From assembly GCA_964016885.1 (NCBI GenBank), contig OZ024748.1, forward strand, positions 41,788,001 through 41,852,000: a stretch of 64,000 nucleotides of DNA, read 5' to 3'. Under the pieces are notes generated by a model. The model was not told the DNA's origin. It was given only the letters and a program-made list of their open reading frames with translations, and searched no databases. Position numbers and translations under genes: made by a program. The DNA comes from Eledone cirrhosa (lineage: Eukaryota). Numbering within the stretch: position 1 is the first letter of the stretch; every line of letters starts with the position of its first letter. Positions 1 to 64,000 of this stretch are shown in pieces.

Positions 1-3000
1 CAATTATAAACAGGTGGGGTGAATCTCAGGTGAGCAGAAACAGACAGACAGACCTGAGAGAATCTAGGACAATTATAGACAGGTGAGGGGAATGTCAGGT
101 GTGCAGAGACAGACAGACAGATGTGAGAGAGACACTAGGACAATTATAGACAGGTGGGAGGAATATCAGGTGAGCAGAGACAGACAGACAGACGTGAGAG
201 AGACACTAGGACAATTATAGACAGGTGTGGAATGTCAGGTGTGCGAAGACAGACAGACAGACGTGAGAGAGACACTAGAACAATTATAGACAGGTGGGGG
301 GAATGTCAGGTGAGCAGAGACAGACAGACAGACGTGAGAGAGAAATTAGGATAATTATAGACAGGTGGGGGGAATGTCAGGTGAACAGACACAGACAGAC
401 AGACGTGAGAGAGACACTAGGACAATTATAGACAGGTGGGGGGAATGTACGTGAGCAGAGACAGACAGACGTGAGAGACAGACTAGGGCATTTATAGTCA
501 GGTGGGGAGAATGTCAGGTGAGCAGAGACAGACAGACATGAGGGAGACACTAGGACAATTATAGACAGGTGACGGGGAATCTCAGGTGAGCAGAGACAGA
601 CAGACGTGAGAGAGACACTAGGACAATTATAGACGGGTGAGGGGGAATGTCAGGTGAGCAGACACAGACAGACGTGAGAGAGACACTAGGACAATTATAG
701 ACAGGTGGGAGAAATGTCAGGTGAGCAGAGACAGACAGACAGACGTGAGAGAGACACTAGGACAATTATAGACAGGTAGAGGGAATGTCAGGTGAGCAGA
801 GACAGACAGACGTGAGAGAGACACTAGGACAATTATAGACAGGTGAGAGGGAATGTCAGGTGAGCAGAGACAGACAGAGAGACGTGGGAGACACTAGGAC
901 AATTAAAGACAAGTGGGGGGAAAGTCAGGTGAGCAGAGACAGACAGACGTGAGAGACAGACTAGGACAATTATAGACAGGTGGGGAGAATGTCAGGTGAG
1001 CAGAGACAGACAGACATGAGGGAGACACTAGGACAATTATAGACAGGTGACGGGGAATCTCAGGTGAGCAGAGACAGACAGACGTGAGAGAGACACTAGG
1101 ACCATTTTAGACAGGTGGGGGGAATGTCAGGTGAGCACAGTCAGACAGACGTGAGAGACAGACTAGGACATTTATAGACAGGTGGGGAGAATGTCAGGTG
1201 AGCAGAGACAGACAGACAGACGTGAGGGAGACACTAGGATAATTATAGACAGGTGAGGGGGAATGTCAGGTGATCAGACAGACACAGACAGATGTGAGAG
1301 AATCTAGGACAATTATAGACAGGTGAGGGGAATGTCAGGTGTGCAGAGACAGACAGACAGATGTGAGAGAGACACTAGGACAATTATAGACAGGTGGGAG
1401 GAATATCAGGTGAGCAGAGACAGACACACAGACGTGAGAGAGACACTAGGACAATTATAGACAGGTGGGGGGAATGTCAGGTGAGCAGAGACAGACAGAC
1501 ATGAGAGAGACACTAGGACAATTATAGACAGGTGGGGGAATGTCAGGTGAGCAGAGATAGACAGACAGACGTGAGAGAGAAACTAGGACAATTATAGACA
1601 GGTGGGGGAAATGTCAGGTGAACAGAGACAGACACACAGACGTGAGAGACAGACCAGGACAATTATAGACAGGTGAGGGGGAATGTCAGGTGAGCAGAGA
1701 CAGACAGACGTGAGAGAGACACTAGGACAATTATAGACAGGTGGGGGGAATGTCAGGTAAGCAGAGACAGACAGATGTGAGAGAGACACTAGGACAATTA
1801 TAGACAGGTGGGGGAAATGTCAGGTGAGCAGAGACAGACACACAGACGTGAGACAGACACTAGGACGATTATAGTCAGGTGGAGGGAATGTCAGGTGAGC
1901 AGTGGCAGACAGACAGACGTGAGAGAGACACTAGGCCAATTACAGACAGGTGGGGGGAATGTCAGGTGAACAGAGACAGACACACAGACGTGAGAGACAG
2001 ACCAGGACAATTATAGACAGGTGAGGGGGAATGTCAGGTGAGCAGAGACAGACAGACGTGAGAGAGACACTAGGACAATTATAGACAGGTGGGGGGAATG
2101 TCAGGTGAGCAGAGACAGACAGACGTGTCAACGACACTAGGACAATTATAGACAGGTGGGAGGAATATCAGGTGAGCAGAGACAGACACACAGACGTGAG
2201 AGAGACACTAGGACAATTATAGTCAGTGGAGGGAATGTCAGGTGAGCAGAGACACACAGACAGACGTGAGAGACAGACCAGGACAATTATAGACAGGTGA
2301 GGGGGAATATCAGATGAGCAGAGACAGACAGACGTGAGAGAGACACTAGGACAATTATAGACAGGTTGAGGTAATGTCAGGTGAGCAGAGACAGACACAC
2401 AGACGTGAGAGAGACACTAGGACAATTATAGACAGGTGGGGGGAATGTCAGGTGAACAGAGACAGACAGACGTGAGAGAGACACTAGGACAATTATAGAC
2501 AGGTGGGAGAATGTCAGGTGAGCAGAGACAGACAGACAGACATGAGAGAGACACTAGGCCAATTATAGACAGGTGGGAGGAATGTCAGGTGAGCAGAGAT
2601 AAACAGACAGACATGAGAGAGACACTAGGACAATTATACACAGGTGAGGGGAATGTCAGGTGAACAGAGACAGACAGACGTGAGAGAGACACTAGGACAA
2701 TTATAGACAGGTGGTGGAATGTCAGGTGAGCAGAGACAGACAGACAGACGTGAGAGAGAAACTAGGATAATTATAGACAGGTGGGGGAATGTCAGGTGAG
2801 CAGAGACAGACAGACGTGACAACGACACTAGGACAATTATTGACAGGTGGGAGGAATGTCAGGTGAGCAGAGACAGACAGACGTGAGGGAGACACTAGGA
2901 CAATTATAGACAGGTGGGAGGAATGTCAGGTGAGCAGAGACAGACAGACAGACGTGAGACAGACACTAGGACGATTATAGTCAGGTGGAGGGAATGTCAG

Positions 3001-6000
3001 GTGAGCAGTGGCAGACAGACAGACGTGAGAGAGACACTAGGACAATTATAGACAGGTGGGGGGAATGTCAGGTGAACAGAGACAGACACACAGACGGGAG
3101 AGACAGACCAGGACAATTATAGACAGGTGAGGGGGAATGGCAGGTGAGCAGAGACAAACAGACGTGAGAGAGACACTAGGACAATTATAGACAGGTGGGG
3201 GGAATGTCAGGTGAGCAGAGACAGACAGACGTGACAACGACACTAGGACAATTATAGACAGGTGGGAGGAATGTCAGGTGAGCAGAGACAGACAGACAGA
3301 TGTGAGAGAGACACTAGGACAATTATAGACAGGTGGGGGAAATGTCAGGTGAGCAGAGACAGACACACAGACGTGAGAGAGACACTAGAACAATTATAGA
3401 CAGGTGAGGGGACTGTCAGGTGAGCAGACAGACAGACAGATGTGAGAGAGAGACAAGGACAATTATAGACAGGTGAGGGGGAATGTCAGGTGAGCAGAGA
3501 CAGACAGACATGAGAGAGACACTAGGACAATTATAGACAGGTGAGGGGGAATGTCAGGTGAGCAGAGACAGACAGACGTGAGAGAGACACTAGGACAATT
3601 ATAGACAGGTGGGGGGAATGTCAGGTGAGCAGAGACAGACAGATGGACGTGAGAGAGAAACTAGGATAATAATAGACAGGTGGGGGGAATGTCAGGTGAG
3701 CAGACGCAGACAGACAGACGTGAGAGAGACACTAGGACAATTATAGTCAGTGGAGGGAATGTCAGGTGAGCAGAGACACACAGACAGACGTGAGAGACAG
3801 ACCAGGACAATTATAGACAGGTGAGGGGGAATATCAGATGAGCAGAGACAGACAGACGTGAGAGAGACACTAGGACAGTTATAGACAGGTTGAGGTAATG
3901 TCAGGTGAGCAGAGACAGACACACAGACGTGAGAGAGACACTAGGACAATTATAGACAGGTGGGGGGAATGTCAGGTGAACAGTGACAGACAGACAGACG
4001 TGAGAGACAGACCAGGACAATTATAGTCAGGTGGGGGGAATGTCAGGTGAGCATAGACAGACAGACATGAGGGAGATACTAGGATAATTATAGACAGGTG
4101 AGGGGGATTGTCAGGTAAGCAGAGACAGACAGACGTGAGAGAGACACTAGGACAATTATAGACAGGTCAGAGGAAATGTCAGGTGAGCAGAGACAGACAG
4201 ACAGACGTGAGAGAGACGCTAGAATAATTATAGACAGGTGGGAGGAATGTCAGGTGAGCAGAGACAGACAGACGTGAGAGAGACACTAGGACAATTATAG
4301 ACAGGTGGGGGAAATGTCAGGTGAGCAGAGACAGACAGACAGATGTGAGAGACACTAGGACAATTAAAGACAAGTGTGGGGAATGTCAGGTGAGCAGAGA
4401 CAGACAGATGTGAGAGAGACACTAGGACAATTTTAGACAGGTGGGGGGAATGTACGTGAGCAGAGACAGACAGACGTGAGAGACAGACTAGGACATTTAT
4501 AGACAGGTGGGGAGAATGTCAGGTGAGCAGAGACAGACAGACATGAGGGAGACACTAGGACAATTATAGACAGGTGACGGGGAATCTCAGGTGAGCAGAG
4601 ACAGACAGACGTGAGAGAGACACTAGGACAATTATAGACAGGTGGGGTGAATCTCAGGTGAGCAGAAACAGACAGACAGACCTGAGAGAATCTAGGACAA
4701 TTATAGACAGGTGAGGGGAATGTCAGGTGTGCAGAGACAGACAGACAGATGTGAGAGAGACACTAGGACAATTATAGAGAGGTGGGGAATGTCAGGTGTG
4801 CGAAGACAGACAGACAGACGTGAGAGAGATACTAGGACAATTATAGACAGGTGGGGGGAATGTCAGGTGAGCAGAGACAGACAGACAGACGTGAGAGAGA
4901 AACTAGGATAATTATAGACAGGTGGGGGGAATGTCAGGTGAGCAGACACAGAGACAGACATGAGGGAGACACTAGGACAATTATAGTCAGTGGAGGGAAT
5001 GTCAGGTGAGCAGAGACACACAGACAGACGTGAGAGACAGACCAGGACAATTATAGACAGGTGAGGGGGAATATCAGATGAGCAGAGACAGACAGACGTG
5101 AGAGAGACACTAGGACAATTATAGACAGGTGAAGGCGAAAGACAGGTGAGCAGAGACAGACAGACAGACATGAGAGAGACACTAGGACAATTATAGACAG
5201 GTGAGAGGGAATGTCAGGTGAGCAGAGACAGACAGCCAGACGTGAGAGAGACACTAGGACAATTATAGACAGGTAGAGGGAATGTCAGGTGAGCAGAGAC
5301 AGACAGACGTGAGAGAGACACTAGGACAATTATAGACAGGTCAGAGGAAATGTCAGGTGAGCAGAGACAGACAGACAGACGTGAGAGAGACACTAGAATA
5401 ATTATAGACAGGTGGGAGGAATGTCAGGTGAGCAGAGAGAGACAGACGTGAGAGAGACACTAGGAAAATTATAGACAGGTGGGGGGAATGTCAGGTGAGC
5501 AGAGACAGACAGACAGATGTGAGAGACACTAGGACAATTAAAGACAAGTGTGGGGAATGTCAGGTGAGCAGAGACAGAGAGACAGACGTGAGAGAGACAC
5601 TAGGACAATTTTAGACAGGTGGGGGGAATGTACGTGAGCAGAGACAGACTGACGTGACAGACAGACTAGGACATTTATAGACAGGTGGGGAGAATGTCAG
5701 GTGAGCAGAGACAGACAGACATGAGGGAGACACTAGGACAATTATAGACAGGTGACGGGGAATCTCAGGTGAGCAGAGACAGACAGACATGAGGGAGACA
5801 CTAGGACAATTATAGACAGGTGACGGGGAATCTCAGGTGAGCAGAGACAGACAGACGTGAGAGAGACACTAGGACAATTATAGACAGATGGGGAGAATCT
5901 CAGGTGAGCAGAAACAGACAGACAGACCTGAGAGAATCTAGGACAATTATAGACAGGTGAGGGGAATGTCAGGTGTGCAGAGACAGACAGACAGATGTGA

Positions 6001-9000
6001 GAGAGACACTAGGACAATTATAGACAGGTGGGAGGAATATCAGGTGAGCAGAGACAGACGTGAGAGAGACACTAGGACAATTATAGACAGGTGGGGAATG
6101 TCAGGTGTGCGAAGACAGACAGACAGACGTGAGAGAGACACTAGGATAATTATAGACAGGTGGGGGGAATGTCAGGTGAGCAGAGACAGACAGATGTACG
6201 TGAGAGAGAAACTAGGATAATAATAGACAGGTGGGGGGAATGTCAGGTGAGCAGACGCAGACAGACAGACGTGAGAGAGACACTAGGACAATTATAGTCA
6301 GTGGAGGGAATGTCAGGTGAGCAGAGACACACAGACAGACGTGAGAGACAGACCAGGACAATTATAGACAGGTGAGGGGGAATATCAGATGAGCAGAGAC
6401 AGACAGACGTGAGAGAGACACTAGGACAATTATAGACAGGTCAGAGGAAATGTCAGGTGAGCAGAGACAGACAGACAGACGTGAGAGAGACGCTAGAATA
6501 ATTATAGACAGGTGGGAGGAATGTCAGGTGAGCAGAGACAGACAGACGTGAGAGAGACACTAGGACAATTATAGACAGGTGGGGGAAATGTCAGGTGAGC
6601 AGAGACAGACAGACAGATGTGAGAGACACTAGGACAATTAAAGACAAGTGTGGGGAATGTCAGGTGAGCAGAGACAGACAGACGTGAGAGAGACACTAGG
6701 ACAATTTTAGACAGGTGGGGGGAATGTACGTGAGCAGAGACAGACAGACGTGAGAGACAGACTAGGACATTTATAGACAGGTGGGGAGAATGTCAGGTGA
6801 GCAGAGACAGACAGACATGAGGGAGACACTAGGACAATTATAGACAGGTGACGGGGAATCTCAGGTGAGCAGAGACAGACAGACGTGAGAGAGACACTAG
6901 GGCAATTATAGACAGGTGGGGTGAATCTCAGGTGAGCAGAAACAGACAGACAGACCTGAGAGAATCTAGGACAATTATAGACAGGTGAGGGGAATGTCAG
7001 GTGTGCAGAGACAGACAGACAGATGTGAGAGAGACACTAGGACAATTATAGAGAGGTGGGGAATGTCAGGTGTGCGAAGACAGACAGACAGACGTGAGAG
7101 AGATACTAGGACAATTATAGACAGGTGGGGGGAATGTCAGGTGAGCAGAGACAGACAGACAGACGTGAGAGAGAAACTAGGATAATTATAGACAGGTGGG
7201 GGGAATGTCAGGTGAGCAGACACAGACAGACAGACATGAGGGAGACACTAGGACAATTATAGTCAGTGGAGGGAATGTCAGGTGAGCAGAGACACACAGA
7301 CAGACGTGAGAGACAGACCAGGACAATTATAGACAGGTGAGGGGGAATATCAGATGAGCAGAGACAGACAGACGTGAGAGAGACACTAGGACAATAATAG
7401 ACAGGTGAAGGCGAAAGACAGGTGAGCAGAGACAGACAGACAGACATGAGAGAGACACTAGGACAATTATAGACAGGTGAGAGGGAATGTCAGGTGAGCA
7501 GAGACAGACAGCCAGACGTGAGAGAGACACTAGGACAATTATAGACAGGTAGAGGGAATGTCAGGTGAGCAGAGACAGACAGACGTGAGAGAGACACTAG
7601 GACAATTATAGACAGGTCAGAGGAAATGTCAGGTGAGCAGAGACAGACAGACAGACGTGAGAGAGACACTAGAATAATTATAGACAGGTGGGAGGAATGT
7701 CAGGTGAGCAGAGAGAGACAGACGTGAGAGAGACACTAGGAAAATTATAGACAGGTGGGGGGAATGTCAGGTGAGCAGAGACAGACAGACAGATGTGAGA
7801 GACACTAGGACAATTAAAGACAAGTGTGGGGAATGTCAGGTGAGCAGAGACAGAGAGACAGACGTGAGAGAGACACTAGGACAATTTTAGACAGGTGGGG
7901 GGAATGTACGTGAGCAGAGACAGACTGACGTGACAGACAGACTAGGACATTTATAGACAGGTGGGGAGAATGTCAGTTGAGCAGAGACAGACAGACATGA
8001 GGGAGACACTAGGACAATTATAGACAGGTGACGGGGAATCTCAGGTGAGCAGAGACAGACAGACATGAGGGAGACACTAGGACAATTATAGACAGGTGAC
8101 GGGGAATCTCAGGTGAGCAGAGACAGACAGACGTGAGAGAGACACTAGGACAATTATAGACAGATGGGGAGAATCTCAGGTGAGCAGAAACAGACAGACA
8201 GACCTGAGAGAATCTAGGACAATTATAGACAGGTGAGGGGAATGTCAGGTGTGCAGAGACAGACAGACAGATGTGAGAGAGACACTAGGACAATTATAGA
8301 CAGGTGGGAGGAATATCAGGTGAGCAGAGACAGACGTGAGAGAGACACTAGGACAATTATAGACAGGTGGGGAATGTCAGGTGTGCGAAGACAGACAGAC
8401 AGACGTGAGAGAGACACTAGGATAATTATAGACAGGTGGGGGGAATGTCAGGTGAGCAGAGACAGACAGATGTACGTGAGAGAGAAACTAGGATAATAAT
8501 AGACAGGTGGGGGGAATGTCAGGTGAGCAGACGCAGACAGACAGACGTGATAGAGACACTAGGACAATTATAGTCAGTGGAGGGAATGTCAGGTGAGCAG
8601 AGACACACAGACAGACGTGAGAGACAGACCAGGACAATTATAGACAGGTGAGGGGGAATATCAGATGAGCAGAGACAGACAGACGTGAGAGAGACACTAG
8701 GACAATTATAGACAGGTTGAGGTAATGTCAGGTGAGCAGAGACAGACACACAGACGTGAGAGAGACACTAGGACAATTATAGACAGGTGGGGGGAATGTC
8801 AGGTGAACAGAGACAGACAGACGTGAGAGAGACACTAGGACAATTATAGACAGGTGAGGGGAAATGTCAGGTGAGCAGAGACAGACAGACGTGAGAGAGA
8901 CACTAGGACAATTATAGACAGGTGGGAGAATGTCAGGTGAGCAGAGACAGACAGACAGACATGAGAGAGACACTAGGCCAATTATAGACAGGTGGGAGGA

Positions 9001-12000
9001 ATGTCAGGTGAGCAGAGATAAACAGACAGACATGAGAGAGACACTAGGACAATTATAGACAGGTGAGGGGAATGTCAGGTGAACAGAGACAGACAGACGT
9101 GAGAGAGACACTAGGACAATTATAGACAGGTGGTGGAATGTCAGGTGAGCAGAGACAGACAGACAGACGTGAAAGAGAAACTAGGATAATTATAGACAGG
9201 TGGGGGAATGTCAGGTGAGCAGAGACAGACAGACGTGACAACGACACTAGGACAATTATAGACAGGTGGGAGGAATGTCAGGTGAGCAGAGACAGACAGA
9301 CAGATGTGAGACAGACACTAGGACGATTATAGTCAGGTGGAGGGAATGTCAGGTGAGCAGTGGCAGACAGACAGACGTGAGAGAGACACTAGGACAATTA
9401 TAGACAGGTGGGGGAATGTCAGGTGAACAGAGACAGACACACAGACGTGAGAGACAGACCGGGACAATTATAGACAGGTGAGGGGGAATGTCAGGTGAGC
9501 AGAGACAGACAGACGTGAGAGAGACACTAGGACAATTATAGACAGGTGGGGGGAATGTCAGGTGAACAGAGACAGACACACAGACGTGAGAGACAGACCG
9601 GGACAATTATAGACAGGTGGGGGAAATGTCAGGTGAGCAGAGACAGACACACAGACGTGAGAGAGACACTAGAACAATTATAGACAGGTGAGGGGAATGT
9701 CAGGTGAGCAGAGACAGACAGACAGATGTGAGAGAGAGACAAGGACAATTATAGACACGTGAGGGGGAATGTCAGGTGAGCAGAGACAGACAGACATGAG
9801 AGAGACACTAGAACAATTATAGACAGGTGAGGGGGAATGTCAGGTAAGCAGAGACAGACAGACGTGAGAGAGACACTAGGACAATTATAGACAGGTGGGG
9901 GGAATGTCAGGTGAGCAGAGACAGACAGATGGACGTGAGAGAGAAACTAGGATAATAATAGACAGGTGGGGGGAATGTCAGGTGAGCAGACGCAGACAGA
10001 CAGACGTGAGAGAGACACTAGGACAATTATAGTCAGTGGAGGGAATGTCAGCTGAGCAGAGACACACAGAAGACGTGAGAGACAGACCAGGACAATTATA
10101 GACAGGTGAGGGGGAATATCAGATGAGCAGAGACAGACAGACGTGAGAGAGACACTAGGACAGTTATAGACAGGTTGAGGTAATGTCAGGTGAGCAGAGA
10201 CAGACACACAGACGTGAGAGAGACACTAGGACAATTATAGACAGATGGGGGGAATGTCAGGTGAACAGTGACAGACAGACAGACGTAAGAGACAGACCAG
10301 GACAATTATAGTCAGGTAGGGGGAATGTCAGGTGAGCAGAGACAGACAGACATGAGGGAGATACTAGGATAATTATAGACAGGTGAGGGGGATTGTCAGG
10401 TAAGCAGAGACAGACAGACGTGAGAGAGACACTAGGACAATTATAGACAGGTCAGAGGAAATGTCAGGTGAGCAGAGACAGACAGACAGACGTGAGAGAG
10501 ACGCTAGAATAATTATAGACAGGCGGGAGGAATGTCAGGTGAGCAGAGACAGACAGACGTGAGAGAGACACTAGGACAATTATAGACAGGTGGGGGAAAT
10601 GTCAGGTGAGCAGAGACAGACAGACAGATGTGAGAGACACTAGGACAATTAAAGACAAGTGTGGGGAATGTCAGGTGAGCAGAGACAGACAGACGTGAGA
10701 GAGACACTAGGACAATTTTAGACAGGTGGGGGGAATGTACGTGAGCAGAGACAGACAGACAGGAGAGACAGACTAGGACATTTATAGACAGGTGGGGAGA
10801 ATGTCAGGTGAGCAGAGACAGACAGACATGAGGGAGACACTAGGACAATTATAGACAGGTGACGGGGAATCTCAGGTGAGCAGAGACAGACAGACGTGAG
10901 AGAGACACTAGGACAATTATAGACAGGTGGGGTGAATCTCAGGTGAGCAGAAACAGACAGACAGACCTGAGAGAATCTAGGACAATTATAGACAGGTGAG
11001 GGGAATGTCAGGTGTGCAGAGACAGACAGACAGATGTGAGAGAGACACTAGGACAATTATAGAGAGATGGGGAATGTCAGGTGTGCGAAGACAGACAGAC
11101 AGACGTGAGAGAGACACTAGGACAAATATAGACAGGTGGGGGGAATGTCAGGTGAGCAGAGACAGACAGACAGACGTGAGAGAGAAACTAGGATAATTAT
11201 AGACAGGTGGGGGGAATGTCAGGTGAGCAGACACAGACAGACAGACATGAGAGAGACACTAGGACAATTATAGTCAGTGGAGGGAATGTCAGGTGAGCAA
11301 AGACACACAGACAGACGTGAGAGACAGACCAGGACAATTATAGACAGGTGAGGGGGAATATCAGATGAGCAGAGACAGACAGACGTGAGAGAGACACTAG
11401 GACAATTATAGACAGGTGAAGGGGAAAGACAGGTGAGCAGAGACAGACAGACAGACATGAGAGAGACACTAGGACAATTATAGACAGGTGAGAGGGAATG
11501 TCAGGTGAGCAGAGACAGACAGCCAGACGTGAGAGAGACACTAGGACAATTATAGACAGGTAGAGGGAATGTCAGGTGAGCAGAGACAGACAGACGTGAG
11601 AGAGACACTAGGACAATTATAGACAGGTCAGAGGAAATGTCAGGTGAGCAGAGACAGACAGACAGACGTGAGAGAGACACTAGAATAATTATAGACAGGT
11701 GGGAGGAATGTCAGGTGAGCAGAGAGAGACAGACGTGAGAGAGACACTAGGACAATTATAGACAGGTGGGGGGAATGTCAGGTGAGCAGAGACAGACAGA
11801 CAGATGTGAGAGACACTAGGACAATTAAAGACAAGTGTGGGGAATGTCAGGTGAGCAGAGACAGAGAGACAGACGTGAGAGAGACACTAGGACAATTTTA
11901 GACAGGTGGGGGGAATGTACGTGAGCAGAGACAGACAGACGTGACAGACAGACTAGGACATTTATAGACAGGTGGGGAGAATGTCAGGTGAGCAGAGACA

Positions 12001-15000
12001 GACAGACATGAGGGAGACACTAGGACAATTATAGACAGGTGACGGGGAATCTCAGGTGAGCAGAGACAGACAGACGTGAGAGAGACACTAGGACAATTAT
12101 AGACAGATGGGGAGAATCTCAGGTGAGCAGAAACAGACAGACAGACCTGAGAGAATCTAGGACAATTATAGACAGGTGAGGGGAATGTCAGGTGTGCAGA
12201 GACAGACAGACAGATGTGAGAGAGACACTAGGACAATTATAGACAGGTGGGAGGAATATCAGGTGAGCAGAGACAGACGTGAGAGAGACACTAGGACAAT
12301 TATAGACAGGTGGGGAATGTCAGGTGTGCGAAGACAGACAGACAGACGTGAGAGAGACACTAGGACAATTATAGACAGGTGGGGGGAATGTCAGGTGAGC
12401 AGAGACAGACAGATGGACGTGAGAGAGAAACTAGGATAATAATAGACAGGTGGGGGGAATGTCAAGTGAGCAGACGCAGACAGACAGACGAGAGAGAGAC
12501 ACTAGGACAATTATAGTCAGTGGAGGGAATGTCAGGTGAGCAGAGACACACAGACAGACGTGAGAGACAGACCAGGACAATTATAGACAGGTGAGGAGGA
12601 ATATCAGATGAGCAGAGACAGACAGACGTGAGAGAGACACTAGGACAATTATAGACAGGTTGAGGTAATGTCAGGTGAGCAGAGACAGACACACAGACGT
12701 GAGAGAGACACTAGGACAATTATAGACAGGTGGGGGAAATGTCAGGTGAACAGTGACAGACAGACAGACGTGAGAGACAGACCAGGACAATTATAGTCAG
12801 GTGGGGGGAATGTCAGGTGAGCAGAGACAGACAGACATGAGGGAGATACTAGGATAATTATAGACAGGTGAGGGGGATTGTCAGGTAAGCAGAGACAGAC
12901 AGACGTGAGAGAGACACTAGGACAATTATAGACAGGTCAGAGGAAATGTCAGGTGAGCAGAGACAGACAGACAGACATGAGGGAGATACTAGGATAATTA
13001 TAGACAGGTGGGGAGAATGTCAGGTGAGCAGAGACAGACAGACATGAGGGAGACACTAGGACAATTATAGACAGGTGACGGGGAATCTCAGGTGAGCAGA
13101 GACAGACAGACGTGAGAGAGACACTAGGACAATTATAGACAGGTGGGGTGAATCTCAGGTGAGCAGAAACAGACAGACAGACCTGAGAGAATCTAGGACA
13201 ATTATAGACAGGTGAGGGGAATGTCAGGTGTGCAGAGACAGACAGACAGATGTGAGAGAGACACTAGGACAATTATAGAGAGGTGGGGAATGTCAGGTGT
13301 GCGAAGACAGACAGACAGACGTGAGAGAGACACTAGGACAATTATAGACAGGTGGGGGGAATGTCAGGTGAGCAGAGACAGACAGACAGACGTGAGAGAG
13401 AAACTAGGATAATTATAGACAGGTGGGGGGAATGTCAGGTGAGCAGAGACACACAGACAGACGTGAGAGACAGACCGGGACAATTATAGACAGGTGAGGG
13501 GGAATATCAGATGAGCAGAGACAGACAGACGTGAGAGAGACACTAGGACAATTATAGACAGGTGAAGGGGAAAGACAGGTGAGCAGAGACAGACAGACAT
13601 GAGAGAGACACTAGGACAATTATAGACAGGTGAGAGGGAATGTCAGGTGAGCAGAGACAGACAGCCAGACGTGAGAGAGACACTAGGACATTTATAGACA
13701 GGTAGAGGGAATGTCAGGTGAGCAGAGACACTAGGACAATTATAGACAGGTCAGAGGAAATGTCAGGTGAGCAGAGACAGACAGACAGACGTGAGAGAGA
13801 CACTAGATTATTATAGACAGGTGGGAGGAATGTCAGGTGAACAGAGAGAGACAGACGTGAGAGAGACACTAGGACAATTATAGACAGGTGGGGGGAATGT
13901 CATGTGAGCAGAGACAGACAGACAGATGTGAGAGACACTAGGACAATTAAAGACAAGTGTGGGGAATGTCAGGTGAGCAGAGACAGACAGACAGACGTGA
14001 GAGAGACACTAGGACAATTTTAGACAGGTGGGGGGAATGTACGTGAGCAGAGACAGACAGACGTGACAGACAGACTAGGACATTTATAGACAGGTGGGGA
14101 GAATGTCAGGTGAGCAGAGACAGACAGACATGAGGGAGACACTAGGACAATTATAGACAGGTGACGGGGAATCTCAGGTGAGCAGAGACAGACAGACATG
14201 AGGGAGACACTAGGACAATTATAGACAGGTGACGGGGAATCTCAGGTGAGCAGAGACAGACAGACGTGAGAGAGACACTAGGACAATTATAGACAGATGG
14301 GGAGAATCTCAGGTGAGCAGAAACAGACAGACAGACCTGAGAGAATCTAGGACAATTATAGACAGGTGAGGGGAATGTCAGGTGTGCAGAGACAGACAGA
14401 CAGATGTGAGAGAGACACTAGGACAATTATAGACAGGTGGGAGGAATATCAGGTGAGCAGAGACAGACATACAGACGTGAGAGAGACACTAGGACAATTA
14501 TAGACAGGTGGGGAATGTCAGGTGTGCGAAGACAGACAGACAGACGTGAGAGAGACACTAGGACAATTATAGACAGGTGGGGGGAATGTCAGGTGAGCAG
14601 AGACAGACAGACGGACGTGAGAGAGAAACTAGGATAATAATAGACAGGTGGGGGGAATGTCAGGTGAGCAGACGCAAACAGACAGACGTGAGAGAGACAC
14701 TAGGACAATTATAGTCAGTGGAGGGAATGTCAGGTGAGCAGAGACACACAGACAGACGTGAGAGAGAGACCAGGACAATTATAGACAGGTGAGGGGGAAT
14801 ATCAGATGAGCAGAGACAGACAGACGTGAGAGAGACACTAGGACAATTATAGACAGGTGGGGGGAATGTCAGGTGAACAGTGACAGACAGACAGACGTGA
14901 GAGACAGACCAGGACTAGTATAGACAGGTGGGGGGAATGTGAGGTGAGCAGAGACAGACAGACATGAGGGAGATACTAGGCCAATTATAGACAGGTGGGA

Positions 15001-18000
15001 GGAATGTCAGGTGAGCAGAGATAAACAGACAGACATGAGAGAGACACTAGGACAATTATACACAGGTGAGGGGAATGTCAGGTGAACAGAGACAGACAGA
15101 CGTGAGAGAGACACTAGGACAATTATAGACAGGTGGTGGAATGTCAGGTGAGCAGAGACAGACAGACAGACGTGAGAGAGAAACTAGGATAATTATAGAC
15201 AGGTGGGGGAATGTCAGGTGAGCAGAGACAGACAGACGTGACAACGACACTAGGACAATTATTGACAGGTGGGAGGAATGTCAGGTGAGCAGAGACAGAC
15301 AGACGTGAGGGAGACACTAGGACAATTATAGACAGGTGGGAGGAATGTCAGGTGAGCAGAGACAGACAGACAGACGTGAGACAGACACTAGGACGATTAT
15401 AGTCAGGTGGAGGGAATGTCAGGTGAGCAGTGGCAGACAGACAGACGTGAGAGAGACACTAGGACAATTATAGACAGGTGGGGGGAATGTCAGGTGAACA
15501 GAGACAGACACACAGACGGGAGAGACAGACCAGGACAATTATAGACAGGTGAGGGGGAATGGCAGGTGAGCAGAGACAAACAGACGTGAGAGAGACACTA
15601 GGACAATTATAGACAGGTGGGGGGAATGTCAGGTGAGCAGAGACAGACAGATGTGACAACGACACTAGGACAATTATAGACAGGTGGGAGGAATGTCAGG
15701 TGAGCAGAGACAGACAGACAGATGTGAGAGAGACACTAGGACAATTATAGACAGGTGGGGGAAATGTCAGGTGAGCAGAGACAGACACACAGACGTGAGA
15801 GAGACACTAGAACAATTATAGACAGGTGAGGGGAATGTCAGGTGAGCAGACAGACAGACAGATGTGAGAGAGAGACAAGGACAATTATAGACAGGTGAGG
15901 GGGAATGTCAGGTGAGCAGAGACAGACAGACATGAGAGAGACACTAGGACAATTATAGACAGGTGAGGGGGAATGTCAGGTGAGCAGAGACAGACAGACG
16001 TGAGAGAGACACTAGGACAATTATAGACAGGTGGGGGGAATGTCAGGTGAGCAGAGACAGACAGATGGACGTGAGAGAGAAACTAGGATAATAATAGACA
16101 GGTGGGGGGAATGTCAGGTGAGCAGACGCAGACAGACAGACGTGAGAGAGACACTAGGACAATTATAGTCAGTGGAGGGAATGTCAGGTGAGCAGAGACA
16201 CACAGACAGACGTGAGAGACAGACCAGGACAATTATAGACAGGTGAGGGGGAATATCAGATGAGCAGAGACAGACAGACGTGAGAGAGACACTAGGACAG
16301 TTATAGACAGGTTGAGGTAATGTCAGGTGAGCAGAGACAGACACACAGACGTGAGAGAGACACTAGGACAATTATAGACAGGTGGGGGGAATGTCAGGTG
16401 AACAGTGACAGACAGACAGACGTGAGAGACAGACCAGGACAATTATAGTCAGGTGGGGGGAATGTCAGGTGAGCATAGACAGACAGACATGAGGGAGATA
16501 CTAGGATAATTATAGACAGGTGAGGGGGATTGTCAGGTAAGCAGAGACAGACAGACGTGAGAGAGACACTAGGACAATTATAGACAGGTCAGAGGAAATG
16601 TCAGGTGAGCAGAGACAGACAGACAGACGTGAGAGAGACGCTAGAATAATTATAGACAGGTGGGAGGAATGTCAGGTGAGCAGAGACAGACAGACGTGAG
16701 AGAGACACTAGGACAATTATAGACAGGTGGGGGAAATGTCAGGTGAGCAGAGACAGACAGACAGATGTGAGAGACACTAGGACAATTAAAGACAAGTGTG
16801 GGGAATGTCAGGTGAGCAGAGACAGACAGACGTGAGAGAGACACTAGGACAATTTTAGACAGGTGGGGGGAATGTACGTGAGCAGAGACAGACAGACGTG
16901 AGAGACAGACTAGGACATTTATAGACAGGTGGGGAGAATGTCAGGTGAGCAGAGACAGACAGACATGAGGGAGACACTAGGACAATTATAGACAGGTGAC
17001 GGGGAATCTCAGGTGAGCAGAGACAGACAGACGTGAGAGAGACACTAGGACAATTATAGACAGGTGGGGTGAATCTCAGGTGAGCAGAAACAGACAGACA
17101 GACCTGAGAGAATCTAGGACAATTATAGACAGGTGAGGGGAATGTCAGGTGTGCAGAGACAGACAGACAGATGTGAGAGAGACACTAGGACAATTATAGA
17201 GAGGTGGGGAATGTCAGGTGTGCGAAGACAGACAGACAGACGTGAGAGAGATACTAGGACAATTATAGACAGGTGGGGGGAATGTCAGGTGAGCAGAGAC
17301 AGACAGACAGACGTGAGAGAGAAACTAGGATAATTATAGACAGGTGGGGGGAATGTCAGGTGAGCAGACACAGACAGACTGACATGAGGGAGACACTAGG
17401 ACAATTATAGTCAGTGGAGGGAATGTCAGGTGAGCAGAGACACACAGACAGACGTGAGAGACAGACCAGGACAATTATAGACAGGTGAGGGGGAATATCA
17501 GATGAGCAGAGACAGACAGACGTGAGAGAGACACTAGGACAATTATAGACAGGTGAAGGCGAAAGACAGGTGAGCAGAGACAGACAGACAGACATGAGAG
17601 AGACACTAGGACAATTATAGACAGGTGAGAGGGAATGTCAGGTGAGCAGAGACAGACAGCCAGACGTGAGAGAGACACTAGGACAATTATAGACAGGTAG
17701 AGGGAATGTCAGGTGAGCAGAGACAGACAGACGTGAGAGAGACACTAGGACAATTATAGACAGGTCAGAGGAAATGTCAGGTGAGCAGAGACAGACAGAC
17801 AGACGTGAGAGAGACACTAGAATAATTATAGACAGGTGGGAGGAATGTCAGGTGAGCAGGGAGAGACAGACGTGAGAGAGACACTAGGAAAATTATAGAC
17901 AGGTGGGGGGAATGTCAGGTGAGCAGAGACAGACAGACAGATGTGAGAGACACTAGGACAATTAAAGACAAGTGTGGGGAATGTCAGGTGAGCAGAGACA

Positions 18001-21000
18001 GAGAGACAGACGTGAGAGAGACACTAGGACAATTTTAGACAGGTGGGGGGAATGTACGTGAGCAGAGACAGACTGACGTGACAGACAGACTAGGACATTT
18101 ATAGACAGGTGGGGAGAATGTCAGGTGAGCAGAGACAGACAGACATGAGGGAGACACTAGGACAATTATAGACAGGTGACGGGGAATCTCAGGTGAGCAG
18201 AGACAGACAGACATGAGGGAGACACTAGGACAATTATAGACAGGTGACGGGGAATCTCAGGTGAGCAGAGACAGACAGACGTGAGAGAGACACTAGGACA
18301 ATTATAGACAGATGGGGAGAATCTCAGGTGAGCAGAAACAGACAGACAGACCTGAGAGAATCTAGGACAATTATAGACAGGTGAGGGGAATGTCAGGTGT
18401 GCAGAGACAGACAGACAGATGTGAGAGAGACACTAGGACAATTATAGACAGGTGGGAGGAATATCAGGTTAGCAGAGACAGACGTGAGAGAGACACTAGG
18501 ACAATTATAGACAGGTGGGGAATGTCAGGTGTGCGAAGACAGACAGACAGACGTGAGAGAGACACTAGGATAATTATAGACAGGTGGGGGGAATGTCAGG
18601 TGAGCAGAGACAGACAGATGTACGTGAGAGAGAAACTAGGATAATAATAGACAGGTGGGGGGAATGTCAGGTGAGCAGACGCAGACAGACAGACTTGAGA
18701 GAGACACTAGGACAATTATAGTCAGTGGAGGGAATGTCAGGTGAGCAGAGACACACAGACAGACGTGAGAGACAGACCAGGACAATTATAGACAGGTGAG
18801 GGGGAATATCAGATGAGCAGAGACAGACAGACGTGAGAGAGACACTAGGACAATTATAGACAGGTCAGAGGAAATGTCAGGTGAGCAGAGACAGACAGAC
18901 AGACGTGAGAGAGACGCTAGAATAATTATAGACAGGTGGGAGGAATGTCAGGTGAGCAGAGACAGACAGACGTGAGAGAGACACTAGGACAATTATAGAC
19001 AGGTGGGGGAAATGTCAGGTGAGCAGAGACAGACAGACAGATGTGAGAGACACTAGGACAATTAAAGACAAGTGTGGGGAATGTCAGGTGAGCAGAGACA
19101 GACAGACGTGAGAGAGACACTAGGACAATTTTAGACAGGTGGGGGGAATGTACGTGAGCAGAGACAGACAGACGTGAGAGACAGACTAGGACATTTATAG
19201 ACAGGTGGGGAGAATGTCAGGTGAGCAGAGACAGACAGACATGAGGGAGACACTAGGACAATTATAGACAGGTGACGGGGAATCTCAGGTGAGCAGAGAC
19301 AGACAGACGTGAGAGAGACACTAGGGCAATTATAGACAGGTGGGGTGAATCTCAGGTGAGCAGAAACAGACAGACAGACCTGAGAGAATCTAGGACAATT
19401 ATAGACAGGTGAGGGGAATGTCAGGTGTGCAGAGACAGACAGACAGATGTGAGAGAGACACTAGGACAATTATAGAGAGGTGGGGAATGTCAGGTGTGCG
19501 AAGACAGACAGACAGACGTGAGAGAGATACTAGGACAATTATAGACAGGTGGGGGGAATGTCAGGTGAGCAGAGACAGACAGACAGACGTGAGAGAGAAA
19601 CTAGGATAATTATAGACAGGTGGGGGGAATGTCAGGTGAGCAGACACAGACAGACAGACATGAGGGAGACACTAGGACAATTATAGTCAGTGGAGGGAAT
19701 GTCAGGTGAGCAGAGACACACAGACAGACGTGAGAGACAGACCAGGACAATTATAGACAGGTGAGGGGGAATATCAGATGAGCAGAGACAGACAGACGTG
19801 AGAGAGACACTAGGACAATTATAGACAGGTGAAGGCGAAAGACAGGTGAGCAGAGACAGACAGACAGACATGAGAGAGACACTAGGACAATTATAGACAG
19901 GTGAGAGGGAATGTCAGGTGAGCAGAGACAGACAGCCAGACGTGAGAGAGACACTAGGACAATTATAGACAGGTAGAGGGAATGTCAGGTGAGCAGAGAC
20001 AGACAGACGTGAGAGAGACACTAGGACAATTATAGACAGGTCAGAGGAAATGTCAGGTGAGCAGAGACAGACAGACAGACGTGAGAGAGACACTAGAATA
20101 ATTATAGACAGGTGGGAGGAATGTCAGGTGAGCAGAGAGAGACAGACGTGAGAGAGACACTAGGAAAATTATAGACAGGTGGGGGGAATGTCAGGTGAGC
20201 AGAGACAGACAGACAGATGTGAGAGACACTAGGACAATTAAAGACAAGTGTGGGGAATGTCAGGTGAGCAGAGACAGAGAGACAGACGTGAGAGAGACAC
20301 TAGGACAATTTTAGACAGGTGGGGGGAATGTACGTGAGCAGAGACAGACTGACGTGACAGACAGACTAGGACATTTATAGACAGGTGGGGAGAATGTCAG
20401 GTGAGCAGAGACAGACAGACATGAGGGAGACACTAGGACAATTATAGACAGGTGACGGGGAATCTCAGGTGAGCAGAGACAGACAGACATGAGGGAGACA
20501 CTAGGACAATTATAGACAGGTGACGGGGAATCTCAGGTGAGCAGAGACAGACAGACGTGAGAGAGACACTAGGACAATTATAGACAGATGGGGAGAATCT
20601 CAGGTGAGCAGAAACAGACAGACAGACCTGAGAGAATCTAGGACAATTATAGACAGGTGAGGGGAATGTCAGGTGTGCAGAGACAGACAGACAGATGTGA
20701 GAGAGACACTAGGACAATTATAGACAGGTGGGAGGAATATCAGGTTAGCAGAGACAGACGTGAGAGAGACACTAGGACAATTATAGACAGGTGGGGAATG
20801 TCAGGTGTGCGAAGACAGACAGACAGACGTGAGAGAGACACTAGGATAATTATAGACAGGTGGGGGGAATGTCAGGTGAGCAGAGACAGACAGATGTACG
20901 TGAGAGAGAAACTAGGATAATAATAGACAGGTGGGGGGAATGTCAGGTGAGCAGACGCAGACAGACAGACGTGAGAGAGACACTAGGACAATTATAGTCA

Positions 21001-24000
21001 GTGGAGGGAATGTCAGGTGAGCAGAGACACACAGACAGACGTGAGAGACAGACCAGGACAATTATAGACAGGTGAGGGGGAATATCAGATGAGCAGAGAC
21101 AGACAGACGTGAGAGAGACACTAGGACAATTATAGACAGGTCAGAGGAAATGTCAGGTGAGCAGAGACAGACAGACAGACGTGAGAGAGACGCTAGAATA
21201 ATTATAGACAGGTGGGAGGAATGTCAGGTGAGCAGAGACAGACAGACGTGAGAGAGACACTAGGACAATTATAGACAGGTGGGGGAAATGTCAGGTGAGC
21301 AGAGACAGACAGACAGATGTGAGAGACACTAGGACAATTAAAGACAAGTGTGGGGAATGTCAGGTGAGCAGAGACAGACAGACGTGAGAGAGACACTAGG
21401 ACAATTTTAGACAGGTGGGGGGAATGTACGTGAGCAGAGACAGACAGACGTGAGAGACAGACTAGGACATTTATAGACAGGTGGGGAGAATGTCAGGTGA
21501 GCAGAGACAGACAGACATGAGGGAGACACTAGGACAATTATAGACAGGTGACGGGGAATCTCAGGTGAGCAGAGACAGACAGACGTGAGAGAGACACTAG
21601 GGCAATTATAGACAGGTGGGGTGAATCTCAGGTGAGCAGAAACAGACAGACAGACCTGAGAGAATCTAGGACAATTATAGACAGGTGAGGGGAATGTCAG
21701 GTGTGCAGAGACAGACAGACAGATGTGAGAGAGACACTAGGACAATTATAGAGAGGTGGGGAATGTCAGGTGTGCGAAGACAGACAGACAGACGTGAGAG
21801 AGATACTAGGACAATTATAGACAGGTGGGGGGAATGTCAGGTGAGCAGAGACAGACAGACAGACGTGAGAGAGAAACTAGGATAATTATAGACAGGTGGG
21901 GGGAATGTCAGGTGAGCAGACACAGACAGACAGACATGAGGGAGACACTAGGACAATTATAGTCAGTGGAGGGAATGTCAGGTGAGCAGAGACACACAGA
22001 CAGACGTGAGAGACAGACCAGGACAATTATAGACAGGTGAGGGGGAATATCAGATGAGCAGAGACAGACAGACGTGAGAGAGACACTAGGACAATTATAG
22101 ACAGGTGAAGGCGAAAGACAGGTGAGCAGAGACAGACAGACAGACATGAGAGAGACACTAGGACAATTATAGACAGGTGAGAGGGAATGTCAGGTGAGCA
22201 GAGACAGACAGCCAGACGTGAGAGAGACACTAGGACAATTATAGACAGGTAGAGGGAATGTCAGGTGAGCAGAGACAGACAGACGTGAGAGAGACACTAG
22301 GACAATTATAGACAGGTCAGAGGAAATGTCAGGTGAGCAGAGACAGACAGACAGACGTGAGAGAGACACTAGAATAATTATAGACAGGTGGGAGGAATGT
22401 CAGGTGAGCAGAGAGAGACAGACGTGAGAGAGACACTAGGAAAATTATAGACAGGTGGGGGGAATGTCAGGTGAGCAGAGACAGACAGACAGATGTGAGA
22501 GACACTAGGACAATTAAAGACAAGTGTGGGGAATGTCAGGTGAGCAGAGACAGAGAGACAGACGTGAGAGAGACACTAGGACAATTTTAGACAGGTGGGG
22601 GGAATGTACGTGAGCAGAGACAGACTGACGTGACAGACAGACTAGGACATTTATAGACAGGTGGGGAGAATGTCAGGTGAGCAGAGACAGACAGACATGA
22701 GGGAGACACTAGGACAATTATAGACAGGTGACGGGGAATCTCAGGTGAGCAGAGACAGACAGACATGAGGGAGACACTAGGACAATTATAGACAGGTGAC
22801 GGGGAATCTCAGGTGAGCAGAGACAGACAGACGTGAGAGAGACACTAGGACAATTATAGACAGATGGGGAGAATCTCAGGTGAGCAGAAACAGACAGACA
22901 GACCTGAGAGAATCTAGGACAATTATAGACAGGTGAGGGGAATGTCAGGTGTGCAGAGACAGACAGACAGATGTGAGAGAGACACTAGGACAATTATAGA
23001 CAGGTGGGAGGAATATCAGGTTAGCAGAGACAGACGTGAGAGAGACACTAGGACAATTATAGACAGGTGGGGAATGTCAGGTGTGCGAAGACAGACAGAC
23101 AGACGTGAGAGAGACACTAGGATAATTATAGACAGGTGGGGGGAATGTCAGGTGAGCAGAGACAGACAGATGTACGTGAGAGAGAAACTAGGATAATAAT
23201 AGACAGGTGGGGGGAATGTCAGGTGAGCAGACGCAGACAGACAGACGTGAGAGAGACACTAGGACAATTATAGTCAGTGGAGGGAATGTCAGGTGAGCAG
23301 AGACACACAGACAGACGTGAGAGACAGACCAGGACAATTATAGACAGGTGAGGGGGAATATCAGATGAGCAGAGACAGACAGACGTGAGAGAGACACTAG
23401 GACAATTATAGACAGGTCAGAGGAAATGTCAGGTGAGCAGAGACAGACAGACAGACGTGAGAGAGACGCTAGAATAATTATAGACAGGTGGGAGGAATGT
23501 CAGGTGAGCAGAGACAGACAGACGTGAGAGAGACACTAGGACAATTATAGACAGGTGGGGGAAATGTCAGGTGAGCAGAGACAGACAGACAGATGTGAGA
23601 GACACTAGGACAATTAAAGACAAGTGTGGGGAATGTCAGGTGAGCAGAGACAGACAGACGTGAGAGAGACACTAGGACAATTTTAGACAGGTGGGGGGAA
23701 TGTACGTGAGCAGAGACAGACAGACGTGAGAGACAGACTAGGACATTTATAGACAGGTGGGGAGAATGTCAGGTGAGCAGAGACAGACAGACATGAGGGA
23801 GACACTAGGACAATTATAGACAGGTGACGGGGAATCTCAGGTGAGCAGAGACAGACAGACGTGAGAGAGACACTAGGGCAATTATAGACAGGTGGGGTGA
23901 ATCTCAGGTGAGCAGAAACAGACAGACAGACCTGAGAGAATCTAGGACAATTATAGACAGGTGAGGGGAATGTCAGGTGTGCAGAGACAGACAGACAGAT

Positions 24001-27000
24001 GTGAGAGAGACACTAGGACAATTATAGAGAGGTGGGGAATGTCAGGTGTGCGAAGACAGACAGACAGACGTGAGAGAGATACTAGGACAATTATAGACAG
24101 GTGGGGGGAATGTCAGGTGAGCAGAGACAGACAGACAGACGTGAGAGAGAAACTAGGATAATTATAGACAGGTGGGGGGAATGTCAGGTGAGCAGACACA
24201 GACAGACAGACATGAGGGAGACACTAGGACAATTATAGTCAGTGGAGGGAATGTCAGGTGAGCAGAGACACACAGACAGACGTGAGAGACAGACCAGGAC
24301 AATTATAGACAGGTGAGGGGGAATATCAGATGAGCAGAGACAGACAGACGTGAGAGAGACACTAGGACAATTATAGACAGGTGAAGGCGAAAGACAGGTG
24401 AGCAGAGACAGACAGACAGACATGAGAGAGACACTAGGACAATTATAGACAGGTGAGAGGGAATGTCAGGTGAGCAGAGACAGACAGCCAGACGTGAGAG
24501 AGACACTAGGACAATTATAGACAGGTAGAGGGAATGTCAGGTGAGCAGAGACAGACAGACGTGAGAGAGACACTAGGACAATTATAGACAGGTCAGAGGA
24601 AATGTCAGGTGAGCAGAGACAGACAGACAGACGTGAGAGAGACACTAGAATAATTATAGACAGGTGGGAGGAATGTCAGGTGAGCAGAGAGAGACAGACG
24701 TGAGAGAGACACTAGGAAAATTATAGACAGGTGGGGGGAATGTCAGGTGAGCAGAGACAGACAGACAGATGTGAGAGACACTAGGACAATTAAAGACAAG
24801 TGTGGGGAATGTCAGGTGAGCAGAGACAGAGAGACAGACGTGAGAGAGACACTAGGACAATTTTAGACAGGTGGGGGGAATGTACGTGAGCAGAGACAGA
24901 CTGACGTGACAGACAGACTAGGACATTTATAGACAGGTGGGGAGAATGTCAGGTGAGCAGAGACAGACAGACATGAGGGAGACACTAGGACAATTATAGA
25001 CAGGTGACGGGGAATCTCAGGTGAGCAGAGACAGACAGACATGAGGGAGACACTAGGACAATTATAGACAGGTGACGGGGAATCTCAGGTGAGCAGAGAC
25101 AGACAGACGTGAGAGAGACACTAGGACAATTATAGACAGATGGGGAGAATCTCAGGTGAGCAGAAACAGACAGACAGACCTGAGAGAATCTAGGACAATT
25201 ATAGACAGGTGAGGGGAATGTCAGGTGTGCAGAGACAGACAGACAGATGTGAGAGAGACACTAGGACAATTATAGACAGGTGGGAGGAATATCAGGTGAG
25301 CAGAGACAGACGTGAGAGAGACACTAGGACAATTATAGACAGGTGGGGAATGTCAGGTGTGCGAAGACAGACAGACAGACGTGAGAGAGACACTAGGATA
25401 ATTATAGACAGGTGGGGGGAATGTCAGGTGAGCAGAGACAGACAGATGTACGTGAGAGAGAAACTAGGATAATAATAGACAGGTGGGGGGAATGTCAGGT
25501 GAGCAGACGCAGACAGACAGACGTGATAGAGACACTAGGACAATTATAGTCAGTGGAGGGAATGTCAGGTGAGCAGAGACACACAGACAGACGTGAGAGA
25601 CAGACCAGGACAATTATAGACAGGTGAGGGGGAATATCAGATGAGCAGAGACAGACAGACGTGAGAGAGACACTAGGACAATTATAGACAGGTTGAGGTA
25701 ATGTCAGGTGAGCAGAGACAGACACACAGACGTGAGAGAGACACTAGGACAATTATAGACAGGTGGGGGGAATGTCAGGTGAACAGAGACAGACAGACGT
25801 GAGAGAGACACTAGGACAATTATAGACAGGTGAGGGGAAATGTCAGGTGAGCAGAGACAGACAGACGTGAGAGAGACACTAGGACAATTATAGACAGGTG
25901 GGAGAATGTCAGGTGAGCAGAGACAGACAGACAGACATGAGAGAGACACTAGGCCAATTATAGACAGGTGGGAGGAATGTCAGGTGAGCAGAGATAAACA
26001 GACAGACATGAGAGAGACACTAGGACAATTATAGACAGGTGAGGGGAATGTCAGGTGAACAGAGACAGACAGACGTGAGAGAGACACTAGGACAATTATA
26101 GACAGGTGGTGGAATGTCAGGTGAGCAGAGACAGACAGACAGACGTGAAAGAGAAACTAGGATAATTATAGACAGGTGGGGGAATGTCAGGTGAGCAGAG
26201 ACAGACAGACGTGACAACGACACTAGGACAATTATAGACAGGTGGGAGGAATGTCAGGTGAGCAGAGACAGACAGACAGATGTGAGACAGACACTAGGAC
26301 GATTATAGTCAGGTGGAGGGAATGTCAGGTGAGCAGTGGCAGACAGACAGACGTGAGAGAGACACTAGGACAATTATAGACAGGTGGGGGGAATGTCAGG
26401 TGAACAGAGACAGACACACAGACGTGAGAGACAGACCGGGACAATTATAGACAGGTGAGGGGGAATGTCAGGTGAGCAGAGACAGACAGACGTGAGAGAG
26501 ACACTAGGACAATTATAGACAGGTGGGGGGAATGTCAGGTGAACAGAGACAGACACACAGACGTGAGAGACAGACCGGGACAATTATAGACAGGTGGGGG
26601 AAATGTCAGGTGAGCAGAGACAGACACACAGACGTGAGAGAGACACTAGAACAATTATAGACAGGTGAGGGGAATGTCAGGTGAGCAGAGACAGACAGAC
26701 AGATGTGAGAGAGAGACAAGGACAATTATAGACACGTGAGGGGGAATGTCAGGTGAGCAGAGACAGACAGACATGAGAGAGACACTAGGACAATTATAGA
26801 CAGGTGAGGGGGAATGTCAGGTGAGCAGAGACAGACAGACGTGAGAGAGACACTAGGACAATTATAGACAGGTGGGGGGAATGTCAGGTGAGCAGAGACA
26901 GACAGATGGACGTGAGAGAGAAACTAGGATAATAATAGACAGGTGGGGGGAATGTCAGGTGAGCAGACGCAGACAGACAGACGTGAGAGAGACACTAGGA

Positions 27001-30000
27001 CAATTATAGTCAGTGGAGGGAATGTCAGCTGAGCAGAGACACACAGACAGACGTGAGAGACAGACCAGGACAATTATAGACAGGTGAGGGGGAATATCAG
27101 ATGAGCAGAGACAGACAGACGTGAGAGAGACACTAGGACAGTTATAGACAGGTTGAGGTAATGTCAGGTGAGCAGAGACAGACACACAGACGTGAGAGAG
27201 ACACTAGGACAATTATAGACAGATGGGGGGAATGTCAGGTGAACAGTGACAGACAGACAGACGTAAGAGACAGACCAGGACAATTATAGTCAGGTAGGGG
27301 GAATGTCAGGTGAGCAGAGACAGACAGACATGAGGGAGATACTAGGATAATTATAGACAGGTGAGGGGGATTGTCAGGTAAGCAGAGACAGACAGACGTG
27401 AGAGAGACACTAGGACAATTATAGACAGGTCAGAGGAAATGTCAGGTGAGCAGAGACAGACAGACAGACGTGAGAGAGACGCTAGAATAATTATAGACAG
27501 GCGGGAGGAATGTCAGGTGAGCAGAGACAGACAGACGTGAGAGAGACACTAGGACAATTATAGACAGGTGGGGGAAATGTCAGGTGAGCAGAGACAGACA
27601 GACAGATGTGAGAGACACTAGGACAATTAAAGACAAGTGTGGGGAATGTCAGGTGAGCAGAGACAGACAGACGTGAGAGAGACACTAGGACAATTATAGA
27701 CAGGTGGGGTGAATCTCAGGTGAGCAGAAACAGACAGACAGACCTGAGAGAATCTAGGACAATTATAGACAGGTGAGGGGAATGTCAGGTGTGCAGAGAC
27801 AGACAGACAGATGTGAGAGAGACACTAGGACAATTATAGAGAGGTGGGGAATGTCAGGTGTGCGAAGACAGACAGACAGACGTGAGAGAGACACTAGGAC
27901 AAATATAGACAGGTGGGGGGAATGTCAGGTGAGCAGAGACAGACAGACAGACGTGAGAGAGAAACTAGGATAATTATAGACAGGTGGGGGGAATGTCAGG
28001 TGAGCAGACACAGACAGACAGACATGAGAGAGACACTAGGACAATTATAGTCAGTGGAGGGAATGTCAGGTGAGCAAAGACACACAGACAGACGTGAGAG
28101 ACAGACCAGGACAATTATAGACAGGTGAGGGGGAATATCAGATGAGCAGAGACAGACAGACGTGAGAGAGACACTAGGACAATTATAGACAGGTGAAGGG
28201 GAAAGACAGGTGAGCAGAGACAGACAGACAGACATGAGAGAGACACTAGGACAATTATAGACAGGTGAGAGGGAATGTCAGGTGAGCAGAGACAGACAGA
28301 CGTGAGAGAGACACTAGGACAATTATAGACAGGTCAGAGGAAATGTCAGGTGAGCAGAGACAGACAGACAGACGTGAGAGAGACACTAGAATAATTATAG
28401 ACAGGTGGGAGGAATGTCAGGTGAGCAGAGAGAGACAGACGTGAGAGAGACACTAGGACAATTATAGACAGGTGGGGGGAATGTCAGGTGAGCAGAGACA
28501 GACAGACAGATGTGAGAGACACTAGGACAATTAAAGACAAGTGTGGGGAATGTCAGGTGAGCAGAGACAGAGAGACAGACGTGAGAGAGACACTAGGACA
28601 ATTTTAGACAGGTGGGGGGAATGTACGTGAGCAGAGACAGACAGACGTGACAGACAGACTAGGACATTTATAGACAGGTGGGGAGAATGTCAGGTGAGCA
28701 GAGACAGACAGACATGAGGGAGACACTAGGACAATTATAGACAGGTGACGGGGAATCTCAGGTGAGCAGAGACAGACAGACGTGAGAGAGACACTAGGAC
28801 AATTATAGACAGATGGGGAGAATCTCAGGTGAGCAGAAACAGACAGACAGACCTGAGAGAATCTAGGACAATTATAGACAGGTGAGGGGAATGTCAGGTG
28901 TGCAGAGACAGACAGACAGATGTGAGAGAGACACTAGGACAATTATAGACAGGTGGGAGGAATATCAGGTGAGCAGAGACAGACGTGAGAGAGACACTAG
29001 GACAATTATAGACAGGTGGGGAATGTCAGGTGTGCGAAGACAGACAGACAGACGTGAGAGAGACACTAGGACAATTATAGACAGGTGGGGGGAATGTCAG
29101 GTGAGCAGAGACAGACAGATGGACGTGAGAGAGAAACTAGGATAATAATAGACAGGTGGGGGGAATGTCAAGTGAGCAGACGCAGACAGACAGACGTGAG
29201 AGAGACACTAGGACAATTATAGTCAGTGGAGGGAATGTCAGGTGAGCAGAGACACACAGACAGACGTGAGAGACAGACCAGGACAATTATAGACAGGTGA
29301 GGAGGAATATCAGATGAGCAGAGACAGACAGACGTGAGAGAGACACTAGGACAATTATAGACAGGTTGAGGTAATGTCAGGTGAGCAGAGACAGACACAC
29401 AGACGTGAGAGAGACACTAGGACAATTATAGACAGGTGGGGGGAATGTCAGGTGAACAGTGACAGACAGACAGACGTGAGAGACAGACCAGGACAATTAT
29501 AGTCAGGTGGGGGGAATGTCAGGTGAGCAGAGACAGACAGACATGAGGGAGATACTAGGATAATTATAGACAGGTGAGGGGGATTGTCAGGTAAGCAGAG
29601 ACAGACAGACGTGAGAGAGACACTAGGACAATTATAGACAGGTCAGAGGAAATGTCAGGTGAGCAGAGACAGACAGACAGACATGAGGGAGATACTAGGA
29701 TAATTATAGACAGGTGGGGAGAATGTCAGGTGAGCAGAGACAGACAGACATGAGGGAGACACTAGGACAATTATAGACAGGTGACGGGGAATCTCAGGTG
29801 AGCAGAGACAGACAGACGTGAGAGAGACACTAGGACAATTATAGACAGGTGGGGTGAATCTCAGGTGAGCAGAAACAGACAGACAGACCTGAGAGAATCT
29901 AGGACAATTATAGACAGGTGAGGGGAATGTCAGGTGTGCAGAGACAGACAGACAGATGTGAGAGAGACACTAGGACAATTATAGAGAGGTGGGGAATGTC

Positions 30001-33000
30001 AGGTGTGCGAAGACAGACAGACAGACGTGAGAGAGACACTAGGACAATTATAGACAGGTGGGGGGAATGTCAGGTGAGCAGAGACAGACAGACAGACGTG
30101 AGAGAGAAACTAGGATAATTATAGACAGGTGGGGGGAATGTCAGGTGAGCAGAGACACACAGACAGACGTGAGAGAGAGACCAGGACAATTATAGACAGG
30201 TGAGGGGGAATATCAGATGAGCAGAGACAGACAGACGTGAGAGAGACACTAGGACAATTATAGACAGGTGAAGGGGAAAGACAGGTGAGCAGAGACAGAC
30301 AGACATGAGAGAGACACTAGGACAATTATAGACAGGTGAGAGGGAATGTCAGGTGAGCAGAGACAGACAGCCAGACGTGAGAGAGACACTAGGACATTTA
30401 TAGACAGGTAGAGGGAATGTCAGGTGAGCAGAGACAGACAGACGTGAGAGAGACACTAGGACAATTATAGACAGGTCAGAGGAAATGTCAGGTGAGCAGA
30501 GACAGACAGACAGACGTGAGAGAGACACTAGATTATTATAGACAGGTGGGAGGAATGTCAGGTGAACAGAGAGAGACAGACGTGAGAGAGACACTAGGAC
30601 AATTATAGACAGGTGGGGGGAATGTCATGTGAGCAGAGACAGACAGACAGATGTGAGAGACACTAGGACAATTAAAGACAAGTGTGGGGAATGTCAGGTG
30701 AGCAGAGACAGACAGACAGACGTGAGAGAGACACTAGGACAATTTTAGACAGGTGGGGGGAATGTACGTGAGCAGAGACAGACAGACGTGACAGACAGAC
30801 TAGGACATTTATAGACAGGTGGGGAGAATGTCAGGTGAGCAGAGACAGACAGACATGAGGGAGACACTAGGACAATTATAGACAGGTGACGGGGAATCTC
30901 AGGTGAGCAGAGACAGACAGACATGAGGGAGACACTAGGACAATTATAGACAGGTGACGGGGAATCTCAGGTGAGCAGAGACAGACAGACGTGAGAGAGA
31001 CACTAGGACAATTATAGACAGATGGGGAGAATCTCAGGTGAGCAGAAACAGACAGACAGACCTGATAGAATCTAGGACAATTATAGACAGGTGAGGGGAA
31101 TGTCAGGTGTGCAGAGACAGACAGACAGATGTGAGAGAGACACTAGGACAATTATAGACAGGTGGGAGGAATATCAGGTGAGCAGAGACAGACATACAGA
31201 CGTGAGAGAGACACTAGGACAATTATAGACAGGTGGGGAATGTCAGGTGTGCGAAGACAGACAGACAGACGTGAGAGAGACACTAGGACAATTATAGACA
31301 GGTGGGGGAATGTCAGGTGAGCAGAGACAGACAGACGGACGTGAGAGAGAAACTAGGATAATAATAGACAGGTGGGGGGAATGTCAGGTGAGCAGACGCA
31401 AACAGACAGACGTGAGAGAGACACTAGGACAATTATAGTCAGTGGAGGGAATGTCAGGTGAGCAGAGACACACAGACAGACGTGAGAGAGAGACCAGGAC
31501 AATTATAGACAGGTGAGGGGGAATATCAGATGAGCAGAGACAGACAGACGTGAGAGAGACACTAGGACAATTATAGACAGGTGGGGGGAATGTCAGGTGA
31601 ACAGTGACAGACAGACAGACGTGAGAGACAGACCAGGACTAGTATAGACAGGTGGGGGGAATGTGAGGTGAGCAGAGACAGACAGACATGAGGGAGATAC
31701 TAGGATAATTATAGACAGGTGAGGGGGATTGTCAGGTAAGCTGAGACAGACAGACGTGAGAGAGACACTAGGACAAATATAGACAAGTGGAAGGAATGTC
31801 AGGTGAGCAGGGACAGACAGACGTTTGAGACAGACTAGGACAATTATAGACAGGTGGGCAGAATGTCAGGTGAGCAGAGACAGACAGACGTGAGGGAGAC
31901 ACTAGGACAATTATAGTCAGGTGGAGGGAATGTCAGGTGAGCAGAGACAGACAGACAGACGTGAGAGAGACACTAGGACAATTATAGACAGGTGAGGGGG
32001 CATGTCAGGTGAGCAGAGACAGACAGACGTGAGGGAGACACTAGGACAATTATAGACAGGTGGGAGGAATGTCAGGTGAGCAGAGACAGACACACGTGAG
32101 AGAGACACTAGGACAATTATAGTCAGGTGGAGGGAATGTCAGGTGAGCAGAGACAGACAGACAGACGTGAGAGAGATACTAGGACAATTATAAACAGGTG
32201 GGGGTAATGTCAGGTGATCAGAGACAGACACCCAGACGTGAGAGAGACACTAGGACAATTATAGACAGGTGGGGGGGAATGTCAGGTGAGCAGAGACAGA
32301 CAGACAGATGTGAGAGACAGACCAGGACAATTATAGACAGGTGAGGGGGAATGTCAGGTGAGCAGAGACAGACGGACATGAGAGAGACACTAGGACAGTT
32401 ATAGACAGGTGAGGGGGAATGTCAGGTGAGCAGAGACAGACAGACGTGAGAGAGACACTAGGACAATTATAGACAGGTGAGGGGGAAAGTCAGGTGAGCA
32501 GAGACAGACAGACAGACGTGAGAGAGACACTAGGACAATTATAGACAGGTGAGAGGGAATGTCAGGTGAGCAGAGACAGACAGCCAGACGTGAGAGAGAC
32601 ACTAGGACAATTATAGACAGGTAGAGGGAATGTCAGGTGAGCAGAGACAGACAGACGTGAGAGAGACACTAGGACAACTATAGACAGGTGAGAGGGAATG
32701 TCAGGTGAGCAGAGACAGACAGACAGACGTGAGACAGAGACTAGGACAATTATAGTCAGGTGGGGGGAATGTCATGTGAGTAGAGACAGACAGACATGAG
32801 AGAGACACTAGGACAATTATAGACAGGTGATGGGGAATCTCAGGAGAGCAGAGAAAGACAGACGTGAGAGAGACACTAGGACAATTATAGACAGGTGGGA
32901 GGAACGTCAGGTGAGCAGAGACAGACAGACAGACACGTTAGAGAGACACTATGACAATTATAGACAGGTGGGAGGAATGTCAGGTGAGCAGAGACGGACA

Positions 33001-36000
33001 GACAGACGTGAGAGAGACACTAGGACAATTATAGTCAGGTGGAGGGAATGTCAGGTGAGCAGAGACAGACAGACAGACGTGAGAGAGACACTAGGACAAT
33101 TATAAACAGATGGGGGTAATGTCAGGTGAGCAGAGACAGACACACAGACGTGAGAAAGACACTAGGACAATTATAGACAGGTGGGGGTAATGTCAGGTGA
33201 ACAGAGACAGACACACAGATGTGAGAGAGACACTAGGACAATTATAGACAGGTGGGGGGAATGTCAGGTGAGCAGAGACAGACAGAGGTGAGAGACAGAC
33301 CAGGACAATTATAGACAGGTGAGGGGGAATGTCAGTGAGCAGAGACAGACAGACGTGAGAGAGACACTAGGACAATTATAGACAGGTGGGGGGAATGTCA
33401 GGTGAGCAGAGACAGACAGACGTGAGAGAGACACTAGGACAATTATAGACAGGTGGGGGGAATGTCAGGTGAGCAGAGACAGACAGACAGACGTGAGAAA
33501 GACACTAGGACAATTATAGACAGGTGGGGGAATGTCAGGTGAGCAAAGACAGAGAGACAGACGTGAGAGAGACGCTAGGACAATTATAGACAGGTGGGGG
33601 GAATGTCAGGTGAGCAGAGACAGACAGACAGACGTGAGACAGACATTACGACAATTATAGACAGGTGGGGGCAAATGTCAGGTGAGCAGAGACAGACAGA
33701 CAGACGTGAGAGTGACACTATGACAATTATAGACAGGTGGAGGAAATGTCAGGTGAGCAGAGACAGACAGACGTGAGCGACAGACTAGGACAATTATAGA
33801 CACGTGGGAGGAATGTCAGATAAGCAGAGACAGACAGACAGATGTGAGAGAGACACTAGGCCAATTATAGACAGGTGGGGAGAATGTCAGGTGAGCAGAG
33901 ACAGACAGACGTGAGAGAGACACTAGGACAATTATAGACAGGTGGGAGGAATGTCAGGTGAGCAGAGACAGACAGACAGACGTGAGAGACACTATGACAA
34001 TTATAGACAGGTGAGGGGAATGTCAGGTGAGCAGAGACAGACAGACAGACGTGAGAGAGACACTACGACAATTATAGACAGGTGGGGGAAATGTCAGGTG
34101 AGCAGAGATAGACAGACAAACGTGAGAGACAGACCAGGACAAGTATAGACAGGTGAGAGGGAATGTTAGGCGAGCAGAGACAGACAGACGTGTGAGACAG
34201 ACTAGGACAATTATAGACAGGTGGGGGGAATGTCAGGTGAGCAGAGACAGACAGACGTGAGAGAGACACTAGGACAATTATAGACAGGTGGGAGGAATGT
34301 CAGGTGAGCAGAGACAGACAGACGTGAGAGAGACACTAGGAGAATGATAGACAGGTGGGGGGAATGTCAGGTGAGCAGAGACAGACAGACGTGAGAGGGA
34401 AACTAGGACAATTATAGACAGGTGAGGGGGAATCTCACGTGAGCAGAGACAGACAGACAGACGTGAGTGAGACACTAGGACAATTATAGACAGGTGAGGG
34501 GGAATCTCAAGTGAGCAGAGAGAGACAGCCAGACGTGAGAGAGACACTAGGACAATTATAGACAGGTAGAGGGAATGTCAGGTGAGCAGAGACAGACAGA
34601 CGTGAGAGAGACACTAGGACAATTATAGACAGGTGAGAGGGAATGTCAGGTGAGCAGAGACAGACAGACAGACGAGAGAGAGAGACTAGGACAATTATAG
34701 ACAGGTGGGGGGAATGTCAGGTGAGCAGAGACAGACAGACAGACGTGAGACAGAGACTAGGACAATTATAGACAGGTGGGGGGAATGTCAGGTGAGCAGA
34801 GACAGACAGACATGAGAGAGACACTAGGACAATTATATATAGGTGGGGGGAATGTCAGGTGAGCAGAGACAGACAGACGTGTGAGACAGACTAGGACAAT
34901 TATAGTCAGGTGAGGGGGAATGTCAGGTGAGCAGAGACAGACAGACGTGAGAGAGACACTAGGACAATTATAGACAGGTGAGAGGGAATGACAGGTGAGC
35001 AGAGACAGACAGACGTGAGAGAAACTAGGACAATTATAGATAGGTGGGGGGAATGTCAGGTGATCAGAGACAGACAGACGTGAGAGAAACTAGGAGAATT
35101 ATAGACAAGTGGGGGGAATGTCAGGTGAGCAGAGACAGACAGATGTGAGAGAGACACTAGGACAATTATAGACAGGTGGGAGGAATGTCAGGTGAGCAGA
35201 GACAGACAGACAGACGTGAGAGACACTATGACAATTATAGACAGGTGAGGGGAATGTCAGGTGAGCAGAGACAGACAGACAGACGTGAGAGAGACACTAC
35301 GACAATTATAGACAGGTGGGGTAATGTCAGGTGAGCAGAGACAGACAGACGTGAGAGAGACACTAGGAGAATAATAGACAGGTGGGGGGAATGTCAGGTG
35401 AGCAGAGACAGACAGACAGATGTGAGAGACAGACCAGGACAATTATAGACAGGTGGGGGGAATGTCAGGTGAGCAGAGACAGACAGAGGTGAGAGACAGA
35501 CCAGGACAATTATAGACAGGTGAGGGGGAATGTCAGGTGAGCAGAGAGAGACAGACGTGAGAGAGACACTAGGACAATTATAGACAGGTGGGGGGAATGT
35601 CAGGTGAGCAGAGACAGACAGACGTGACAACGACACTAGGACAATTATAGACAGGTGGGAGGAATGTCAGGTCAGCAGAGACAGACAGACAGACGTGAGA
35701 GAGACACTAGGACAATTATAGACAGGTGGGGGTAATGTCAGGTGAGCAGAGACAGACACACAGACGTGAGAGAGACACTAGGACAATTATAGACAGGTGG
35801 GCAGAATGTCAGGTGAGCAGAGACAGACAGACGTGAGAGAGACACTATGACAATTATAGACAGGTGAGAGGGAATGTCAGGTGAGCAGAGAAAGACAGAC
35901 GTGAGAGAAACTCGGACAATTATAGATAGGTGGGGGGAATGTCAGGTGAGCAGAAACAGACAGACGTGAGAGAAACTAGGAGAATTATAGACAGGTGGGG

Positions 36001-39000
36001 GGGAATGTCAGGTGAGCAGAGACAGACAGACAGACGAGAGAGAGAGACTAGGACAATTATAGACAGGTGGGGTGAATGTCAGGTGAGCAGAGACAGACAG
36101 ACAGACGTGAGACAGAGACTAGGACAATTATAGACAGGTGGGGGGAATGTCAGGTGAGCAGAGACAGACAGACGTGTGAGACAGACTAGGACAATTATAG
36201 TCAGGTGGGGGGAATGTCATGTCAGTAGAGACAGACAGACATGAGAGAGACACTAGGACAATTATAGACAAGTGATGGGGAATCTCAGGTGAGCAGAGAA
36301 AGACAGACGTGAGAGAGACACTAGGATAATTATAGACAGGTGGCAGGAATGTCAGGTGAGCAGAGACAGACAGACAGACGTGAGAGAGACACTATGACAA
36401 TTATAGACAGGTGGGGTGAACGTCAGGTGAGCAGAGACAGACAGACCGACATGAGAGAGACACTAGGACAATTATAGACAGGTGGGGGGAATGTCAGGTG
36501 AGCAGAGACAGACAGACAGATGTGAGAGACAGACCAGGACAATTATAGACAGGTGAGGGGGAATGTCAGGTGAGCAGAGACAGACAGACATGAGAGAGAC
36601 ACTAGGACAATTATAGACAGGTGGGGGGCATGTCAGGTGAGCAGAGACAGACAGACGTGAGAGAGACACTAGGACAATTATAGACAGGTGGGGGAATGTC
36701 AGGTGAGCAGAGACAGACAGACAGACGTGAGAAAGACACTAGGACAATTATAGACAGGTGGGGGAATGTCAGGTGAGCAAAGACAGAGAGACAGACGTGA
36801 GAGAGACGCTAGGACAATTATAGACAGGTGGGGGGAATGTCAGGTGAGCAGAGACAGACAGACAGACGTGAGACAGACATTATGACAATTATAGACAGGT
36901 GGAGGAAATGTCAGGTGAGCAGAGACAGACAGACGTGAGCGACAGACTAGGACAATTATAGACACGTGGGAGGAATGTCAGATAAGCAGAGACAGACAGA
37001 CAGATGTGAGAGAGACACTAGGCCAATTATAGACAGGTGGGGAGAATGTCAGGTGAGCAGAGACAGACAGACGTGAGAGAGACACTAGGACAATTATAGA
37101 CAGGTGGGAGGAATGTCAGGTGAGCAGAGACAGACAGACAGACGTGAGAGAGACACTACGACAATTATAGACAGGTGGGGGAAATGTCAGGTGAGCAGAG
37201 ATAGACAGACAAACGTGAGAGACAGACCAGGACAAGTATAGACAGGTGAGAGGGAATGTTAGGCGAGCAGAGACAGACAGACGTGTGAGACAGACTAGGA
37301 CAATTATAGACAGGTGGGGGGAATGTCAGGTGAGCAGAGACAGACAGACGTGAGAGAGACACTAGGACAATTATAGACAGGTGGGAGGAATGTCAGGTGA
37401 GCAGAGACAGACAGACGTGAGAGAGACACTAGGAGAATGATAGACAGGTGGGGGGAATGTCAGGTGAGCAGAGACAGACAGACGTGAGAGGGAAACTAGG
37501 ACAATTATAGACAGGTGAGGGGGAATCTCACGTGAGCAGAGACAGACAGACAGACGTGAGTGAGACACTAGGACAATTATAGACAGGTGAGGGGGAATCT
37601 CAAGTGAGCAGAGAGAGACAGCCAGACGTGAGAGAGACACTAGGACAATTATAGACAGGTAGAGGGAATGTCAGGTGAGCAGAGACAGACAGACGTGAGA
37701 GAGACACTAGGACAATTATAGACAGGTGGGGGGAATGTCAGGTGAGCAGAGACAGACAGACAGACGTGAGACAGAGACTAGGACAATTATAGACAGGTGG
37801 GGGGAATGTCAGGTGAGCAGAGACAGACAGACATGAGAGAGACACTAGGACAATTATATATAGGTGGGGGGAATGTCAGGTGAGCAGAGACAGACAGACG
37901 TGTGAGACAGACTAGGACAATTATAGTCAGGTGAGGGGGAATGTCAGGTGAGCAGAGACAGACAGACGTGAGAGAGACACTAGGACAATTATAGACAGGT
38001 GAGAGGGAATGACAGGTGAGCAGAGACAGACAGACGTGAGAGAAACTAGGACAATTATAGATAGGTGGGGGGAATGTCAGGTGATCAGAGACAGACAGAC
38101 GTGAGAGAAACTAGGAGAATTATAGACAAGTGGGGGGAATGTCAGGTGAGCAGAGACAGACAGATGTGAGAGAGACACTAGGACAATTATAGACAGGTGG
38201 GAGGAATGTCAGGTGAGCAGAGACAGACAGACAGACGTGAGAGACACTATGACAATTATAGACAGGTGAGGGGAATGTCAGGTGAGCAGAGACAGACAGA
38301 CAGACGTGAGAGAGACACTACGACAATTATAGACAGGTGGGGGAAATGTCAGGTGAGCAGAGACAGACAGACAAACGTGAGAGACAGACCAGGACAATTA
38401 TAGACAGGTGAGAGGGAATGTCAGGTGAGCTAAGAGAGACAGACAGACAGACAGACGTGAGAGAAACAGACCAGGACAATTATAGACATGTGGAGGGAAG
38501 TCAGTTGAGCAAAGACAGACAGACAGACGTGAGAGACACACTAGGACAATTATAGACAGGTGAGAGGGAATGTCAGGTGAGTAGAGACAGACAGACAGAC
38601 GTGAGAGAGACACTAGGAGAATTATAGACAGGTGGGGGGAATGTCAGGTGAGCAGAGAGAGACAGACGTGAGAGGGAGACTAAGACAATTATAGACAGGT
38701 GAGGGGGAATCTCACGTGAGCAGAGACAGACAGACAGACGTGAGTGAGACACTAGGACAATTATAGACAGGTGGGGGGAATGTCAGGTGAGCAGAGACGG
38801 ACAGACAGACGTGAGAAAGACACTAGGACAATTATAGACAGGTGGCGGGCATGTCAGGTGAGCAGAGACAGACAGACAGACGTGAGAGAGACACTAGGAC
38901 AATTATAGACAGGTGGGAGGAATGTCAGGTGAGCAGAGACAGACAGACAGACGGGAGAGAGACACTAGGACAATTATAGACAGGTGGGGGCGAATGTCAG

Positions 39001-41945
39001 GTGAGCAGAGACAGACAGACAGACGTGAGAGAGACACTACGACAATTATAGACAGGTGGGGGAAATGTCAGGTGAGCAGAGACAGACAGACGTGAGAGAC
39101 AGACTAGGACAATTACAGACAGGTGGGAGGAATGTCAGATGAGCAGAGACAGACAGACGCGAGAGGGAAACTAGGACAATTATAGACAGGTGAGGGGGAA
39201 TCTCACGTGAGCAGAACAGGCGTGAATGAGACACTAGGACAATTATAGACAGGTGGGGGGAATGTCTGGTGAGCAGAGACAGACAGACTTGAGAGAAACT
39301 AGGACAATTATAGACAGGTGGGGGGAATGTCAGGTGATCACAGACAGACAGACGTGAGAGGGACACTAGGACAATTATAGACAGGTGGGGGGAATGTCAG
39401 GTGAGCAGAGACAGACAGACGTGAGAGGGAAACTAGGACAATTATAGACAGGTGGGGGGAATGTCAGGTGAGCAGAGACAGACAGACGTGAGAGGGAAAC
39501 TAGGACAATTATAGACAGGTGAGGGGGAATCTCACGTGAGCAGAGACAGACAGACAGACGTGAGTGAGACACTAGGACAATTATAGACAGATGAGGGGGA
39601 ATCTCAAGTGAGCAGAGAGAGACAGACAGACGTGAGTGAGACACTAGGACAATTATAGACAGGTGGGGGGAATGTCAGGTGAGCAGAGACAGACAGACAG
39701 ATGTGAGAAAGACACTAGGACAATTATAGACAGGTGGGGGAATGTCAGGTGAGCAAAGACAGAGAGACAGACGTGAGAGAGACACTAGGACAATTATAGA
39801 CAGGTGGGGGGAATGTCAGGTGAGCAGACAGACGTGAGAGAGACAGTAGGATAATTATAGACAGGTGGGGGCGAATGTCAGGTGAGCAGAGACAGACAGA
39901 CGTGAGAGAGACACTAGGACAATTATAGACAGTTGGGAGGAATGTCAGGTGAGCAGAGACAGACAGACAGACGAGAGAGAGACACTAGGACAATTATAGA
40001 CAGGTGGGGGGAATGTCAGGTGAGCAGAGACAGACAGACAGACGTGAGACAGAGACTAGGGCAATTATAGACAGGTGGGGGGAATGACAGGTGAGTAGAG
40101 ACAGGCAGACAGACGTGAGTGAGGCACTAGGACAATTATAGACAGGTGGGGGGAATGTCAGGTGAGCAGAGACAGACAGACATGAGAGAAACTAGGACAA
40201 TTATAGACAGTTGGGGGGAATGTCTGGTGAGCAGAGACAGACAGACGTGAGAGAAACTAGGACAATTATAGACAGGTGGGGGGAATGTCAGGTGAGCAGA
40301 GACAGACAGACAGACGTGAGAGGGACACTAGGACTATTATAGACAGGTGGGGGGAATATCAGGTTAGCAGAGACAGACAGACAGACGTGAGAAAGACACT
40401 AGGACAATTATAGACAGGTGGGGGGAATGTCAGGTGAGCAGAGACAGACAGACAGACGTGAGAGAAACTAGGAGAATTATAGACAGGTGGGGGGAATGTC
40501 AGGTGAGCAGAGACAGACAGACAGAAGAGAGAGAGAGACTAGGACAATTATAGACAGGTGGGGGGAATGTCAGGTGAGCAGAGACAGACAGACGTGAGAC
40601 AGAGACTAGGACAATTATAGACAGGTGGGGGGAATGACAGATGAGCAGAGACAGACAGACGTGAGAGAAACACTAGGACAATTATAGACAGGTGGGGGGA
40701 ATGTCAGGTGAGCAGAGACAGACAGACATGAGAGAGACACTAGGACAATTATATATAGGTGGGGGGAATGTCAGGTGAGCAGAGACAGACAGACATGAGA
40801 GAGACACTAGGACAATTATATATAGGTGGGGGGAATGTCAGGTGAGCAGAGACAGACAGACGTGAGAGAGACACTAGGACAATTATAGACAGGTGGGAGG
40901 AATGTCAGGTGAGCAGAGACAGACAGACGTGAGAGGGAAACTAGGACAATTATAGACAGGTGAGGGGGAATCTCAGGTGAGCAGAGAAAGACAGACGTGA
41001 GAGAGACACTAGGACAATTATAGACAGGTGGGAGGAATGTCAGGTGAGCAGAGACAGACAGACGTGAGAGGGAAACTAGGACAATTATAGACAGGTGAGG
41101 GGGAATCTCACGTGAGCAGAGACAGACAGACAGACGTGAGTGAGACACTATGACAATTATAGACAGGTGGGGGGGGGGAATGTCAGGTGAGCAGAGACAG
41201 ACAGACCGACATGAGAGAGACACTAGGACAATTATAGACAGGTGGGGGGAATGTCAGGTGAGCAGAGACAGACAGACGTGAGAGGGAAACTAGGACAATT
41301 ATAGACAGGTGAGGGGGAATCTCAAGTGAGCAGAGAGAGACAGACAGACGTGAGTGAGACACTAGGACAATTATAGACAGGTGGGGGGAATGTCTGGTGA
41401 GCAGAGACAGACAGACAGACGTGAGGGGGACACTAGGACTATTATAGACAGGTGGTGGGAATGTCAGGTGAGCAGAGACAGACAGACAGAAGTGAGAAAG
41501 ACACTAGGACAATTATAGACAGGTGGGGGAATGTCAGGTGAGCAAAGACAGAGAGACAGACGTGAGAGAGACACTAGGACAATTATAGACAGGTGGGGGG
41601 ATGTCAGGTGAGCAGACAGACGTGAGAGAGACACTAGGATAATTATAGACAGGTGGGGGAATGTCAAGTGAGCAGAGACAGACAGATAGACCTGAGAAAG
41701 ACACTAGGACAATTATAGATAGGTGGTGGAATGTCAGGTGAGCAAAGACAGACAGACAGACGTGAAAGAGACACTAGGACAATTATAGACAGGTGGTGAA
41801 ATGTCAGGTGAGCAAAGACAAAGAGACAGATATGAGAGAGACACTAGGATAATTATAGACAGGTGGGGGGGAATGTCAGGTGAGCAGAGACAGACAGACG
41901 TGAGAGAGACACTAGGACAATTATAGACAGGTGGGGGTAATGTCA
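1..41945. repeat. Satellite array, 67/71-bp monomer (consensus CTAGGACAATTATAGACAGGTGGGGGGAATGTCAGGTGAGCAGAGACAGAC(AGAC)AGACGTGAGAGAGACA), roughly 600 monomers, open at the left window edge
   Basis: Continuous head-to-tail repeats. Period is 67 bp (ACAATT at 3181 and 3248), or 71 bp with one extra AGAC. The array ends abruptly at ...GTGGGGGTAATGTCA near 41945. Copy number is estimated as length divided by period. Confidence 0.99.
16560..25665. repeat. Four tandem copies of a 2,276-bp higher-order repeat (about 33 monomers); two more copies at about 4140-8690
   Basis: Identical variant-monomer ORFs recur at exact 2,276-bp spacing (17133/19409/21685/23961; 18381/20657/22933/25209; 5957/8233). 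Confidence 0.93.
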
Positions 41946-42038
41946 TTTGATTGTTAACACGTTATCCGGTTAATATCAGAGACAGACAGACAGACAGACA
42001 TGCACACCCCATAATCATGGTCTTACTGGAATACTTTT

Positions 42039-42582
42039 AATCATAGTTCTGTTAAGTCAGGGACCAATTTGGGAGCTAAATCATAGACCTACTAAGTCAG
42101 GGACCAACTTGGGAGCTAAATCATAGACCTACTAAGTCAGGGACCAGCTTGGGATCTAAATCATAGACCTACTGAGTCAGGGACCAATTTGGGAGCTAAA
42201 GCATAGATCTACTAAGTCAGGGACCAGCTTGGGATCTAAATCATAGACCTACTGAGTCAGGGACCAATTTGGGAGCTAAAGCATAGATCTACTAAGTCAG
42301 GGACCAACTTGGGAGCCAAATCATAGATCTACTAAGTCAGGGACCAATTTGGGAGCTAAAGCATAGATCTACTAAGTCAGGGACCAACTTGGGAGCTAAA
42401 TCATAGACCTACTGAGTCAGGGACCAGCATCATAGACCTACTGAGTCAGGGACCAGCTTGGGAGCTAAATCATAGACCTACTGAGTCAGGGACCAGCTTG
42501 GGAGCTAAATCATAGACCTACTGAGTCAGGGACCAGCTTGGGAGCTAAATCATAGATCTACTGAGTCAGGGACCAGCTTGGT
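42039..42582. repeat. 40-bp minisatellite (ACTAAGTCAGGGACCAACTTGGGAGCTAAATCATAGACCT), about 13 copies, one shortened unit near 42421
   Basis: Visible 40-bp periodicity. Confidence 0.95.
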
Positions 42583-42605
42583 AAGTAAACATGACAATAA
42601 CAAAC

Positions 42606-42732
42606 CTTTTTAAAATCTCTGCAGACATTTGGAAAACAGTAGTGATATTTCTTGAAGTCTCTGATACTGACAGATTTCAAAACTATGACAAACGTAGACG
42701 AGATTAACTGACTATATTTTAGTTCGCACCAC
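42606..42732 (-). CDS. REXO5: REXO5-like coding exon 3 (127 nt): (R)WCELKYSQLISSTFVIVLKSVSIRDFKKYHYCFPNVCRDFKK
   Basis: Acceptor TTTCTGTTTTTTAG and donor AAG|GTTTGT. The phase-2 start completes the AG|G Arg codon from the previous exon. The peptide resembles the KP-x-WC-x-L...VVxVL N-terminal motif of REXO5/Rex1-family exonucleases. Confidence 0.85.
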
Positions 42733-42918
42733 CTAAAAAACAGAAATGGGGACAGATTTAAAACATCATCAAATCACCACCACATTAACAAGAAGAGCAT
42801 TGACAAAAATAATAGCAAAAACCAGAAGTTATCCTCTCATATACCAATAATCACTTATCCTTTTAGTTTGCAAACAGCCTGAAATCACCCCAGGTTCTGT
42901 GATACAAAACTATCTGTT

Positions 42919-43335
42919 TTAACCCTTTAGTTACCAACCCAGCCAAAACTAGCTCTGGTTCTATGATATAGAAACACCCATTTTAAAGGTTTCTAATTTA
43001 AATTAAAATCTTTCAACATAATTTTATATAAGAACCTTACATTAAGTTACTATCTTAATTAAATAATTAATAAATTTAGTAAACCCCTCAAAATTCTTCA
43101 TTAATTAATCAAAATAGAGGGTATTTCACTAGCAATGAAGTCATAAAAAGATTTAAAGTGTTTATCTAAAAGTCTCCATTATAATTTTATCTAAGAGCCT
43201 TTGTTAAGTTATGTTCCGAACATCAGGTTAATAATATTGTGTTAGATAATATTAAATTACATCTAATTATTGATATTTTTTTCAAAATTCATAGAAAATA
43301 ATAACAAGTATCTTTTACCAGAAATTTGGTAACAA
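42919..43335 (+). mobile_element. Degenerate TTAA-CCC MITE (second family), right end eroded
   Basis: Starts TTAACCCTTTAGTTACCAA. A partly complementary end TTTGGTAACAAA lies near 43325-43336. Similar 3' ends (AGAAATATGGTAA) occur at about 43805 and 44995. Confidence 0.45.
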
Positions 43336-43514
43336 ACATTACAATATAGATTTTATATTTTTCACTGAAATATTACCTTTTTTAGGCATAGAAATACTTC
43401 ATAAGTTAAGAACTTCTGTAGAAAAATGGTGTCAGTAGTACATACAACTGACTCAATTCTGAACTGCTCATACATTCCATTTTCAACAGGTTTATACACC
43501 TGGATGCCATTCCT

Positions 43515-43712
43515 TAAACCAACCACTTTACAGAGTGTACTGGGTGTACTTTATCATGGCACTGTCACAACCATTTTACAGGGTGTACTGGGTGACTTTT
43601 ATTATGGCACCGCCACAACCACTTTACAGAGTGTACTGGGTACATTTTATCATGTCACCATCGCAACCATTTAGAGGGTGTACTGTGTACATTTTATCAT
43701 GGTACCATCACA
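43515..43712. repeat. 48-bp tandem repeat, about 4 copies, derived from the RTE/SINE 3' tail segment
   Basis: AACCA starts at 43521, 43569, 43617 and 43665. It is preceded by TGGATGCCATTCCT, matching GGATGCCCTTCCTAAC in the elements at 45095 and 58762. Confidence 0.85.
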
Positions 43713-43882
43713 GGGTATATTTATATGCATTACATTACCAAATCACTCAGAATTCTTGATTATTTTCCTAATTATTTAGAAAATTACAAGCTGTGACATT
43801 CATTAGAAATATGGTAATGAAAGAGTTGTTTTTGTTTTTAATGGATTATAATTATATTTTTATATTGCTTTGTTATATTTAC

Positions 43883-44034
43883 CTTGGTTTCATGCAAGCG
43901 TCTCCTTTAAGGACGGCATTAAGTATGAGCTGCTGGATGTCGGTTATAAACAATGATGGTGACTGGGATGGGATGTCAGCTCTTCCATCTCCCACGTCCA
44001 AACTGGGGAACTTGAGATGAATTTGGGGGTAATT
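43883..44034 (-). CDS. REXO5: REXO5-like coding exon 2 (152 nt): NYPQIHLKFPSLDVGDGRADIPSQSPSLFITDIQQLILNAVLKGDACMKP(R)
   Basis: Acceptor with CTAAC branch motif ...GCTGTACAG and donor AAG|GTAAAT. Open in phase 0 and ends in phase 2. The LFxTDIQxL motif is typical of invertebrate Rexo5 N-termini. Confidence 0.85.
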
Positions 44035-44148
44035 CTGTACAGCAACATGTGAGGGTTAGATAGAGAAGAGAGTAACAACATGAGATGAATTTGGGGGTAA
44101 TTCTGTACAGCAACATGTGGGAATTACATAGAGAAGATAGTAACAACT
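44013..44148. repeat. 68-bp tandem duplication spanning the exon-2 splice acceptor
   Basis: TGAGATGAATTTGGGGGTAATTCTGTACAGCAACATGTG occurs at 44013 and 44081. Confidence 0.9.
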
Positions 44149-44293
44149 TAAGGGATACATAATTATCAGAAAACACAGTAACTACATCATCATCATCAAT
44201 ATTGACAACATCAACAACATCAACACAAATAACATCGACAACATCAACAACATTCTTATATGTAAGAACCTTTGGTATCTTCCAAACCCCAGC

Positions 44294-44528
44294 TTAACCC
44301 TTTAGCATTTAAACCGGCCATAACCGGCCAGAATTCTCTCACCTCTTTCTGTTCAAACTGGCTGTAACTAGCCACTCATGCTTAGGTTAAGGTATTGTTC
44401 TCAAAATAGATAATATCAAAATCTCATAGATTCAATGTTATGTGAGATATTATGTAAGATAAAGCAAAGCCTTTACTGCAAAAATACAACAGTATATATA
44501 TAGAGTAATGTAAATACTAAAGGGTTAA
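44294..44528 (+). mobile_element. piggyBac-type MITE with TTAA target duplication
   Basis: TTAA-CCCTTTAGCATTTA ... TAAATACTAAAGGG-TTAA terminal inverted repeats. Related copies at 45359 and 55003. Confidence 0.85.
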
Positions 44529-44670
44529 TAATTGTTTCTATTTTTGGCACAAGGCCAGCAATTACCCAGTACATTACAGGTACTTTATTCTATCGACCCC
44601 GTAAGGATGAAAGGCAAAGTTAACCTCAGCGGGATTTGAACTCAGATCATAAAGGGACGTAACTCTATGC
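44528..44670 (-). mobile_element. 5'-truncated tRNA-derived SINE (Nin/Deu-type domain)
   Basis: Reverse complement of GAGTTCAAATCCCGC-TGAGGTTAACTTTGCCTTTCATCCTTACGGGGTCGATA...GGCCTTGTGCCAAAA-TAGAAACAATTATT; shared with five plus-strand copies in the window. Confidence 0.85.
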
Positions 44671-44804
44671 TTCAAAGAGAAAGTTGTTATATTACACAAA
44701 TAAATCCCTCCAAATTCTTGCTTATTTCCAAAATTAACAACATAAGATAATTAATTCATAAATATTTCCAAAATTATATTAAAACTATAGACATTATTAC
44801 ATTG

Positions 44805-44925
44805 CTGAGTTCAAATCCCACTGAGGTTAACTTTGCCCTTCATCCTTACGGGGTCGATAAGATAAAGTACCAGTAATACACTGGGTAATTGCTGGCATTG
44901 TGCCAAAAGTAGAAACAATTATTAC
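44805..44925 (+). mobile_element. 5'-truncated SINE, same family
   Basis: CTGAGTTCAAATCCC...CATCCTTACGGGGTCGATAA...AGAAACAATTATT. Confidence 0.85.
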
Positions 44926-45005
44926 ATTACTAAATTCCTCCAAAATCTTCGTTATTTCCAAAATTATCTGAAAACCAAAGGTAGTGTCATTCATTAGAAA
45001 TATGG

Positions 45006-45347
45006 TATCATCATCATCATTTCATTTTACGTCTGCTTTTTCCCTGCTTGCAAGGGTGGGACGGGAACTGATTCTGGTTTGATTTCTACAGCTGGATGCC
45101 CTTCCTAACACCAACCTCATTTACAGTGAGTGCTGCGTGCTTTTTTGCCGTGGTACCTCCACGACCACTTTGCAGTGGAATGTTAGGGACCCCAGTCCTA
45201 TCATCTCATTTCTACAACTGAGTAAACTGGAGCAATGTGAAATAAAGTGTCTTGCTCAAGGAAACAACACATCACCCGGTCTGAGAATTGAACTCACAAC
45301 CTTTCGATTGCAAGGCCAATGCTCTAACCACTAAGCCATGTGCCTCT
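45006..45347 (-). mobile_element. tRNA-CORE SINE with RTE-type tail ending (GAT)n
   Basis: Minus strand starts GAGGCACATGGCTTAGTGGTTAG (A box) ... GAGTTCAATTC (B box), then CCTTGAGCAAGACACTT (CORE-like). Near-identical to 58628-59066. Confidence 0.85.
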
Positions 45348-45358
45348 TATGGGAAGGG

Positions 45359-45570
45359 TTAACTCTTTAGCATTTAAACCGGTCATATCTGGCCAGAATT
45401 TTCTCACCTCTTTCTGTTCAAACTGGCCGCAACCGGTTGCTCATACTGATGTTAAAGTATTGTTATCAGAATCTTGTAGATTTGATATTATTTGAGATAA
45501 TTATGTGAGGTAAAGCTTTTACAGTGGAAATACAACAGTAAACAGAGTATTGTAAATGCTAAAGGGTTAA
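45359..45570 (+). mobile_element. piggyBac-type MITE with TTAA target duplication
   Basis: TTAA-CTCTTTAGCATTTA ... TAAATGCTAAAGGG-TTAA; internal sequence similar to 44294-44528. Confidence 0.85.
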
Positions 45571-45864
45571 TGACACATTTAATAATGTAGTTGTAGATAG
45601 ACTATGACTGGGAGGAGTTGGAATAGCCATGGTTGGGAAACTTCTAATTATAAAGAGGTCTAGTCTGCTAGAAACAGCAGCCAAATATCCCTCAATTCAT
45701 AACCTACACAACTTAAAAGAAAAACAAAACAATGATGACCACATTGAATAATGTAGTCCAAAATACATTATGACTGTGGAAAGGTGAAAAGAAAAACGAT
45801 GAGATGGTCATTGATGGACTACATCTAATTATAGGTTTGAGTGCTCAAAGTTGATTCATGTCTG

Positions 45865-46262
45865 AACAGCAACAACAACACCAACAACATCAACAATAGT
45901 AACAGTAACATCAACAACATCAACATCATCAACAACACCAACACCAACAACATCAACAACAGTAATAGTAACAACAACAACAACATCAACAACAACAACC
46001 ACATCATCAACATCATCATCATCAATATCATCATCATCATCATCATCGTCAACAACAACCTCACACAAAACCGAAAATACTGAAAAAGGTAAACAAACCC
46101 ACCTGGACTCCTGACATAGTATTATTATTATTCCGTCGTGGCTCTTGTGGCAAATATACTACTACTACTACTACTGCTACTACTAATACTACTATTACTA
46201 CTGCTGCTGCTACTACTACTAATACTATTGCTGCTACTACCACCACTACTACTACTACTGTA
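45865..46262. repeat. Imperfect trinucleotide tracts (AAC/ATC)n and (ACT)n flanking a short unique island
   Basis: Directly visible. Confidence 0.9.
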
Positions 46263-46566
46263 GTAATGTAGCGGTTAGGAGAGGTAGTAGATGGCGTAGG
46301 TGGGGGTCGCGGGTGGCGGGTGGAGGTGGAGAAGGAGGGGGGCCGTGTGGGGGGGCGGGTTTACAAAATAAAAGGCAAATGTAAACAAAAAAAAAGACAA
46401 AAACAGAATCTCGACAAGAAGAGAGCAAAAACCAGAAAAAAGGGGTCGTTGTTGCCTGCTAATAATAAGAGGAGAGCAGCAGAGATGTGTGAAGGGGATG
46501 GGAAGGGTTATCATGTCCACCACACTCATAGATCAGGTGGGATTCAACACCAAAAGTAACGAACGC

Positions 46567-46921
46567 CTTTTTCCTCTTTTATGACAATTTTTTCCTCTTT
46601 TTTGACAATTTTTTCCTCTTTTTTGTAAATTTTTTCCTCTTTTTTGTGGTTTTTCGTCTTTTTATTGTTTTTTTTCGTCTTTTTTTATTGTTTTTTCCCC
46701 TTTTGTGTGTTTTTTTCGTCTTTTTTATTGTTTTGTTCCCCTTTTTGTGAATTTTTTCCTCTTTTTTGTGGTTTTTCCTCTTTTTTATTGTTTTTTCTTC
46801 TTTTTTCCTTTTTTTTATTGTTTTTTCCTCTTTTTTATTGTTTTTTCCTCTTTTTTGTGTGTTTTTTCGTCTTTTTTGTTGCTTTTTATTTGGTTTTTCT
46901 TGTTGTTTTTGTGTTTTTTTT
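46567..46921. repeat. T-rich, about 20-bp degenerate tandem repeat (TTTTTTCCTCTTTTTTATTG)
   Basis: Directly visible. Confidence 0.85.
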
Positions 46922-46974
46922 CAGAAAAGTAGCGTCAGATCGAAACAGTCAAATTTCCATAAAGATTCGTTAAC

Positions 46975-48240
46975 GATGTTGTTATTGTTATTATTGTTGT
47001 TGTTGCTGGTGTTGTTGTTGCTGGTGTTGTTGTTGCAGGTGTTGTTGTTATCAGCAGTGGTGGTGGTGATGTCTGTTGTTGTTGTCAGCAGAGGCAGTGA
47101 TGGTGAAGGTGGTGGTGTTTGTTAGTGCGTTTGGGTGGTGGTGGTGGCAGACGTAATAGCAGTGACGGCGGTGATGGTGATGGTGGTGGTTGTGGTGATG
47201 ATGACAATGGCGATGTTGGGGTTAATGATGGCAATGGCGACAATGGCGGTGGTGGTGGTGGTGATAATGGTCGAGGTGGTGGTGGTGATGATGGTGGTAA
47301 TGGTCGAGGTGGTGGTGATGATGGTGGTAATGGTCGAGGTGGTGGTGGTGATAATGGTCGTGGTGGTGGTGATAATAGTCGATGTGGTGGTGGTGGTGAT
47401 GACAATGGGGATGGTGATGATGGTGGTGATAGTGACAATGGCGGTGGTGGTCACGGTGATGGTGGTGGTGGTAGTCACGATGGTGGTGGTGGTCATCGTA
47501 ATGGTAATCACGATGATGGTGGTGGTGGCGGTATTAGTTGATGTACTATTATTATAGGAAGGCGAAGTTATTATTGGAGTGGGGTGAGAGGCGCACTTGA
47601 AAATTTGTTATTGAGTTAATGATGACGTCATTGGTAGTGGTGGTGGTGGTATTGTTGGTGGTGGTGTTTGTGGTAGTGGTGGTGGTATTGTTGTTGTTGG
47701 CGGTGGTGGTGGTGGTATTGTTGTTGGTGGTGGTGGTGACGGTACAGGTGATGTTGTTGGTGGTGGTGTTTGTATTGTTGGCGACGGTGGTTGTGGTGGG
47801 GGTGGTATTAGGGTGGTGGTGGTAGTAGTATTGGGGGTGGTGGTGGTATTGCTGTTGTTGTTGGTGGTGGTGGTAGTATTGGTGGTGGTTGTTGTGGGGT
47901 GAGGGATAGGGTGGGGTGAGGAGTGGGTGGGGGTACTGGTGGTGGTGATAGTGTTGGTGGTAGTTGTAATGGCGGTAGTATTGGTGGTGGTGGTAGTGTT
48001 GGTATTTGTGGTGTGGTGGTGGCAGTGGTGGTGGTACTGGTGGGGTGTGATGTATTTGGTGGTGGTGATGTTAGTGATGGTCGTTGTGGTAATTGTAGTG
48101 GTGATGGTATATTACTGGTGCTAGTGGTGGTAGTGGTGATGGTAATGATAGCAGGACTGGTAATTGTAGTGGTGGTAGGGGTGTAGTACCGGTGTTGGTG
48201 TTAGTAGTAGTAGTGTTGGTGGTGGTGGTGTTGGTGTAGC
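46975..48240. repeat. Long imperfect (GGT/GTT/GAT)n low-complexity tract
   Basis: Directly visible; source of the poly-G/V/P/T ORFs in several frames. Confidence 0.9.
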
Positions 48241-48574
48241 GGGTGGGGAAGTCGACGATGATAAGTAATTTATTAAAGCTTTTATTCATTTCTTGAAAGT
48301 TTAACTATCAGTGGACATAATGGAGTGAAAGAGGGAGAGGCTAGGACGGAGCAAGAGTTAACCAGATATAAAATGAGACGAAAGACATTGTCGAGATGTA
48401 ATGAGCTGTTTAAAAGCACAAGAATGTAGTTTAAAAATGAAAAACAGATCCCTACTTACAACCAGGTGGACTGAGTGTGTTGACCATGGATACATCACAC
48501 TAAACATAACCGGATACGAACCATCAATCCTTCCGTACCCGATTGATTCGGCCATTCGCGGTTCACTGATGTTG

Positions 48575-48598
48575 ATGTTGGTGATGGTGATGGTGTTG

Positions 48599-48630
<32 letters not shown>

Positions 48631-48870
48631 AGCCAACGTTGACGAACAGTTAGTTTTATTGCACATCAATCACGTTAGTATTGTTGTTATTGTTGTTTGT
48701 CGTGTCATGACTACTGCGCTGCTGATGGCGGTGGCGGCGGTGATGGCGGTGGTAATGATGTATGACGTGGTGGTGATGGCGACGGTGGTGATGATGATGA
48801 TGGTGGCAATGATGATGGTGATGATGGTGGTGATAATGGTGGTGGCGATGGCGTCAGTGGTTGTAGTTGT
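48575..48870. repeat. (GGC)n and (GAT/GGT)n tracts, CpG-rich
   Basis: Pure (GGC)10 at 48601-48630 and imperfect tracts around it. Confidence 0.85.
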
Positions 48871-49892
48871 TAAGGAAGAGGAGAAGGTGGAGAGAGAAGA
48901 ACGCGGTCATCTCGGCATGGCACGAGCCTGGATGAGAATTGAACAAACGAGACGTTCGTTTGGCAATTTCGATCGTTGACCACCTCGTGTTTATTACCGA
49001 CATATTGCTACAGCTGTTGTTGTTTAGTCCTCCTAGTTAGGTAAGCCCTGGTCAAGCAAAACCCTTTTTATCACACACATCTCCCTCCCCGCCTCTTTCT
49101 ACAGCTAGAACTACATTATTTAATGTGTCCCATTCATGTTTTGTATTATGGATATATTTGAAGGACTGAGAGTAGATTACGTAAGTGTAGGGTCTCAATT
49201 GAGAACAATGGGTCGTTTGGGTTAAGTCCAGTCCTGCAGTTTACATCAACATAGAAGAAAACCTGTAACAAACCCCCACTAGGAGCTTTCCTTTTTTGAT
49301 GAAGGCATTCACGACAAACATTGGAAAGAACTATAAATGAGAGGAACAGGGGGTGACGAGAAAGGACTATTAGACAAAGGAAGAGAGAAGGGGAGAGGAT
49401 GACAGACTACACCTAAGTCGATGCGGGTCTCCTTCATCAGACCGGCTGCTATCGATTCGATTTGTTACGTTTCATTTATTGAATACTTTCGATAATGTCA
49501 TACATTCTATACTGGAAGTTAATGTTTCTACAACTGAGATTTGGTAATTATAAATAACAGAGAATAAACAAGCGCTAATCAGAACCGACATTTTCTAGAG
49601 GTTTGTTGTGTTGTTGTTGTTATATATAGAAATATAGGTTCACTCTGGGGTGAATTGTAAAGAAATGATAACAAAAAATATTAAAAACCGTGCTACGGAG
49701 GATAATCATTCATTCAAAGCTGAGTTTTTCGCGAATCGCTTACTAGGAGTTTCTCCAGATGATCAGAGACGAGAAGCGATTCAAGGAAGATCCAGCTTCA
49801 TACACACACACATATATATATTGGCTGCACTTCTGATTGCATTCGTTGGCTTAGCTGCGGCTCGGGCTTCGAATATGCTGTACTTCCATTTG

Positions 49893-49895
<3 letters not shown>

Positions 49896-49952
<57 letters not shown>

Positions 49953-50010
49953 ATTGTAACGTCAAGTTACTGTTGGTGAACATTCATATATATATATATA
50001 TATATATATA
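49896..50010. repeat. (TA)n microsatellites
   Basis: Two TA runs, about 49896-49949 and 49987-50010. Confidence 0.95.
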
Positions 50011-50058
50011 CGCATACATATATACATTCACACACAGTTCGCAGAAATTATTTCTTAC

Positions 50059-50223
50059 CGTTGGTTTCTTTCGTTCACTTGTCGACCAAAGAGTAAAGAG
50101 AGCAACCGCCTTATTAAATTTATTCTCAATCCGTGCCTGCTTTTTGGTAGAGAGTGTTTTTTCATCGACTGCCAACTTTTTTCTTTTTAAACGTTTCGTT
50201 AAAACATGTGAAGATGTAGACAT
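50059..50223 (-). CDS. REXO5: REXO5-like first coding exon (55 codons): MSTSSHVLTKRLKRKKLAVDEKTLSTKKQARIENKFNKAVALFTLWSTSERKKPT
   Basis: ATG at 50223 and strong phase-0 donor ACG|GTAAGA, compatible with the phase-0 exon at 44034. Basic NLS-like segment. STKKxxRxExK..K.xAL resembles the N-terminus of insect Rexo5. Confidence 0.72.
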
Positions 50224-50849
50224 TTTTTTTTTTTTTTTTTTAAGATGAGAAAAATAAATATTGCCAGTCAGTTAACTGAGATATTAAAAAAATACCTCCT
50301 GTAGACTGAGAGATAGCACAAAGGCCAAAAATACTAAAGGTAAATTAAAATATCTTTCGTTCTGCTAGTCCTGTTGGGAATTATTCCATAATAAATACAA
50401 CTTTGGAATATAAACACACCGCAAATTGTAAAACATCCACATGCGGTGTTATATAAGGGGGGATAACTCTCAGTGAAAGAACGTAACTTCTCACTAGAGA
50501 GCTTCTAGCTGGTCGCTCCACTTCTTAACAATTCACACTGAGATTATACCCCACCACGCTCGTCTTAAAACTTGACACATTCTATAGTGTTATCGAAGGT
50601 ACACCATGTCTGAAAGAAAATTGAGATAGCCATGATTAGAAAGTCTTATCAGAGCCGACTATAGTAAATTAAAAACATTGAATATATAACTGGTTTCAGT
50701 CATTAGAATGCGGCCATGCTGGGGCATCACATTCTTCCACTGGTTTCACTCATTAGACTGCGGCCCTACATACATGATCGCTGAAAGCTCTGCTAAGAGT
50801 ATTGCAATTGCTTGTCAGATTCAGATGTGTGACGCTCGGATATGGCTTT

Positions 50850-51560
50850 TCAAGCACTCCTTCGCACACTGAGGACAACTATGGATCTCCCTGGCCTCAG
50901 GTCTTGCATCACAAAACCATGGAGATCATAGTTCGCTGATTCCCTTTGAACATGGCTGCGACTGTGGCTCCTGAGACGAGATTTGCTAAAGCAAATTTTT
51001 CCACACTCAGGGCACTTCAATTCAATGGAGACACCGATCGTTTCGAGAGATACACCAGGGCATTGCTTACTCACATCCCGTTTGATCTTCTCGTGCTCTA
51101 TGCAGCTGTCCTCAAAATTATGGACCCCATCATTCACCATTCCACGCCAAGTTTCTCTTTCGAGTGCTTCTATCTCCCAGTCAGCCATCATCAAACCAGT
51201 TTTTTTCAATGAGTCCTTTACACAATCTTTGAATCGGAGCTTTGGTTTGTGAGGTGGTCTCTTACCTTTACAAAGCTCACCATACAAAAGTTGTTTCGAT
51301 ATTCGATCATCCTCCATTCTACAAAGGTGTCCGGTCCTTCGCAAACGCCGTTGGTGGATGATACTCTCAATGCTCCGACACTCACTTCTCTCAAGGACCT
51401 TAACATCACTCACGTGCATCTGCCACTTGATACTGAGCATCTTTCTGAGACACTGCTGGTGAAATCGTTCCAGTCTTTTGATATGCCGTTTGTAGGCAAT
51501 CCATGTTTCAGGTGCATAGAGCAATGCTGACAGTACACATGCGGCATATACTTTCACATG
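50850..51560 (-). mobile_element. RTE-clade LINE ORF C-terminal fragment
   Basis: VLSALLYAPETW...RRLRRTGHLCRMEDDRISKQLLYGEL..GKRPPHKPKLRFKD motif and C2H2 finger CPECGKICFSKSRLRSHSRSH. No RT core present. Confidence 0.85.
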
Positions 51561-52410
51561 CATACACACACACTCACTCATAACGAGCTTCCACCGTTTC
51601 CATCTCCCGAAGTTCACTCCCAAAATATTGGTCGGTCCAAGAATCTATAATAGAAGTCACATGTTGGCGAAGCGAAACCCTTAGCCACACAGCCATGTTT
51701 AGTATGTTTATATACAGGTTAAAGGTGAAGCTATGGGCTGTAGCATGGCTGTGTTTCGCGGGAAGGATTCCAGATTCAATCTAGTAACTAGGGAAATATG
51801 TTTCTTATAAAATAATTTAAGGTTGGCCAAGCCTTATACATATTAATGGCTGTGTTTTCATGTATAATCAGAAATAGAAAATGTTTAACATTAACTTAAT
51901 GGCCATTCAATACATATGTAGTAGAGGAACATTGATTTTATTTTACATTTTTTTTTTATATTGTCAGAAGTGTGAGATGTGGAAATAGAGTTGAGAAAAC
52001 TTGATTAACCGGTGCACGCTAACAAATGAACCTTATGGTATCTGTTCCCCTAAAGTTCTACAACAGACGGTCCCGCAGTGTAACAATGATTTGCCCGTTG
52101 GAAACAGAACAAACGACGCTAATGTTTTTAAAATGTCACAGAAAATAAAGTAATATAGTTAATAGGAAACACTGTAAGATATGTAATATTTGCCGTCCTT
52201 TATATAGTTCTACCACATTCTACCGATTGTTTTAAGCTTATCGCTCTTTTATTTCATTTAAAAAAATACGTGTTCGACGAGCCACTTAGCTTTGTAATAA
52301 CGCTAATTACAAATCTTCTTACTATTTTTTCTTCTATCTATTATAATTCCATTCACATCAAAGATCAAGACCGGGCGTCTGTTTTTATTATTATTATTAT
52401 TATTATTATT

Positions 52411-52575
52411 AGGACGCCATGCTTAGCAGCATAGAGTTACGGCCCTTTATGATCTGAGCTCAAATCCCGCCGAGGTTAACGTTGCTTTTCATCCTTACAG
52501 GGTCGACAAAATAAAGTACCAGTAACGCACTGGGTGATTTCTGGCCTTGTGCCAAAAGTAGAAACAATTATTATT
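52411..52575 (+). mobile_element. SINE (Nin/Deu-type family), 5'-truncated, next to (ATT)n
   Basis: Same consensus as 58346-58545. Confidence 0.85.
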
Positions 52576-53149
52576 CTAGCGATCTCTTCTTCCATATTCT
52601 CCCAAATAAAATAATTTCAACTTAATCTTTGGTAAGTTGACAAACTTAGCTTTTGACATTTTAAGTTCTGGTCAAACTAAGAAAAATTACTAAACTTGCA
52701 TTTTCCAGTAACGGGTCATAAAACCATACGACCCTCACCACCGTTTTAGGTATAACGTGTATGTAAATATATAACACACAAGGGAGAGGATAGCCATATA
52801 ATGTGTCACTATAGTATTGAGAGTGATTTAATATTCTTATAAAATAACTAAGATGTCAAAACTTCATGAACAAATTTTGTCAGAGATTTTGGGCCTAACT
52901 TGTGTCCTTAGAAAGTTCAATTCACAATAATCTATCGTATCTTGTACAAATGCCTCATATCGATAACTTGTGAGAAGAATTAGGTAGACGAAGACTGTGC
53001 AGGAGACCATCTGTTACGTATAATATTACGTTATGGCATTGTTTATCTTACACGAACCGGTGTTCATTGAAAAAAGTTTACTTCTCAATATTATTGTCAT
53101 AACTGCATTGAAACAGAAACTGACCGTTGAAAAACTGCAAAAGTGAGGA

Positions 53150-53177
53150 ATTTCTTTTCTTTTCTTTTTTTTTTTAG
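53150..53177 (+). promoter_or_regulatory. Candidate 3' splice acceptor of a 5'-UTR intron of TBCE copy 1
   Basis: About 25-nt pure pyrimidine tract ending TTTTTAG, 342 nt upstream of the ATG. Confidence 0.4.
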
Positions 53178-53519
53178 AATGTAGCTAAAACAGAATTTAT
53201 TGCAATACAAAATATCCAGTAGTCAAAGAAAATGCCAGGCATTGCGGCCGAAGGAACAAAGTTGGAGGCAGAGAATGAGACACAACAACTCGTATCTCAG
53301 ATTAGGGATTTACCTTTCTCGAATGGGAAGAGAAAATTGCCTTCAAATTGCCATCGAAATGAAAAATAAAGAACACATCTTTTTAATCAAACTCCCTCAC
53401 CACACAATGACTTTAAATAGTTTTACTAAAAAAAGAGTGTTTTATGGGGAGATCACTCTCAGAGTTTCCGGTGATGGTGCGGTAATTCACAGATGACGGT
53501 GAAACATTAAATAATAAAC

Positions 53520-54995
53520 ATGAATCGAACTGATGGCAGTGAACTGGTCATTGGTGACCGTATTGAATGTGACGATTATTTTGGAACGATAAGATTTATC
53601 GGAGAAGTTGAATCAATAGAAGATATTTGGCTGGGTATTGATTGGGACGATATTCAGCGAGGAAAACATGATGGTAGCTATAAAGGTAGGCGTTATTTTC
53701 AAGCAGAACATCCTAAATCTGGTTCATTTATTAAACCTTTAAAGGCCAAATTAGGACAATCTTTCCCCGATGCTTATATTTATAAAATTAACGAAGTTCT
53801 AAATATGCCTGCAAGAATTCTAATACTCAGTCAGTATGCAGTTTATGGTCTTGGAACAAAGGAAGTAAGCAACCAGTTTTCTGAAACTGCTTCAAAAATA
53901 ACCGAATTAGATCTTTCTTATAATCTATTAAACAATTGGACTAATGTTGCTGAAATTGCGAACTTGACTCCTAATTTGTTGAGGTTAAACTTAAGTAATA
54001 ACCGTTTAATAATCCCTGGAAAGACAGACACTTTAGCAAAGTCCTTTTCAAAAGTTGGAAATCTTGTTTTAAACCGAATAAACTACAACTGGTCTGATAT
54101 TTTATCAGTTTCGTCCATGTTTCCGTCCCTTCAAAGTTTGTACGTGTGTTTTAATAATTTGGAAAGATTAATTGATACCAGTGGAAAATTGACAAAACTT
54201 AAATTTCTCACATTGACGGACAATCAAATAAAGGATTGGAATGAAGTTTTAAAACTTGGTCAACTTCCAGCTTTAAACAAACTATATTTAAGTAACAATC
54301 AATTGTCGGATGTATTTTTTAATGACGTATCTTTGGAAGATGGCACAAAATCCTCATATTTTCCTTCTCTTGAAAGTCTCGATTTAAATTACAACCTTAT
54401 TAATATGTCGTCAATTGATGAACTTGGTAAATTAGCGAACCTTACTGAGTTGTCTTGCCTTTATAATCCAGTGAATAATATATATGAGGACAAATTATTT
54501 TATTTCATAGTTGGTAAAATTGGAACTTTAAAAATATATGCAAAAGCAAATTTTAACGACGCAGAACGAAGAAATTGTGAAGTTTATTATCTTCGTATGA
54601 TTGAAAAAATGGCATTAGAGAAAAATATCAGCCAAGAAGATATGGCTAAGCTATATTCAAGGTACAAAGAACTGGTAAAAATATATGGGCATGTGAATCC
54701 TGAATCTTTGGTTAATAAAACTAGTGTACTGCGAGATAAATTAATTACTGTTGATATACAAACTCCTAATGTTCCAGATAAAGTGATCAAAAATAAGAAG
54801 TTATCTCCAAATATGACGATTATGAAACTGAAGTCACTGGTACAAAGACTGTTTAAAATTGAAGAAATAACAAATCTCACTCTATCTTATCTCAGCAAGG
54901 AAAATCCTGAAATAGAGATTCCTTTTGAAAATGACCTGCAACAACTGTCACTATACAGCATGGAAAATGGTGACAGTTTAATTGCCAAGTGGTGA
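53520..54995 (+). CDS. TBCE: Tubulin-specific chaperone E-like protein, copy 1 (491 aa, single coding exon)
   Basis: N-terminal CAP-Gly (GTIRFIGEV...WLGIDWDD..RGKHDGSYKG.RYF), central leucine-rich repeats (LDLSYNLL, LNLSNNRL, LYLSNNQL) and C-terminal ubiquitin-like domain. Intact 1,476-nt ORF. Confidence 0.95.
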   Translation: MNRTDGSELVIGDRIECDDYFGTIRFIGEVESIEDIWLGIDWDDIQRGKHDGSYKGRRYFQAEHPKSGSFIKPLKAKLGQSFPDAYIYKINEVLNMPARILILSQYAVYGLGTKEVSNQFSETASKITELDLSYNLLNNWTNVAEIANLTPNLLRLNLSNNRLIIPGKTDTLAKSFSKVGNLVLNRINYNWSDILSVSSMFPSLQSLYVCFNNLERLIDTSGKLTKLKFLTLTDNQIKDWNEVLKLGQLPALNKLYLSNNQLSDVFFNDVSLEDGTKSSYFPSLESLDLNYNLINMSSIDELGKLANLTELSCLYNPVNNIYEDKLFYFIVGKIGTLKIYAKANFNDAERRNCEVYYLRMIEKMALEKNISQEDMAKLYSRYKELVKIYGHVNPESLVNKTSVLRDKLITVDIQTPNVPDKVIKNKKLSPNMTIMKLKSLVQRLFKIEEITNLTLSYLSKENPEIEIPFENDLQQLSLYSMENGDSLIAKW

Positions 54996-55002
54996 TGTTT
55001 AC

Positions 55003-55198
55003 TTAACCCTTTACCATTTACATTGTATTCTATATTTACTATATTTTCACAGTAAAGGCTTTACTTCAGAATCTTACCTCACATGATATCGAATCTATGA
55101 GATTTTGAGAACAATACCTTAACATCAGTATGAGCAGCTGGTTTCAACAGAAAGAGGTGAGGGAACTCTGACCAGATATGGCCGGTTTAAAGGGTTAA
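55003..55198 (-). mobile_element. piggyBac-type MITE inserted 7 nt after the TBCE copy-1 stop codon
   Basis: TTAA-CCCTTTA ... TAAAGGG-TTAA. Reverse complement of the 44294/45359 family. Copy 2 has a single TTAA at the equivalent site. Confidence 0.9.
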
Positions 55199-56048
55199 TA
55201 ATATTTCAGTTTATTATAATCTTAAAGAGACAATTATTCTGTAATTAAATATGTTCTGCTTCCCTGTATAAAATGTTTTTAACAAGTTAAAATATTCTGT
55301 TTGTTTTTGCTGCCACAGTTAAATTTCAGCTTGAGTATTGTATAATGTATATTGTCATAACAATATACATTATACAAGAATTGGCTAAAAAATTTTAGGC
55401 TGACCAAGATACTCTCATGGAATGACCAAATGAGGTTTATTTTTCAACATAGTCCCTGGAAAGAAACTGCAGTTATTAATAAAAAGAGTTGAAATTAATG
55501 CATACAAGATTTCACAGCTCTAGCATCCTCCTTCATAGTCAGCCTATGAACTTTTCAGCCTACCTCCTTACGTCTGTATTGTATAATTTCAAATCTGAAA
55601 TAATTCTTTTATTTCTATATTATTATTTTACAATCAATTTTGGATGGTGTTTACAAAATTGGTCATTTTTTAATTATATTTTGCAATGGAACAAATCTAT
55701 TTAAAAAATAATCCGAATGAGAGAAGTCTAGCACAATTAATTTTATACTAAAATAGAATAATGGTGTTTTTATGCACATTTAATTAATATGTGCAGAAAA
55801 ACAGAGTAACACTTCCAAACTTCTTTCTTTTCAACCTTTCAAAGGATAAGTTAGCAACTGTCAGTCCACACACACGCACACAATTATTTTAGATGAAAGA
55901 CAAATTTGAACTCGGAATGTAAAGATTTAGAAGAATTTAGTCGAATGTTCTAACAATTCTTCCAATCAAACATTCAAGAATAATAACATCAGTGATGTAA
56001 AACCAAGAAGTTCATCTCAGCACATTTCACAATAAACAAATGAAACTT

Positions 56049-56400
56049 GGAGGTATATGGCTTAGTGGTTAGAGTGTTGGGCTGGTAATTATGAGGTTGT
56101 GAGTTCAATTCCTGGACCAGGTAATAATTGTCTCCTTGAGCAAGACTATTTTACGTTGCTCCAGTTTACTCAGCTGTATATATGAGTTGCAACGTCACTG
56201 GTACCAAACTGTATCAACCTTTGGACAATATATATAGTGTGTATATATATATTGTATACAATGTTTATATAATGTAGAAATGAGTTACAAATATCATTGG
56301 TGCTCAGCTGTATCAGTCATTGACTTTCCTTTGGACATCGGTGAGGAGAGAGATATGCATGAGCGACTGCTGCTCTTCCATAAACAACCTTGCCTGGACT
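56049..56400 (+). mobile_element. tRNA-CORE SINE, degenerate
   Basis: GGAGGTATATGGCTTAGTGGTTAG...GAGTTCAATTCC...CCTTGAGCAAGAC...GCTCCAGTTTACTCAGCTG. Confidence 0.75.
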
Positions 56401-56519
56401 TTTTCTCAGGAATTCATGAATTTTGGTTGAATTTCTCTAATTATAACTTTGATTATATATATATATATATATTGAAAAAAATACAGATTTGTAAAGCATT
56501 TTATTATATATGTATATAT

Positions 56520-57152
56520 ACATAGAAGGCTACGTTGGTATGGACACGTGATGCGCATGAAAGTCGATAGCTGTATAACAAAGTGCAGGGCAATAAAGAT
56601 AGACGGTAGCCACGGAATAGGCAGACCTAGAAAAACCTGGGACGAGCTGATAAACTCCGACCTCACACACTTACACCTCTCCAAGACAATGTCACTGGAC
56701 CGAGACCTTTGGCGGTACTCAGTAACAGAGAAGACCCGCCTTACCTAAATACATAGTAAAACCTACTACAGCCAGTAGGCATCTCTAACAAAATACACCC
56801 CCCCACCCCCCACCCCCGTCCCACCACCACCACCCCATCCACACCACCCCGTTCTATGTAAAGTTATGTTGGTACCACACCATCCAGGCCGAAACAAATG
56901 AGATCGTGTAGGTGTCACGACAAAAAAACACACAGTCCACGCTGTAATGTGGCCGTGTAGGCAACACGGTAAAAACCTCCCAGACCCACACTGTAAATGT
57001 GGTTGGTGTTAGGAAGGGCATCCAACTGTAGAAAACCTGCCAGACAGTCCTATGCGAACAAGACAATCACTCTTGCCCCAGGTGGGACTACCCCCGTCCA
57101 AACCCATGCAAGCGTGGAACACGGACGTTAAACGTTGATGATGATGATGATG
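56520..57152 (+). mobile_element. 5'-truncated RTE-type LINE: ORF end plus 3' UTR ending in (GAT)n
   Basis: RRLRWYGHVMRM...GRPRKTW peptide. The 3' UTR contains GGTTGGTGTTAGGAAGGGCATCC...CATGCAAGCGTGGAACACGGACGTTAAA(GAT)n. Flanked by TA-rich runs. Confidence 0.8.
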
Positions 57153-57465
57153 ATATATATATATATTTATATATATATATATTTATATATATATATACAC
57201 CCACATATATATATATATGCATACACTATAGTGAATGAAAGAAAGAAAACTTTTATTTATTCAGATGTATATAACAATATAAAACATTTTATTACAAAAA
57301 TATATATCGCTGTAGCGTATTAATAGTTAATCAAAATATATTTGTCCAAAATTAAATTCAAAATAAAATGATTATAAAATCCCTGAAAAGAACCAAGTTT
57401 AAATAAAAGTTCAAAAGAAGCAGCAATTATTATTATCATTATTATTATTATCATTGTTATTGTTA

Positions 57466-58283
57466 TTCCTTGAATCTCAGTCATTGATGTTGGTTAACTG
57501 GAAAGTCCGTTGGATTGAATATCAAGCCACTACCTGCAGCCTCAGATATTCAGGACGTATCGGAGGGTTCTTGCTGTTCCAAGCAAGCATGCCTTTTGAA
57601 GCGTTCCAAAAAGCGTGAAGGGGCCGATTTTCTTTAACCATCCCTGGAAACCTTTGGAGATAGTCCCCAGTGCGCCTATGACAATCGGGATCACTTTGAC
57701 TTCATGGCAGTTCCAAATCCTTTTCACCTCCCACTTTAGGTCCTGGTATCGGTTAATTTTCTCCCTCTCCTTCTCTTGCACTCTCGTGTCGAACGGGCAG
57801 GCCACATCCACAATCAGGCACAATCTTTTTTCTTTGTCCACAACCACCAGGTCAGGTCTATTGTGTTCCAGTTTTTTGTCCGTCTGTATCCTAAAATCCC
57901 ACAGCACCTTCACCTGACTGTTCTCCATCACCGCCTCTGGCCTATGCTCATACCATTTCTCAGAATGTGGTAGATTGTTTACTTTGCACAGGTGCCAGTG
58001 GATCACCCTGCCCATCACATCGTGTCTCCAGCCCTTATAGTGGGTCTGGGCTAGGTGTTTACACTCGGACACAATGTGAGCCACAGTCTCCTCTCTCTCT
58101 CCACAGATCCTGCACAGTGGGCTAGCCTCCTCCTTGTAGATATGGTGCTTCAACCACTTCGTTTTGAAGGCCTGCTCCTGCGCAGCCATTAGCATTCCTT
58201 CTGTAGCCTTTTTGAGGTCTCCTCTTCTCAACCAGTTCCATGTCTGTGGATCTCTAAATTCAGTTTTCTCAAAGAAGGTACTA
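57466..58283 (-). mobile_element. R4/Dong-type (restriction-like endonuclease) non-LTR retrotransposon 3' fragment in (TAA)n
   Basis: CCHC knuckle CRIC..ETVAHIVSEC, RHD, RPDL...IVDVACP...K..Y and PIVIGALG motifs. (ATT)n tracts flank both sides, as expected for Dong target preference. Confidence 0.9.
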
Positions 58284-58345
58284 TGAAGGGATTATTATTA
58301 TCATTATTATCATTATTATTATCATTATTATTATTACATAAAAAA

Positions 58346-58545
58346 GGGCGGTGGATTGGCAGTATCGGTAGAGGGTCAGACGCCATGCTTTCCAGCATAG
58401 TTACGTCCCTTTACGATCTGAGTTCAAATCCCGCCGAGGTTGACTTTGCCTTTCATCCTTACGGGGTCGATAAAATAAAGTACCAGTAATGCACTGGGTA
58501 ATTGCTGGCCTTGTGCCTAAAGTAGAAACAATTATTATTATTACA
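58346..58545 (+). mobile_element. Full-length tRNA-derived SINE (Nin/Deu-type family)
   Basis: GGGCGGTGGATTGGCAGTATCGGTAG (A box-like) ... GAGTTCAAATCC (B box) ... (ATT)n tail. Confidence 0.88.
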
Positions 58546-58627
58546 TAATTCCTTGTTTTTATGGACAGCATGAATAATATTATTTAGTGTCTGCACTGAG
58601 CTTTAACTGTTTGTGGATTATATATAT

Positions 58628-59066
58628 CATCATCATCACCAATTTACGTCCGTTCTTCCACGCTAGCATGGGTTTGACAGGTTGTCCTGTTGTGGTCAGT
58701 GTCCAGTCGGCTGACCTTGTCTTGCTCATACGGGAACTGATTCCGGCTTGATTTCTACAGATGGATGCCCTTCCTAACACCAACCTTATTTACAGTGAGT
58801 GCTGGGTGCTTTTTTTTCCGTGGCGCCTACACGTCCATTTTACAGTGAGGGCTGGGTGCTTTTTTGCCGTGGCACCTCCATGACCATTTTGCAGTGGAAT
58901 GATAGGGACCCCAGTCCCTATCATCTCATTTCTACAGCTGAGTAAACTGGAGCAATGAGAAATAAAGTATCTTGCTCAAGGAAACAACACATCACCCGGT
59001 CTGAGAATTGAACTCACAACCTTTCGTTTGCAATCCCAAAGCTCTAACCACTAAGCCATGTGCCTT
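58628..59066 (-). mobile_element. tRNA-CORE SINE with RTE-type tail and an internal duplication of about 50 bp
   Basis: Near-identical to 45006-45347. TTACAGTGAG..GCTGGGTGCTTTTT..CCGTGGC occurs twice. Confidence 0.85.
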
Positions 59067-59238
59067 CATATATATATATATTGGAATGCATTTATTGTTG
59101 GCTTTAAGAAGGGTATTCAGCCGTAGAAACCAGCAAAAAACTGTCATCCGACCTGGATGTCTTACAACAGGATGGCACGTCTTATCCATGGTAGCGTGGA
59201 AAATGGATGTTATGATGATTATATATATATATATATAT

Positions 59239-59671
59239 GGGATAACAAGTTATCATTATAGGTAATCCAGTTAGAGGTTGTGAGTACTCTGCGTCGTGGA
59301 TTGTTTCAACGTGCGGCTTTTTTTTACTCAACAAGATGCTTCCATAGTTATGCAGCGAGTTTGTGGTAATTTTTATGCAGGTTGTAGTTGGAGTAATAAT
59401 AGTTAAAGAATGAAGATTAACATGGTTGGCTGTACAATAAGGGCTTTATTTAAAGTACTGACAATTGTTTCGTTGATCATGTGGGTCTAGAGTTCGCTAT
59501 CTACATGCTCTGATGTGTTGACCATAGGTGAATAATGTATTGGAGATCGAATAACACAACATCAAGCGATTAGCGAACTCTAGACCCACATGATCAACGA
59601 AACAATTGTCAGTACTTTAAATAAAGCCCTTATTGTACAGCCAACCATGTTAATCTTCATTCTTTAACTAT
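59239..59671. mobile_element. Probable Penelope-like element remnant: perfect 101-bp inverted repeat with a hammerhead-like motif, inserted in (TA)n
   Basis: Arms 59399-59499 and 59571-59671 are exact reverse complements. CTGATG(59510)...GAAAC-AATT-GTC(59599-59610) is followed by AATAAA(59620). TA runs lie on both sides. Confidence 0.6.
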
Positions 59672-59809
59672 ATATATATATATATATATATAGTTATCCT
59701 CCATTATTTGCAGGAGTTATCTTCCTAGAGCACCTACAAATATTGGACGTGGTTCATAAAAATGCCTATAAATGTCAAAATATTGTGTAAAATATAATAA
59801 AAAGAGAGG

Positions 59810-60026
59810 GACCGTCTTATGTGAAGGGGCGTCCAATAGGCCAACAAATACGGTATAGTGTTGTTATTAATTTATAGGTTAAAAAAATATATATTGCCAT
59901 AAAAAATTGCAGAAGATATTTACGATTCTGCGAATATGTAGTGGTTTCCATGAACAATTATTAGTTAGGTTCTAATGAAAATTATGCAAATAACTAGGAA
60001 CGTGAATGCCGGGGGTACACTGTATA
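59810..60026. mobile_element. Possible Tc1/mariner-Tigger-type MITE ends
   Basis: Termini-like strings AAATACGG-TA (about 59855) and CGGGGGTACACTG-TA (about 60025). Partner TIRs not found. Confidence 0.25.
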
Positions 60027-60089
60027 TATTATTGAAAAAGTGTCCTGTGTGGCTAAGATCATACAAAATAAATTTTTTTAAATGGTGGG

Positions 60090-60395
60090 TTAAGACAACA
60101 GAAAAATAGACGAAACACAGGACAGTCCATTCTCATGTTTTGCCAACATTTTGATGTCCTTTGCAACTTTAATTTCAGAATCACCGTCACTTTCAAACTG
60201 TAATCCAAATTCTTCTGCAAACTTCCTACTTTCCTTTGTGATTGAATGTAACCTCTTCCTTTTGTGATCTGCAACCATTTTCTTCATCCAGTCATCTGTA
60301 GTTTTAAGGTATTAATTGAGCCCAATGGTATGACAGCTCAAGCTGGATCATTCCTCCACCTACATTTTGTTTAGGGAGATGACAAAATGGAGGTA
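60090..60395 (-). mobile_element. Degraded R4/Dong-type LINE fragment (post-RT region)
   Basis: Minus strand reads HLPKQNVGGGMIQLELSY..., then YLKTTDDWMKKMVADH...LHSITKESRKF with disruptions. Resembles the LYLPR-x-GGRGL thumb motif. Confidence 0.6.
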
Positions 60396-60595
60396 TTGTT
60401 ATTGTAGGTGTTGGCTTTCTCCACAACTGACCCTCAGAAGTCTCTCTATTGGGGAATTTTTCCTTGTTTCTTTTTTTGTTACATCCTGTTTTTGTTTTTT
60501 ACATGCAGAAATGCCCAATTGTAACGTCCTGTACTGTCCTTAATGTTATACTTTATGTCAACCCTTCTGGTTAATAAAGAAAACATTATTATTCT

Positions 60596-60790
60596 AGGTG
60601 GCTTGGCAGTATCGGTAGTGGGTCGGACACCATGATTTTCAGCGTAGAGTTGTGGCCCTTTACAGTCTGCGTTCAAATCCCGCCGAGGTTAACTTTGCCT
60701 TTCATCCTTACGGGGTCGATAAAATAAAGTACCAGTAATGCACTGAGTATTTCTGGCCTTGTGCCAAAAAGTAGAATCAATTATTATTAG
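60596..60790 (+). mobile_element. SINE (Nin/Deu-type family)
   Basis: Same consensus as 58346-58545. Confidence 0.85.
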
Positions 60791-61363
60791 GACAGTGAAT
60801 TGTTACGTCCCCTGTAAAATTAATTGACTTATCTCCCCTGTAAATTATTATTAATCTGGTGCGCACATTTGAAAGGGTTGAAAACAAGTACTTACCTCTT
60901 CAGCAAAGACCTGTTTAACTTTTTCAGGTTTCACTTGAAGAGGGAAGTGCTACCTTCCAACCAGTTTGTTGAAAGGTGGGAGAGTGGTGAGCACGGCTCG
61001 TGTAAATGGACCTGCTCTGAGTATACACCTGTAGATGGATAGTGGCACTTAAGTTTAACATCAGTTAGAGTAACAATGGCATTATGTGGGCTTTCTCCAC
61101 AAATGACCCTCAGAGGTCACTCCCACTTCTATTGAGGAATCAGTTTTTGTTTGTTTGATTTTTAAATGTTTATTTTCTTAAATTTTGTTATAACTTTTTT
61201 TTTTTTTCACACACAAAACCCCACAGTTTGCTTAATGTCAGTCATTTCAGGTTAATAAAGAAATCGTTATAATCAAAAATTGGAGAAACCATTATTATTA
61301 TTATAACAACAACAGAATAATTGTCTCTTTAAGATTATAATAAACTGGAATGTTAAGTAAACA

Positions 61364-62839
61364 TCACCACTTGGCAATTAAACTGTCAACATTTTCCATG
61401 CTGTATAGTGACAGTTGTTGCAGGTCATTTTGTAAATAAATCTCAATTTCAGGATTTTCCTTGCTGAGATAAAATAGAGTGACATTTGTTATTTCTTCAA
61501 TTTTAAACAGTCTTTGTACCAGTGACTTCAGTTTCATAATCGTCATATTTGGAGATAACTTCTTATTTTTGATCACTTTATCTGGAACATTAGGAGTTTG
61601 TATATCAACAGTAATTAATTTATCTCGCAGTACACTAGTTTTATTAACCAAAGATTCAGGATTCACATGCCCATATATTTTTACCAGTTCTTTGTACCTT
61701 GAATATAGCTTAGCCATATCTTCTTGGCTGATATTTTTCTCTAATGCCATTTTTTCAATCATACGAAGATAATAAACTTCACAATTTTTTCGTTCTGCGT
61801 CGTTAAAATTTGCTTTTGCATATATTTTTAAAGTTCCAATTTTACCAACTATGAAATAAAATAATTTGTCCTCATATATATTATTCACTGGATTATAAAG
61901 GCAAGACAACTCAGTAAGGTTCGCTAATTTACCAAGTTCATCAATTGACGACATATTAATAAGGTTGTAATTTAAATCGAGACTTTCAAGAGAAGGAAAA
62001 TATGAGGATTTTGTGCCATCTTCCAAAGATACGTCATTAAAAAATACATCCGACAATTGATTGTTACTTAAATATAGTTTGTTTAAAGCTGGAAGTTGAC
62101 CAAGTTTTAAAACTTCATTCCAATCCTTTATTTGATTGTCCGTCAATGTGAGAAATTTAAGTTTTGTCAATTTTCCACTGGTATCAATTAATCTTTCCAA
62201 ATTATTAAAACACACGTACAAACTTTGAAGGGACGGAAACATGGACGAAACTGATAAAATATCAGACCAGTTGTAGTTTATTCGGTTTAAAACAAGATTT
62301 CCAACTTTTGAAAAGGACTTTGCTAAAGTGTCTGTCTTTCCAGGGATTATTAAACGGTTATTACTTAAGTTTAACCTCAACAAATTAGGGGTCAAGTTTG
62401 CAATTTCAGCAACATTAGTCCAATTGCTGAATAGATTATAAGAAAGATCTAATTCGGTTATTTTTGAAGCAGTTTCAGAAAACTGGTTGCTTACTTCCTT
62501 TGTTCCAAGACCATAAACTGCATACTGACTGAGTATTAGAATTCTTGCAGGCATATTTAGAACTTCGTTAATTTTATAAATATAAGCATCGGGGAAAGAT
62601 TGTCCTAATTTGGCCTTTAAAGGTTTAATAAATGAACCAGATTTAGGATGTTCTGCTTGAAAATAACGCCTACCTTTATAGCTACCATCATGTTTTCCTC
62701 GCTGAATATCGTCCCAATCAATACCCAGCCAAATATCTTCTATTGATTCAACTTCTCCGATAAATTTTATCGTCCCAAAATAATCGTCACATTCAATACG
62801 GTCACCAATGACCAGTTCACTGCCATCAGTTCGATTCAT
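61364..62839 (-). CDS. TBCE: Tubulin-specific chaperone E-like protein, copy 2 (491 aa, single coding exon)
   Basis: Same CAP-Gly/LRR/UBL architecture; 10 amino-acid differences from copy 1; ORF intact. Confidence 0.95.
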   Translation of the reverse strand: MNRTDGSELVIGDRIECDDYFGTIKFIGEVESIEDIWLGIDWDDIQRGKHDGSYKGRRYFQAEHPKSGSFIKPLKAKLGQSFPDAYIYKINEVLNMPARILILSQYAVYGLGTKEVSNQFSETASKITELDLSYNLFSNWTNVAEIANLTPNLLRLNLSNNRLIIPGKTDTLAKSFSKVGNLVLNRINYNWSDILSVSSMFPSLQSLYVCFNNLERLIDTSGKLTKLKFLTLTDNQIKDWNEVLKLGQLPALNKLYLSNNQLSDVFFNDVSLEDGTKSSYFPSLESLDLNYNLINMSSIDELGKLANLTELSCLYNPVNNIYEDKLFYFIVGKIGTLKIYAKANFNDAERKNCEVYYLRMIEKMALEKNISQEDMAKLYSRYKELVKIYGHVNPESLVNKTSVLRDKLITVDIQTPNVPDKVIKNKKLSPNMTIMKLKSLVQRLFKIEEITNVTLFYLSKENPEIEIYLQNDLQQLSLYSMENVDSLIAKW

Positions 62840-63199
62840 GTTTATTATTTAATGTTTCACCGTCATCTGTGAATTAACACACCATCACTGGGAACTCTGA
62901 GAGTGATTTCCCTTTCCATTGACAAACGATCTTCATTGTCGCTCGATTCCCCGGATTTATTTCACATTCTCAAATGATATACAGTATTCTACAATACAAC
63001 CACCATATATCAGACTTGCCAAACTCTAAAATCCCAAATGGTGAGTACCATGAAAAAAAGTGCCCCAAAACTGGGAGAAATGGGGAGATTCTACATAATG
63101 AAAACTATACCCATTTTCACAAGAAAAGACTTCTCTCACCCAACCCAAACTGAGTGGGAGATCTCCCCGTCGGACGGGAGAGTTGACACGTCTGATTGT

Positions 63200-63380
63200 G
63201 GGGGTGGTTTGGCAGTATCGGTAGAGTGTCAGACACCATGCTTTGCATAATAGAATTAGGGCCCTTTACGTTATGAGTTCAAATCCCGTCGAGGTTATCT
63301 TTGCCTTTCATCCTTACGGGGTTGATAAAGTCAAGTAATGCACTGGGGATAATTGCTGGCCTTGTGCCAAAAAATAGATA
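63200..63380 (+). mobile_element. SINE (Nin/Deu-type family), more diverged
   Basis: GGGGTGGTTTGGCAGTATCGGTAG...GAGTTCAAATCCCG...CATCCTTACGGGG...GGCCTTGTGCCAAAA. Confidence 0.8.
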
Positions 63381-63684
63381 CTGGTTGCAGATTTCAATGA
63401 TTCCTGCACTGAATACCTCAAAATATTGTAACATCTTCCTCTTTAGGTTTTTATTAAATATCTAAATATATATATCATTGTAAACATTTTCTGGGGCTAA
63501 GGGACTTTAACCCCTCCAATATTTTGTTTCAATATACTTCAGCTTTGGTTTTTACTACTCTGATTTTCTACTCCAAGTATGTTAGTATGATGTTTTTTTA
63601 AATTTCTTTCTTAGTCTAGCAATGATGATAAAAGTGTGAGCTAATAATAATAATCGTTTCTACTGTTGGCACAAGGCCAGCAAT

Positions 63685-64000
63685 TACCTCAGTTATCACC
63701 ACATGTTATATTACCTCAGTCACCACCACATGTTATATTACCTCAGTCACCACCACATGTTACGTTACCTCAGTCACCACCACATGTTACGTTACCTCAG
63801 TCATCACCACATGTAGATAACCATCTAATATTCCCAAACATTACCCCAGTCACCACTACATGTTACAGTACCCCATTCCTCACCACATGTTATATTTCCA
63901 AAACATTACCCCAGTCACCACCACATGTTACAGTACCCCAGTCATCACCACATGTTACATTCCGAAGCAGTACCCCAGTCACCACATGTTACAGTAGCCC
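63685..64000. repeat. 27-bp minisatellite (TACCTCAGTCACCACCACATGTTATAT), open at the right edge
   Basis: TACCTCAG at 63685, 63712, 63739, 63766 and 63793, then longer variant units. Confidence 0.92.

Follow-up and report, generated by a model that had tools for sequence, protein, structure and literature searches.

Two intact open reading frames starting with ATG, each of 491 amino acids, face one another in the window (the whole 64-kb stretch of DNA analysed) and are designated TBCE copies A and B (Table 1). The stop codons of the convergent pair lie 6,368 bp apart, and the coding part of the gene has no introns in either copy. This arrangement had been recognised in a preliminary description of the locus, which placed the genes about 6.4 kb apart across a spacer filled with transposable element insertions. 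Both points were borne out: the spacer is repeat-rich, with 41% of its length matched by only 381 kb of other fetched loci, and several of its elements occur at very high depth among read contigs. Rfam returned no matches between positions 42000 and 64000 of the window.

Table 1. Features of the inverted TBCE pair, in window coordinates.
Feature	Position	Strand	Details
Copy A leader common with copy B	53447..53519	+	73 nt, 5 differences
TBCE copy A, intronless CDS	53520..54995	+	491 aa; CAP-Gly at 11-75, LRR, C-terminal ubiquitin-like domain with final Trp
MITE and two TTAA copies behind A	55003..55198		MITE 55007-55194; TTAA at 55003-55006 and 55195-55198
Remaining 3' sequence common to A and B	55199..55242	+	followed by ATTAAA hexamer at 55244 and A-unique 3' flank
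Spacer without arm-to-arm homology	55243..61311		rich in SINE, MITE and LINE fragments and microsatellites
Copy B 3' sequence common with A	61312..61363	-	52 nt; empty TTAA site; AATAAA 190 nt after stop
TBCE copy B, intronless CDS	61364..62839	-	491 aa; G484V
Copy B leader common with A	62840..62912	-	73 nt

Both proteins match the CAP-Gly profile PF01302 (E 2.6e-20 and 5.5e-20), score above cut-off for LRR_4/LRR_8 and align with human TBCE (9m1k_E, E 1e-72); residues 406-491 match structures of the TBCE C-terminal domain (1wjn, 4icu). The same architecture, including the ubiquitin-like C-terminus with its terminal Trp, is found in the human, Octopus bimaculoides and Argonauta hians proteins. 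A tree was built from 17 of 35 available proteins (33 fetched, plus A and B; it omits plant and fungal rows, P0032 and part of the arthropod rows); in it, A and B group with O. bimaculoides (98/95) and then with Argonauta (100/98). Identity is 71% to O. bimaculoides XP_014777020.1 and 59% to A. hians GAB1609272.1. A segment of some 36-38 residues between the CAP-Gly and LRR regions is absent from all eight cephalopod-type rows aligned and present in six other mollusc or insect rows. Judged by its sequence, this pair is itself the orthologue of octopod TBCE. TBCE binds TBCD, Arl2 and alpha-tubulin within the TBC-DEG chaperone, according to two sources (PMC13155304, PMC4574351), and the latter also reports that both loss and overexpression of TBCE destroy microtubules (PMC4574351).

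The inverted arms (53447-55007 and 61352-62912) align without gaps over 1,561 nt, with 20 mismatches. An early count by eye of about 15 differences in the 1,476-nt coding sequence, with the central 900 bp or so almost identical, proved accurate: there are 15 (about 99% identity), a single one of which falls within the 906 nt between CDS positions 451 and 1356. This clustering is significant by three statistics (p = 4.5e-5, 0.006 and 0.0008) and remains so when adjoining changes are counted together, as 11 events (p = 0.003, 0.037 and 0.013). Four of the differences are synonymous and 11 non-synonymous, giving a synonymous divergence of about 1.3% (4 of some 306 sites) and a dN/dS of about 0.8, on small counts; the preponderance of non-synonymous changes does not show that selection keeps both copies. 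One of them, the G484V change in copy B, affects a nearly invariant glycine. As anticipated, the arms are more diverged outside the coding sequence (7 of 129 non-coding positions versus 15 of 1,476; Fisher p = 0.001). The limits of homology, previously put at about 73 bp before the ATG and 50 bp after the stop, hold for the leader and for the sequence behind copy B, but not behind copy A, where a 188-bp element breaks the homology 12 nt past the stop codon. Homology restarts beyond this element for 44 nt, with two substitutions and a 3-nt indel relative to B; B carries a 3-nt deletion here relative to A, to the related species examined below and to a TBCE 3' fragment found elsewhere in the genome (C2). 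Past the arms, the flanks of A and B have no homology to each other; taken with the higher divergence of the non-coding arm, this confines the homogenised stretch to the coding region. The roughly 100 nt upstream of the copy B leader found no match elsewhere in the genome search.

Two genes this similar could in principle be the product of misassembly: a single locus, or a pair of alleles, may have been entered twice with one entry inverted, or consensus errors may have evened out two older copies. The 99% identity of A and B would agree with this, as would the read depth over the coding sequence in sample S2, which is only about 1.4-1.5 times that of the flanks. Still, the flanks differ on both sides, and contigs from two same-species runs (X2 and X3) tile the 5' junction of A and both junctions of B with no other letters and contain both the A and the B variant types. 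Long read contigs match the nearly identical centre of the coding sequence with zero or one other letter, and the related species has two copies as well. Runs X2-X4 may derive from the assembled individual and hence not be independent of the assembly; X1 and X5 are other samples. Since each copy was found with its own junctions in same-species read contigs, we take the pair not to be an assembly artefact, an explanation that we consider extremely improbable. Within the 3' patch, A and B variants occur in S2 at a depth ratio of about 1:2 (3.3:6.6 in X2; 5:10.8 in X3). Together with the coding-sequence depth, this ratio, which cannot be phased, fits three copies better than four. A RAD run of one further sample (X6) hardly covers the coding sequence. 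Run X1 yielded a single 1,625-nt contig (53483-55107) that has the A letter at every one of the 15 diagnostic CDS sites, and it left some spacer bins uncovered; its contigs amount to 88 million letters against about 1,400 million for X2-X4. The kind of run is not on record, and X1 may be RNA. Rare variants are lost from its contigs, which carry no information on strand or level, and therefore nothing was drawn from them on read-through, editing or silence of copy B.

The element behind copy A has short terminal inverted repeats and lies between two TTAA copies; we take it to be a piggyBac-like MITE. It is absent behind B and from the C2 fragment. The preliminary description of the locus did not include it. 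Compared with the majority letters of 28 genomic copies, the element departs at 27 of its 188 positions, and the nearest copy is 14% away; because the comparison covers these 28 copies (of 42 further matches listed, after the scoring of 40 among 4,674 candidates), a closer one may exist. Set against the roughly 1.3% synonymous divergence that separates A from B, the MITE is, from its letters, an old insertion.

A related species, about 8% diverged, is represented by short-read contigs from one run (X5), in which copy number is deduced from depth and site counts are lower bounds. There the central coding sequence forms one contiguous 1,097-nt contig of depth 33.5, which divides at 61555-61744 into two parts with depths of 19.3 and 15.5; towards the 5' end the pieces have depth 17-18, and seven other long contigs listed at repeats range from 12.7 to 17.2. 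A coding contig at double depth that splits into pieces at single depth points to two near-identical copies in this species too. Over some 1,095 sites the contig differs from A at no fewer than 88 and from B at no fewer than 83 positions, whereas A and B differ from each other at seven (7 versus at least 83 within 1.1 kb; Poisson p about 5e-27). Both locus-specific 3' flanks are present, on separate contigs of the run and with matching MITE states: a 570-nt contig (depth 17.9) joins the end of the coding sequence to the B flank without the MITE, and a 242-nt contig (depth 16.3) carries the final 7 nt of the MITE followed by the A flank (55188-55416), a sequence unique in the genome. The state behind A is thus known from seven aligned letters. 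The B-orthologous contig (61356-61584, 229 nt) differs from A at 19 or more sites and from B at 22 or more, of which at least 16 are common to A and B; at the eight A/B-diagnostic sites it has the A letter five times, the B letter twice and neither once. Finally, a 3-nt deletion near codon 296 is common to A and B, is absent in X5 and is likewise absent in 12 of 12 other aligned TBCE proteins.

These data bear on whether A and B are alike simply because they are young, through a recent duplication, or independent ones in each species, without conversion. A coding divergence of only 1% and a duplicated unit that is short and mRNA-sized, like a fresh retrocopy, would be expected from such an event, and the depth halves in X5 could in principle be haplotypes. 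Against it stand the presence in the related species of both 3' flanks, each specific to its locus and in the matching MITE state, a MITE that lies at least 14% from its nearest sampled relative and yet is missing from B, the count of 7 differences between A and B against at least 83 from the related species over an identical 1.1 kb, and the clustering of the A/B differences. We regard a recent origin as very unlikely. Most probably, the 99%-identical copies descend from a local inverted duplication of octopod TBCE that took place before the split from the related species, and have since been homogenised by repeated arm-to-arm gene conversion. Conversion would leave identity highest in the middle of the coding sequence and falling off to either end, where pairing of the arms would be interrupted by the MITE and by flanks lacking homology. 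The 15 present differences would then be mutations that each patch has gathered after it was last converted, with A and B each carrying about half. That the pair is older than its coding identity suggests, and that conversion keeps it alike, had both been proposed; the related-species contigs and the age of the MITE support the two proposals, and gene conversion between A and B appears well supported.

TBCE is normally a single-copy gene, and the family is multi-exon in vertebrates. The pair had been thought to derive by retroposition from an intron-containing parent, a view that found no support in that form: genome searches, carried out exon by exon with a loose initial screen that a parent made of tiny exons could escape, found no intron-containing TBCE but only the pair and the C2 fragment; the pair occupies the position of the octopod orthologue in the tree; and the coding sequence of the relative is likewise contiguous. 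The C2 match was rejected as a parent gene, being about 170 nt long, truncated at its 5' end, 78% identical, and bearing a 3-nt deletion and a stop at the last codon; the surrounding 120 kb contained no further TBCE exons. Other CAP-Gly matches in the genome reached at most E 4.7e-4 with TBCE queries. Inspection by eye of the ends of A, B and the C2 fragment revealed no poly(A) remnant or target-site duplication, marks that decay with age. A scan of metagenome contigs for TBCE gene structure elsewhere gave 80 loci, none from a close relative. In this clade, then, TBCE has a single coding exon, with no other full-length copy found in the genome. The preliminary description had listed a natively single-exon TBCE among the findings that would refute its reading; the result bears on the origin of the gene and not on conversion. 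Because the pair is the orthologue itself, "retro-derived" can at most mean that an ancient retrogene replaced its parent, and the loss of introns probably preceded the duplication. For specialists, this raises the question of whether TBCE throughout the coleoids may be an orphan retrogene without the 37 or so residues. The open-access literature (PMC, bioRxiv) yielded no report on cephalopod TBCE structure or duplication, and the listed work on cephalopod retrogenes and intron loss yielded nothing on TBCE.

Coleoids show extensive A-to-I editing. It is conceivable that conversion is coupled to an RNA device, in which read-through of the spacer would fold the arms into a duplex of about 1.5 kb, a substrate for ADAR editing or dicing that would hold TBCE dosage down. 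Two points fit such a device: the geometry of the arms allows a near-perfect stem, and both loss and overexpression of TBCE are reported to be harmful (PMC4574351). However, read-through of more than 6 kb would be needed, past poly(A)-signal hexamers lying 249 nt (A) and 190 nt (B) after the stop codons; the A and B mRNAs have the same sense sequence and are not complementary to each other; and any inverted gene pair has this geometry, which is therefore not specific. No data directly support read-through duplex RNA, ADAR editing or dosage control by endo-siRNA, which had been proposed, and we consider the device highly improbable. Equally doubtful is its extended form, a self-limiting pair in which a single-exon, internally shortened retrogene of the coleoid ancestor was duplicated head-to-head in one octopod lineage, and read-through RNA of the converted stem, folded back and then edited or diced, would cap TBCE output.

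Under the reading we prefer, duplication followed by conversion, two intact copies are kept of a chaperone that reportedly destroys microtubules when in excess, which raises the question of what maintains the second. By a narrow margin, it is more likely a passenger that conversion from an essential gene keeps intact than a copy selected for dosage or for a separate expression pattern. The pair offers an unusually clean, datable cephalopod case of concerted evolution: since the transposon marker and the relative about 8% diverged bracket its age, conversion rate and tract limits become estimable in a large, repeat-rich genome. It also carries two cautions: the age of a duplicate cannot be read from 99% identity between paralogues, and short-read assemblies collapse pairs of this kind.

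The closest parallels are in Drosophila, where PMC3924832 describes Amy-p/Amy-d, Hsp70Aa/Ab and Hsp70Ba/Bb as tightly linked palindromic paralogues that are older than their species and closer to each other within a species than to their orthologues; polymorphisms are shared between the Hsp70 paralogues, and concerted evolution of Amy is limited to the coding sequence while the flanks evolve independently. The TBCE genes are similarly linked and inverted; their duplication likely predates a speciation (here known from separate contigs of one run), their derived changes are common to A and B, making the paralogues closer than the orthologues, and, as in Amy, a homogenised coding region lies between independent flanks. 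Unlike those genes, TBCE encodes a tubulin chaperone whose overexpression is reported harmful (PMC4574351), and it resides in a 3-Gb mollusc genome rich in repeats, where a transposon marker that has been dated sits at one end of the tract. Among cephalopods, possible gene conversion among linked duplicates is mentioned in PMC9635652 for the reflectin and tyrosinase clusters of Argonauta argo; these are mostly tandem, multi-copy and highly expressed, whereas TBCE is a housekeeping gene present as two inverted copies, for which the comparison extends across species. The amphioxus orphan retrogene SYCP1 (PMC5803294) is alike in that a gene with a single coding exon is the only full-length genomic copy found; in contrast to SYCP1, the TBCE gene was further duplicated and is likely under concerted evolution. 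Thus conversion is a known process met here in a new gene, likely as concerted evolution of the Amy/Hsp70 type in a normally dosage-sensitive chaperone.

The two intronless TBCE copies A and B face each other across 6,368 bp with both reading frames intact, as the preliminary description had it. The inverted arms (53447-55007 and 61352-62912) align without gaps over 1,561 nt with 20 mismatches. Fifteen differences, 4 synonymous and 11 non-synonymous, fall within the coding sequence, at CDS positions 66-74, 411-450, 1052 and 1357-1451; the centre is thus nearly identical, position 1052 being the sole site between 450 and 1357. Compared with 200,000 placements drawn uniformly, the differences cluster significantly by three statistics (p = 4.5e-5 to 0.006), also with neighbouring ones merged into 11 events (p = 0.003 to 0.037), and non-coding parts of the arms were more diverged than the CDS (7/129 versus 15/1,476, p = 0.001). 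Clustered differences and more diverged arm ends bear out the conversion-like signature. No A/B homology was found beyond those non-coding parts. The proposed start of homology, with a 73-nt leader (53447), proved correct; behind A's stop a 188-bp MITE, absent from the preliminary description, interrupts the homology, which then restarts for 44 nt.

Coordinates of the features (window positions unless a locus or contig is named)
Feature	Position	Strand	Remark
Copy A ORF	53520-54995	+	491 codons, intact
Copy B ORF	61364-62839	-	491 codons, intact
188-bp element	55007-55194		TTAA on either side; behind A's stop, breaks A/B homology
Open frame, 217 aa	57542-58195	-	
Open frame, 243 aa	50850-51581	-	
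TBCE pseudogene fragment	L003:1500-1640; contig C2 near 101195029	-	isolated, 5'-truncated

Reads of the same species, which may derive from the assembled animal, contain both copies. Run X2 has contigs over A's 5' junction and the flank upstream of it (52600-53512), and contigs of run X3 tile B from 61144 to 63062, each with 0 or 1 other letters, and A- and B-type variants are both present in the 3' patch. Variant depths there (A:B, 3.3:6.6 in X2 and 5:10.8 in X3) and CDS depths of 11.6 and 15.4, about 1.4-1.5 times flank depth, speak against a plain four-copy picture; sample S2, the source of both runs, may have one haplotype without A, or coverage may be uneven. S2 also holds a second spacer haplotype, an X2 contig at 55536-56146 being 7 letters and 25 gap positions off the assembly. 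A contig of run X1 ends exactly at the leader's last A/B-diagnostic site (53482/53483; 62876/62877), like a genomic X3 contig, which fits, weakly, the presence of both leader types in X1.

The age of the pair was assessed in a related species, about 8% diverged, from one run (X5), with copy number read from contig depth and the relative orientation of the loci not shown. A 1,097-nt contig without intron spans the central CDS at depth 33.5 and splits towards the 3' end into two contigs (19.3 and 15.5); 5' pieces have depth 17-18, and seven other long contigs among those listed 12.7-17.2. The central contig is 88 letters off A and 83 off B, and A and B differ there at 7. One contig of 570 nt (depth 17.9) runs from the end of the CDS into B's 3' flank, with the TTAA site empty; another, of 242 nt (16.3), holds the MITE's final 7 nt together with A's 3' flank, a sequence that occurs nowhere else in the Eledone genome. 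In the final ~200 nt of the CDS, X5 showed one copy and not the second. Since both 3' flanks occur with matching MITE states, both loci probably predate the species split, yet the within-species copies appear far more alike than orthologues. In agreement, over 229 nt the B-orthologous contig is no nearer B than A (22 differences versus B, 19 versus A, 16 common, among those listed), and A and B share a 3-nt deletion around codon 296 that neither X5 nor any of the 12 other aligned proteins has. The MITE, which from its TTAA target sites we take to be piggyBac-like, had 4,674 candidate relatives in the genome, 40 of which were scored. It differs by 14% from the majority sequence of 28 genomic copies and by 14% or more from every one of them, roughly ten times the A/B synonymous divergence, supporting independently of X5 an age greater than CDS identity suggests.

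The proposed retro-derivation from an intron-containing parent fared less well. Searches of the 3.0-Gb genome with protein A, A's DNA, abalone TBCE and the CAP-Gly family, made exon by exon (very small exons could escape), recovered no such parent and no other full-length TBCE. The sole real extra match, the fragment on C2, has 78% identity, contains a deletion and stops prematurely; neither further TBCE exons within 120 kb nor the MITE were found there. Its 3' non-coding homology stops near the 3' end point of A/B homology, a weak hint that copies may have been made from RNA. Four weak CAP-Gly-like matches of equal score on contig C5 (12599241, 12773564, 12962341 and 13169816, minus strand), 174-207 kb apart, suggest a large tandem segmental repeat.

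CAP-Gly and LRR domains are present in both proteins, which match human TBCE up to its final residue, ubiquitin-like domain included (for TBCE function, see PMC4672084 and PMC13155304). Among 30 homologues, TBCE of Octopus bimaculoides (71%) and a TBCE-like protein of Argonauta hians (59%) come closest. A 17-protein tree places A and B, as sisters, in a strongly supported group with these two, which identifies A and B as the octopod orthologue rather than a divergent side copy. In B, valine replaces a glycine that is nearly invariant (G484V). All eight cephalopod-type rows of the alignment lack some 36-38 residues between CAP-Gly and LRR (at residues ~90-95) and 8 residues near 370, segments retained in the abalone, clam, limpet and insect rows; this would be a coleoid-wide structural change in the alpha-tubulin-carrying arm. 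By hand count, 19 of 36 listed differences to X5 at 53585-54029 are at first or second codon positions; together with the 71% identity to O. bimaculoides, this suggests rapid TBCE evolution in octopods.

The most likely mechanism is ectopic gene conversion in cis between the inverted arms: a break in one arm would be repaired off the other, frequently mid-arm and more rarely towards the ends, where homology is broken. Polarised against X5, A appears derived at 8 of the 15 differing sites and B at 7, so neither is a fixed donor. As 11 are non-synonymous, there is no sign of selection keeping both copies identical, and we therefore lean towards a passenger copy maintained by conversion; dosage or a division of expression is a close second. 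Dosage does matter for TBC proteins, loss and overexpression both being reported as harmful (PMC4574351); yet that read-through RNA folds into a duplex as a dosage device is very improbable, because the two mRNAs are not complementary to each other, a poly(A)-signal hexamer follows shortly after both stops and a transcript would have to run on for over 6 kb to form the hairpin.

The window's first 42 kb (1-41945) and all 40 kb examined to its left (L021-L024), at least 82 kb together, are filled by a satellite array of 70-71-bp units that is strongly strand-skewed and has, in part, a 2,276-bp higher-order period. It ends 11.5 kb from A, is possibly pericentromeric and could influence A's expression. 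Smaller flanking tandem arrays have units of 40 bp (42039-42581) and 27 bp (63683-64000, running on into locus L017). Mid-spacer, two 101-nt arms that form a perfect inverted repeat around a loop of 71 nt (59399-59671) are probably a young foldback element or a local template-switch duplication. The 217-aa and 243-aa frames have no Pfam match and presumably resemble C-terminal parts of non-LTR retrotransposon proteins.

The pair is genuine, its age exceeds what its appearance suggests, and a known process accounts for it well. A literature search of open-access PMC and bioRxiv for TBCE in octopus or cephalopods found nothing relevant, though genome-paper supplements could list the duplicate. 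In Argonauta, the reflectin and tyrosinase clusters have already been described as possible cases of conversion (PMC9635652). In its lone single-exon state, Eledone TBCE is like the amphioxus SYCP1 retrogene replacement (PMC5803294), and the pair matches, feature by feature, the palindromic Amy-p/Amy-d and Hsp70 pairs of Drosophila as set out in PMC3924832.
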